NCBI GenBank assembly: GCA_028023455.1
Contig: JAQFVV010000003.1
Location: 29,760,001-29,824,000 of the forward strand
Direction: 5' to 3'
DNA length: 64,000 nucleotides
From: Epiperipatus broadwayi
Lineage: Eukaryota; Animalia; Onychophora
The notes beneath the pieces are model-generated. The model made no database searches, had not been told where the DNA came from, and saw nothing but the letters and a program-made list of their open reading frames with translations. Of the stretch, positions 1-64,000 are shown one piece after another; position 1 is the stretch's first letter, and every line of letters starts with the position of its first letter. Made by a program: the position numbers and the translations under genes.

Positions 1-2249
1 GTCCGGATTTTCCAACATCAAAGTCTGCTATTGGCAATTGTATGCTCACAGCCATTTTTGATGCATGAATTTATCTCCAGTCATGGTTACCTTTTTTGGT
101 TTAATACTGAAGTCTGACATTTGTTTGCTGTTCCCAAAATCTGTCTAACAGTGATCCTGTTGACAGTGCCAGATTTGACGTGTATTGTCAAACAAATGAG
201 AAATTTAGACAGATTGCATAAGTTAAAATATTAGTTTAATTTCCAGAAAAATTCAATTACGTACATAACTGTTACATATGTTGGCAAAGCACTCCTTTAA
301 AGTTGGGTATCATACACCTGCACGTTAGGGCCACTGTAGTCTCTTCTTTTTTACTACCACGATTCTCCCTCTATATCACACTTATATACCTATCTTCTGG
401 AGTACAAACAAAACATCTCTAATTCCATAAATACCTCTCCTTATATGATCTGCTGAACCCTTCACTAGTCCTCATTGGTTTTGATTAATCCCCAAATTCA
501 CCTTATAAGGTGAGGTATTTTGGTGGTAAATTTTACTTAAATCTTCATACCATATATGGTTATTTTCTACATGACATTGTTACATTAGATCTATAATTAT
601 TTAGATAATTCCAATATTATTTAGTTATACACTTCTAATATCATTTAGCCATACAATTCTATATTTATTTATGAATCCCCCTAATTTTACAATTCTATTT
701 ACATAATAAATTTCAATCAATCCTAAACCAACTTGTCCATGACACCACATAGAGAGAAGACACCACTCTTTAATTAATCTAAGTTTATTGGTTTATCAGT
801 CTTTTTTCAAATAATCAAAAATTTCTGCAGTTAATTTATAATGAAGATCACTTGAACATGTAATTGCTAACATAGTGATATTTGTATATAAACTAGTTGT
901 CTAGGTTCAAAACTTTAGAGTGAAAAATAAGCACTGAATGAAAATAATACAAACTGACCAGATCAGTTATCTGTAAACCAATTATAGAAATCTGTCATAA
1001 TCACTGCTGAGCATTTATTAGTTTTTTTCAACGCTTATTCATGTGAGCTCTCTCTGAAATTTGAATGTCTTTGATTCATTGATGTGTAAAGGATATTATG
1101 GTGATATACTTATGTTTTGATTAATTATATAGTATGACAATGCTGGAAATAAAATACTATATATTTTTTAAATTTATTTCAGTAGCAGTAAATTAATGAC
1201 TTAAAGATCTATATTTACAAAAAAGGTTACTATTGTTTGAAATTACTTTTTAACTGAGTCTATTAAAATGCTAAACTCTGAATTAATTTCTGACCCATGC
1301 AGCTTTTCAAATATCTGGTTCAAAATTAAGAAAGTTTTAGCTTGAATATCATAAAAAGAAAACAATTAAGTTCCATGATAGATTATAGCAATACTGGGAC
1401 TCTTGATATGAAAAGGATGAATTATGTTAAACTCATCATGATAGTCTGTTTACATTGTTATTTTCTCATTGACAAAAATCAAAGCAGCAATATTTGCATG
1501 ATGTATCAAGGATACTGTGATCTCTAGTGGTAGTGAAGAAGTAGTATTTCTCTGTTAGATTAGAATCAATATAAAAGATGTGTCACACACTTTAATTCAG
1601 TGGTGACAGTAGCAGTCTTGATTCCCAGCTGAAGAAAGTAATAAAGTTAAATGGAACTATTTTATTCAATCTGCTGCTTTAATGCTTGAATATTTATTGT
1701 TTCTTCTGAACAATTGAATATATCATTTTAATGTGAAAAGTGTATTTAGAAGTTACAATTTAGGCCACATCTAATAAATTCTCGCCTAAAGAGTGATGAA
1801 AGAAACTAGGTTAGCCTGTACTACGGTGAAGTAGTAACAATTATCATCAGTAATAATTTGCCATTCTTTTAATCTTTTTTTTAGCATATCAATAATTTTA
1901 ATAGCTGGCAAGCAATGACAAACTTTTATTGATGGTGATCAAATGCCATCATATGGTTATAGTATTTTATTATCTAGTTACACCATTAAGATAGTTACAC
2001 ACTTTTTTCCAAAATAAAATTTAATTTTGATAGTTTAATTTTATTTATTTGAAAATATTTTACTTTTAATACAATTTTAATATACTGATAGTTTAATTAA
2101 TATATGATCATTTTGTTTTCTTATAAGCAGGAATGTATAGTAATACAATCCTAGCAAATGAAAATACATCCAGACCAAAAACTTACTGCAAATTAATTAT
2201 GTAGCAATGTAAAATTTTAATCCATCTCAAAAATAAAAATAGCGGTACA

Positions 2250-4850
2250 AAATAGTACAATTAATAACGCATATCTTATTTTAAAAAAATTAATTATAAT
2301 ATTTTGTAAACTATTATAAAATATTTGCTATAGTTTACAAAAATTTGAAAACTTAGATTAAAAAAAAATAAATTAAGAAAATATGATAAACACTATATTT
2401 CATTATTATTTATTTCTCTGCTTCACTTGTGACAATAATACAATATTTGGATCTAATTTTGTGGTTTAGCGTAGTGATTGATAGCAATAAGCTCAAAAGA
2501 TAAAGTTCCGGCATCTTTGATCTTAAATAGTACTTGATCTTTCTTAACTGACCATATGAGTGAATATATTGAGAATCTCAATGGTTTTCGTAAGTCTAGT
2601 GAAAGTATACGGCAAGCGTATATTATAATTTCACAGGAAGCTTCCCTCCAGTTCACAATGGGGGGGGGGGGATACTCTGCATATTTCATTGAGGCACTTT
2701 TCAAGAATTATATGGCTTAGAACAAGACTTGGTAATCGCTAAGCCAATCATAAAAATTTTCTGATATCAAGCGCTTCTCTGAATGAAATAAAATTATTTT
2801 TTGAGCTATTAAACATAAATCTATAAATAACGTAATACAGAGGTATTCTTTTTTAATTTATAAACGCTGCGTTCCTTAATGCTTCATTTTAAATTAATTA
2901 TACACATCTTATTTTTTGTAAATTATTATAAACGCATTACAATCAATTCTTTCGCTTAAAAAGTTATAACTTAATTACTTTTAAGAAGGAAAACAGTTTT
3001 TTTATTTAATGATCACTGAATATGTTTCACAAAAATAAACTCAAGTGGCTAAACATTTTTTTTTTGTTAGAATTAAACCGCGAAGTTATTTATATAAATA
3101 ATAAAATGAACTTTGGTAGTAACAGGAAGTTTCTTCATTTAATGCCGCAAGTTGTTGTTTTTCCAATTTAAAAATTTCTGTAATGAAGAGACGATTTTTG
3201 TTTAAGGCTTGATTTATTTTTCACATTCCTTTTTAAAATACTTATTCGTTATGATGTTAATTTGTTTATTTCGCAACATTTTACCAAAAAAGATAGGCAA
3301 ATACTTTGAAATAGCCTTTCGTTCTTACAGTTCTCAGGTAAAATATTTTTTGGCTAGATATTGCAATGTATATAGTTTATTTCAGTTATTATCTATTTTT
3401 AAAAGTATTTTTTAAGTTTTGTTTAATGTCTGATTAAGATATATTCTATATATAACTTTTATTATTAAATGATATATATACTGAAAAAAATATTAACTTT
3501 TTTTTTTTTAAATAAAAACTTTAAAATAAGAGAATTTATTAATATAAAAATATAATGCATTTTATTTATGATGAAATCAAAATTAGATTTGAAAAGCAAA
3601 GGTAAAATTTTATCTCCCCTCCCCCCATAGCTCTTTATTTTTATATTTAAAAATATATATAAAAATGCTATGGGGGGGGGGTCTTTATTTTAATGCAAGT
3701 TATAATGATTGGTCTTTTTAAAAAATATACACACAGTTTTTAATATTGTGAATGAATTTACTAACGTTTTAGACATAGATCTAAATATTGAGATGATGAA
3801 ATAGCGTTAAAGAAGATGAACCTGCTTAACTATCACTACGTAAATAGGCAAGAACTGTGTAGGGTTGGAGCATAATAAATTAGGAACTAATTTCACTAAG
3901 ATCATTGAAAATAAATATGTCACTAATATGGATTAATGATTTTGCAAATAAATATAAAAGCGCTAAAAGTACTTTCAAATTATTTTCAAAAATTTATGAA
4001 TTATAAAGCAGTTTAATTTTTTATATTTGTCAAATTATATTTAATAAAATCTTATTTGTGATTTATTTGATATTTGTAAAATTGTAAAAAAAAAAAAATG
4101 ATTTGGCATTATCTTAAACTTCATTAACTTTTTTTTTTTTTATGCTAAAAATGATTCAAAATTATTTCTAGCTGAAAAACTTAGTATGACGCTTAGCCCG
4201 TTGCAATAAATGGTCCCGTCCCCCCTCCGGTTATCCTTCGCTTGATCTGATATAAAATGAAAGAGATATTTATTTACTGTCATGACAGTTATCTGAACAG
4301 TTATTAATAGGTCATTCGGAATGATTTTTAATTTTATATTTGTCGATTTTCTTGTGAAGTTATTTGAAATGAATGGAAGTTATTTAAAAATATTTTGAAT
4401 TCTTTATATAATCGGAAGAAATGCAATTTTTTAAACATAGTTGTATGTAAATTCCATAACTAAATTATATACGTTTTGTTTGAAAATGAAATTATATTTT
4501 TAAGAGAATTTACAGCAACATCTATGCTTGGAGATATATTGATTACAATTTTTTAAAGCATTAATAAATAATTTTAGCTTATATGCATATATTAGCATAA
4601 TGTGTATAAACATTTTCGATTGAGATCATGTTGTTAATAATAAAGATAACATTAATATTGCTTTATACACAGAAAAAATATCGAAAACATTAAATATACT
4701 ATTGATCTTTCTTGGCAAAAAGTATCGATATTGGAAAAATTTTAAAGCATTAAACATTATGGTATATATAAGCATGTATATTAAGTTCTCTGATTGAGTT
4801 AAGCATGTCCAATGATAATACTTGCTCATCATCGGTAGTGTACTTGTATT
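2250..4850. promoter_or_regulatory. CpG-retaining (island-like) region around the probable AMT promoter and first exon
   Basis: By eye, about 18 CpGs occur in 2500-3330 and more extend to about 4850, versus very few in 500-2200 and after 4850. An ETS-like CAGGAAGT lies at about 3123, upstream of the ATG at 3251. Confidence 0.5.
3251..3337 (+). CDS. AMT: Probable AMT coding exon 1 (mitochondrial targeting presequence)
   Basis: Translates to MMLICLFRNILPKKIGKYFEIAFRSYSSQ: basic and hydrophobic, only one acidic residue, with an R-x-Y-S cleavage-like motif. It ends CAG|GTAAAA (donor at 3338) in phase 0, matching the phase-0 acceptor at 7378. Recalled human AMT also has an intron after presequence residue Q30. 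Confidence 0.7.
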
Positions 4851-5624
4851 GCTTGTCACTCTCTTGTCATAATTTATTTTGATATCTGAATTTCAGATCC
4901 ATGTTATAAATTTTGATCATCATTATGAAACATATATAAATGCCTTGCTATCCAGTCCAGTCTGTGTTTAAATCCTTTCTAATTATACCTAAAGTTCAAT
5001 ATATACATTATATTTGTAGTTAAATATTATACATTAATTTTTAGTACTACATCAATATTATGCATATATATTTATCTATAAATACACATTTACTTGTTAA
5101 TAGATTAGAGCTATAGAAATAGTTCTTCATCTTGATGATTAATATTAATCAAAAAATGTATTTTTTGTAGATGAATGAGAAACTTTTTATTACTACTCCT
5201 TTTTTAGAGAAATTTTTTCTTACATAGCTCTATGTCCTAAATATATAACTGCAATATATATATACATATATGTTAAGAACAGCAATCATAAATTTCAGAG
5301 TTGTCATATCACCACTATGCAAAAATATCTACTGCTATTGTAATATGCAAATCAGCTGGGCAATTATTATGCTTCCTCATAGTTATTATATTTCATTACA
5401 CACTCATTAGTCTCTTCACAAATCCTAGTGAGAGTTTTTATACAAGAGTTCAATTATGCACAATTGTTCATCATTTGCATAATTAATATGATTGGTATAT
5501 GCAGATTTTCTCAAGTAGCTTCATAATAATAATGAGACAGTTTGTTAATGTATTGCACGCACATATTTACATAATAAAATAATAATCATTTGCATTCATG
5601 TATATATATTATACATGCAGTCCA

Positions 5625-6760
5625 CTCCTCCCACCTATTCTAAAAATAATACTCATATTTGCATGCATAATCTTCTATAAATTTGTAAGTTTTCTGCATA
5701 CACAAGCTCTTCTAGGAAAAAGTCTTGCTCTCTTTTTTTGTGAGGTTATAATCTTTTCTTCTTGTTGGAGCTCACTTGATGTAAAATGATCTTCATCTAG
5801 CTTGATAGTTTAATTCCTGATTGAATCATTTGTTACAGCTTGATCTATATCTACAATTTGCTCTTCCTTGTCAATAAAATTTTTATAATATTTGTTATCT
5901 TAACAATAATATTATCATCTGATGACTTATTTTCATGATGTCATAAATGATTTATATCTGTCTTAAATATTTTTCTATTATTCACTTGTACAAATGTAAT
6001 TTGTTGAGATAAGATTTTCAATATTATTCATGGTAGCCATTTATTTTTTGTAATATCACGTTTCCAACTTTAAAATTTTCATAATTCATAGTGTCTTTTA
6101 AATTTTTATTTGTAGATGACAATACATTAATAATTCAATTGGTGTTTTATTAGCAGCTGTACATGGAGTAAAGTGCTGGAAAACATTGCATTTAATAATG
6201 CTTCCATAATATCCTCATGACAGGTTTTTTTTTCACTGTAGATTTTAAAAATTGAATTGCCTTCTCTGTGAAACCAATAGACTCAGGTTGACATAGCAGG
6301 GTTAGTACATGACATATTCCCTTATCAGTTAGATAATTCTTAAATTGCTAAGATGCAAAGTCAGTCCTATTGTCTGTTACAATAGTCTTGGAATGACCAT
6401 GACTTACAAAGATCTTTTTCAGTATTTTAATGGTACTCTCAGCACTAATGTTTTTGATAATTTTATATTTCATCTACCATGAATATGATTCTACTATTAC
6501 TAAAAATATATCATTCATTGGTCCAGTGTGGTCTAAGTGTAAATGTTTCCAAGGCTAAGTAGACTTATGATTCCAACTTCCAAAACACTTCCTATTTAGC
6601 ACATTCTTCATAATCTTGAGATCAAAAACATTTCTAATCAAGATAATATTTGAGCTAAATAATTTTTGAAACTTGTTCTTCCAAACTTACTTTAATTCTT
6701 GGTTATCTCTTTTAACTTTTGTGACAATTAGACTTTTCACATGACTGCAGAAAAATTGCT
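5625..6760 (-). mobile_element. Decayed Ty3/Gypsy integrase remnant in AMT intron 1 (antisense)
   Basis: Minus-strand reading PWKHLHLDHTGP..FLVIVESYS..STIKILKKIFVSHGHSKTIVTDNRTDFAS*QFKNYLTDKGI..PESIGFTEKAIQFLK..TPIELL (about 6560 to 6116) is an rve core with stops. A polypurine tract (PPT)-like TAGGTGGGAGGAG at 5637-5625 is followed by TG. Confidence 0.7.
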
Positions 6761-6799
6761 AATATTTACTCCATAACTTTATACATTTTTATCAAGTTT

Positions 6800-6965
6800 A
6801 CAAAAAAAAATCTTCAACCATTGAAGATTATTAGGTTTGGTTACAAAATTGCTTGGAAGTTCATAAGAAGTTTGAGGAATGGAATAACAGATCTGGACTA
6901 TGATACATAAATCTTGAGTTATTTACTCCATTACTACAAAAACTAGGATGGACATTAAGTTGAAC
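6800..6965 (+). mobile_element. Possible degraded non-LTR (CR1/L2-like) RT C-terminal fragment
   Basis: Frameshifted reading QNCLEVHKKF..ITDLDY..FTPLLQKLGWTLS resembles the LEKVQRR..ITG..TPLL..LGW motif. The match is short and decayed. Confidence 0.35.
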
Positions 6966-7377
6966 TGATGACATATAACATTTTATGTAATATATAAAAT
7001 AAATATCTAATAAATTTTTTTGAAAAGAAGTAAATTTTTATTTTATTTTTTGTTTGTTTTTAGATTGTAATTTTTTTAAAAATCTAAAATAAATTTTAGT
7101 TAAATTATAATTTAATTATAATTTTTAGATGTCATGTATATCTTAATGATGTATTTCCATTTTTTAAATGTTAGAATAAATTATGTTAAAGGATGACAAT
7201 CAATGGAAAAGTACCATTGGCAATAATCAAGTATTAGTATTTGGTTATAATACCTATTGAGCAGAAAATTTAACACACAAACAAATATTATGGTATAATA
7301 AATATAAATAAACAATAAGTAAAGTACTATTTAAAAACCATAAGAAATTTACCATATATGTTTATCTTTTTTTTTAG

Positions 7378-7764
7378 ATTAATAATGAGTTGAAAAAAAC
7401 ATGTTTATATAATTTCCATGTTGCAAATAGAGGGAAAATGGTAAGTTTTGGCGGATGGTCAATGCCAGTTCAGTATGAGGAAAGTCTTACTGCTTCTCAT
7501 CTTCATACCCGCAGTAATGTAAGCCTTTTTGATGTTTCACATATGTTACAAACTCATATTCATGGCAAGGACAGAATTAAATTTATTGAAAGTTTGGTTG
7601 TTAGTGATATAAGAGATTTAAATGATAATCAAGGAACATTAACTCTTTTCACAAATGAGAATGGTGGAATAATTGATGATTTGATTGTAACTAAGACATC
7701 AAATGATTATTTGTTTGTTGTGTCTAATGCTGGATGTGCTGAGAAAGATTTATCACACATGAAG
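7378..7764 (+). CDS. AMT: Aminomethyltransferase (glycine cleavage T protein) internal coding exon; gene continues beyond the window
   Basis: 129 codons [14 protein letters not shown]...[15 protein letters not shown]...[17 protein letters not shown]...[21 protein letters not shown]...[16 protein letters not shown], a diagnostic GCV_T N-terminus. Polypyrimidine tract plus AG at 7376-7377; donor AAG|GTAATT at 7765. Confidence 0.95.
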
Positions 7765-9758
7765 GTAATTTAAATTATTTCTATATAATTTAAGTAATTC
7801 TTTTCCAAATAATAGCTTTAGTATGTAATTAAGTTCTTCATAAGAATGCAATTTTCTTTCCAGCTTATAACAGTTGACACTAGTAGGCACCTCTCTTCCA
7901 AGTCTAGAAGTCACAGTATAAACAATGAGTAAAGTTGATAGGCATTAAATGCCATTGCAAGCCAGACTCCTATGACTGATTTTTAACTCATTGATTATGG
8001 TAATCAGTTGGATTTGCAGTGAGTTTTTCTTAGTTGGCCACTTGTTAATCTTATCTTGTTACTCAAGCCAATGAATTGACAAATCCAAATTAAGTTTTAC
8101 ATTTAAGTCTTAGTTTTAAGTTCACTGTATGTACCTATGATTCTCTAGAACAAAGATAGAAAAATGCACTAACTTTTACCAATTGTTAAGCTAACTGAGT
8201 AATATATCATTCAGTTTTCCTCTTTGAGAGACTTGCTGGAACTGCTTTTATATTGCTATGAGCTATTTTAAAGTTAGTGCAATTTTCCATTGTTGCTCCC
8301 CTCTAGAAATAAAAGTAGCTAGATACTTTCCTTTGGCCAATGTTGGTCAAATGACATCTGAATTGATCATAGGACAGCTATCTAAAGAAAAATTATAAGT
8401 CTGTTGGAAATTTGAAAAAAATTCCAAGATTCATCTAAACCATATTTTAACACCAGAATATGATAAAAGCACACCTTACTATTATACCACAGACTCTTAA
8501 AAAGAATTACAATGATATTAGTCTGTCATTTTGCAGAAGCCACAGTTCAAACAAAGAATAATGTCAATGATGCTTTTTACCAAAAGGAGGCAAATAAATT
8601 GGACTGATGTTGTGAATGTAGTTAGTATTGCACTCAGTATAAGGGTATAAAATAACTTCAAAACACACAGATGTGTTGATTTTTCTATAATACTGTACTT
8701 ATAGTTAATTTTTTGACATGTTTCATATTTAGTTTTTCCAAGTATCTGATGATAAAAATTGTTTAAAATAATCAAAATGTCTCAAAAAATTTTAACAATA
8801 AAATATTATAACATTTTATGAATAAAACATTATTTTAAGTTTTTGTTATGATGAATTTAATATGCCACCCAAAATTATTTGCAATTACGAGTATGTAATA
8901 TTTTGTATGTTTGTCCATGGAAGTGAGAAATTGAAATAAAAAGTAATATTTTGAATATGCCCTGTGTTTGGAATATAATACTAGATTTATTAGTTGAGAT
9001 GTAATATTTGTTTTATTATATGCTACATGAACTATTAAGTGAATGAACAATCTGTTTTAAGAAGGTAATGATCAACCATGGGTATAGGATTATGGTATCA
9101 TCACCAGTTTGAAAGTTACAGCATATTATAGTTGCATTTTTGTTTTATAACAATATATCAGTGTTCATCTAACTAAAAAATAATTATATACCCATTTCTC
9201 AACCAATAAATGGATGGTAAGTTGGTAACTATTATAACTATATCAAGACTTATATAAGTTTCTTAGATGACATAATTTAAATGTAATTTAGTTCTTATTA
9301 AATTAATCATTTTTAATTAATTCATTTAATGTTGCAAAAAATATTACTGCCTCTATAGCTTTTAAAACATTTTTTTAATTTGTGGAATATTCTGGATTAG
9401 TTTCTTAAAATCATTTATAGTATGGAGTTTATTGGTATAAAAAATATTAAATGTAGATTTAGAAAAAAAATGCATCTTTAAAGGAATTAAAGGATTAGTC
9501 ACAATCTAATAATTTAAAACTAATATAATGTAACCAGTTAGCTACATGGATGCACTAAAAGAAAAAGATAATAAGAATTAGATAGTTGGCAATATATTTC
9601 TCAGGTTTAATTAAAGGATTATTTTATTAATGGAGGAAAGTAATGTTTAATTTTCTTAGACCTATTTTTTAAAGGGTTATTATTTAACTTAATATTTTTA
9701 AGTCCCCATATGATAATGTGAGAATTATCAAACATTTAATTTGTTAATAGGGTACTTA

Positions 9759-9805
9759 AGTATTAGTCCTGCAACATAGGGGAGATGGTACACCTTTTCA
9801 CATCC
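9759..9805. mobile_element. Left terminal inverted repeat (TIR) of the same family as the 11071-11341 MITE
   Basis: AGTATTAGTCCTGCAA (9759-9774) is the exact reverse complement of 11330-11345. It also shares ACACCTTTTCACAT with the 11071 end. Confidence 0.45.
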
Positions 9806-11070
9806 GCAATAAATGTGTAATTTGAAATCACATCAAATTTAAATGAAATAAACCCTGCGATGTTATCCAATCTCACCTGGAACATGTTTCTCTTTATCAA
9901 ACATGTTTTTTTTTATATTTTGACATTTGCAGTTATTATCGAGATTTCTTTCTGTCAACAGTTTTCATTTCAATTGCATTTTTGCTTCATCCAAGTATTT
10001 CTATATTATTTCTACTTCTGAATTCATTTGATTTTAAGTATGTAAGTATATGTCGTGTTTGTTTTTGAACTTTTGATTTTCTTTTCATACCTTCCTTATG
10101 CTGGTTATGATCATTTTCATATGAACTGCAGATATAAACTTCATGAATCCAGCAACTGGGTTCACACACAAAACAGTAAAAGACTATATAGTGCGAAATG
10201 AGTAGCAGTGAGGGACATCAAGGCAACATCAAATTTATATGTTGTGTAAATTGCATTAAAAATGACGATGTGTTTATTTGCATACTGAATGACATAAAAA
10301 AATTTTCCACGAGGATGAAAAGTTAATGAAAGTGTTGTAATTTACATTTCTTTATTTTTGTGAATTTTTTTTAAATTTTTTTTTATTTTTGTTTTTTTAA
10401 AAAAAATACATTAGTTTATTAGTATTTCCGGGAAAAATCCAATTCAGCCAATAGACTGCGCAATCACATATTCAGTAAAACTCCATTTTGGGGGAAATTT
10501 TTTCAGTTGAAATCTCCATTTTGTGTCAAAAATGTAAATGCCAAATTGCATGAAAATTCCTGTTATATGTTAGATGGTAAGTAGCGTATGTGTATATATA
10601 TATATTTGTAAATAATATTAAAAAAAGTAATAATTTAGTGATTGATTTGTCTGTAATTAAAATAATATTTTAGTACTAGAGTAATGACATTTCGTATTTT
10701 ACATATTTTTGGCTGAAAAAATGTACTTTTAAGATTGGCTTTTTTTGTGTGTGAAATTCATATCTTTAGTGTTGTTATAAATTTTACAGTGTGAAAGTCG
10801 TATAATTTCTGAATGTCAAATCAATATATTTTTTAAAATGTTCTTTTATTAATATTCATTTACTATTATTATAAATTTTAAACATTTTTGTATGAAAGTA
10901 GCAAATATTTGTGTATGGCAAATTAATTTTTTAAAAAATATTCTTTTTAATATCGGTTTGTTGCTCAAATTCATATATCTTTATTATTGTTATAAATTTA
11001 AATTTTGCTCCATTTACTATTGTTATAAATTTTAGACTTTTATTTATGAAAGTTGCATATAAGTGTATTT

Positions 11071-11341
11071 TTAGGCCTGCAACACAGAGCATGTATTAGA
11101 CATGCTACACCTTTTCACATATGTATTCAACCTGCAGATAACTGTGTAAATTTTATGAAAATATCATGTACAAGATCAGTGTACACATTACTTTTTTTGC
11201 AAATCTTGCAAAAAATATTGTATACAAGATCCGTGTACACATTATTTTGGCCAGATCACAAGATTACAAAGTTATCAGCAGATTGATATGAATGTGAAAA
11301 GGCATAGCATATCTAATATATGCTCCATATTGCAGGACTAA
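11071..11341. mobile_element. MITE-like element with about 70-bp imperfect TIRs
   Basis: TTAGGCCTGCAACACAGAGCATGTATTAGACATGCTACACCTTTTCACAT pairs with ATGTGAAAAGGCATAGCATATCTAATATATGCTCCATATTGCAGGACTAA. An internal direct repeat TACAAGATC(A/C)GTGTACACATTA is present. Confidence 0.65.
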
Positions 11342-14106
11342 TACTCAAATATCGTTAATGGTAATATGATTTTAATATGGGAATTATTTTAATAAGTTAT
11401 AAATGATTATAAAGAGGAGAGAGAGAATTGTGAAAGAATTTAAACAAATTTCTTTTGATTCTCTCTCTCTGTAGTAGTTATAATTAATTAGTAGTTTTAA
11501 TTTAAACTATGAAAATGTACTAAGAAAACAAAATTTTTTTTTGTATCTTATTTAATTAATACTAATTTTAATCTTTTTTTAAAAAGATTAAGTTTTATAT
11601 ATAAGAGTATTTTTTAAAGAAATAAAAAAAAACAAAATATGATTTTAATACCTTTGTAAATTTTATTTTTAATCATAGTTATTATTCAATGTCTTTGATT
11701 AAAGAGGTAGACAACTGAACAATTGTATATATGGGAATTTATTTAATTGGTTATTTTGGAAATTATCATGTGAGAGACAGATTGTGATGATTGGCTTGTA
11801 GACAAGATTGTTCTAGAAAAAAATATAAGGAGAGGGTCAGAAAGTGAGAAGACCCTAGTGTCTGGTAAGAAGTGGAAGATTCCTAACAGCTGTTTAAAAA
11901 AGAACAGTCCAAATTTAATCCAGCTGATAAAGAAAAAGCACAAATCTTTATCAAGCTATTGAATAGAATAGTAGAAATTTTAATCAAGTTTTTAGCATAT
12001 TAAGATTATAGCTCTAGAAATGGTTTGTACAATGAATACCATGTGCTAAATTTAGCTAAAGGCTAGGCATCACCCTCCATGTGACCTACCTTCACTATAA
12101 GAAAATGTAAAAATGTAAAACCACTCCATAAAGTAGTCTACAACCCTTCCTTTAACCAAGAGCATGAGTCTGTCTACAGCTGTCTCATCTGGAAATTCAA
12201 GAGAACCAAAGGGACAAAATTTGCTATTTTTTGTTTACTTGGAATTGTTACAGACCCACATTAGAACAAATTTAAGTAGTCTCATGTTTAGAAGCCTTCA
12301 GGGAGAAACACAATTAGAAAAACTGGAAATTGCAATTGGAAAGGTGACCATAAGCAAGAAAGCTATGACTAGAAGTATTATTTTTTTGTATGTGCACACT
12401 ATTTTTTTGTTAAAAAATAATTTTTTTTTGTTTTATAAAAGTAATAATAATTTGGTTTTTGTGTTAAATACTTCACTAAGTTAAAATATTTCAAATTGTT
12501 AAACGTTTTTTTTTCTAAAACCCAGTCAAATTTATTAAAAATGGTGAAATAGTTTTTAAAAAGAAAAAGAAAACAAATTTGTTGTAAAGTTAAAATTTTT
12601 TTTTTTGAACATGTTGTTAATTAATTCTTAAATATTCTAAAGAAATTGAACCAAAGATTGTTACATTTGATTTTGGAAATATTGTAAAAATAAAAAGAAG
12701 AATCTTAACTATTTAAAAAAAATAGCTTTAAATGAATTTAGAGTTAATCCATGACTAAAATCAACTGATTGGTTAATATAATTTTATCAAACTATATTTT
12801 TTTGATGAAGTGGGTATTTAAAATATTACCTACCATCATGTCATTTTTGTTGTTGTTAATTAATTAGAAATTAAATAATTGTTTTTTTTTTCCAAAACTA
12901 AAAATGTTTTTAATCTTAGTTTCTTTATTCTAGCCAATTCCTGTTTCATGAAATATAGGGTGTGTGACCTTAAATCATGATAGCTTATATTCTAGGATTT
13001 ATTATTTTTGATAATCCCAATAAAACTATTTTATTTATAAGTAAGGGAATCCTGTGGTTTATTTAAGGTTATTTATAATAAGCTATTTTATTTAATTATT
13101 TCTCTTGCTCACAGTAATAAATTGTAGAATTTTTGCTTCTTGTGCTAGATTCATGAACAATGGCTATATAGAAAAAGGGGTGTGTATTACTGTAAGGGCT
13201 TCCAGTTGATAATCATCCTGGATTAGCACAAATAAAATATTCTTTCAGGTCCATAGATTACATTTTATTTAATTTAGTATCTATTAGACATTGAGTTTAT
13301 AATTGTCTCTTACGCCAATGATACTAAATGGCCAGAGCATTGATGATGATCAGCATGTTTTAAGACTGGCATTATAGTTTTGATTGTTGCATATTCTGAT
13401 GGATTGACACTTAAGTTTGTGCATCCAAATTATGTTTAAATAATTGCCCCAAGCTGGCCTTCAAATCCAGTCACCAGATTGACTGATATTTTATTGTTGA
13501 TCATTCATGATGATGAATGAATTATGCTTATACTTATTTTTAATGCTGGTGAACGTATAGCTAATTATGCTCTTACTTAGGGTAGTTAGCTGCTGATCTC
13601 TTAGAGTGATCTCTCATGCTCATTATTTTATACTTTAAATTAAATATTGACCATTAATTTTATATTTATTTTGAACTGGGATTGATGATAATTTGCCATC
13701 ACCCCAGGTTCAACTTCCAAAATGGTGTTAGCATTGCAAATGTCACTTAACTTGTAGGATCTCTATTTCCATACTGTTACAAATGAATATCCAATTGTGG
13801 GACATTGTAACTGCAGGTTCTTGTATATTAAACCCTCAGTTTTCCATTAGCATTATAATAAATATCAATAAACTAAAACACTCTTTCGCACAATCAAGCT
13901 TTAAAATTATGAGGAAAACTGTCATGTAGTCATAATTGTCAGCTGGATGAGAATATTTCATGAAAATATATTGCAATGTATAGAGTATGTAAAAGAGTAT
14001 TTTATTTTTATTGTTTTTTTATATGTTTTAATATAGCCAAGCAGAAAAGTAATGGAAGAAAGACAGGAAATTTAATCTAATAATTGTGGAATTCAACATT
14101 ACAATA

Positions 14107-15998
14107 TATATTATATTGCTAAGAACTACATGTAAAATTGTTGTCTAAAATTATTAAAACAAAATCTTATAATTAAATAACTAAAAGATTTTGAAATTAA
14201 AACTTTGATGAATAATAAAATTACTGCAGAGTATTTTATCAAGAAATGATTGAATTAAAAATATCTCATTTAAAAGAAATAATCTATAAAAGTTTAGTTT
14301 TCTTTATATAAGCGGAGATCGCCAGGGAGGAGGGGATGGTGTTAAATGGTCATTCGTAAAGTTTTCCAAATTAATTAGAGTAATTCGGAGGGAGGGGTGA
14401 TGTAACTTAGAAAGTTTAAACTATTAAAGAAAAAAAGAAATCTAAAAACTAAAAATCTCTATTTGCATTTATTTTAAGAATAAGGGACGCCTGAATAGAG
14501 ATTGATTTTAATATAAAGAGAGTAAATGTATGTGAATAATATTAAAATAAAGGAAAGCTTATAATTAAATTTTAAAATTCCCTTAAAGATTGCATAACTG
14601 ATAGGCTGCATAGGAATGGGATTAGCAATGATTACTAATTAATCAAAATTCATAAGCAACAGAACTAATTAAAAATGCATCTCATCCAAAATTTGATCAA
14701 CATAAGCAGTGGATAGATTTTGAACAATGAAAATAATTAGCGGATTTAAAATTAATTAAAAGATAACAACAAGATAGCATCACATAAATAGGGCTGCAAA
14801 TTTCATCATTCAGTCATTCATGTGTCTAGATTCAATCACCTATTAGATTTAATTTTCAATGAATACAATGCTGTATAAAGCAGATGTGAGAGCATGCGAC
14901 CGAGCTCCAGCCTTCATCTGCAAAAACAGCAGTCTGCCCAATAAAAGCCATGCCCATCTAATAATTTGAAGCCACCAAGAATGTCTAACAGCCTGAAATA
15001 GAAGTAGCCCAGAACTGCAATCATCAGGACCACACCAAAAGCCTAAACTCCAACGAGTTGGTAAAACACACATGCAGCAGCAAAGAACAAGAAGCCACCG
15101 TGTTTAAAATCCTACAGGTAATAACATTTTCTTATTCCCACTCCTGATTTTTTTATATTAATCTATAAGTAGCCATTGCAATCTTTGAGTATCCTCAGAG
15201 CCAGCATATAATAAACTATAGCATGTGTGGGTTCATGTGTTTCCTAAAGTATCAAATAAATAGTTACAGAGCTTTCAAATCATGAAATAATTTGTTGTAA
15301 TTTCAAGGTTGTGTGTGCTCCATCCATATAGTGTTTATATTACATTATTATTGTATGTTTTATTACGAATGTGTGTAGTTATTATATATAAAATTGTTTA
15401 TTTAATTAAAAATTTATAAAATTAGTTTACAAATTATAGTAAACATTTTATATAAAATAAAGTATTTGTCTATCAATTACTGTCGGTCAATTCTTTAATT
15501 ACACCACTAAGATCAATTTAGTAAAGAACTTATACAAGCAGTTTATTGAATTATATTTCCATTGAGCTAGTTGGGATTTCTTAGGCACTGAATTAGTTTG
15601 CCATCATTCAGGGCATGTTATTGTTAACTGCTTATAGTTAGCTGGTGCCTGAAGCTTCAAAACAAATAAAGTGCTTTGAATGACGGGTTGAATTCAGCAG
15701 CTGAGAAGATCTGTGGCCTGGAAAGGTGGTTATGGTTATATATATCTTATATAACTTTGGCCTGGCCATAGGTATCCTCTGGTATTATGCTTTTCCACCT
15801 AAGGGGCCGGTGTGATGTAATACTTAAATTGCAGCTGGAGCAGATCGAATTTATAATAAATAATGTTATAATATAGTCATTTTTCTATAAAATAAGTCAA
15901 CAATTTCTTTTACAATTTTGCTTATCACAATTTTTTATTAAAGAGTAAAAATTTTATAATATATATATTTTTATTTGATCTATCTCCCACCCAGTTCA
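14107..15998 (+). repeat. 5' LTR of element A
   Basis: Colinear with 20980-23092 (for example CTACATGTAA..GTCTAAAATTATT..AAACTTTGATGAATAATAAAA through TATCTC(C/T)CACC(CA/TG)GTTCA). The start position is approximate. Confidence 0.8.
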
Positions 15999-16369
15999 TT
16001 TGGCCACTAATAAATATATATATATTATAAAACTTTTACTCTTCAATAAAAAATTGTGATAAGCAAAATTGTAAAACAAATTGTTGACTTCTTTTTTAGA
16101 AAAATGACAATATTATAAAATTATTTATTATAAATTCGATCTGCTTCAGCTACAGTTTAAGTATTGCATCACACCAGCCCCTTAGATAGAGAAGCATAAT
16201 ACCAAGCGGGTACCTATGGTCAGGCTGAAGTTATATAAGGTATATATAACCATAACCACCTTTTCAGGCCACAGATCTTCTCAACTGCTGAATTTACTTC
16301 TGTCATTCAAAGCACTTTAATTGTTTCAAAATAAACTTCAGGCATCAGCTAACTACAAGAAGTAGTTAG
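15625..16369. repeat. Large inverted repeat (fold-back) with about 350-bp arms and about 30-bp spacer
   Basis: About 16009-16369 is the reverse complement of about 15625-15976 (for example GCACTTT/AAAGTGC, CCACAGATCTTCTC/GAGAAGATCTGTGG, TTGTGATAAGCAAAATTGTAAAA/TTTTACAATTTTGCTTATCACAA). Confidence 0.9.
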
Positions 16370-16398
16370 CTGGCATCTGAAGTCAGCATGGAATCCTT

Positions 16399-16755
16399 TG
16401 TTTCATTAGCCACTTATTGAAGGGATCGGAAGTGAACTACACTGTAACTGAAAAAGAGGCCCTAGCGGTTGTATGGGCATTCAAGAAATTCTGGCCATAT
16501 TTAATAGGCTTTGAGATAGTGGTAATTACTGATCATAAGAGTCTCAAGTTTATTAATCATAGCTTCCTGAATGATAGCAGGTTAATAAGATAGAGCTTGT
16601 TTCTTTAGGAATTTAATTACAAAATGGCATACTGTCGTGGTAAAGAAAATATTGTGGCAGACACTTTGAGCCAATATCCGGAAATTGGTGAACAACACCT
16701 AAGTAGTGACAGAGCGTATATAGCTGCAGCTAAAATATATAAAAAAATGGGATAG
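16399..16755 (+). pseudogene. Gypsy pol RNase H remnant of element A
   Basis: NYTVTEKEALAVVWAFKKFWPYLIGFEIVVITDHKSL..SRLIR*SLFL*EFNYKMAYCRGKENIVADTLSQ. The two stops sit at positions expected to be W and Q. Confidence 0.9.
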
Positions 16756-16860
16756 AAAATGACTTGCATAGGTTAAAGGAGCAGCAAGGAGAAAACAACA
16801 ACAAACAAATAATGGAATATTTATGCCATCAGCCTGAATGAAAATGGCAAATAATCCACT

Positions 16861-17053
16861 ATGGAAGGACAGGAATTACTTTTGCTTGAAGGGAGGACTC
16901 TAACAGCATGTATTTTAGAAAACAAACAAACATGCATTCTTCTGGTCGCTGTGAGGAAACAGATAATTAAATATGTCCATGAAATGTATGGACATTATGG
17001 GGCAAGTAAAGATGAGGGATGGCTGAGCCATTGGTTCTACTGGCCAGGAATGT
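16861..17053 (+). pseudogene. Integrase HHCC zinc-finger N-half of element A
   Basis: RKQIIKYVHEMYGHYGASK..WFYWPGM, broken at the solo-LTR insertion. Confidence 0.85.
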
Positions 17054-19941
17054 TGTACCGGTCGAAAATGTATATCCATGCAACAATATTTAGAATCTAA
17101 GCAAAAGTACCCCGAATCCAATCATGTCCCAGATACACAGGTCAGGAGCAATCATGAATTCAAACTTATTTGCCCATTTCCCAAATCTATAACATTACAG
17201 ACCAACACCTACAGTGATACTACATAAATTAATTATTTCCAGGCCCTGTGCTACATTGTTTTGCATGATAACTCAGCTGATGATGATGAAAGATTGAGTG
17301 AACCCAATATATAAGTTAAAACATACATAAATATAAATTTTATTAAAGAGATTCGAACAACTGGATTAAAGTTTAAAAATATAAATACTTATTTTGACAA
17401 AAATTTAAAGGTGATTTTATCTATAATCAACTTCATGCATTTAAAACTTTATTTTTATTATACACATTTAACATACTTGATGCAATTATTTTATTTAAAC
17501 AAATATCAATTTAGTATGGCAGTTACAATACTGAATGTATATTTAAAATAGGATTTTATTCAATGTTACAAAAATGGATATGATAGAGTTTCACTGATTA
17601 TACGATTTTAGTAGGATACCCTTGGCATTTCATACGTAAGTTTATTTTCAATTTATAGACTTTATTTGTAACAATAAAAATAAGGATATATTTTGATCAA
17701 TGAGTAGACTGAAACATTTATTTTACACATTTTTGACATTAATAATGATAGAATATTGTCAAACTCTATAAATACAGGAATGGCTTATTTCAATAAAGGG
17801 GAGGGCAGCTTCATGAGAAGTTGGATCTAAACTCCAAAGAAAAATATAAAATTATCACATACCATTATGATTTATTTTGTTAAACAGGCTAGAAAACTAA
17901 CTATAAGAAATTGCAGTGCTAGAATTATGTCAGTGAGAGAGAAGGTGGCAGTTTCTGCCAAGAAAACATCATTCTCCAAATTTTTAAGGTGGTACACCAG
18001 CTTCATGCTAGAGTGGTACCGAAAGAAAAAGGTAGGCAGGAAGTTGCTATGATCTGGATCATGGCAAAGCCATACAGAGCTTCATCTACAGTAACCTGCA
18101 TGTTCCAGAAGTAAACTTAGACTTCTGTTATGAACGAGAACCCTAAAATATGGGAGACTTTGAATCCTCGGCGCGAGATACGAGCGAATCAAAGCAGTAT
18201 ATAAATATATACTTGCAAGAGAAAAATGATGAATGAAGATGATCACGATTCCCTGGATGAGGTACAGGCAAATCAGATCAAAGCCCTATGTGGCTTATTA
18301 ATAATTTGACTTATGCCAGCAACGCTATCATAAGAATATAAAGTCATTGAATTTAAATACTAAAATAAAGCCTTAAATGGTTTAACAAATACGTAATGAT
18401 ATGCTAAAATAATGACCCATGTAAGATAAAGTCATTTATCGTAAGTTAAACTATAATTAATGAAGCGTGCATTTCTCCTTCTTGAATCAATACTATTTTG
18501 TTTAAATATAAAAAAAAAAAACTAAAATTCATGCACTTAAAAGTGTGAACAAAATAGAATTTGTTCATCAACCTTTTTGGCGATTATGATGAATAAATAA
18601 ATTTATAAAACTAACAGACACCAAATTCACCCCAGATTGCAAAATATTTATACATTTTGTATAATTTTACGGTAAATTATATTTTTTTAAAAAAGCATAT
18701 ATTCATTTTAAAAGAAAAACTCAGTCTTACAAACTATTTAGAAATAAATAAATAAGAATGCATTAATTCCCCCCCCCTCTTTTCCACAGTGGGATATAGA
18801 AGAAGTTCGTAAGACTGGGTTTGATTGGCATTTACAAATAAAATTAAGTAAAAAATATAAAAGTATTAAAAATAAATTATAACCGCACTAAGTTATAAAA
18901 ATAATAAGAAGTGTGAGTTGGATGAAAAGTTTTTACAGTAGTATGATTTAGATAGAAAAGAATCGATACAAAAAGATTAACATATTCACTAAGTTTTTTA
19001 AAAAAAATTAAAAAAAACATTAATTTTAAAGAGTTACAAGTTAGAATTAGTTAATATGATTATAATGTCTTTGGGCTGGTTACCTCAGGATTCTATGAAG
19101 TACTGACAAATCTTCTGTGGCAGGTGGCATACTTTGATGACACGGACACTCTTGAGTGGTAGGAGCCACATTTCTGCACAGTGAAGAATGGAGCTGAAGA
19201 CAGAGGGAAGACGGCTGAGGTTCCTCAAAAAGTAAACAGACATGGAGTCGGCTGGCAACGATTGACCAGATTCTGATACAATAGATTTTTAGCCCTATTT
19301 ATTTCAGTTTTTAGTTATTCAAAGAATGTTTGTTTTAATTGAACTTCTTAACTATAATTTATTTTTAATTTACAGAAATTTTTTCTCTATTTTTAGTAGA
19401 GATGCAATCATTAGATAACTGTCCAAAAATAAATTCAAATCAATTTTCAGATTGGAAATAGATTTTATAAAAATATTAATAGCTAACTAAAATCAATTAG
19501 CTTTGTTTTAGATTTTACTTTAATTTAAAAATTCCTTTTAAATCATGAAGCAAACTAATGTTTCCACCTCTTTAATTATTCTTGGACAATTAATGACTGC
19601 ATCTTCCATCTTGAATATTTGTGTAATTATATGAAGAAAAATAATTACAAAGTATTAAAAATATAATTAAGAAAAAAAATACAAAATTATTTACAATATT
19701 TGTTTATGCTTTTATATATGTAAAAGCTCTGTTAATATATGTGTATATCTAAGTCACATCTAGAGATATCAGTATAAAAATAATTAAAGAATTTTTATTT
19801 AAAATTTATATTTATAACTTTTATAGACACTTCTCAGAAATATATGTATAGTTTATATACATGTGACAAAAAAAGCAGGATGAAACGTAGGTTGTGGTAG
19901 AGCAGTGAAACTCGATCTCGAACTAAAATTCAACTGTTTCA
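17054..19941 (-). mobile_element. Solo LTR, family B copy 1 (about 2.9 kb)
   Basis: TG...CA termini with a 4-bp TSD ATGT (17050-17053 and 19942-19945). Reverse-complement homology to 38170-41036. Removing it rejoins the integrase reading. Confidence 0.85.
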
Positions 19942-20900
19942 ATGTACACCAATATTGCAGATGTCATTGGCAAATGCACTGTATGTTCAACAACCAAGCC
20001 TCCTAATACATTGGGAATAGGGCCAATGCAACCTATTTATGCCCAATGTCTGACTAAATAGCAATAGACTTCTATGGACCCCTGCCTCCATTCAAAAAAT
20101 GAAATATCATGGCATATGTGTTTTTGTATGATGTGTTTCTGAAGTTGGTAGCTGCATATCTAGTAACTCAAGCTAACACAAAAATTATTTGGGTCTTGGA
20201 GCAACAGCACTTTAAGACTAGGAATTCCAGACAAAATCTTGTCAGATCATGGAATGCCCTTTGTATCTAGCAAATGGAAGAAATGGACAAACAGGCATGG
20301 GATAAAGCATTTACTTACATCAATTCGTAACCCTGTGTGAACAGATTATGAGGGAGTTGGGGCATTTGTTTTGTGTTTATATACAAGATGATCATCACAG
20401 ATGGGTGAAAGAAATCCCATGAATGGTCAACATGATAAACTGGTCAAGAAACAAGTCCACAGGATTTGAACTGGTTCAACTACATTTTGGAAGAAATATT
20501 CCGTATCCATTTGAGACCAGACTGCCAGTGGGGATGAATCCAATAAATAAGAAAAGGGATGCTGAGCAAGTACTCAACCGACTAAAAAATGGGCAAACTA
20601 TGGCAGAAGAGGCAGGGAAAAGCTAAAGCCATATTCAGAATGGGAGATGAAGTCATGGTGAGAGTTCATCTGGTGAATCATTCTGAAAAACATATACAAG
20701 AAATTGTATGAGATTTACAGTGGCTCATGTAGTCAAGTGGAAATATGGCAATAACGCATTTGTGATAGCGCAGGGGATGGAAGAAAAGGGAACATATGGC
20801 AATAATGCATTTGTGATAGTGCAGGGGATGGAGGAAAAGGGAACATATACTGCACAGTCATTAAGGTTAGTAAAAAGGGAAGGAAAAACAACCACCAGAC
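19942..20900 (+). pseudogene. Integrase CC, DDE core and GPY/F tail of element A
   Basis: MYTNIADVIGKCTVC..IAIDFYGPLP..GIPDKILSDHGMPFVSSKWK..CEQIMRELG..KSTGFELVQLHFG..FRMGDEVMVR..GNNAFVI, with frameshifts and stops. Confidence 0.88.
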
Positions 20901-20979
20901 AGGTGGTAATAATAAAAAAAATAAATGTTAGAGATAAAATGGTAAAAAATGACACATTTTATTCTTAAATGGAGGGGGG

Positions 20980-23102
20980 TGTAATGTACCACTAATGAAT
21001 AGTGCTACATGTAACATTGTCTAAAATTATTGAAACAAAATCTTATATTTAAATAAAAAGATTTTGAAATTAAAACTTTGATGAATAATAAAATCATTGC
21101 AGAGTATTTTATCAAGAAATGATTATCAATTAAAAACATCTCATTTAAAATAAATAATCTATAAAGGTTTAGTTTTTTTATATAAGTGTAGATCGCCAAA
21201 GGGCAAACGTCATTTATTAATATAAGTTGTACTAGTTTAAAGTAATAAAAAACAATTAGAGAGGTCATTAACAGTCATTCATAATGTTTTACAAATTATA
21301 GTAATTCAGAGGGAGGGGGAATGTAACTTAGAAAGTTTAAACTATTAAAGAAAAAAAAGAAATCTAAAAACTAAAAATCTCTTTTCATTTATTTTAAGAA
21401 TAATGGATGTGTGAATAGAGATTTATTTTAAATATAAAGAGAGTAAATGAATGTGAGTAAATAAAATATGAAAGTTAAATATTAAAATAAAGTAACATTT
21501 ATAAACTGGATTCCAAGAGATTGTAAAAGACCCAGAAAGAGACTACATGTGAGATGGATGGATGAAATAAGAAAGTGTGCAGGGGTGATGTAGAGAAGAG
21601 AAGCTAAAGATCGAAGAAGATGGATTAAACTTGGAGAGACCTTCATCCTGCAGTGGATTGATAATGGATGATAATGATGATGATAATTTTAAAATTCCCT
21701 CAAAGATTGCATAACTGGTAAGCTGCATAGAAATGGAATTAGCAATGGCTACTAATTAATCAATTAAAGTCCATAAGCAACAGAACTAATTAAAAATGCA
21801 TCTTATCCAAAATTTGATTAATATAAGCAGTGGAGGGATTTTGAACAATGAAAATAATTAGCGGATTTAAAATTAATTAAAAGATAACAACAAGATGGCA
21901 TCACATAAATAGGGCTGCAAATTTCATCATTCAGTCATTCACATATTTAGACTCAATCACCTATTTAGTTTTCAATGAATACAAAGCCATACTAAGCAGA
22001 AGTCAGAGCATGCAACCAAGCTCCAGCCTTCATCCACAAGAACATCAGCAGTCTGTGTGATAGAAGCCATGCCTATCTAATAATTTGAAGCCACCAAGAA
22101 TGTCTAACTGACTGAAATAGAAGTAGCCCAGAACCACAATCATCAGGACTGGACCAGAAGCCTAAAATCCTACCAGTTGGTAAACCATACATGCAGCAGC
22201 AAAGAGCAAGAAGCCACATTTAAAATCCTATAGTAATAACATTTTCTTATTCCCTTTCCTGATTTTTTTATATTAATCTATAAGTAGCCATTGCAATCTT
22301 TGAGTATCCCCAGAGCCAGCATTTAACGAACTGTAATATGTGTGGGTTCACGTGTTTCCTAAAGTAGCAAATAAATAGTTATAGAGGTTTCAAATCATGA
22401 AATAATTAGCTGTAATTCCAAGGTTGTGTGTGCTCCATCTGTATAGTGTTTATATTACAATATTATATGTTTTATTAAAAATGTGTGTAGTTATTATATA
22501 TAAAATCATTGTTTATTTAATTAAAAATTTATAAAATTAGTTTACAAATTATAGTAAACATTTTATTTAAAATAAAATATTTGTCTGTCAATTACTGTCA
22601 GTCAATACCACTATGAACAATGTAGCAATGAACTTATACAAGCAGTTTATTGAATTATATTTCCATTGAGCTAGTTGCGATTTCTTAGGTGCTTAATTAG
22701 TTTGCCACCATTCAGGGCATATTAACTACTTCTTGCAATTAGCTGGTGCCTGAAGTTTACTTTAAAACAAATAAAGTGCTTTGAATGACAGGGGTTGAAT
22801 TCAGCAGCCGAGAAGTTCTATGGCCTGAAAAGATGGTTGTTGTTATATATATCTTATATAGCTTCAGCCTGGCCATAGGTACCTTCTGGGTATTATGCTT
22901 CTTTGCCTAAGGAGTCGGTGTGATGCAATACTTAAAGTGCAGCTGAACAGATTCAGTTTATAATAAATAATTTTATAATATTGTCATTTTTCTATAAAAG
23001 AAGTCAACAATTTATTTTACAATTTTGCTTATCACAATTTTTTATTAAAGAGTAAAAATTATATTTCTTCAATCTATCTCTCACCTGGTTCAATATATTA
23101 CA
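20980..23102 (+). repeat. 3' LTR of element A
   Basis: Follows the PPT, has TGTAAT...ATTACA inverted termini, and is homologous to 14107-15998. The end could alternatively be 23092. Confidence 0.8.
21505..21682 (+). mobile_element. 5'-truncated RTE-clade LINE 3' end
   Basis: WIPRDCKRPRKRLHVRWMDEIRKCAGVM*RREAKDRRRWIKLGETFILQWIDNG* followed by a (TGA/TAA)n tail. It is absent at the equivalent point of the 5' LTR (about 14565). Confidence 0.8.
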
Positions 23103-23709
23103 ATGGATTATATCAATGTACAAAACTGCCTCAAAACCAATGGAATATTTGAAGTCTATAACATACTAGCTATATGTGATGACTGTTTAAATTTATGCCC
23201 CCCCCATATATTTATAGCTCCTACATTGACATATCCAAAGACAATACAATTTTACTGAAAGTTATCATCAAACCTCACTTGGAATTTCAAATGTATACTA
23301 CCGTATTATCTAAACTTGAATATTGATTATTCTTAATTAAAGATAAGTTAGAGTTCATTTTATCATATCTCACCATCAATTCATGTAAGAATAAAGTCAG
23401 TATCATAGCTTATTTATTTTTCATGGGTTGACATTCAATAATACTATAGAGAAGCCACTTGTAAAGATACAGAATTGTTATATTATATTACACATTCATT
23501 TACCACCAATCATAAGCATTATATTGAGCATGAATTTTTCTAAACTTTTTCTTCTTTTTAATCAGGTACATAAATAATATATATTGTAACACTGCATGGG
23601 GTTGTTAAAAAATGTGAAGTTGATTTTAATCTGTATCAAAATTCTTTATATAAATAATGAGATTTTTATAATGTTAGAATTTTATTTCTAGTTTTACATA
23701 AATTAACGA

Positions 23710-23926
23710 GTAATATTTAAACAGCATTAAACTGTTGCACATGCGCTTTGGATTTTAACTATAAAATGAATGAATACAAACACTTCAAACACATGATAAA
23801 GTCTTTGGAAAAGATAGAATGGCCATTCTATCTTTTCCAAATACTTTATCATGTGTTTGTGTTCATTCATTTTATAGTTAAAATCCAAAGTGCATATGCA
23901 ACAGTTTAATGCTGTTTAAATATTAC
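23710..23926. repeat. Spacer-less palindrome (MITE-like insertion), 217 bp
   Basis: Centre GAATGG|CCATTC at 23822/23823. The arms pair out to GTAATATTTAAACAGC/GCTGTTTAAATATTAC. It is absent from the sister LTR near 56090. Confidence 0.9.
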
Positions 23927-24178
23927 AATTTGTAAAAAACATCATGCTATATAAAATAATTGACTTATTTATATAAATTAACAAGTGAAAATGAGACTCG
24001 ATAACAATATATTGAGAAATCAAAGGGCAGTTTTTATGAGTTTCAAAATATATTCAAAAAATTAAATAATCATGATCTCATGTAAATGTAATACAAATTA
24101 TGTCTGACGTGATTGAAGTTTGTTTTAATAAGTGAACATAGAGAAATAAAACAAATGCAAAATAAATTAGTAAGAAAG

Positions 24179-26047
24179 GTAGTCTTCTCTTAGCATGTTG
24201 AAATCACGAGAGGGCATACTTTCTATGCAAATGCACAGAAATATGCCATTTACGTGGTCCAATATTTTTATGCTTTTGCATAGAAAGTTATGGCCTGTAG
24301 AACAGTTCTGTTCATATTAGCCATTTTCAGGTTTAGATGGCATTTCACACTAATATTATGGCCCGCTGATGTGCTTCACAACACTATGCAAATGTGCACA
24401 CTTAACAGATCACTACCATTTAGTATGAGGGTGTTTGGAATTCAACTGGCCATAACTGTTGTAATATGCTTTTGTAATAGTGATCTTGCACCCTATCTGA
24501 CATACTAGTACATACTAATAATTATAAGCCTGTCCCCGCACTTGCTTATACATCATGGAATGTGAAAAGAATTGCAAATGGGTCAGGCCAAGCATCATTT
24601 CACACAAGTCATGCAAAAAACATTTGCACAACAATGGCTAAGAGTCAAATGAAATGGCTGAGGCTGCACATTGTTTTGCAAAATGTAAGCTTGGTTTGAT
24701 CAGAGCACTGCATCTTTTGGTCAGATCAAGAACAGATATGAGACACAGAAAATGTTTGAAGTTGCATGTTATTTTGCAAATCTTAATCTTGGTTTGATTC
24801 AGAGTACTGCATCTTTTGGCCAATTCTTTGGACCAGCAAAAACATCGGTCTTCCCCCTGCCCATTCCAGTGTGACACGCTGACTTGTCTAATGTAATTTA
24901 AAAATGTAATTATTGTATTTTAGAAGATAATTTCGGTTCATAAATTGAGTAGTGCACTTTAGACCGGCCAAACCATCGGTTCTCCTCTGTGCATATTCCA
25001 GTGCTACATGCTGATTTGCAGAATATAATTTAAAATATCGTAATTCTTGTATTTTTGAAAATAATTTTTTTTTTTTTTACAAAATAATGTCATTTCATAA
25101 ATTGTTTAAAAATAGTTTGCAAAATGTTGCAAGGCACTAAAATGTGTAATGTAATTAAAAAAAAAAGGGATAGGGAAATAAAGGAAGCAATATTTATAAA
25201 GAAAATTAAACCAAATCTTAATAAAAATGGGGGAGGAGTAAAAACAATAATAGCATAAAAGGAAATAATAGTATAAGAGAAAAGGAAGTTTTTTTTTTTG
25301 GTGTGATAGAAATAGTAAGAAATATTAATAGTTATAAAAATAGTTAATAGAGGGAGCTGTAGGATAGAATATGAAAGAGAGGTTAAAAGGAAGTTGAATT
25401 ACTAGAGCAAGATGGAGGATAAAGAAAGTAGAAAGAATAGAATAAGAAGATTTTATATGAAATAAGAAGGTAATATGAATGGAAATAAGTATTTAATTAG
25501 AATAAAAGATAAAGAAAGATTATATTGATAGTGATTAATTTTTTTTTTTGAGTAGGGTAATTAAAATTACTTTATAATGTAAATGTTATATGTATTAAAG
25601 TTATATGTATATGTTATAAAGAAAGAGGATAGAAAAGATTTTAAAAGAATATAAAATAGGATGGTAAATATGTTAAAGATATTATATGAATTGAAAAGGT
25701 TAGGAAATATTTTTAAAAAAATTTAAAAGTTTGATAGGAATTTAATAATTTTATATAAAATAATGTATTTTAATGGTTGTATTTTTATGTGTTGAAATTT
25801 TGTAGATCTGATGAAGACTGCATGGTACAGTCGAAACTGTAATCAATAATAAAAGTTTTTTTGCTGAAAAGTGAGAGTGTGTACGATTTTTGAAATTCAA
25901 TATTAGTAATTTAAAAACATAATTATTCTATTTTAGAAAATAATGTTAAAGTTGAAAATAAAAAAAAGGCACAGTTACATTATATTTGTGTTTGTTTACA
26001 TAAAAAGTATGCCCTCTGATGATTTCAACATGCTAAGAGATGACTAC
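24179..26047. mobile_element. Non-autonomous TIR DNA element, about 1.87 kb, superfamily unassigned
   Basis: About 46-bp TIRs GTAGTC(T/A)TCTCTTAGCATGTTGAAATCA..AGAGGGCATACTTT, plus internal direct repeats at 24660-25050. It is absent from the sister LTR at about 56330. A TSD of GAAA(G) is possible. Confidence 0.8.
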
Positions 26048-26449
26048 TGAAAGCCATATTTTATTTACAATAATTAAAAGAAATGAAAGCAGAAAATGAT
26101 AAGCCAGACTTAACAATTTCAGTTATTTATAAAAGTATTGGTCCATAAAATTATTTATAAAAAGGATTAAAATAAATATCAAAATAGATCTCATAAATCC
26201 AGATAGGTGTTATGGGGAGAGAAATAAAAAAAAGGATATAAGTTCTTTTTGTTTTATTAAATTCAACAACTTTTATTCCTTTGTATTTTTTTTTTGAGCA
26301 AAGAAAAATACATATATAAATGTAGATTAACTGTCAATCTACTCTCCCAAACATACTGGATTTGTATGTGCATATAAGACTAAAAAATATTGTGTTCAAA
26401 ATTTTTTATTTGGCATTGTAGATTCTTTAGGAGTTTTAAATATTACAAA

Positions 26450-26451
<2 letters not shown>

Positions 26452-26505
<54 letters not shown>

Positions 26506-26529
26506 TGATGATGATGATAATAATAATAA
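26452..26529. repeat. (TAA)n/(TGA)n compound microsatellite
   Basis: About 17 TAA units, 5 TGA units and about 4 TAA units, read directly. Confidence 0.95.
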
Positions 26530-29500
26530 AACTTATTATGTTCTTTATTATTGTTGACTTCAAAACTTTTTTTTGATGTTCATATAAAAAGTTCTTTATT
26601 TTGATCTCCAGGAGTAGTGAAGTTTGACATTAAAGATAACCAAATTTCTTTTAAGATTGTGATTTAAAACTTGATGGGATTTTACTATTCTTATGTTTTT
26701 AGTAGGATGATGCAATGCTAAAAGAAATTCAAGCTTGATTATTCTGAAGAGAAGTAAGCAGTTGCTCCCTAAGAATTTTCCTTTAGTAGCAGTAGATTTG
26801 CTTTTATTTTAAATTAGAATGGTTTTTTTCAATTTTAATCTCTTGAAGAAATTTTATTATAGCATTATTGTTAAGATGACAATTATTTTACTGAGTAGAA
26901 ATAGATTTTGAGTGAGGGCATAGGCATAGCTTTGGAAAGGATCAAGCAATCAGACCCCTTTCTATCTTTATCAGCATTTTAAGCCAGGCATTTTGAAACA
27001 TGACCATTCAGAATTCTTTGTATGAAAGAAATCATCTTAAGTTTATAGCAGTTGGTTTAAGAAGTAAAAGTTTTTTCTATCATATATTAGCATATTTTTC
27101 TATTGTATGTTCACATAGGCATTGTAATGATTCTAGAATAAGTGATATAATGTTATAGTACTTGATTGCCTTTATACAAATTTTGTAGAGAAATACACAC
27201 TTCTCCAAAATTAATATTTAGAACTCCAGGGATTAAGTGAAATTAACTTTTTAAGATAAATAATTTTGCACAAAAATTATATGAATATTTAGTATCACAA
27301 ACTCCTATGTTTATTTATTCTAATTAAACTCACACATACAGAAATAATGCAACTTAGTTTATATTAACTAAAATTTGGATTATGATTAAATTTTCCTTTG
27401 ACATTTATTTAAGATTTATAATGCTTTAAAATAAACATTCAAAAGTAAACTTCAAAAAAATAAACTTGCACAAAAATGAGATAACATAATATAATTTTTT
27501 TTTCATATGTAAATCTAATATAGAATTTTTTTTACATACATTTAGCAGAGTATATTGTTAACTTAAGCATTTCCCCTTTAAATGAATTGCCCTACTAGCC
27601 ATACCATTCATTTGTCTACTTTCTTTATTTCTTAAGTGATCTCATTCACAATAATTAACTGGGAAAAGATCTTAAATAAAATTCATCAACTGGAAAGCAA
27701 AACTTTTATTAATTAATCTGTATTTATAAATCATACGCTAACATTACTTCCCTTTATATAACCTAGTCAATTATTTACTTATTACTTATTAATGTGTACA
27801 GATTTTAAACTGTGAGCATTATAAATTTTCTTGGTTCTATTAGGTGTATCAATTGTAAATGCATTTCACTTAATCATTTTATTATTTTATATTGGCCATC
27901 ATAAAGTTTAAAATCTTTTTATATTTATCCTGCTGTGGGTCATTAGCATGTGACTCAAAATTAATTTTACTTTGAGAACTAATCTAATAACAAAGTTAAG
28001 AACAAATAATCCACTTCCTAAATTTATACAGTAAAACTTTTTAGATTATTCTGCAATAACCTAACAAACATTGGGTCCTGAAAATTGTAATATTTTTTTG
28101 AATAACATTTGAATTTGAGATACATTTATATTTTGATTAAATAATATAAACAATTGAATTATCTTAGCTTATGACAATACAATATAACAGCTAAATTTAA
28201 ATAAATCTAATATGAATAAACTACTAATTCATAATGCTATCATAGGCATAAATTATGGAATTAGACCCTTTCCTCATGACCAAAATCTTAAATATGCAAA
28301 TGTGAGACTTTAAAATAATGGGATTTCTAATATAAACATAATAATTCTAGTTTTTATCCTTATTTGATACATATAATAGAAATCTCATATGACAGATTCT
28401 ATCTAAATTTTGATTAATGTAATTGATCTTTAATTTATCTAGGAATATAGATTCTCAATACCATATAAAATTATCTTCAAGAACAGCTGGTTCTAATTCT
28501 CTAACCTTACAATTTCATATCAGTTTCTCTTAATTTCATCCTACTAAAGTATTTATAAAATAGATTATTAAGACTGTCATAATGATAAGACTTTCTATCC
28601 TCATTCTTACTTTGCAACTTATTCACAAATATATTTCATCTGTTCCAAATAAAATTATTACTAATATCTAAAAATTCATAGTTATATCTGTATCTATTTG
28701 TCAGATTTGCAGTGTTTAAAGAGTAAGATTTACTTTCACAATTTATGTTATTGCTAATAAAACACTGTGTTTTTGGAGCTATGATTATGAACAAAATAAT
28801 GAGGGTTAAATCTATTCATAATATTTCACTGCTTGAATAACTCTTTGTATTCATGCTTGTTCTTACAAAAATCTTTTATGTTGAACTTAATAATATGTGG
28901 ATAGTTCTTATCCAAAATAATCTATTTTCCTTCATATCCCATATTTCTATCTCATCACTTGTATTTTTACTAACACCCTTTTTCCAATTTACCAAATATG
29001 AAGAATATCTTTCTTTTTTATTCGACTGATTTTTATCTCATTTCTTGCTCTTAAGCAATAAGTTTGAAAGTAAGATTTCCTTTTCACTTTGAAATCTTTG
29101 AAATTCCCCTTTGAGACCCTATGGTGATATGACTCATATTTGAAAGCTCCTACATTTTCCCCTAGTTTGCTCATCTTCTTTATCTGCATCTAAAGTCTCA
29201 GTTGTGATTTCTTTCTTAAATTCTTCTATTGAATCAATCAATGTTTGGAATCCAGACCTAATTATTTCTCAAAAGCTTGTAGTTTTGGCCTGATATCCTT
29301 CCATATTACTTGTTATAACTTCTAATCCCTTAGAATGGATTTTTAGCTTATCTTCTAACTTTTTAGAATTATTTTGTATTTTGGCTTTTAATTCGTTCAA
29401 ATTATCTTCTAATTTTGCTTCTAAATTTTTTTCAATTAGTTTGTATTTCAGATTTTAATTCTTTTATCATATTAATAACTTCTTGGAAGCCAAGGTTGGA

Positions 29501-32500
29501 CCTAGCCAATATATCTGGGTTAGTATTATCCATAATGCTAAAATTTTAGTATAATAAATATTAAACAAAAATATTTTTCAACAAATATATTTATCAAAGA
29601 TCAGAGTAGTCCAGAGCCTGTCTTCTTCTCCATTGCTGCCTATAAATATAGTCCTCAAAATAATTATATATAATGTACTGGTCTAAAAATGTATGTTTAT
29701 CCAACAAGACCTAGAAGAAGAGCAAAGTACCTCGAACCCAACCATGTACAAGATACACAGATCAGGTACATCATGGATTCTGCTCTATTTACCCATTATT
29801 CCACATCTAAGACATAATTAACATTTCCCAAAGATCATCATACATTCTTAGTTATACCAGCCTGGAGCCAAGCCCCAGAGCATAATATTCAGAATGATGA
29901 TGATGTTCACTGAGATCTTGAGTGACCCCTTCTAGTTTAACTTAACTTATAAGTAACAACGAAAATGAAAATAATTAAATGATTCGAACACTGGAAGTTT
30001 TATATATAAATATATATTTTAGACTATTAAAAATATTAAGTTACAATTACTCAAGCTTATGGACCAATGGTATACATTAATTTATTATTTCTATATATAA
30101 TTTTAAACAAGATTGCTTCACGATGTGACTACATATATATAAACAGCGATCATTTTATTAGCTTATTACATTATTTGCAAAAAAATAAATGAAATGGAAT
30201 TTTTAAATTAAAGTTTCCATCTACATTTATTACAAAATAGATTTTCTTTTCAATCAGCATATTTACAATTTACTGACTGATTGTACATAAAATAACAATT
30301 CCCCCTTTTTTTTTATTTAAATCATCCCAGAAAATAAAAAAAATGTCAAAGACTATAAAAAAACAGTTTGCCATTTCTACAGGGTTTAAAATGACAAGAT
30401 TAAAACATGCTATTTTACATTTTTTATGAAGGCAGATTTTTATCAAAATAATATTTTTATTTAATATGGACCTTACTGGAACAGCACCAAGTTATTTATA
30501 ATAACTTTACAATCCCCAGCATTATAATTTGCCATTTGATCATTTATATAATAACATTCATAATTTAGTTAATAAGAAGATCTAACTGAAAAACCATAAG
30601 CAAAAGAGAAAATTAGTTACTCAGGTTGAATATTCTTGACATTGGTAGAATCATTTCTTTATGGCTTACGTAATAGATAGACATTAAAACAATGAATAAA
30701 CTTGGGGTAATAATATGAATGCATAAGAAAATATAGGTTAATACAAGCCGATTTACAGGACACTCATACTCCTACTGCCACGAGAAGGGTTGGTATGTCC
30801 AGGATATTGCGGAACAATACTGAATGAAAATATAGGTTTTATTGGTGTACTATGTCCGACATACGGATATCATGCAGACCACTATTGACTACTTCACTTA
30901 TTCTCTGGAACACAGCAGTATGTGCTACTGGGAACAAGATTGTACAGAATAAAAATGATCTTTTATAGATCCACTCCAACACGCTCAGCATTCATTATTA
31001 ACCTAATTACTTATTTATCACAAAATATATGGATAATTATAATTGGGGAGCCTTAAATAACCTAATACAGCATAAATATCAACCTGCGCAATCAATTCCT
31101 TCATGTGAAAACGTTTACTTATAATAAATAATAAATATATCTTAAATAAATTACCCCTCCCCCTTTTTCTGCATTTAATTCTAAAAAAATATTGCATGAT
31201 AATAACCAATGCTATCCAACAGCACTTTCTAGGTCAATTATAATATATATTTCATTTCTATTCCATTCAAAAAAAATACATTTATAAAAAATAAAAAAAA
31301 TCTCATTTCTAAAATCATTAGCAAACATTAAATAAAGTTACTAATGTAAACACATTTTTATTACAGATATTTCAAACAACTTCACAAGCTAGTCAAAGAA
31401 AACAACTTATTTTTGCTTTCTACTTAATTTCTCTTCTAACACCCCCTTCTTATGATACTTTGCTATTACACAAATTATCATATTAAAATCCCCACTTGTG
31501 AAGTTGGTTCAATAAAGTCATAGAAATTATACTATGAAATTATTACAAAAACAAATAAATAGCATATTAAAAATAACAATTATAAGAAAATATATATATA
31601 TGTGTTGTGAGCTTGAGTTATCAAAGAATAATTACAAATAAATTAGATAGGGTTAGAAAGTCGATTACAGGAAAAGGCTTAAACATTAAATTTAAATATC
31701 TACATTTAAATTAATATTAATTTTAGAAATATAGGTCTATTAAATAAAAAGATTTAAAAATGTAAGACAAGATATGGAGTCTTGGTGGTTCATAAGACTC
31801 ATTACCTCAGAATTCCCTGGAGCGATGGTACATGTGAACTCTTATGGCTTGTGGCATTCTTCAGGGATAGGACTATAGCAGAGGCATAGCTAGGAGACAG
31901 GATTCAGAGAGAAAGGTGGTGATATTCTCTTTCTACTCACTTTTCATTTTCAGGTTCAAAATTGGCATAGTGACTGGTGGCAACTCTTGTTCCAAAAACC
32001 CCTATTTATATTCTCTAGCATTTAAACTATTTGCTATCTGAATCAATGGTTTATTTTTGAAGAATTGTTTACTTCCAACATTCATTTAAACAATGTAGAA
32101 CTTCCATTAATGGGTTAATGGAAATTTCAAAGTATTTGATTTTTTAATATATTTAAAGGCAGGTTGTTTCACATATATAATTTGAAGTCCCCCCCCCCCC
32201 CCATTTAAAACTGTCGAGATAAAATAAAAAAAGCTGACACAGTTTTCAAAAATAAAAGTTAAAACAAAGAAATAAAAAGATGATAGCAATTTAAAAATTA
32301 ATATTTTAAAATATTAAAAGTACTGTTAAAGTGTTTACAGATTATCAAAAAGAAGGCTGTATTTAACAATTAATAAAAAAAAAAGATTGCAGTGGCCATA
32401 AAAACCAATAGATGTTTTTTAAAAACATCAGATAAGAGTTATTATAATCTGTTCCCACCAAAAATAGATGGCCAATGAGGAAAGAAAATAAACACATGGG

Positions 32501-33304
32501 CCTCTGAGAAGATTGGTGTTAGATCAATCCCAAAAACAGATAAGAAAAGCATAAAGAAATAAATAGGGGAGTAGAGATTGCTTAAGAGATTTTTGTAGCA
32601 GACATATGGTTAGAAAGTATCAAGACTTATTAGTGAAATCCATATTATATGACTGCTAGCCCAACAAAGCTTGGAGCACTGAATAATAAAAAGGAATCTA
32701 TAACTAAAAAAATATTAAATGAAACAAGTGGTTAAAATATATCTTCAAATGTCTGGGTAAAAAATAGCTTTCTCCTTTGCCCTCTGTTCAGTTATGAAGT
32801 AAAATAAAATCAAGGCCTGTGAACTGACCATCGACTTGTTAAGCTCTCAGAACACCCCTCATTGATTGGAAAATTTATAGTGAATCACCAGCAGATGTAG
32901 GTTCAGATAGGGAAATTGTACATCTTTTATAGCTTTTTATAATAAGTAAAAATATTTTGCAAATTGTATTTCTTAAATTAAAATATAATATGAAATGTTG
33001 CTTTTAAATTAATTGATTGCAAGTAATACAAAAAGGAAATATATTTAAAAATGGAACACAATAGAGTAATAGGTGAAGTAAAAATATTTTGTATGATGTG
33101 TTTATTAAGATAATCTATGATTTAATAAAATGTCATTTTCTGGATTGATTGATTATTAAAATGCTTCCAAATAATAAAAAAAATATTTATTCAGAATAAT
33201 GGTTATTATTTTATAAAAAAAAAATTTGATAGAATGAATTGCCTCTGGAACCACACATACATAAATTAAGGAAATGTTTATATATGTGAATTAAGGAATA
33301 ATAT

Positions 33305-33700
33305 AATCTCTTCCAAATAATGATTTCAAAATGTATTGATATGATGAATAAGTGGTTCAAACCCACATTGAATATATTAAGTAATAATATAATGTTCTTT
33401 CAAATAATGACTTCAAACTATTGATATGATTAATAAGTAGTTCAAACTCACACTGAATATATTAAGTAATAATAAATCTCTTCCAAATAATGATTTCAAA
33501 CTATTAAAATGGTGAATAAGTGGTTCAAACCCACACTGAATATTAAGTAATAATAAATCTCTTTCAAATAATGACTTCAAAATGTATTGATATGATGAAT
33601 AAGTGGTTCAAACCCACACTGAGTATATTAAGTAATATCTTCCCAATAATGACTTCAAATTGTATTGATATGATAAATAAGTGGTTCAATCCCATACATA
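33305..33700. repeat. About 84-bp minisatellite (about 5 units) in the 5' LTR of D
   Basis: Unit approximately TTCCAAATAATGAYTTCAAA(A/C)TGTATTGATATGATKAATAAGTGGTTCAAACCCACACTGAATATATTAAGTAATAATAAATCTC, with starts near 33311, 33398, 33481, 33562 and 33640. Confidence 0.9.
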
Positions 33701-34380
33701 TGATATGTAAAATAAAAATAAATACTTTGGGATTTCTGGATTAAAACATATTTCTCAATACCCGGATTAAAATAAGTACTTCAAGATACTTGGCTAGAAT
33801 AAATATTTCAAGATACCTAAATAAAGTAATTACTTCTATACACATGGATACATAACTATGCAGATGAGGGAGCTTCAAACCTAAAAGGACAATTCCCACT
33901 AAGGAACAATAAAAAAACATCTGTAATTTGCACACAGATACGAAGACAGCCAGTATAGAGACTGTCAGCAAACTTTTCTTTCTTCTTCAAGAACTTTATA
34001 AGTCATATTGTTATTAAATAAAATTATTGTTTTAAAATAAATAATATCTTTTGTCAATTTCATGTGCATCATCCATCCATTTATGCACTGGTTCACAAGA
34101 ATCTCATGCCTCCTGAGCTAGGTTCAGCATAAGCAGACCATGGTAAGGAAGGTTGTAGTGAGATGGAACTCTAGTTGTGCCATTTGGGAAACCAAACATA
34201 AATTTCTAGATGCTTCCAGTTTCTATGATGTTACATCCTCTGATGAGCAGAAAATATTGTTGTAGGTGGGGCAACATCTGCATTGGGGAATGTTAATCAA
34301 TAGTTTCTTCCTGCAATATGCTCATCAGGAAATAGTTACAACGGATGTAAAGAAGTTGGATGATCTTATCCAGTTATATT

Positions 34381-34436
34381 TTGTGCCCAATATGGAGTTC
34401 AAAACCATGATCCTGAGATTAAGAGTCTCATGCTCT
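34381..34436 (+). other. Extended primer-binding site: 56-nt complement of tRNA-Lys(CUU) positions 76 to 21
   Basis: 46/56 identity to the reverse complement of the recalled conserved animal tRNA-Lys-CTT, with the last 25 nt identical (CCTGAGATTAAGAGTCTCATGCTCT). Mismatches are mostly transitions, several at CpG. Confidence 0.85.
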
Positions 34437-36469
34437 GGTTATCATCTATTTAAACTACATTTATTTCTTTGCTATATTTACTCTTTGACAACTTTTTACT
34501 TTTATTATTTAATAAGCTTTTCTCTCTCTCTCCACATCACAGTTCAGCTTCATCTTCTTTCTCATGCCTGTTTTGTTCTTATTGCCATTTACTTTACTTA
34601 GCTCTTTTAAATTTCTCTTATCTTTTTTTCTGATTTATTTCACATCCCCATACAATGTGCAATGTTCACATCTACAGAATCATAATTGCACCTGCCTTGT
34701 ACACTTCTTGTTCAGCTGTTTTTTACTTCTAAAGGCATTCTAACCAGATTGAGTAGGACAGGTCATGTGTGAATTTGTACTTTTCATGTTTATGTTGGGT
34801 ATAGCAGGGCTGCCTGGATGCAGTGTTCATGAGGATCTGAAGTATAGGCTTAGCACTGTGTAGACCTAGATGTTGAGCTCCCAGAGTAGTCCAGTGGTGT
34901 ATATGTAGGCCTCATAAATAGGCCTTGGTCTCATGAATAGACCTCATCTACTCACAAGAGATGAACAGGACTGGCTCAATGCCTGATATTTTTTTTGGGA
35001 TACTACTTGTGGTTAATCTGTCTAGGTACTTAGAAAGGGCAGTGCTTAAAAATGAGGTATTTTTTCATGATGTCATGGTGCCTTGTGTGCTGGTAGTCCA
35101 TGCTTGGCTGTCTATTTATCCTGACATTGGAGGCTGCAGTTCACATACTCATTTTTCCCATCTCATTTTACCTATTCATCAGTGTATCTCACACCAAGTA
35201 AAGACCTGACAATAATAAAATGGATAGTGTGTGGAATGAAATTGTATTTCCAGGCAATTTCATTCCAAAATTTAGCGGGGGGGGGGTAAGGAAACAGACA
35301 GGTTGTTTCACATATATAATTTGAAGTTCTCCCCCCCCAATTTAAAACTGTCGAGATAAAATAAAAAAAGCTGACACAGTTTTCAAAAATAAAAGTTAAA
35401 ATGAAGAAATAAAAAGATGACAGCAATTTAAAAATTAATATTTTAAAATATTAAAAGTACTGTTAAAGTGTTTACAGATTATCAAAAAGAAGGCTGTAAT
35501 TAACAATTAATAAAAAAAAAGATTGCCATCAAAATCAATAGATGTTTTTTAAAAACATCAGATAAGAGTTATTAGAATCTGTTCCCACCAAAAACAGATG
35601 GCCAATGAGGAAAAAAAATAAACACATAGATCTCTGAGAAGATTGGTATTAGATTGATCCCAAAAACAGAGATAAGAAAAGCATAAAAGAGATAAATATA
35701 AAAAAAGCATAAAGAGATAAATAAGAGAGTAGAGATTGCTTAAGAGATTTTTGTAGCAGACATATGGTTAGAAAGCATCAAGACTATTATTAGTGAAATC
35801 CATATTATATGACTACTAGCCCAATAAAGCTTGGAGCACTGAATAATAAAAAGAAGGAACCTGTAACTAAAAAAGTATTAAATGAAGAAACAAGTGGTTA
35901 AAATGTATCTTCAAATGTCTGGGTAAAAAATAGCTTCCTCCTTTGCCATCAGTTCAGTTATGAAGTAAAATAAAATCAAGGCCTGGGAACTGACCATTGA
36001 CTTGTTAAGCTCTCAAAACCCCTCATTGATTGGAAAATTTATAGTGAACCACCAGCAGATGTAAGTTTCGGTAGGGAAATTGTACATCTTTTATAGCTTT
36101 TTATAATAAGTAAAAATATTTTGCAAATTGTATTTCTTAAGTTAAAATATAATATAATGAAATGTTGTTTTAAATTAGTTGATTGTAAGTAATACAAAAA
36201 GGAAATATATTTAAAAATGGAATGCAGTGGAGTAATAGGTGAAATAAAAATATTTTGTAAGATGTGTTTATTAAGATAATATATAATTTAATAAAATGTC
36301 ATTTTCTGGATTGATTGATTATTAAAATGCTTCCAAATAATAAAAAAATATTTATTCTGAATAATGGTTATTATTTTATAAAATTTTTTTTTGATAGAAT
36401 GAATTGCCTCTGGAACCACACATACATAAATTAAGAAAATGTTTGTATATGTGAATTAAGGAATAATAA

Positions 36470-37205
36470 TATCTTTTCCAAATAATGATTTCAAAATGTA
36501 TTGATATGATGAATAAGTAGTTTAAACCCACACTGAATATATTAGATAATAATATAATGTCTTCCAAATAATGACTTCAAACTGTATTGATATGATTAAT
36601 AAGTGGTTCAAACACACACTGAATATATTAAGTAATAATAAATCTCTTTCAAATACTGACTTCAAATGGTATTGATATGATAAACAAGTGGTTGAAACCC
36701 ACATTAAATATTAAGTAATAATAAATTTCTTCCAAAGAATGACTTCAAACTGTATTGATATGATTAATAAGTGGTTCAAACCCACACTGAATATATTAAG
36801 TAATATACATCTCTGCCAAATAATGATTTTAAACTGTATTGACATGGTGAATAAGCAGTTCAAACCCACACTGAATATTAAGTAATAATAAATCTCTTCC
36901 ATTTAATGACTTCAAACTGTATTAATACGATTAATAAGTGGTTCAACTCCACACTGAATATATTAAGTAATAATAAATCTCTTCCAAATAATGATTTCAA
37001 ACTGTATTGAAATGGTGAATAAGTGGTTCAAACCCACTCTGAATATATTAAGTAATAATAAATCTCTTTCAAATAATGACTTCAAAATGTATTGATATGA
37101 TGAATAAGTGGTTCAAATCCACACTGAATATATTAATAATAAATCTCTTTCCAATAATGACTTCAAATTATATTGATATGATAAATAAGTGGTTCAAACC
37201 CACAC
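36470..37205. repeat. About 84-bp minisatellite (about 9 units) in the 3' LTR of D
   Basis: Same unit as 33305-33700, with starts about every 83-86 bp from 36476 to 37150. Confidence 0.9.
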
Positions 37206-38169
37206 TTTTATGATATGTAAAATAAAAATAAATACTTTGGGATTCCTGGATTAAAATACATTTCTCGATACCTGGATTAAAATAAGTACTTCAAGATACT
37301 TGGATAGAATAAATACTTCAAGATACCTAAATAAAGTAATTACTTCTATGCACATGCATACGTATCTATGCAGATGAGGGAGCTTCAAACCTTAAAGGAC
37401 AATTCCCACTAAGGAACAATCAGAAAAACATCTGTAATGTGCACATGGATATGAAGACAGCCAGTATAGAGACTGTCAGCAAACTTTTCCTTCTTCTTCA
37501 AGAACTTTATAAGTCATATTGTTATTAAATAAAATTATTGTTTTAAAATAAATAATACCTTTTGTCAATTTCATTTGTGTCATTCATCTATTTATGCACT
37601 GGCTCACAAGAATCTCATGCCTCCTGAGCTATGTTCAGCATAACCAGACAATGGTAAGATGGAACTCTAGTGGTGCTATTTGGGAAACCAAACACATAAA
37701 TTTCTAGATGCTTCGTGTCTCTATAGGCTACATCCTCTGATGAGCAGGAAATATTGTTGTAGATGTGATAACATCTGCATTAGGGAATGCCACTCGATAT
37801 TTCATTCCTGGAATATGCTCATCAGGAAATAGTTACAACTGATATAAAGAGGTTGGATGATCTTGTACGGTTACAATAATGATCAATGGTTTATTTTTGG
37901 ACAATTGTTTACTTCCAACATTCATTTAAACAATGTAGAACTTCCATTAATGGGTTAATGGAAATTCCAAAGTATTTGATTTTTATTCTTTAAATTTTTA
38001 ATATATTTACAATGCGTTTCCGCGTTGACTTTTATTTTAAAAATCCTTTGATTCTAATAAATAATAAAACAAACATATATATAAAAAAGTAAGAAATCTT
38101 CTGTTCGAATTTTATTATTAAAAATGCATTATCTTGTTATATATCTTAAAGGAAAAAACAATATTATAT

Positions 38170-41036
38170 TGTAGCAGTCAATCTTAGCCCGAGATCGAGC
38201 TCCACTGTTCTACCACTTAACCCACTGTTTTTTTTTCATCATATTTATATAAACTAGTATATTTCTGAGAAGCGGCTATAAAAGTTTATAAATATAAATC
38301 TCAAATAAAAATTTTCTTTAATTTTAAACATTGACTTTTATGGATGTGACTCAGATATATACATATATTAACGAAGCTTTTATATATATAAAAGCACAAA
38401 CAAATCTTTTAAATAATTTTGTATTTTTATTCTTAATTATTTGTTATTTATTTTATAAATATTTTCTTCATATAAGTATACAAATATTCAAGATGGAAGA
38501 TGGCTGTCCAAGAATAATTAAAGGGGTGGGGACATTACTTTGTTTCATAATTAAAAAGGAATTTTTAAATTAAAGTAAAATTTAAAACAAAGCTCATTGA
38601 TTTTAATTAGAGATTAACATTTTTTATCAAATCTATTTCCAATCTGGAAATTGATTTGAAATTATTTTGGGACAATTATCTAACGATTCCATCTCCACTA
38701 ACAATAGCTAAAATATTTCTGTTAATTAAAGATAAGAAGTTTAATTAAAAAACATTCTTGGAACACCTTAGAGTTTTGTATAAATAGGGCTAAAAATCTA
38801 TTGTGCCAGAGAGAGAGAGAGAGAGAGTTAGTTGAATAGTCTTTAACCAACTTCACATCTGTGTAATTTTTGAGGGGCTCCAGCTGCCTTTCCCTCCATC
38901 TTCAGCTCCAATCTTCGCCGTGCATGATGTAGCTTCTACCGTTCAAGTGTGCCCATGCCGTCAAAGAACCGCCGAGGCCAAGAGACAAAATTCATCTGTA
39001 TTCCATAGAATGCTGAGGTAACCAGCCCAAAGTCATTATAATCGTATTACCTAACTTATAACTTGTAAACTCTTTTTAAATTAATGTTTTCTATATATTT
39101 AAACCTTTTTTTCAACTCGCTAATCGGCAAGCATATTAAACCAATTCTCTTCTTTATACCGATTCTCTATAACATAAATTAATGCTACTATAAAACATTT
39201 CATTCAACTCACGCTTCTTGCTTTCTCTTATAAATTAGTGGGATTATAATTTATTTTAACTGATATTTTTATATTTTTCACTAAACTTTTATTTTTTAAA
39301 TGCAAATCAAACCCAGTTTTACGAACTAAAAGGGGGGGGGTTAATGAGTTCTTATTTTCTTATTTTTAAATAGTTCGTAAGTCTGAGTTTTTCTTGTGAA
39401 ATGAATATATGTTTTTTTCATTTAAAATATTATACCGTAAAATTATACAAAATGCATAAATATTTTTCAATCTGGGATGGATTTTGGTATACATAGGTTT
39501 TATTAATTTCTTTATTCATTATCGCCAAAAAGGCTGGTGAATAAATTGCATTTTGTTGTTCGCACTTTTTAAGTGCATGAATTTTAGTATTTATATATTA
39601 TATTTAAACAAAATAGTGATTCAAGAGGAGGGAGCAATGCACACTTCATTAATTATAGCGTTAACTTTTAATAAATGATTTTATCTCACACGGGTCATTA
39701 TTTTAACATGTCATTACGTATTTGTTAAACTATTTAAGGCTTTATATTTATTTTTGAAATCCAATGATTTTATATTATTATTAGGCCACTATTCATATTA
39801 TTAAGCTTTATCTAGAGACATGCGTTGGAATGCCCAAGTCGTCTCATCTTCATTTCAGGTTGTAAACAGGGCGATTAATGTCCCTAGACCACATCTATAT
39901 ATGTATACTCGCGTAACGAGAGCAATGCATGGGATAATTCCGACAAAGTTCGGCCCAGTGCATCTCCGTCCGAGGACCTTTTGTCAACCGATTTCACAAA
40001 ATGTGGGGTGGCAAGTTGGCTAGACTGTTCTTTCATAATATGATAAAGCACCTCAAGGAAATATTGGATCCGCAAATATTCAGCTATTATGCTAACACCG
40101 CAATTTCCTATAGTTCGTTTTCTTTTAGTCTGTTTGACAAAATAAACCGTAATGAGATGTAATAATGAAACGTTTTCTCTTTGTAATATTTTTAGTTGGA
40201 GTTTAAATCCAACCTCTCATGAAGCTGCCCTTCCCTTTATTGAATAAGCCATTCCCCATATTGACATAGTTTCGCAATATTTTCAAGTTAAATGTCGAAA
40301 ATGTTTAATAAATAAATGTTTTAAATATAGAATGATCAGAATGTATTCTTATTTTAGTGTTATCAATAAATACTGTTAATTAAATAAAGTTATGTATCAA
40401 ATGTCAAGGGCATCCTATTAAAGTCGTCCAAACAGCGAAACTTTATTATTGTCAAATTTTTATATGTGTTGTAATGTACAAACGTCTACCAATCACCCAG
40501 ATAAATTTATTTTTTGTAACTTTAAGTAAAAGCCTATTTGAAATATATGTCAGTATTGTAGGTAACCGCCACACTAAATTGATATCTATTGAAATAAAAT
40601 AATTGTAAAAAGATCGTCAAATAATTGTAACCAAAATTAAAGTTTAATTGCGTGAAGTTGAATATATATAAAATCTTGAATTTTTGTCAAAATAAATATA
40701 TATATATATATTTAAACTTAATTCAGTTGTTCGAATCTCCTTAATAATATTTATATTTATGTATTTTAAACTTAATATCTTGGGTTCACTCAATCTCTCA
40801 TCATCATCATCAGCTGAGTCTCATGCAAAACGATGTAGCACTGGGCCCAGAAATAATTAATTTATGTGGTATCACCATAGAGTGTTGTCCATAGTGTTAT
40901 AGATTTGGGGAATGGGCAAATAGGTTAGAATTCATGATTGCTCCTGACCTGTGTATCTCGGGCATGATTGGATTCGGGGTACTTTTGCTTAGATTCTAAA
41001 TCTTGTTGAATGGACATACATTTTACAACTGGTAAA
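38170..41036 (+). mobile_element. Solo LTR, family B copy 2 (retains more CpG, probably younger)
   Basis: TGTAGCAG...ACTGGTA(C>A)A, with TSD ATAT at 38166-38169 and 41037-41040. The empty site is visible in the sister LTR at about 55465-55485. Confidence 0.88.
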
Positions 41037-41146
41037 ATATATATTTGAAATAAATTATAACTGTTAATTAAAATGATTATGATATAAATATGTTACTATT
41101 ACCAATACAAGAAAAAAACATTTATATAAAACACATTTCTATATAC

Positions 41147-44023
41147 TGTAATAGTCAGAATTCATATGCCTCACTAACATATGCAGAATCTACTCACCAG
41201 GACCGCAGCACTGAGTTCAAACTTGGCTAGCCAGCTCCACAACACAAACTACATGACAATGTATCTGACACTACACTAGTAAAACTCTTTAGGCCTTTAG
41301 TCCACGGAAGTCAGTGAGATACAAGAGACTATATCTAACTCATTATAATGGTCTAATTCAATCATAACTAATATTCATAGCTATTTTATTTAAACCTAAG
41401 TACTATTATTATCAAGGTGAGATATTGTAGGATATATGTTGAAATGAATAGGCATAGGATAGCAGACATAAAATAATACATTCAATTTTAATTAGAAAAA
41501 CAAACCATAATTATAGCAGCGGGAATTGGTTTTATTAGTTCTGAGACCTTTATTATTTAAAATTTGTCATGAATCATTATTTACAAGCTGTCTATCTGAT
41601 CATCTGGGTATGAGCAAGTACAGAATTTATATAATATCATGCCTATGTGATTATTGAAGTCAATCACAATACGAGGTTTTAAATTACCAGTGACAATCTT
41701 GGCTGTGGATATACCAATATTATTTGCAACAATTTAGAACTACATTTGATTTAATTTATAATAATTCTAAGGCCATATTATTTAAGGGCAAAAGAGCAAA
41801 CAATGGGAGGATGATGCCATAAGAGGATTGAAATGAACATGAAAACTCAGAGGGATGTGTGGTACTTATAGAAATGCAATATGGAAAACTCGAGGTGCAG
41901 TACTTTGAAACTGCAAAGCCAATGGAGAGTATATGAAAAGAATGAAGGGCTGTCTTTTTGCCGAATGTCCTTTTGCGAGTGGTCACATAAACATAATAGG
42001 GTTTAAGGGACCTTGCCTCTATTTCCTGGCATGTGACAGGAGTGAATACCCATGGGAACACATCAATATGTCTGCTTCCATTTAAGTACCAAGGCTTGGA
42101 GAAAATATCACATCTCTAAATTATAACACACATTTATAATGTAACTATACTTTAATAATTTTTACTTTAAACTCGTGCTTCTAAATTGATGACTCATCTC
42201 CCAATGTCTACATTTAATAATTTGAAACTTTTATTTACACCCTCAAATAACATGATAATCTGGTTTAATACAACAATAAATCTTATCTACAGCAACAGAG
42301 GAGTATTTAACTCATATTATTGCAATTTCTAAATAATATATCTGCCACCCAGTTATTTGTGGTACACTCGCATAGATAATTAACTAAGCAAAACACCAAA
42401 TGCATACTATATTAGTTTAAACAAGTTATAGTTCTATGACTGAAATCATTAACATGAGGGAGACTAATGTATTCATAAATAAATTATTATAAAATATAAC
42501 TAAAATTGTAAACATGGAAATATTGGAATCAGTACAATATGCACTTGTTACTAACATAAGTTATTATATAATAAGGTTGGAATAATTTCCGAGCTGGCAG
42601 TTTATTAAATATGAGGAGAGAAATTTTAGCAATTCTATTTCTAATTATCTGTTTATGGTGGTTGCTCTTAATTACACAATATTATTTGGGAAAGGGCTAA
42701 CCCAGTCGGAAATTATCTAGGCATGGCATTATATAAATAAAAGCAACAACAATAATAAGAAAAATATAAAATAAGTATCCAAGATGACAAATAGAAGGTC
42801 AGATAAGTTATATAATATTCAAGAAGAGACAATTTAAAGTTTAACACATTGATTAAGAAAATTATAACATAATGATATTTACAGATAGCTATAGCATTTA
42901 AAAAAGAAAATTGAGACAGGTTACCTATTTATTTAAGATGATTGTGCATGTTTGATCAGTCATTGATTGTTCATTTGTAACATCTGCATTTCTTTTCTGG
43001 GTTTAGGTTTTAAGTTCTTGTTTGATTAAAAGTCCATCATGTAGCATATAAATCAGCAGCACCTCACCTACAGTTCTTTTTGGAGGACAGGTTTGGAGAA
43101 TAGTTTGCATGCCTTCTACCCAGTCATAGTGGGATGAAACATTATAATAATGTCACTAGCAGTGACGAGGTTGGATGATTTAAATTTTATAAGAAACATT
43201 TCTTTTTATATTAGTTTCTCTTTTTATCTCAAATTTTTCAGATCGATTGCACATGACATAGAGTACAGATGGTTTTCTTTACAGTCCATGCTTGCAATTG
43301 ATCTGCAATACCCTCAATGAATTTATCCATTAGCACAAGAGTTTTACATTTGTTTTGCATCTGATTATAAACTACAAAATAGCTTTATGCTAATTAAGAA
43401 ACTTTAGATAGAATTTTAAGTAATCTATTGTCTTTACCCACCAACTATGACTTTGCAAAATCTAAAATAATATTTACTAAGGCCATAAAACCTCAAGAGT
43501 GTGCATGTGAAAATGCGAAGGTAGGGACCTCTACAGGTTTTAACCACAAGTTTACGCTTTGGAAGAAAAGAGAGAAACCCCCCTGTAGCAGTCCCTACCT
43601 TCACATTTTCACGTGCACACTCTTGAGGTTTTATGGCCTTAGTAAATATTACTTACATAATCAATGTGCATTTAAATAAATTTATAAAAGCTAAAGTAAT
43701 AAGTGGGAAAATATATTTTTATAAATAGATTTATACAGTTTTTAGAATTCATTATTTTAAAATATATAATAAAATTGACAAAATAATAACTGACATTAAT
43801 GCTGTATAACTTTATGATAAATGTTAAAACTTAAATTAATATTTAGGTCTGATATTGGAGGGTGGGTGTGTTTACAGCTAATTAAACAGACATACATATA
43901 TACATAATACTATTATATGCACACAGTCCAAGTTATAGGGTTTAAATTTAGGTAGGATGGAAAACCGTAGAATAGGTGGGACTAAGGTGAAATTAAGATT
44001 CAAACTTGAATCTTGCTATTTCA
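41147..44023 (-). mobile_element. Solo LTR, family E (about 2.9 kb)
   Basis: TGTAATAG...CTATTTCA termini with TSD ATAC/ATAT (one mismatch). The empty site lies at about 55575 in the sister LTR. Orientation is inferred from terminal similarity to B and C. Confidence 0.75.
43468..43651. mobile_element. Small MITE, about 60-69-bp TIRs, probable TA target
   Basis: AATATTTACTAAGGCCATAAAACCTCAAGAGTGTGCA(T/C)GTGAAAATG(C/T)GAAGGTAGGGAC is present as an inverted pair with 2 mismatches in 60 bp. Confidence 0.85.
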
Positions 44024-44394
44024 ATATAGACATTTTTACTTACATTTTACATATGTGGGTTGAAATCAAACCTTATTAGTAGGTGGATAAGTGGAATAAA
44101 CCGTGAAATGCAAATCTGAATCAGATTTACCATTTCACACTTTCCCACTTACAAGAGGGAAAAAACCTTTTTTTTGACTTTGAATCTACCAGGTCACAGA
44201 GCCCCAACCAATTACCTATTGTCTTTCTCTATCTTCTAAATACAGTATCTATATTCTCCTTAAACTTCAACTTTTACCTTTATGTAATTTCTTACTAGCC
44301 CTATATTTATATTTGAGAGTTTTTAAATTTCTTTGTCTGGTCTACAAGTCCATTCTGTTCTCCAAAAAGGTCTATCTGGTTTGACTAATCCATC

Positions 44395-45521
44395 CTATTT
44401 CCCAGGATCTGGTGGAACATAGGGCTTTAAACATCTTGCATTAAAAGTCCATTTATTCCCTAGTTCTGGAGTTAGATTTTCATGGTCGACTGAGGCCAGA
44501 AATTTGGTCAATCCATCAATGATGGAAATTTGGCTACTTAATATTCTCTGTACCCAGATGGGCATATTGTCTCTGATAATGTGTATAATGTACACATCAG
44601 AGTAAGTAAAAGAGATATGAGTTTGAAACTTAGCCACTTGTTTTAGGAAAAACTGGGTATATGTTCCTTGTTGATTTCCTTGATATTTTTCAGCAGTCAT
44701 GGTAGATACTAGGTCTTCCTCGCATTCTTCACTCCAAAATTGTTTTAACAAGACTTGTCCATACTTATTGAGGTTTGTAGGTTTCTGAGTTAGTGATCAC
44801 CACTCTTTAGTGATATTTTTTCAAATAATGGTTCACACTGGCCATTTTCTCTGCCTCATTGGTTACATGAAAATAAAAGTTCTCTTAAACTTTCAAGATG
44901 CTCCTGTGGACTTTCTCCAGGCTCACCTTGAAACACTTCTACAAGGATCAATCATGACATTAGACATGGTTACTGTAAACCATTTAATGGGGTCTGAATT
45001 TGATTATCTATGAGCTTCCAATTTTTCTGGTTTTTTTGGGGTGTGTGTGTGTGTGTTTGATTCTAACATTGGTTGTCAGCATCCGGAATCTTTGTTTTCA
45101 CTTGTTTTCCCCCTGTGTCTTTTTGGGTTTGTTCATCCTTGGTAATATTTTTAGTTTTCATCTGGGATGTTGGTCCTGGTGTTCTTTTTTTCTTTGTCAT
45201 CTCTTGATTGAATTGCTTGATCCTGTCTACATTGCATTTTTCTACTTCAAGTAGTTTTCTTCCTATAACTTCTTTGTATTTCTACATTACTTCTTTGACT
45301 TTGGACATCATGATTGTCATCAAGCTATGCATCATCATTACCAAGTTTTTTCCCATCATGGGCATTTTCTCAAACATCAACTTTTTTGGATCTTCCATGG
45401 TAATTTTTGGACTGTTTAAATTTAATGAGTTTATAACTGGTGTTTCTTTGGAATCACATTCTTGGTCATTCATCTGCTCTTCCTGTTGGTTGTCCTCCTC
45501 TTCTTTGTGTAAGGAATCCAT
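44395..45521 (-). pseudogene. gag remnant of element C joined to an integrase C-terminal tail
   Basis: Acidic N-terminal ORF 45282-45521, then ENFYFHVTNEAEKMASVNHYLK..W..LLKQFWSEE..KYQ..YTQFFLKQVAK..MPIWVQRIL (Retrotrans_gag-like), ending ELGNKWTFNARCLKPYVPP. Confidence 0.7.
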
Positions 45522-46355
45522 TTTCTGAAAAAAACTTTTTATTTAATTTTCAGCACAATATACTACCAACTTTAATTCTCACTATGATTACTATTTCTCT
45601 GTTGACCCGTTTCTTTTTCTCTTTATGACTTTAATGAGATAAACCATCCCTCTCTCCTAGAACTATTCTATCACATCACTAAGCCTGCTCCCTATTTAAT
45701 TGGCATCATGATCTGTCTCTTATCACTAGTCTGCTGCCTTTATTGTTTACAAAATCACACTATTTGTCTCCTGACTATCTTTACATGTAATACACAAAAT
45801 TTATCCCTTTTTGACATGGTTGCTCTCCTGTGCCTGGACAGATTTGAAGTTTATCTTGCCTTTCTTTGTTGATGGCACTCTTATTAATATTATTTACTTT
45901 TACAATTTTATTTTATTTGTCTTATCGACTCTACAAAATTTCATTTATCCAGATTCGAATTTCATGTTACACTATTTTGTGTTTTATGAAATTATCTTTT
46001 TTTTGTATGAGCAACATCCAACTGTACTGCATGCTTTATTATTAATATTCAGGTCAACCAAGTCTTTTATTAATAACCATCTCTAGTTTTACAAAGCTTT
46101 CACCTAGTTATTTTTAGATATAAAATATTTTTATAGACTCAAACAATCAGAGAACATGAAAAAAAAATTTCCATAATTTTTACATCCTTATTTCTAGTTA
46201 CCATTTTATTATACAAAAAAAAACTCAGATTTTGGTTTTTTTTTTACACATTATATACCAAAATGTAAAGAGAGAATTTTTTTTATACACACATATATAT
46301 ATATTTCAACATTGGAAACATATTCATCAATCAGGGTGTGAGTATTTATTTCAAG

Positions 46356-46373
46356 GTCCCACATTGAGCGCCA
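46356..46373 (-). other. PBS of element C (tRNA-Lys CUU)
   Basis: Minus strand TGGCGCTCAATGTGGGAC versus recalled TGGCGCCCAACGTGGGGC, 15/18 identical. Confidence 0.75.
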
Positions 46374-48467
46374 AACCTGGGAAAAAATACGATATACCAG
46401 TCCAAAAATGTAAGTTTATCCAACAAGATTTAAAACAAGGGTAAAGTACTTTTGAACTCAACCATGTACAAGATACACAATTGAAGTACATCATGGATTT
46501 TGCCTTATTTACCCATTATTCCACAACTAAGACATAATTAACATTTCCCAAAGATCATATGGTACATTCTTAGTTTTACTGGCTCGGAGTCAAGCCCCAG
46601 AGTGTAATATTCAGGATGATAATGATGGTTCACTGAGACCTTGAGTGACCCCTTCTTGTTTAACTTAACTTATAAGTAACAGAGAAAATGAAAATAATTA
46701 AATGATTCAAACATTGGAAGTTTTATATATAGATATATATTTTAGATTATTCAAATATTAAGTTACAATTATTCAAGCTCATGGACCAGATGTATACATT
46801 AATTTATTATCTAGATATATAATTTTAAACAAGATCACATCATGATGTGACTACATATATATATAAACAGCGATCATTTTATTAGCTTATTACATTATTT
46901 GCAAAAAAATAAATGAAATGGAATTTTCAAATTAAAGTTTCCATCTACATTTATTACAAAATAGATTTTCTTTTCAATCAGCATATTTACAATTTACTGA
47001 CTGATTGTACATAAAATAATAATTCCCCCCTTTTTTTATTTAAATCATCCCAGAAAATAAAAAAATGTCAAAGACTATAAAAAACAGTTTGCCATTTCTA
47101 CAGGGTTTAAAATGACAAGATTAAAACATGCTATTTTACATTTTTTATGAAGGCAGATTTTTATCAAAATAATATTTTTATTTAATATGGACCTCACTGA
47201 AACAGCACCAAGTTATTTATAATAACATTACAATATTTATAACTATAAGTTGTTAAGTGGCAGTCAATTATCATGCACACAATCCCCAGCATTATAATTT
47301 GCCATTTGATCATTCATGATTTAGTTAATAAGATCTAACTTACCATAAGCAAAAGAGAAAATTAGTTAATCAGGTTGAATATTCTTGACATTGGTAGAAT
47401 CATTTCTTTATGGCTTACATAATAGATAGGCATTAAAACAATGAATAAACTCAGGGTAATTATATGAATGCATAAGAAAACTGAATATAGGTTAATACTA
47501 ATTGATTTACAGGACACTCATACTTACTTTTACTGCCACAAGAAGGGTTGATATGTCCGGGATATTGCGGAATGATACCGAATGAAGAAATAGGTTTTAT
47601 TGGTGTCCCATGTCTGGTATACAGATGTCATGCAGACTACCTTTGACTATCTCACTTATTCTTTTCACACAGCAGTATGTGCTACCAGGAACAAGATTAT
47701 ACAGAATAAAAAGGATCTTTTATAGATCCAATCCAACATGCTCGGCATTCATTATTAACCTGATTACTTATTTATCACAAAATTTATGGATAATTATAAA
47801 TGGAGAGCCTTAAATAATCTAATACAGCTTAAAGATCAACCGGCGCAAACAATTCCTTCATGTGAAAATATTTACTTATAAGAAATATATCTTAAATAGA
47901 TTATCTCCTTTTTCTGCATTTAATTTTTAAAAATATTGCATGATAATAACCAACGCTATACAACAGCACTGTTTCTATGTTAATTATAATATATATTTCA
48001 TTTCTATTCCATTCAAAAAAATCTATTTATAAAAAAAAAGTCTCATTTTTAAAATCATTAGCAAACATTAAATAAAGTTATTAATGTAAACACATTTTTA
48101 TTAAAGATATTTCAAGCAACTTCACAAATGAGTCAAAACAACAACAACTTATTTTTGCTTTCTACTTAATTTTCTCTTCTAACCCCCCTTCTTATGATAC
48201 TTTGCTATTATACAAATCATCAATTTAAAATCCCCGCTCGTGAAGTTGGTTTAATAAAGTCATAGAAATTATACTATGAAATTATTACAAAAACAAATAA
48301 ATAGCATATTAAAAATAACAATTATACTTCCGCTTTTGGCAGCCATCTTTGCAACTGGTCTTACAAAAAGCGTCCCTTAGCGATTCAATTTCAGGAAGAT
48401 AGGGACGATTGTCCCCTTACCTTTACGTTTCTTATTCAAGGTAAGTCAGTTTTAATCATTATATATT

Positions 48468-51084
48468 ATGGAAAGTGATAATATAATCGATAACTCGCAA
48501 ATTAAGGTTAGCCTCGATCTCAGCATTCAATCTAGCAATGCAGTCATCGGTCGTAAATTTTATAGCCTTAGATCTAATCTAAATTCATCCAAAATAACTT
48601 CTACAACAAATAAAAACCCACAAACCAATATTTCAAAAGAAAACAGCATCACAAATATCAACAAAAGTTTAGAAAATATTCAACTTACCCCTAATATAAG
48701 TAATAGCATTAATATCTCATCAAGCAAAACTATTGAAATTCTTAAAAATACAAGCAAAAACCAATCATCACCTCTCTGAAGACTTTACGCATCCTCAGAA
48801 GACTAATGAGAAATTTCCTTTGCCCAATAATACCCTGGAAACCATATCTGAAAATAATAGACAAAATTACCGACAAGATGATTTCGGCGAATTTTTTAAA
48901 GTAAAAACTTTTCCACCAGAGGTCGACAAAACCAGTGCTGTCACATTACAGTTTGTCAACAGTAAATTTAAAAATCAAAAAGAAGAAATAAATTTTAAAA
49001 CCGATAAATCACATTCCAGAACAAACAAAGATTATAGCGCAGAACAATCCATTGCTACTTTAGCCAACTTACAATCTAATCCAATTTCTTCAATACCAAT
49101 ATTGAAAAATTCCTCTACGTACGCAAATATCGTAAGGTCTAAAAATTCTGAGAGCATCTCTGAAAATATTTAGGCCGATAATTTCAATGAACTATATTTG
49201 AATATCTCAGAACTAGACATAGAACAAGAATCAAACACTTTGGAAAATGTCTCATTTAATATAAACGATCTTAATGACGACATGTTCCTAAAAATAAATA
49301 ATGAGTTCAACAAAACGATTCCCAATAGCCTATATAAATCGTTTGCTAACTACTACAGTGATAAGTCATTAATCTTAGCCATAACAAATCAACAATGTGC
49401 TCTATATAAGTTCCCGCTAGAACAGCTATACAGTCTAATCAATCAAAAAAAATTAGGCAGAGGCATTCATATGATTCTTATTCATCCCAATGACCGCTAT
49501 GTTATCGTTGAGTTTAAAACGTGGCGGACCGTATGAACTTTAAAAATAAATACAGATCTTTAGGAAATTTTATACTATGCTCCATATATATGAACCGTCC
49601 TGATACACTTTCCGGCAGAATCCAAAACTGCCTTGCCCACTTGAAAGAACAAGAACTACAAGACATCCTTATTAATTATGGTTCAGTTAGCAAATTTAAA
49701 CACCTATTAAACCCTCACTGCGAAGATCAAATCCTGTCTAATACAGTTATCTTCACACTTACATTGAAGAAAAACATTATACCCACTGACATACCCACTA
49801 TTATTACTGCAAGAGGCTCTCCTATGGTTTTGACTTTCAGGGGAGTACATCCACAATGTTTCTTCTGCCTTCAAAGAACACACCTCATTAAAGACTGTGC
49901 AGCAAGAATATGTACACACTGTGGTATTAAAAAGAATAAAGTTCACAGATGTCCTGGTAGACCTACTAACACAGCTTTCACATCCTTAAATAGACAATCA
50001 CCACATGGGCCTAATTCAATCAGCAACCTCACAAACCCAGACAACCTGATTCAAATAAATCCTCCAACAAACCCTTTCACATCCAAACCTATCTTTCAAA
50101 ATGAAAATATTCAAGAAAGAACAAACGACAACCTCTACACTAATAGTAGTGAATCAGAGATCCAAGCAATTACATAGACTAAAGATCAAAGACCATACAT
50201 ACGATACATATTATACTAATCCCCGAGAAATGATACTAGGCCAAATTCTTGATACAAAAGAAGGCAATATGACCAAACCACCTGACGAGAGCAAGGAAAA
50301 TACAGGTGATGAAGAAAATACACTCAAAAAATTTCAAAACAATCCATCCATAACAACTCCCACCCAGTCTAAAACCATTGATATATCTTCATTTGGGTCA
50401 GTTAATTCCAGTAAACCTAAACAAAGTGATCCACAAACTGTCCTCAATTCTTCAACTCCTGCAATAATTAACCATCCAGATGAAAAGACTTGTCAAACAC
50501 TCAACCCGAAAGTCAGCATAGTTAATGTTTCCCAACAGTTACAGCAAACCGAAAATGACTCGGGTCTAAAATTTAAAACAAATTCCTATAACAATAAAAA
50601 AACACTTTTATCAAAAGAACAGGAAAATGAAAAAAACACTATTAAACTTCAAAACCCTCAAAAAACCGACACAACAAATACCCAAAATACAAATAAGAAA
50701 ATTAAAAGAAAATCAATTCATTCAGATAAATCAAGCTCTGATGATGATAGCGCCCATCTGATACATTACTCACCTCCACCCTCTAACAAACAAATTTCAG
50801 ATATATCAAGCACAAAGCCTCGCAAATCCATAGAAAAAAAGAGGAAAACCATGGATCCTACAACCATTGATACCATTGATCCTTCTGACGAATCTCAGAC
50901 AGATTACACTACTTCATCAGACACCGAAGACTTCATGGATGCGTTTCCTCAACCAACAACTATATCACCAATCCATCCACAAATTCAATCACAAGACTCT
51001 GATTGCCAAACAACATCAGACCTCATTAACATGGAGATGTCCCACATTGACTTGATACACTTTGCTGAGGACGGTTTGGATTAA
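48468..51084 (+). pseudogene. LINE ORF1 (long, Tx1-type, zinc knuckle), disrupted
   Basis: The ATG at 48468 begins pieces joined across frameshifts (about 48775, 49520 and 50175-50215) and a stop at 49171. It contains CCHC CFFCLQRTHLIKDC plus a degenerate CTHCG..HRC, with S/T/N/K-rich tails. Confidence 0.85.
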
Positions 51085-51090
51085 TCTATC

Positions 51091-54000
51091 ATGTTCTGCA
51101 AAATTGCTGGCATTAACATTCGCGGCATCAACTCAATTGATAGAGTTCTAGCTATTAAAAACTGGCTCTCGCTCTTCTCCCCTCATATACTTCTTATGGG
51201 TGAAACTAAATATCACCATAAGACCAATCATAAAATACTATCTCTTCTCTCAACTCTCGGATTTACTAGATTTTCCATAGGCCATTCTGCTTCAGGTAGA
51301 GTCGGTATTCTTCTCAGCAAGTCAACACCACCAAACAGTTTTAGCATTCTATTCCTAGATGCCAATATTATTATCATAGAAATAGACTATTGGGGTTATC
51401 CGATCATCATAGCTTATATATATACAGCCAAAGACACCTCTCAATATCTAAAAATAATCCACATCCTAAATGCCATCAACGCTAACAGAGCCTCCCCTAC
51501 TATTCTTCTGGGAGACTTTAACACCACATACAATGACTTCAACAAGAGATTTTTGCATCTAATAAATTGCAGATTAATGTGTGGAGAGGGCTTCTTCCCT
51601 CCCAAAGCCTACTCTTTCTATACTAAAACTAAAAAGTCCCTGATTGATTTGGTTTACTACACCCCAGACCTCCATTTCAACCTTGATGCAGCCTTGGCCC
51701 CTGTTGCTTTCTCTGATCATATGGCTCTAATCTTACAACTTACACCTATTTCAATCCCTGCACCTATTGATGGACCTGGTAAAACCATGTGCATGATCAT
51801 CCAATCAAATATGACTGAAGCGATAGTATCTGAGGCATACATCCTTTTCCAGAAAATAAACATCCTTTCCCTTCCTGCTGAGGAGGGCTGGTTTTCCTTC
51901 ATCGGAATACTACAATCCATATTAAATCACCACGCCAGGAAAATCAAAGGACCTAATGGCCTTCTAAATGATCTAACAGACATTAATATACAACTTCAAG
52001 CTTTACAGCAAAATTTCACAAATACAGAAAAAATCATCTTCCTTAAAAATCTCTACAAAATCAAGCAAAAGTCCCTTGCAGAATATATATCCATCAGAAG
52101 AGCCAAATGTTTCTTAGCACAATAACACTGCTGGACGAGAGACTACCTTAGATGGGCACTGGGGTACAATAGAAAACAAATCACTCCCTTATCCATTAAT
52201 TCTAATGGAACCAATCTCGTTGGCTTTCCAATGATGCAGCACATCAGCAAACAATTCTGCCAATTAATGCAAAAAGATGGAGCTCCTCCTATAAACAGCT
52301 GGTTGGATGCTGGTGACCCCGGCGAACATGGCATCACAGAAATCCAAATCAAAAAGAAGATAACATCTCTCCCTGACGGCGTTCATCCTGGCCTTCATGG
52401 CATCCCAAATTTCCTTCTCAAACACCTCAGTCAATTCACTGTGCCAATTATTAAAAAAATGATTGATCACCTAGCCTCCGGCAACAGAAACATAACAGAT
52501 CTTTACCCAGTGGCACTTGTGCCTTTTATTAAAAAAGCAAAACCACTAAATGACATTAACAATATCCAGCCAATTTCCATGACCCCATTGCTTATCAAGA
52601 TAATTGAGTCAGTCATTAAAGATCAAATCCAAACTCAAATCCTTAGCCATATCTCGTCAAACCAATACGGAAAAAAGGGATCATCAACCTCGCATGCTAT
52701 GTCCAATGTAACTGCACTATTCAATTACATCAGAGGACATCGTAAATCAAAACCTATTGCTGTCCAGCTGGATGTTGCGGCAGCATTTGATTCAGTCCAG
52801 ATAAATATCCTCCTGGATATTCTGTTGGAATGCGACATTCCAGCCAGGATTGTTCAGATGATCAGCAATCTGCTCAACAACAGAGAGATTTATCTCTCTC
52901 TTGATGGCAAGATCACACCAGGCTTCAAGCCATACAAGTCGATCCCTCAAGGATCTCCACTCAGTGCCCTTTTCTTCACAGCATACATCAACCCTCTTCT
53001 GATGGATATAGAAAAAAACCTCCCTGGAATTTTCCTTCCCTCTCTCAATAAAAACTTCAATGTATTTGCATATATAGATGACATCATGGTTGTTCTTCCC
53101 ACCATTAAATACCTTCCCCATCTCATGAACATCTTAAACAGAAATACAGTGAAACTTGGCCTACAAATAAACTTTAACAAATCTTCTATCTGGAAGATTA
53201 TGTCTGGTAAACAAATTAACTCTCCCTTTTCTGCAAAACCCCAAAGGTACCTAGGTTTCCCAATCTTCAAAACACCAACTGCAATGGCAAGAGAGATTCA
53301 AGATGCAATCCTCCATTCAACTGAAGCCATCACCACGTCACTCTCTAGAGTATACCTTTCATTATATGGAAAGGTTGGCCTCCTCAACATGATCATAATG
53401 CCAAAAATCTCATATTATCTTCCATTCGTAAAAATGTCTAAACAGTTTCAAAATAAAATCAACCAATTATGTACCAAACTTCTCTGGAGAGGAAGGACAG
53501 TTGCTATTAGCTTGTGAGGCATCCAACGACCATGCAGGTTCAATGGACTGTCATTCCACTCAATACAAGCAATCATTTTACAGAAAACCCACAACACTCT
53601 ACATAATCTGATCCTCTCCTGTGGATACTCCAACATTATTAAAAAAATTACACCGACAGATCGTCCTCCGCCCTCTGCCAGTTCATGGATAGCCTCCCTA
53701 ATAGACCACCTACAACTTTATAACCCAATAATGCCCTTTAACCTTAACAAAAAAATCACCTTATGGGAAGCATACAATATAATCAACTATAATCAACAAC
53801 CCATTAAAACCAGCCTAAAAGTAACCAACCAAAGACTCATTTCACACTTCAAAAGATGGAGTCTGGAACCCAAATTCCTTGACTTCATCATTAAAATAAA
53901 TCTTAATGCACTTCCCATGAATTGGTTCCTTTATCACCGAAGAGGTTTTACCAGCATTGACCCTATATGTGGTCTGTGTGCTCGTGAAGATGAAACCATA

Positions 54001-54318
54001 GACCATATTATACACCGGTGCCCAAGACTTAAAACACTGAAAGATATAATTATAATCAATTCCAACATAAGACCTGATATGATTTTCTCACTTGAAAATG
54101 CCATTCATAATGGGTTTTTTCCAATAATAAGGCTTTCTACCTTTGTCCTTTATTCCATATGGATAGTGAGATGCAAAACTCTCATAGAATTACCCCCGCC
54201 ACAAATCATACCATTGTTTTATCAAACGCTCAAAAAAATCAAGAAACGTGACCAGCTCCTGGCCTCCAGTAAAGTCTTTGATGACACCTGGTCTTTAACT
54301 GCTCTTTCCTTTTCCTGA
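51091..54318 (+). pseudogene. LINE ORF2: APE endonuclease, reverse transcriptase and CCHC; one frame with two premature stops
   Basis: Endonuclease motifs NIRG, GETK, GDFN, LIDLVY and FSDH; RT motifs LDVAAAFDSV, QGSPLS, YIDD and YLG; C-terminal CGLCAREDETIDHIIHRC. In-frame stops occur only at 52123 (TAA) and 53515 (TGA, probably from CGA). Confidence 0.95.
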
Positions 54319-57300
54319 TTATCAACTCCCACCTACCCAGCATTATAGAATAGGAAATTCTAAAAGAAAATATTCATGTTTATATTAAAAATGCTTATTC
54401 CATTAAACAAGTTCTTAGAATCTCATCACTATACCTAACCACATAAGAGTATAACAATTGTACTGTCATAAGAAAATCTAGCCAGATGACAAATAGAACA
54501 TTATACAATCATATTATTGTACAATTTATTCATTTATCTATCCTTTATTAGTATGTAATCACTATTTATTGTTAATAAAATTTTTGTTGAAATGAAAAAT
54601 AACAATTATAAGAAAATATATATATATATAAGTTTTGTGAGCTTGAGTTATCAAAGAATAATTACAAATAAATTAGAGAGGGTTAGAGAATCAATTATAG
54701 GCATTATGTTTAGGCTTAAATATTAAAATTTAAATATCTACATTTAAATTAATATTAATTTTAGAAATATAGGGCTATTAAATAATAGGATTTAAGTGTA
54801 AGACAAGATCTGGAGTCTTGTCAGTTCATAAGACTCATTACCTCATAATTCCCTGGAGCGATACAGAGACAGGACTATAGCAGAGGCATAGCTAGGAAAC
54901 AGGATTTGGAGAGAAAGGCAGCAATGTTCCCTTCCTACTTGTTTTTCATTTTCAGATTCAAAATTGGTGGAGTGACTGGTGGAAACTCTATTAAAAACCT
55001 TTTTTTCTTATTCCAAAACCCCCCTATATATACTCTAGCATTTAAACTATTTGCTGCCTGAAGCAATATTCTAAATCACATCCTGCCTTGGACAAAATAA
55101 ACATACATTAATTTATATTTTTAGAAAATTCAAACCTCGATAAGAATCAATGGTTTATTTTTGGCCAATTGTTTATTTCCAACATTCATTTAAACAATGT
55201 AGAACCTCCATTAATGGATGGGTTAATGGAAATTCCAAAGTATTTGATTTTTATTCTTTAAATTTTTAATATATTTACAATGTGTTTCCGCATTGACTTT
55301 TATTTTAAAAATCCTTATCAAGGCAAACATCTTTTGGAATGCCATCTTGGATTCTAATAAATAATAAAACAAACATATATATATATATATAAAAGTAAGA
55401 AAACTTCTGTTCAAATTTTCTTATTAAAATGCATTATTTTGTTATATATCTTAAAGAAAAAAACAATATTATATATATTTGAAATAAATTATAACTGTTA
55501 ATTAAAGTGATTATGATATAAATATATTACTATTACCAATACAAGAAAAAAACATTTATATAAAACACATTTATATATACAGATTTTTTTTTTTACATTT
55601 TACATACATGGGTTGAAATCAAACCCTATTAGTAGGTGGATAAGTGAAATAAACTGTGAAATGGAAATCTGAATCAGATTTACCATTTCAATAACAAAAT
55701 CCTATCTATCTCTGCTATTATCTTTAGGGAATAATTTTTTGTGTTGCTTGCTGTTTACTCCACACAAGAGAGAAGGAATAAGACAAAATTACAAGACAAA
55801 ATTTTGTAGTCTGATTGCAAAATAATTTTCTATTAAAATTTACATCTCACTTATTGGTCATGTTTATAAAGTGACAGATTCAGGCTATCAATTATTCATC
55901 GAGCCACAGATTGGGATGCCAATTGTAACAATGTAAAGTTATTAGAAAGAATGCCCTGTACATTTGGTATCAATTTGTAACAATATGTGGGATGTTCAAA
56001 AATATGAAGTTGATTCTAATCTGTACCAAAATTCTTCATATAAATAATGAGACTTTTATATTGCTTAAATTTTATTTCTACCTCTATGTATGAAAAAGCC
56101 TTTACTGTAGAAAAAATTCATATATAAATTAAGAATGTGAAAACAAGGCTTGACAATAATATATTGAGAAATCAAATGGCAATTTTTATGAGTTTCAAAA
56201 TATATTCAAAGAATTAAATAATTTATAATTTCAGGTAAATCTAATACAAATTAAACCTGACGTGATTGAAGCTAGTCTTAATAAGTGAACATAGGGAAAT
56301 AAAACAATGACAAAATAAATTAATAAGAAATTATCCATATTTTATTTACAAGTATTAAAAAAGAAATTAAAGAAGGAAATGATAAATCAGTCAGATTTTA
56401 ACAACTTTGATTATTTATAAAAGTATTAGTCCATAAATTTATTTACAAAAAGAATTAAAATAAATATCAAAATAGATCTCATAAATTGAATATGGTAAGT
56501 TATTTCTTTTTGTTTTAATCCTTTGTTTGTTTTGCTGCAAAAAACATATATAAATGTAGACTAACTGTCTATCCATTCTCCCAAACACTATTGATGTGCA
56601 TGTGTACATAAAACAATGTTATATTCAAAAATTTTAAATTACCTGACTTTGTAACAGATTCTGTAGAAGTTTTAAATATTCCAAAAAATACATGCATCAT
56701 CATCATCATAATAATAAATTAAGTTCATTATTATTATTGACTAAAGTCCAAATTTTTTTCTTTTAAAGATCATATAAGAAGTTCTTTGTTTTGATTTCTA
56801 GGATTAGTGAAGTTTGACATTAAAGGCAATTGAATTTCTTTTAAGATTGTAATTTAACCTTGATGGGATTTTATTGCCATTGTGGTTTAAACAGGATATT
56901 GCAATACTTCTAAGAAATTCAAGCTTGATTATTCTGAAGAGAATTAATAATTTTTTTCCTAAGAGTTTTCCTTTAGTAACAGTAGATTGCTTTTATTTTT
57001 AATTACAACTTTCTTTAATTTTAATTTCTCCCAGAAATTTTATTATAGGATTATTGTTACAATTATAATTACTTTACTGAGTAGAGATAGGATCTCATTG
57101 AATGCATAGACATAGCTTTGGAAAGTATCAAGCAATCAGATCCTTTCTAATTTTGTCAGCCTATTTAGCCAGTCATTTAGAACACTATGAAAGAAAACAT
57201 CTGAAGTTTACAGCAATTGGTTTAAGAAGTAAGAAAACATTTTTTTCTATCATATATTAGCATATTTTTCTATTATGTGTTCATGTAGACATTGTTGTAA

Positions 57301-57433
57301 TGATTTTAGAATAAGTGATATAATATAGTATTTTATTGCTTTTATATAAATTTTGTAGAGAAATTCACCTCCAAAATTAATATTTACAACTCCAGAGATT
57401 AAGTGAAAATAATTTTTCTAAGAAAAATTAATA

Positions 57434-57787
57434 CATTGTACAGGCTTAAACCTGCAATTTATATGTAATATATGCGGGATTCGAACTCAGACTTTTACAC
57501 GACCCACTACTCTCAGTTCCATCTCATATTGCTGACCCACCTGATCACACACATGTTGAAAAGATAAATAATCACCAATATACGTATTTCATGCTAAACC
57601 AGCAATCATCAGTTGGTCTAGATTACTATCCCCACACATATATATATATAATCAGTGCTCAGCTTTATATTAAGATAGTCAATCTTCACACTTTAATAGA
57701 CAGGCTTCAAACTATTCCAACTCACAACTCTTCAGCCTTCCATTTCATTGTGTGTGATCAGGTGGGTCAGCAATATGAGATGGAACT
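57434..57787. mobile_element. About 350-bp composite insertion containing a TG...CA-bounded 284-bp unit (57464-57747) and a perfect 39-bp inverted repeat
   Basis: Absent from the sister LTR (about 27255) and flanked by similar CTAAGA(A/T)AAATTAA(A)TA. Inverted repeat at 57515-57553 / 57749-57787; GATTCGAAC at 57478. Confidence 0.65.
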
Positions 57788-59235
57788 AAGATAAATTAAA
57801 TAATTTTACACAAAATTAGATAAAAATTTAATACAATGAATTCCTAAGATGTGTATGTTTATTCTGATTAAATTCACACATACAGAAATAACGTAACTTA
57901 GTTTATATTAAATAAAATTTGGATTATGATTAAATTTTGCTTTGATATTTATTTATAATGCTTTAAAGTAAACATTCCAAAATAACTATGGACTAATTAG
58001 TTAATAGTCAAAATAAATAAACTAGCGTAAAAATGAGATAATGTAATATAATTTTTTTTCACACGTAAATGTAATTTAGGATATTGTTATAATATATATA
58101 GAACAGATGGATGGATAACTAAAGATATAATAGTGAAATTAAATTATACTAATTTATTTAATTAATTAAGAAAAAAATATATTTATAAGGTATATATTAA
58201 TAATGTGGCAAAATAATAATTTGTAATTGTATATTTTTATTAAGCATTTATTTTTTATAACAAAAATGAGTATTTAATATTCAGATAGAAGACATATCCT
58301 TATATTATTTGAATTTGGGCCCATTCAAATAACAACTTTTTTTTCCAACAAAAAAAAAATAAAAAATTTTGAAATACATTTTCCCTGAAATAAATATTGA
58401 GATAAAAACAACAATATTATATTTACAATTTTTTTAAAATTATAAATTGAGCTGCTGTATTTGTTTATAAATATTTCAGACATGCAAATATATATATATT
58501 CAAATATTAATAGCCATAAATCAATGGAAAATTTATTTTATTAGGTTAATAATTAAAAAAATTATTTTTATATAAGTTAGCTAAGAAAATAATAAAACAA
58601 AATCACATTATGTTTTATCTTCCATTTACTGTATACCAGCTGGCTAATGATTTCTGTATATTGTGTCAATCGTGTTTAAATGGTACATTTCTGAAAACGT
58701 TATTTTTCCTATTGGATGAAATGATTATATGATAAGTTAGTGACATCAGGTTCTTACTCAGCACATACTGCATAAAAATTTCGAAGCTTTATTTTTTCTA
58801 AAAAAAAATTTCAGCATATAGAATGACAAGTAATTTCAAATCTTATCGATTTAAATTAGAAATAAGGAATACTAATTTTCTAGTTATTATTAATAATAAA
58901 TTGTCATCAAAACAAACAGACAATAGAATTCAATTTCTAAAACAAGATAAGTAGCATTAATATTGTCTATCTTTATATCTTGATGGTTTTTTTTTTTTCA
59001 TTTAGTATCTGGTTACCTAACAATGCTATTATCACTTTTTTAAAATATTTTTTTGGGCAATTATTCAATCTCAATACAAAGAAAAAATGTTAACAGCATT
59101 TTTGGTTACCTAAACAAAACAAAGAAATTACATAGCATTACAACTGAAAGTATGTCAAGGCTGATAACCTTCTGATTGATCATTTTCTAATGAAATAATC
59201 TGTATATTTATTTAACTAAAAAAAATTTTTTTTTC

Positions 59236-59520
<285 letters not shown>

Positions 59521-60400
59521 TACTACCATTCACCTATTTGACAAGCCATCTACCTGTCTACTCACATACACATCTACCTATCTATCACCTCTCTTTCCAC
59601 CTCTTTGCCTACCTATCTATCTATTTATATATATATATCCATATATAAGAATAGTTAATTTTTAAGTTGAAGATAAATTAAAATTAATAATTGAAATATT
59701 TTTTATATTATAAAATGTACATATATATGCATATATATCATATCTAGATCCACTTACTATTGAAATGGTGCATATATGCTTGTTTAATTTTTTTCAATTC
59801 TGCCATCTTTCCCTTAAAATCCCAATACACATATATAATTAACACATGTTTGTGTAATTATGTATTCATATTAAAATAGAGAATAGACTAAAAGTAAACT
59901 TAAAGTAAAAATTCAAGTTAGAAGAAATAATTATTTAAAGTAAGTTAGGAGAATAATTGAAAAGAGTTTACTAATGGAATTAATCCATTAACTAAGTAAA
60001 ATTGGTGCCTTATTTTAAAATCAATTACTAAAATCTGCACTATAGTTATGGTAGAACACCTATATAGCAAGTATGCATCAAAAAGATGCTAAAGTCAAAA
60101 TTAAAACAAAGGAGACAGGAAGTAAAGATAAAATAAAGTAAGAAGTAAAAACAAGTAAGAGAAAAACTAATAGAAAAGCTATTAACTCAATAAATCCATT
60201 AAAATTCATCCCATAAATTGAAAAAACTTCCCAAGGCAAATTAAAGAATATAAAAACTCGGAAAATGCATTGTTATAGGTCTTGAAACTGTGGGTCATCT
60301 TGTCTTGATCATCATTCAATCAATCAATGAGAATATAATTTTAATAAGCTACATTCCAAAAATGATCAAGTAGTTTGATGTCAGCTTTCCCAGTGTCATC

Positions 60401-60422
60401 AGAGAGAGAGAGAGAGAGAGAG
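60401..60422. repeat. (AG)11 microsatellite
   Basis: Read directly. Confidence 0.95.
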
Positions 60423-61159
60423 ATAGAGAACAGCATCACAAAGATGAGATCCAGTGAGAGAGAGAAGTATGTCATCCTCCAGTCAGCCCAATGCAAATTG
60501 AGACATCAATCTGCTTGCCTGCCACATAACTCATTGCAATTGACAGAGGAAATGCTCCACAAAATCATAACGAGATGTTATTCATCATTATAAAATCATA
60601 ACGAGATGTTATTCATCATTATAAACCTTCACCCACCAAGCGCTTGTCCACTACACAAAAATGCCATTAAATATTTATAAAGTTCTTTTATTTTAAATAT
60701 GAAAGTATATTTAACCAACTTTATTAACCATAACTATGATTTAAATAAGCACTAGTTTCCTTTAAGTTTTACTATTTTTAGATTTCTTTTATAATATAAG
60801 TTTGCTGTGCTAAAAGAAAAATGCATTTGATATATAAAAAAAAGTTAAAATTTTATAATACATTAATTTTATGCTTAGATTTTCTCTCCCCTTCCCCCTC
60901 CCCATCGTTTTGAGTAATGCTGTTTTTCTTTGTGATTGCAATAAAAACTATTGAAAGATGACGAGTGATATTATTTTAGTTTTTTTTTTTTTTTTTTACA
61001 AAATATCTCATATTGAATTTATAATAAATAAATAAGTAATTTGATTTATTACTCAAATTATTTTTTGAGAACAACAATCCATGTTCTCAAAATATATATG
61101 TATGTAAGATCGCTCTATATATGTAAAACTAAGAGGGAATCACAATTTATAATTTATGA

Positions 61160-62297
61160 ATTTAATATGATAGAAACCGGATCAAAGATTGCTGATTATG
61201 GGTTGGCCTTTCCCTTATTATAATAGACTTAGCTGGATTAATAAGCTATAAATATGGTTAGCTGAGCTAAAGTTCTTATAAATTTATATGTCATTATATA
61301 GGGATATGTGCATTATAATTATAGATTATTTCATTATATAAATTTAGCATAGGCGTAACTTAGCTTAGTATTATATTTTATTGTGTGCATTGTCAGGAAC
61401 TATCTAAAATATTTCATTAAATTATACGATTCATTCATATTAGTTTATGCAGAGCATCCAGTACCTGCTATATATATATTATATGTGCCTGGTGAGTCTT
61501 TGTAATAATTAAAAATATATATAAATATATTCACCGGACTAGATAAAGCTGTAGGACAGCAGATCCTAGCCCCTAAATCCTACTTTCTTCATATGATGAG
61601 CCTATTGTTAAAAGCAGGAACAACCACTGTAGCTATTCCATGAATCATATGTCCAGATCGCAAAGCTGATCCCACTGCTTGATAGCCATTGATCTGCACA
61701 TAATTAATGCAGTCCACAATTTTTGTTTATTCCTTTCTATTATGTATACACTTATGTATCTAGCCATAACCCTAGGCTACATTATATCTAGCTCAGATAC
61801 CAAAAGGTCCCTAGAAAAAAAATTAATGTTGACCCATATGGTATGATAAATATTCTCATTATAACCCTGGGGATAAATAATTCAACATCCTTATTTTTAT
61901 TAGTTATGAATATCACTGTCATCCATAATTCTATATATCTATAAAGTCCAATAAACAGCCGTTAACTTTAGTGTGTATATAAGCAAGTCACTTTGTTAAT
62001 TTATAATTATTAATAAATATTAATTTATAGAATTTATTTATTGTCCGTCTCATTGCTGATTGGAATCATATAATTAAGATTAAATAATAATTAAGTTGTT
62101 GTCTGTGTATATTCCTGAGCTGAGTAGAGCTATATAAGAAGTGGAAACTATGTGACATCAAGGGTATTAATTAGGTAGTAGAGACTAGAAAGTCTAGGCC
62201 GGGGTTTAAACTAGGATTGTGGGAGTAGCAATACCCCTCTGCATTTTGGTTGAGAATGCCTGCTTGTTAGCAAAATTATACACGTTTGACCATTACA
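61160..62297 (+). mobile_element. Probable LTR remnant; 3' end at 62297, 5' boundary unresolved
   Basis: The end CTTGTTAGCAAAATTATACACGTTTGACCATTACA resembles the family C LTR end CTTGTTGGATAAACATACATTTTTAGACCAGTACA. TATATAAG lies at about 62131. Confidence 0.45.
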
Positions 62298-63095
62298 CTA
62301 TTTATATATTACTAAAATCATTTGATGTACAAATTTAAGACAAGTAGTAAATAATTTGAATGTTATACACATATGTGTGTGCATATGTATTTTATTTATG
62401 ACCATCTATCATTTATATATATTTATCAATCATAATTTAAACAATGTTTCATGTAATGAATAATATTTATGTGATATTTGTAAATAAATCTAAATCACAT
62501 ATTATAATCTATTTGTATTATGGAAGAACATTTGTCAGACCTTTAATTTCATTTTTTAATTATCAATACTGCTAATTAATTAATAAAAATTATTAATCAT
62601 TATTTTGTTATGTTACAATGAATTTATTTATTAGTGAATTCAATATTTTGTCATTTGCTTTCATATGCATACGTTTATCAGATGCATTGTTATCCATGTA
62701 GCTAGCACTAGTCAATAGTGAAATTTGATGTATGTATATGTTAATTCTATATAATTCTTTTTAAAATTATGTAGATAATGTCTAAAGGATAAGAGTTTTT
62801 CTATAAATTAATTTTATAGCTTTTCCAAGAATCACCTCATCACATATGCTATCACATATGTTATTGCTGATAACTTACCCATGTAGTGCTTAGTTTTATA
62901 GGATAGTTTTTTTGTGTGTGTTTTAGGATATTAAAAGAGTAATGGACCTAAAAATAAAATAAAAAGTCATTATTTTGATAAATTAAAATAGAATAGTTTT
63001 ACTCAACTTAATTATTAGGCGCTTAAATGTCACATGACTTCCTGAGTATGGTTATTATTATTAAAAAAAGATTTTTTTCCTCAAAAAATTAGTAC

Positions 63096-64000
63096 TGTGC
63101 CAGTCAAAACATGCTTATCCATCTAACATGAGCTGGAACTCACAAAATGTACTTCAAACCCAGTCAAGCCCGAGATTTAGGTCAGGGACCAGCCTGGATT
63201 CGAACCCACTCTCCAAGCACCAGATCTAACACCCAATGGATAACATAACAATGGTAGCACACGAGATTTAATTCTTCATCCGGCCCACTAGCAAATCGGA
63301 GAAAACAATAAGACTCATGGACTTAAACATATATATAAACAACGTAAATACTAGACATTCCACAGATAAAATCTAACATATTTAAATAATAGGGGCTTTA
63401 CTAATGAATACTTATGGGCAATTAGTGAATTGGATTGATTTAATAATGAGACAGAAACTGATATATGATGAATTAAAATATATTTATTGACAATTGTTGT
63501 TGGCAAATGCACGCAGGCATTTTATTTATAAAGTAACATTACTCTAGGCCAATAATTGATACGTTGGCTATTATTTAATTGCTCCAATATTATTTAATGG
63601 AAACAAATACCCTACTATATAACTAATCACTACATTAACTTTTACCAGTTATGCCCTTTCATCATCAGTTCGTGTGGCTATTGTACGTGAAATCAAACCA
63701 AGTCTGGAGTGAAGCTTAATAATACGTCTTAATTATAATAAATTTATATTAACTATGGGCTTTTAAAGCGTCCCAGATAGCTTTAGATCGAACGGGTTTT
63801 CAAGAATGCTTCGGATCAACGCCGAAGACTGCATATTAGGGAGGAAAGAGTTGGCTATAACGATTTTACTAATACGCTAGGCACAAGTAAAGTATAATAA
63901 TAAAGTGGCTCTGCGGATGGAAGAATAGTTTTAGGGTTTTTGTGACAAACAACGGTTTACCCAAGAACCGGTCGTCATGCTGCTAATGGGGAACCTTTAT
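63096..64000 (-). mobile_element. Young (CpG-rich) LTR related to B/C, truncated by the window end
   Basis: Starts TGTGCCAGTCAAAACATGCTTATCC, similar to TGTACCAGTC..AAAATGTA..TTTATCC. Many CpGs are intact. Confidence 0.6.

What the first reader, a model, noticed from the sequence alone, without database searches (positions are those of the whole stretch)
34379..34436. LTR element whose PBS is three-quarters of tRNA-Lys(CUU), ending at D20
Seen: 2 nt after the 5' LTR of D, the sequence complements tRNA-Lys(CUU) for 56 nt, through the acceptor stem, T arm, variable loop, the whole anticodon arm (AAG) and into the D arm, stopping after A21. Known: PBSs are normally at most 18 nt because plus-strand copying of the primer stops at m1A58, and position 20 is typically dihydrouridine. 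Inference: either the mobilising RT read through m1A58 and anticodon-loop modifications and the long copy was fixed, or this protein-less, long-LTR (LARD-like) family uses an extended tRNA duplex to compete for primer and RT. The transcript would also be an antisense target or sponge for tRNA-Lys fragments. The PBS of C shows a weaker possible extension (..GGGACCTTGAA..ACCCTGA). I do not recall such a PBS being described but cannot search the literature.
Basis: partly seen in the sequence, partly recalled or inferred. Interest (0 to 1): 0.75.

Follow-up and report, generated by a model that had tools for sequence, protein, structure and literature searches.

The report
Retrotransposon copy that over-copied its tRNA primer
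One old, gene-less retrotransposon copy carries a 56-base DNA copy of the lysine tRNA that primed its replication. It is a fossil of a copying accident that also flipped and shortened its interior, not a new kind of giant primer site.

Summary
Window 34381-34436 is the reverse complement of the host's mature tRNA-Lys(CUU), positions 76 to 21 including CCA. It starts 2 nt after the 5' LTR; 46 of 56 bases match and the last 25 are exact.

The long site is not a family trait. In 28 of 28 other family copies the LTR is followed by an ordinary primer site of about 22 nt (tRNA 76-55). The leader then runs in the opposite orientation to the window.

In the window copy:
- The tRNA copy runs on to position 21.
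- It joins through 6 shared bases (AGAGCA/TGCTCT) to an inverted leader (34437-34753).
- That leader stops at the primer-site boundary and joins through TGAG to the 3' internal part.
- About 1.06 kb of the interior is missing.
- Both junctions are unique in the 5.6-Gb genome.

Best reading: a one-off reverse-transcription accident. Plus-strand strong-stop DNA read past A58 and U54, stalled before U20, then switched template twice.

The "extended duplex strategy" is refuted for this family.

Genome-wide, tRNA-Lys retro-copies are common, often end at position 21, and vary at position 58 as m1A misreading would predict. This scan had noted similar accidents elsewhere in this genome. The window is not human.

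The parts
32154..34378 (+). 5' LTR of element D. Homology to the 3' LTR starts at 32157. The 5' terminus is imprecise and lacks the clean TG start seen in L061.
   Evidence: Self-BLAST; termini compared with L061.
34379..34380 (+). TT spacer between the LTR end and the primer-binding site, the same as in other family copies.
34381..34402 (+). The family's normal primer-binding site, complementary to tRNA-Lys(CUU) positions 76-55 (about 22 nt), here with CpG decay.
34403..34436 (+). An extra 34 nt copied from the primer tRNA, positions 54-21. Absent from all other family copies read.
34431..34436 (+). Junction 1: the 6-nt microhomology TGCTCT, shared by tRNA 26-21 and by the end of the family leader (..AACCAGAGCAAAA.. 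in sense).
   Evidence: unique in the genome.
34437..34753 (-). Family leader (the region between primer site and internal part), present in inverted orientation. It ends at the leader's first bases next to the primer site.
   Evidence: (28/28 other copies opposite).
34750..34753 (+). Junction 2: the 4-nt microhomology TGAG between the inverted leader end and the 3' internal part. About 1.06 kb of the normal interior is missing here.
34754..35273 (+). 3' internal part in normal orientation (equals L061 4349-4880).
35274..35286 (+). Polypurine tract (AGC plus a G run), 3 nt before the 3' LTR.
35290..37875 (+). 3' LTR of D, ending ..GGTTACA.
32040..32144 (+). Left copy of a duplicated target segment of about 105 bp flanking D.
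   Evidence: It is 97% identical to 37882-37984, and both match the uninterrupted repeat copy at 55140-55252.
37876..37984 (+). Right copy of the duplicated target segment.
46310..46373 (-).

Best explanation
Element D is a defective copy of a non-autonomous, long-LTR retrotransposon family primed by tRNA-Lys(CUU). It was made by a single faulty round of reverse transcription.

Shown:
- The sequence after the 5' LTR is, in register with the family's primer site, a copy of the mature tRNA (CCA included) down to position 21.
- It is fused through 6 shared bases to the family leader in inverted orientation.
- That inverted leader stops at the primer-site boundary and is fused through 4 shared bases to the 3' internal part.
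- About 1.06 kb of the interior is lost.
- No other copy in the genome has these junctions.

Inferred:
- Plus-strand strong-stop DNA (U3-R-U5) did not stop at A58 or U54 of the primer. It copied the tRNA until it stalled one base before U20.
- Its 3' end (..TGCTCT) could not pair with minus-strand DNA. It annealed to AGAGCA in a plus-sense leader, most likely the co-packaged genomic RNA.
- It was extended back toward the 5' end until it met the tRNA:primer-site duplex.
- It then switched at TGAG onto minus-strand DNA and ran through the polypurine tract and the 3' LTR.
- The result was a two-LTR molecule that entered the germ line.

The long site has no function of its own.
For: - Register and identity with the host tRNA.
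- Normal family structure is LTR-TT-22-nt site-leader-1.06 kb-3' part-PPT-LTR with a TTAT target duplication (L061).
- Leader orientation is opposite in 28/28 other copies, and the primer site stops at position 55-59 where it is recognisable.
- No tRNA similarity beyond the site in 8 typical copies.
- Microhomologies at both junctions.
- About 195 genome copies carry the normal leader end (..TTTTGCTCTGG..).
- The junction-1 28-mer is unique at up to 3 mismatches. A 101-nt query across junction 2 finds only the window spanning it, with all 26 candidates scored.
- Many other loci in the genome join CCA-bearing tRNA-Lys copies to inverted LTR ends, so this genome's RTs do over-copy this primer.
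- Literature: without a stop at m1A58 or U54, plus-strand DNA runs on into the tRNA and loses complementarity for strand transfer, and retroviral complementarity commonly extends to one base before position 54 (PMC8599865; PMC13191261).
Against: - The first 31 nt of the copy carry all 10 mismatches and the last 25 carry none. CpG decay explains about half. The rest may mean part of the site came from an already diverged parental primer site (L030 shares the TTGTGCCC start), which the simple single-strand model does not predict.
- The element is flanked by a target duplication of about 105 bp and has an imprecise 5' LTR end. Ordinary integrase insertion is therefore doubtful.
- A 28-mer across junction 2 has one 3-mismatch hit elsewhere (C6223).
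- The identity of the template for the inverted leader (RNA or DNA) is not testable from sequence.
Confidence: 0.78

Rival explanations
1. Post-integration DNA rearrangement. A normal D copy was inserted, and later a chromosomal break and repair event inverted the leader, deleted 1.06 kb and captured a tRNA-derived cDNA or gene fragment at the break.
For: Short microhomologies (6 and 4 nt) are also typical of end joining or replication-based repair. The odd 105-bp flank duplication shows this locus has had unusual DNA events.
Against: The extra tRNA bases continue the primer site in perfect register, with no filler and no break. A captured fragment would have to land exactly at position 54/55 of the existing site. 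The inverted leader ends exactly at the primer-site boundary, which the RT model predicts and random breakage does not. Many other loci in the genome show the same tRNA 76-to-21 module on other LTR families.
Confidence: 0.1
2. The copy stops at position 21 because the primer was a 3' tRNA fragment cleaved in the D loop (positions 21-76) and the RT simply ran off its end. On this view no modified base at U20 blocked synthesis. This is a variant of the main model that differs only in the cause of the stop.
For: Of 29 tRNA-Lys copies selected only for an intact anticodon arm, 13 end exactly at position 21, while 14 run on to positions 1-14. That is a mixed population, as expected from a mix of cleaved and whole tRNAs.
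Against: The same mixture is expected from partial modification of U20. Blocking D-loop modifications (acp3U20/20a, runs of dihydrouridine) are documented primer-extension stops (PMC7704012; PMC6895100).
Confidence: 0.25
3. Functional extended primer site. The 56-nt complement is an adaptation of this family or of a sub-lineage to bind the primer tRNA more strongly.
For: Elsewhere in the genome a different LTR family shows the same 56-nt module in several copies with one shared junction (L034, L042, L058), so long modules can persist.
Against: None of 28 other D-family copies has it. Both junctions are unique. The leader needed downstream of the site is inverted and 1.06 kb is deleted. The multi-copy case (L058) is a tandem LTR-tRNA-LTR array with units 98.5% alike, which points to DNA-level amplification rather than replication through the site.
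Confidence: 0.03
4. A chance insertion of a tRNA-Lys-derived SINE or tRNA retro-pseudogene next to the LTR.
For: tRNA-Lys retro-copies are frequent in this genome.
Against: The first 22 nt are the family's own primer site at its normal place after the TT spacer. There is no target duplication around the segment. Positions 1-20, which carry the A box, are missing. The complement of CCA is present. The neighbouring leader is rearranged at the very same point.
Confidence: 0.03

Closest known systems
Plus-strand strong-stop read-through of the primer tRNA when the m1A58 / U54 stops fail (HIV-1 in TRMT6-mutant cells; PMC8599865)
   Same: DNA synthesis continues into the tRNA beyond position 54, and the extra tail cannot pair for the second strand transfer. 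The normal complementarity of this family (to position 55) matches the 'second stop before U54' described there.
   Different: Here the product is a germ-line fossil in an invertebrate-like, AT-rich animal genome, and the primer is tRNA-Lys(CUU). The read-through reached position 21, and the dead-end tail was rescued by two microhomology switches instead of being lost.
Cloned retroviral circle junctions carrying primer-tRNA sequence between the LTRs (Colicelli and Goff 1986, recalled from memory and not checked here)
   Same: tRNA-derived bases beyond the primer site are joined to an LTR end as a by-product of reverse transcription. The L034/L042/L058 loci (LTR-tRNA 76-21-LTR) look like this form.
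   Different: The window copy is an integrated two-LTR element with an inverted leader, not an LTR-LTR junction.
Strong-stop-DNA model for tRNA-Lys-derived SINEs (Ohshima, Okada and colleagues 1993, recalled from memory; not in the searchable library)
   Same: A tRNA-Lys with CCA is covalently followed by the complement of a U5 end, which is the arrangement seen in many loci of this genome.
   Different: The window copy has a complete 2.2-kb LTR, lacks the tRNA's promoter half, and is single-copy. It is not a SINE.
LARD / TRIM-type non-autonomous LTR retrotransposons
   Same: Long LTRs (2.2-3.2 kb), a short internal region (about 1.9 kb in L061), and no ORF of 150 aa or more.
   Different: That classifies the family, not the finding. 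The autonomous partner was not sought.
Defective proviruses with inversions and deletions from template switching (HIV-1 proviral surveys; PMC9278108)
   Same: Internal inversion and deletion arise during reverse transcription, with two packaged genomes as alternative templates.
   Different: Those cases do not involve copying of the primer tRNA body.

Membership tests
LTR retrotransposon primed by tRNA-Lys | Two direct long terminal repeats | tested here: met
   32157-34367 against 35296-37864, 88-92% identity.
LTR retrotransposon primed by tRNA-Lys | Primer-binding site complementary to the tRNA 3' end, just after the 5' LTR | tested here: met
   TT spacer, then the complement of tRNA-Lys(CUU) from CCA onward.
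LTR retrotransposon primed by tRNA-Lys | Polypurine tract before the 3' LTR | tested here: met
   35274-35286.
LTR retrotransposon primed by tRNA-Lys | Short (4-6 bp) target-site duplication | tested here: not met
   The window copy is flanked by a duplication of about 105 bp and its 5' end is imprecise. The typical copy L061 has TTAT.
Non-autonomous LARD-like family | No gag/pol coding capacity in the internal region | tested here: met
   No ORF of 150 aa or more in L061. Only short, low-complexity ORFs occur in L061 and the window interior. Only two copies were read.
Family with a functional extended primer site | The long complement is shared by other, independently inserted copies | tested here: not met
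   0 of 28 copies. Junctions are unique in the genome.
tRNA-derived SINE | Complete tRNA-like head with A and B boxes at the 5' end | tested here: not met
   Positions 1-20 are absent. ARAGORN and Rfam find nothing.
tRNA-derived SINE | Own target-site duplication and many copies with the same body | tested here: not met
   No duplication around 34381-34436. No second copy of the tRNA-leader junction.
Aberrant reverse-transcription product (primer over-copy) | tRNA bases beyond the normal site continue it in register and match the mature tRNA including CCA | tested here: met
Aberrant reverse-transcription product (primer over-copy) | Breakpoints at microhomologies and at landmarks of the replication intermediate | tested here: met
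   AGAGCA at junction 1 and TGAG at junction 2. The inverted leader ends at the primer-site boundary.
Aberrant reverse-transcription product (primer over-copy) | Misincorporation at m1A58 in this copy | tested here: inconclusive
   The window copy has A at position 58. Across other copies position 58 is A10 / G7 / T9 / deleted 2.
Aberrant reverse-transcription product (primer over-copy) | Direct demonstration of such cDNA in particles | not testable with these tools
   Needs sequencing of extrachromosomal cDNA.

The most novel reading that the evidence does not exclude
In this animal, LTR-element reverse transcriptases routinely read tRNA-Lys(CUU) past A58 and U54 and halt one base before U20. 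The many integrated copies would then form a fossil read-out of tRNA modification. Position 58 would record m1A58 misincorporation: A/G/T = 54/22/12 among 89 hits, and 18 of 28 non-A in an unbiased sample. A hard block at U20 would account for 13 of 29 copies ending at position 21. The stalled ..TGCTCT end would also be a recurrent source of rearranged elements: inverted leaders, LTR palindromes and tandem LTR-tRNA arrays.
Probability: 0.5. Interest if true: 0.65.

Novelty: new member of a known kind. Interest (0 to 1): 0.42.

Why it matters
The locus is a natural, integrated example of something so far described mainly in retroviral cell culture and in vitro systems. When the stop signals in the primer tRNA are ignored, plus-strand DNA runs into the tRNA body. 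The resulting tail must either be lost or be rescued by illegitimate template switches.

The locus shows that such a product can still acquire two LTRs and reach the germ line. It also removes a tempting but wrong reading, a giant functional primer site.

The wider pattern could let tRNA modification status be inferred from genome sequence alone: frequent tRNA-Lys copies ending at position 21, and hypervariability confined to position 58. It could also explain many of the palindromic and tandem LTR structures in this genome.

Tried and rejected
- Tested whether the window is human. No Alu core within 3 mismatches, GC about 28%, assembly 5.6 Gb: not human.
- ARAGORN and Rfam on the window gave nothing.
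- Considered a SINE on the minus strand and rejected it. The tRNA 3' end, not its 5' head, abuts the LTR, and the first 22 nt are the family's own primer site.
- Considered that the typical leader itself is an old decayed tRNA copy and rejected it. Eight copies score at or below the shuffle mean.
- Considered that L034/L042/L058 prove a lineage replicating through a 56-nt site. This was weakened because L058 is a tandem LTR-tRNA array with 98.5% identical units.
- Looked for a sibling of D. The junction-1 28-mer and 22-mer searches, a gapped pattern and a 101-nt junction query found none. One 3-mismatch hit to the junction-2 28-mer (C6223) stays unread.
- Two fetched loci (L062, L063) were taken from the wrong side of their elements and were not used.
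- After no further genome stretches could be cut out, so the census rests on 29 loci plus pattern counts. I did not use patterns to print extra flanking sequence.
- Literature searches for the squid SINE strong-stop paper and for Lauermann and Boeke 1997 found nothing held.
- No protein searches were run because there is no ORF worth searching.

Full report
**Origin of the window.** The window is G000:C3:29760001-29824000 of a 5.6-Gb assembly in 18,588 contigs. GC is 25-35% in 4-kb bins, and there is no Alu core within 3 mismatches. I do not take it for human. It is made almost wholly of nested LTR elements.

**The observation.** An exact 25-nt piece of the segment has 54 matches in the genome. 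Of the 29 loci fetched apart from the window's own, ARAGORN calls a tRNA-Lys(CTT) in seven. One of these (L048) is a plain gene with no encoded CCA and a T run after it.
- Against that gene plus CCA, window 34381-34436 is the ungapped reverse complement of positions 76 to 21, with 46 of 56 bases identical.
- The last 25 nt are exact. Eight of the ten mismatches are transitions, and all four CpGs are hit.
- The 34 nt beyond the family's ordinary primer site score 56 against 12.2 +/- 2.6 for shuffles (0 of 2000).

**Anatomy of element D**.
- 5' LTR: about 32154-34378.
- TT spacer, then the tRNA copy: 34381-34436.
- Internal region: to 35289, with a polypurine tract at 35274-35286.
- 3' LTR: 35290-37875.
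- The LTRs are 88-92% alike, so the copy is old.

**What the family normally looks like.** A search with 34250-34650 split into two halves that lie on opposite strands in every other locus. BLAST against 29 fetched loci and one 10-kb locus (L061) gave the normal structure:
- an LTR ending ..GGTTACA, then TT;
- a primer site of the form TGGYGCCCAACNTGGGGCTCAA;
- a leader of about 320 nt;
- about 1.06 kb of further interior;
- a 3' part of about 550 nt, the polypurine tract and the 3' LTR;
- a 4-bp target duplication (TTAT in L061).

No ORF of 150 aa or more occurs in L061, and only short, low-complexity ORFs occur in either interior.

The normal primer site is complementary to tRNA positions 76-55, about 22 nt. 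This is the extent reported for retroviruses that use a second stop before U54 (PMC8599865).

In 28 of 28 loci the leader lies in the opposite orientation to the window. Where the site is still recognisable, the tRNA complement ends at position 55-59. In eight typical copies the sequence beyond it is at or below chance similarity to the tRNA.

**What is different in the window.**
- After position 55 the copy simply goes on to position 21.
- Its last six bases (TGCTCT, 34431-34436) are also the reverse complement of the normal leader's far end (..AACCAGAGCAAAA..).
- From there the leader runs backwards (34437-34753) and ends with the leader's first bases, next to the primer site.
- Four shared bases (TGAG, 34750-34753) join it to the 3' internal part, in normal orientation.
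- The 1.06-kb middle is gone.

A 28-mer across junction 1 is unique in the genome at up to 3 mismatches. About 195 copies carry the normal leader end instead. A 101-nt query across junction 2 finds only the window spanning it; all 26 candidates were scored, and the full-length leader matches among them stop within a base of the leader end.

One 3-mismatch hit to the junction-2 28-mer exists at C6223. A gapped pattern for a sibling found nothing.

**Mechanism.** The facts above are shown. The following path is inferred.
1. The covalent tRNA-minus-strand DNA is the normal template for plus-strand strong-stop DNA.
2. Here synthesis passed A58 and U54 and stalled one base before U20.
3. The resulting 3' tail has plus polarity and cannot pair with minus-strand DNA, as PMC8599865 argues for read-through products.
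4. It can pair with AGAGCA in a plus-sense leader, most simply the second packaged genomic RNA.
5. Extension then copies the leader backwards until the tRNA:primer-site duplex. That is where the inverted segment ends.
6. A second switch at TGAG onto minus-strand DNA restores plus-sense sequence through the polypurine tract and the 3' LTR.

I rate the general class at about 0.8: a primer over-copy followed by two microhomology switches during reverse transcription. I rate the particular templates at about 0.5.

**Points that do not fit neatly.**
- All ten mismatches lie in the first 31 nt of the copy. CpG decay explains half of them. The rest may reflect an already diverged parental site (L030 shares the TTGTGCCC start).
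- D is flanked by a target duplication of about 105 bp. The segments 32040-32144 and 37876-37984 are 97% alike, and both equal 55140-55252 in an uninterrupted copy of the host repeat. The 5' LTR end is also imprecise. Entry into the chromosome may therefore not have been ordinary integration.

**Rivals.**
- A chance SINE or pseudogene is excluded by register, by the missing positions 1-20 and by the lack of its own target duplication.
- A later chromosomal rearrangement cannot be excluded (about 0.1). It would have to place tRNA bases 54-21 exactly in register with the existing site, and break the leader exactly at the primer-site boundary.

**Context in the genome.** Of the 29 other loci read that contain tRNA positions 21-45 exactly:
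- only one is a plain gene;
- 25 or 26 carry the unencoded CCA, in most followed directly by a reverse-complemented LTR-like end, from several families;
- five are palindromes of the form LTR-tRNA-inverted LTR, with arms of 240-400 nt;
- one family forms tandem LTR-tRNA(76-21) units that are 98.5% alike.

Counting the window's own locus (29 copies once the gene is set aside), the 5' end of the copy is exactly position 21 in 13 of 29. It lies at positions 1-14 in 14 of them. This is far more than an even spread over 21 positions would give, even after collapsing shared junctions.

Position 58 is the only non-CpG site that varies strongly: A10, G7, T9, deleted 2. Among 89 genome hits to positions 51-76 plus CCA it is A54, G22, T12, C1. 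This is what misincorporation at m1A58 would leave (PMC4787781).

A stop before U20 fits a base-pair-blocking D-loop modification. acp3U20/20a and dihydrouridine runs are documented primer-extension blocks (PMC7704012; PMC6895100). Which modification this animal's tRNA-Lys(CUU) carries is unknown. A D-loop-cleaved fragment primer is an alternative.

**Earlier notes of this scan**. They describe similar accidents elsewhere in this genome: a tRNA-Ser over-copy joined to protease, inverted LTR pairs around a tRNA copy, and stacked primer sites. They agree with my reading but are not independent evidence. I saw comparable structures myself only in L037, L038, L039, L052, L057 and L058.

**Verdict.** The feature is real. 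It is a fossil of a reverse-transcription accident in one copy of a gene-less LTR family, and so a new member of a known kind. Interest is moderate for the locus itself. It is higher for the genome-wide pattern, which needs a full census and tRNA biochemistry.

Noticed in passing
window 32040-32144 and 37876-37984 (compare 55140-55252): Element D is flanked by a direct duplication of its target of about 105-120 bp (97% identity) instead of the family's 4-bp duplication. There are 7-13 filler bases and an imprecise 5' LTR terminus at 32145-32157.
   Followed up: partly
L031-L060 (29 loci); genome pattern hits: tRNA-Lys(CUU) retro-copies with CCA joined to inverted LTR ends far outnumber plain genes in the sample. 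Position 58 is hypervariable (A/G/T), consistent with an m1A58 misincorporation record. Of 29 copies, 13 end exactly at position 21.
   Followed up: partly
L033, L034, L037, L050, L052, L053, L054, L059 (junction after tRNA position 21): In 8 of 12 independent junctions the cDNA strand carries a T right after ..TGCTCT, where A would be templated by U20. This could be misincorporation opposite a modified U20, an untemplated addition, or base-composition bias. It is unexplained.
   Followed up: no
L058 500-1017 and 1518-2039; also L034, L042: Tandem units of one LTR (about 960 nt) plus a 56-nt tRNA-Lys copy (76-21), 98.5% alike within L058. The same LTR-tRNA-TT-LTR junction occurs in three loci, which resembles a circle-junction form that was amplified.
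   Followed up: partly
L037, L038, L039, L052, L057: Palindromes of the form LTR, tRNA-Lys copy, inverted LTR, with arms of 240-400 nt. L037 and L059 turn back within the anticodon arm at an AGAG microhomology, which suggests snap-back self-priming.
   Followed up: partly
window 46310-46373 (minus strand): The outer LTR element (LTRs 29681-31584 and 46400-48326) has a tRNA-Lys primer site of about 24 nt. It is followed by a possible decayed copy of tRNA positions about 53-28, with a 7-nt insertion (score 20 against shuffles 11.9 +/- 2.4; 16 of 2000).
   Followed up: partly
window 15958-16368: In the element with LTRs 14126-15957 and 21005-23064, an inverted copy of the last 342 nt of the LTR (16027-16368) sits 69 nt after the 5' LTR match. 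This looks like another fold-back arrangement. No tRNA-Lys similarity was seen in the 69-nt link.
   Followed up: partly
window 59180-59515: A tandem array of an 8-nt unit, about 40 copies.
   Followed up: no
   Followed up: no
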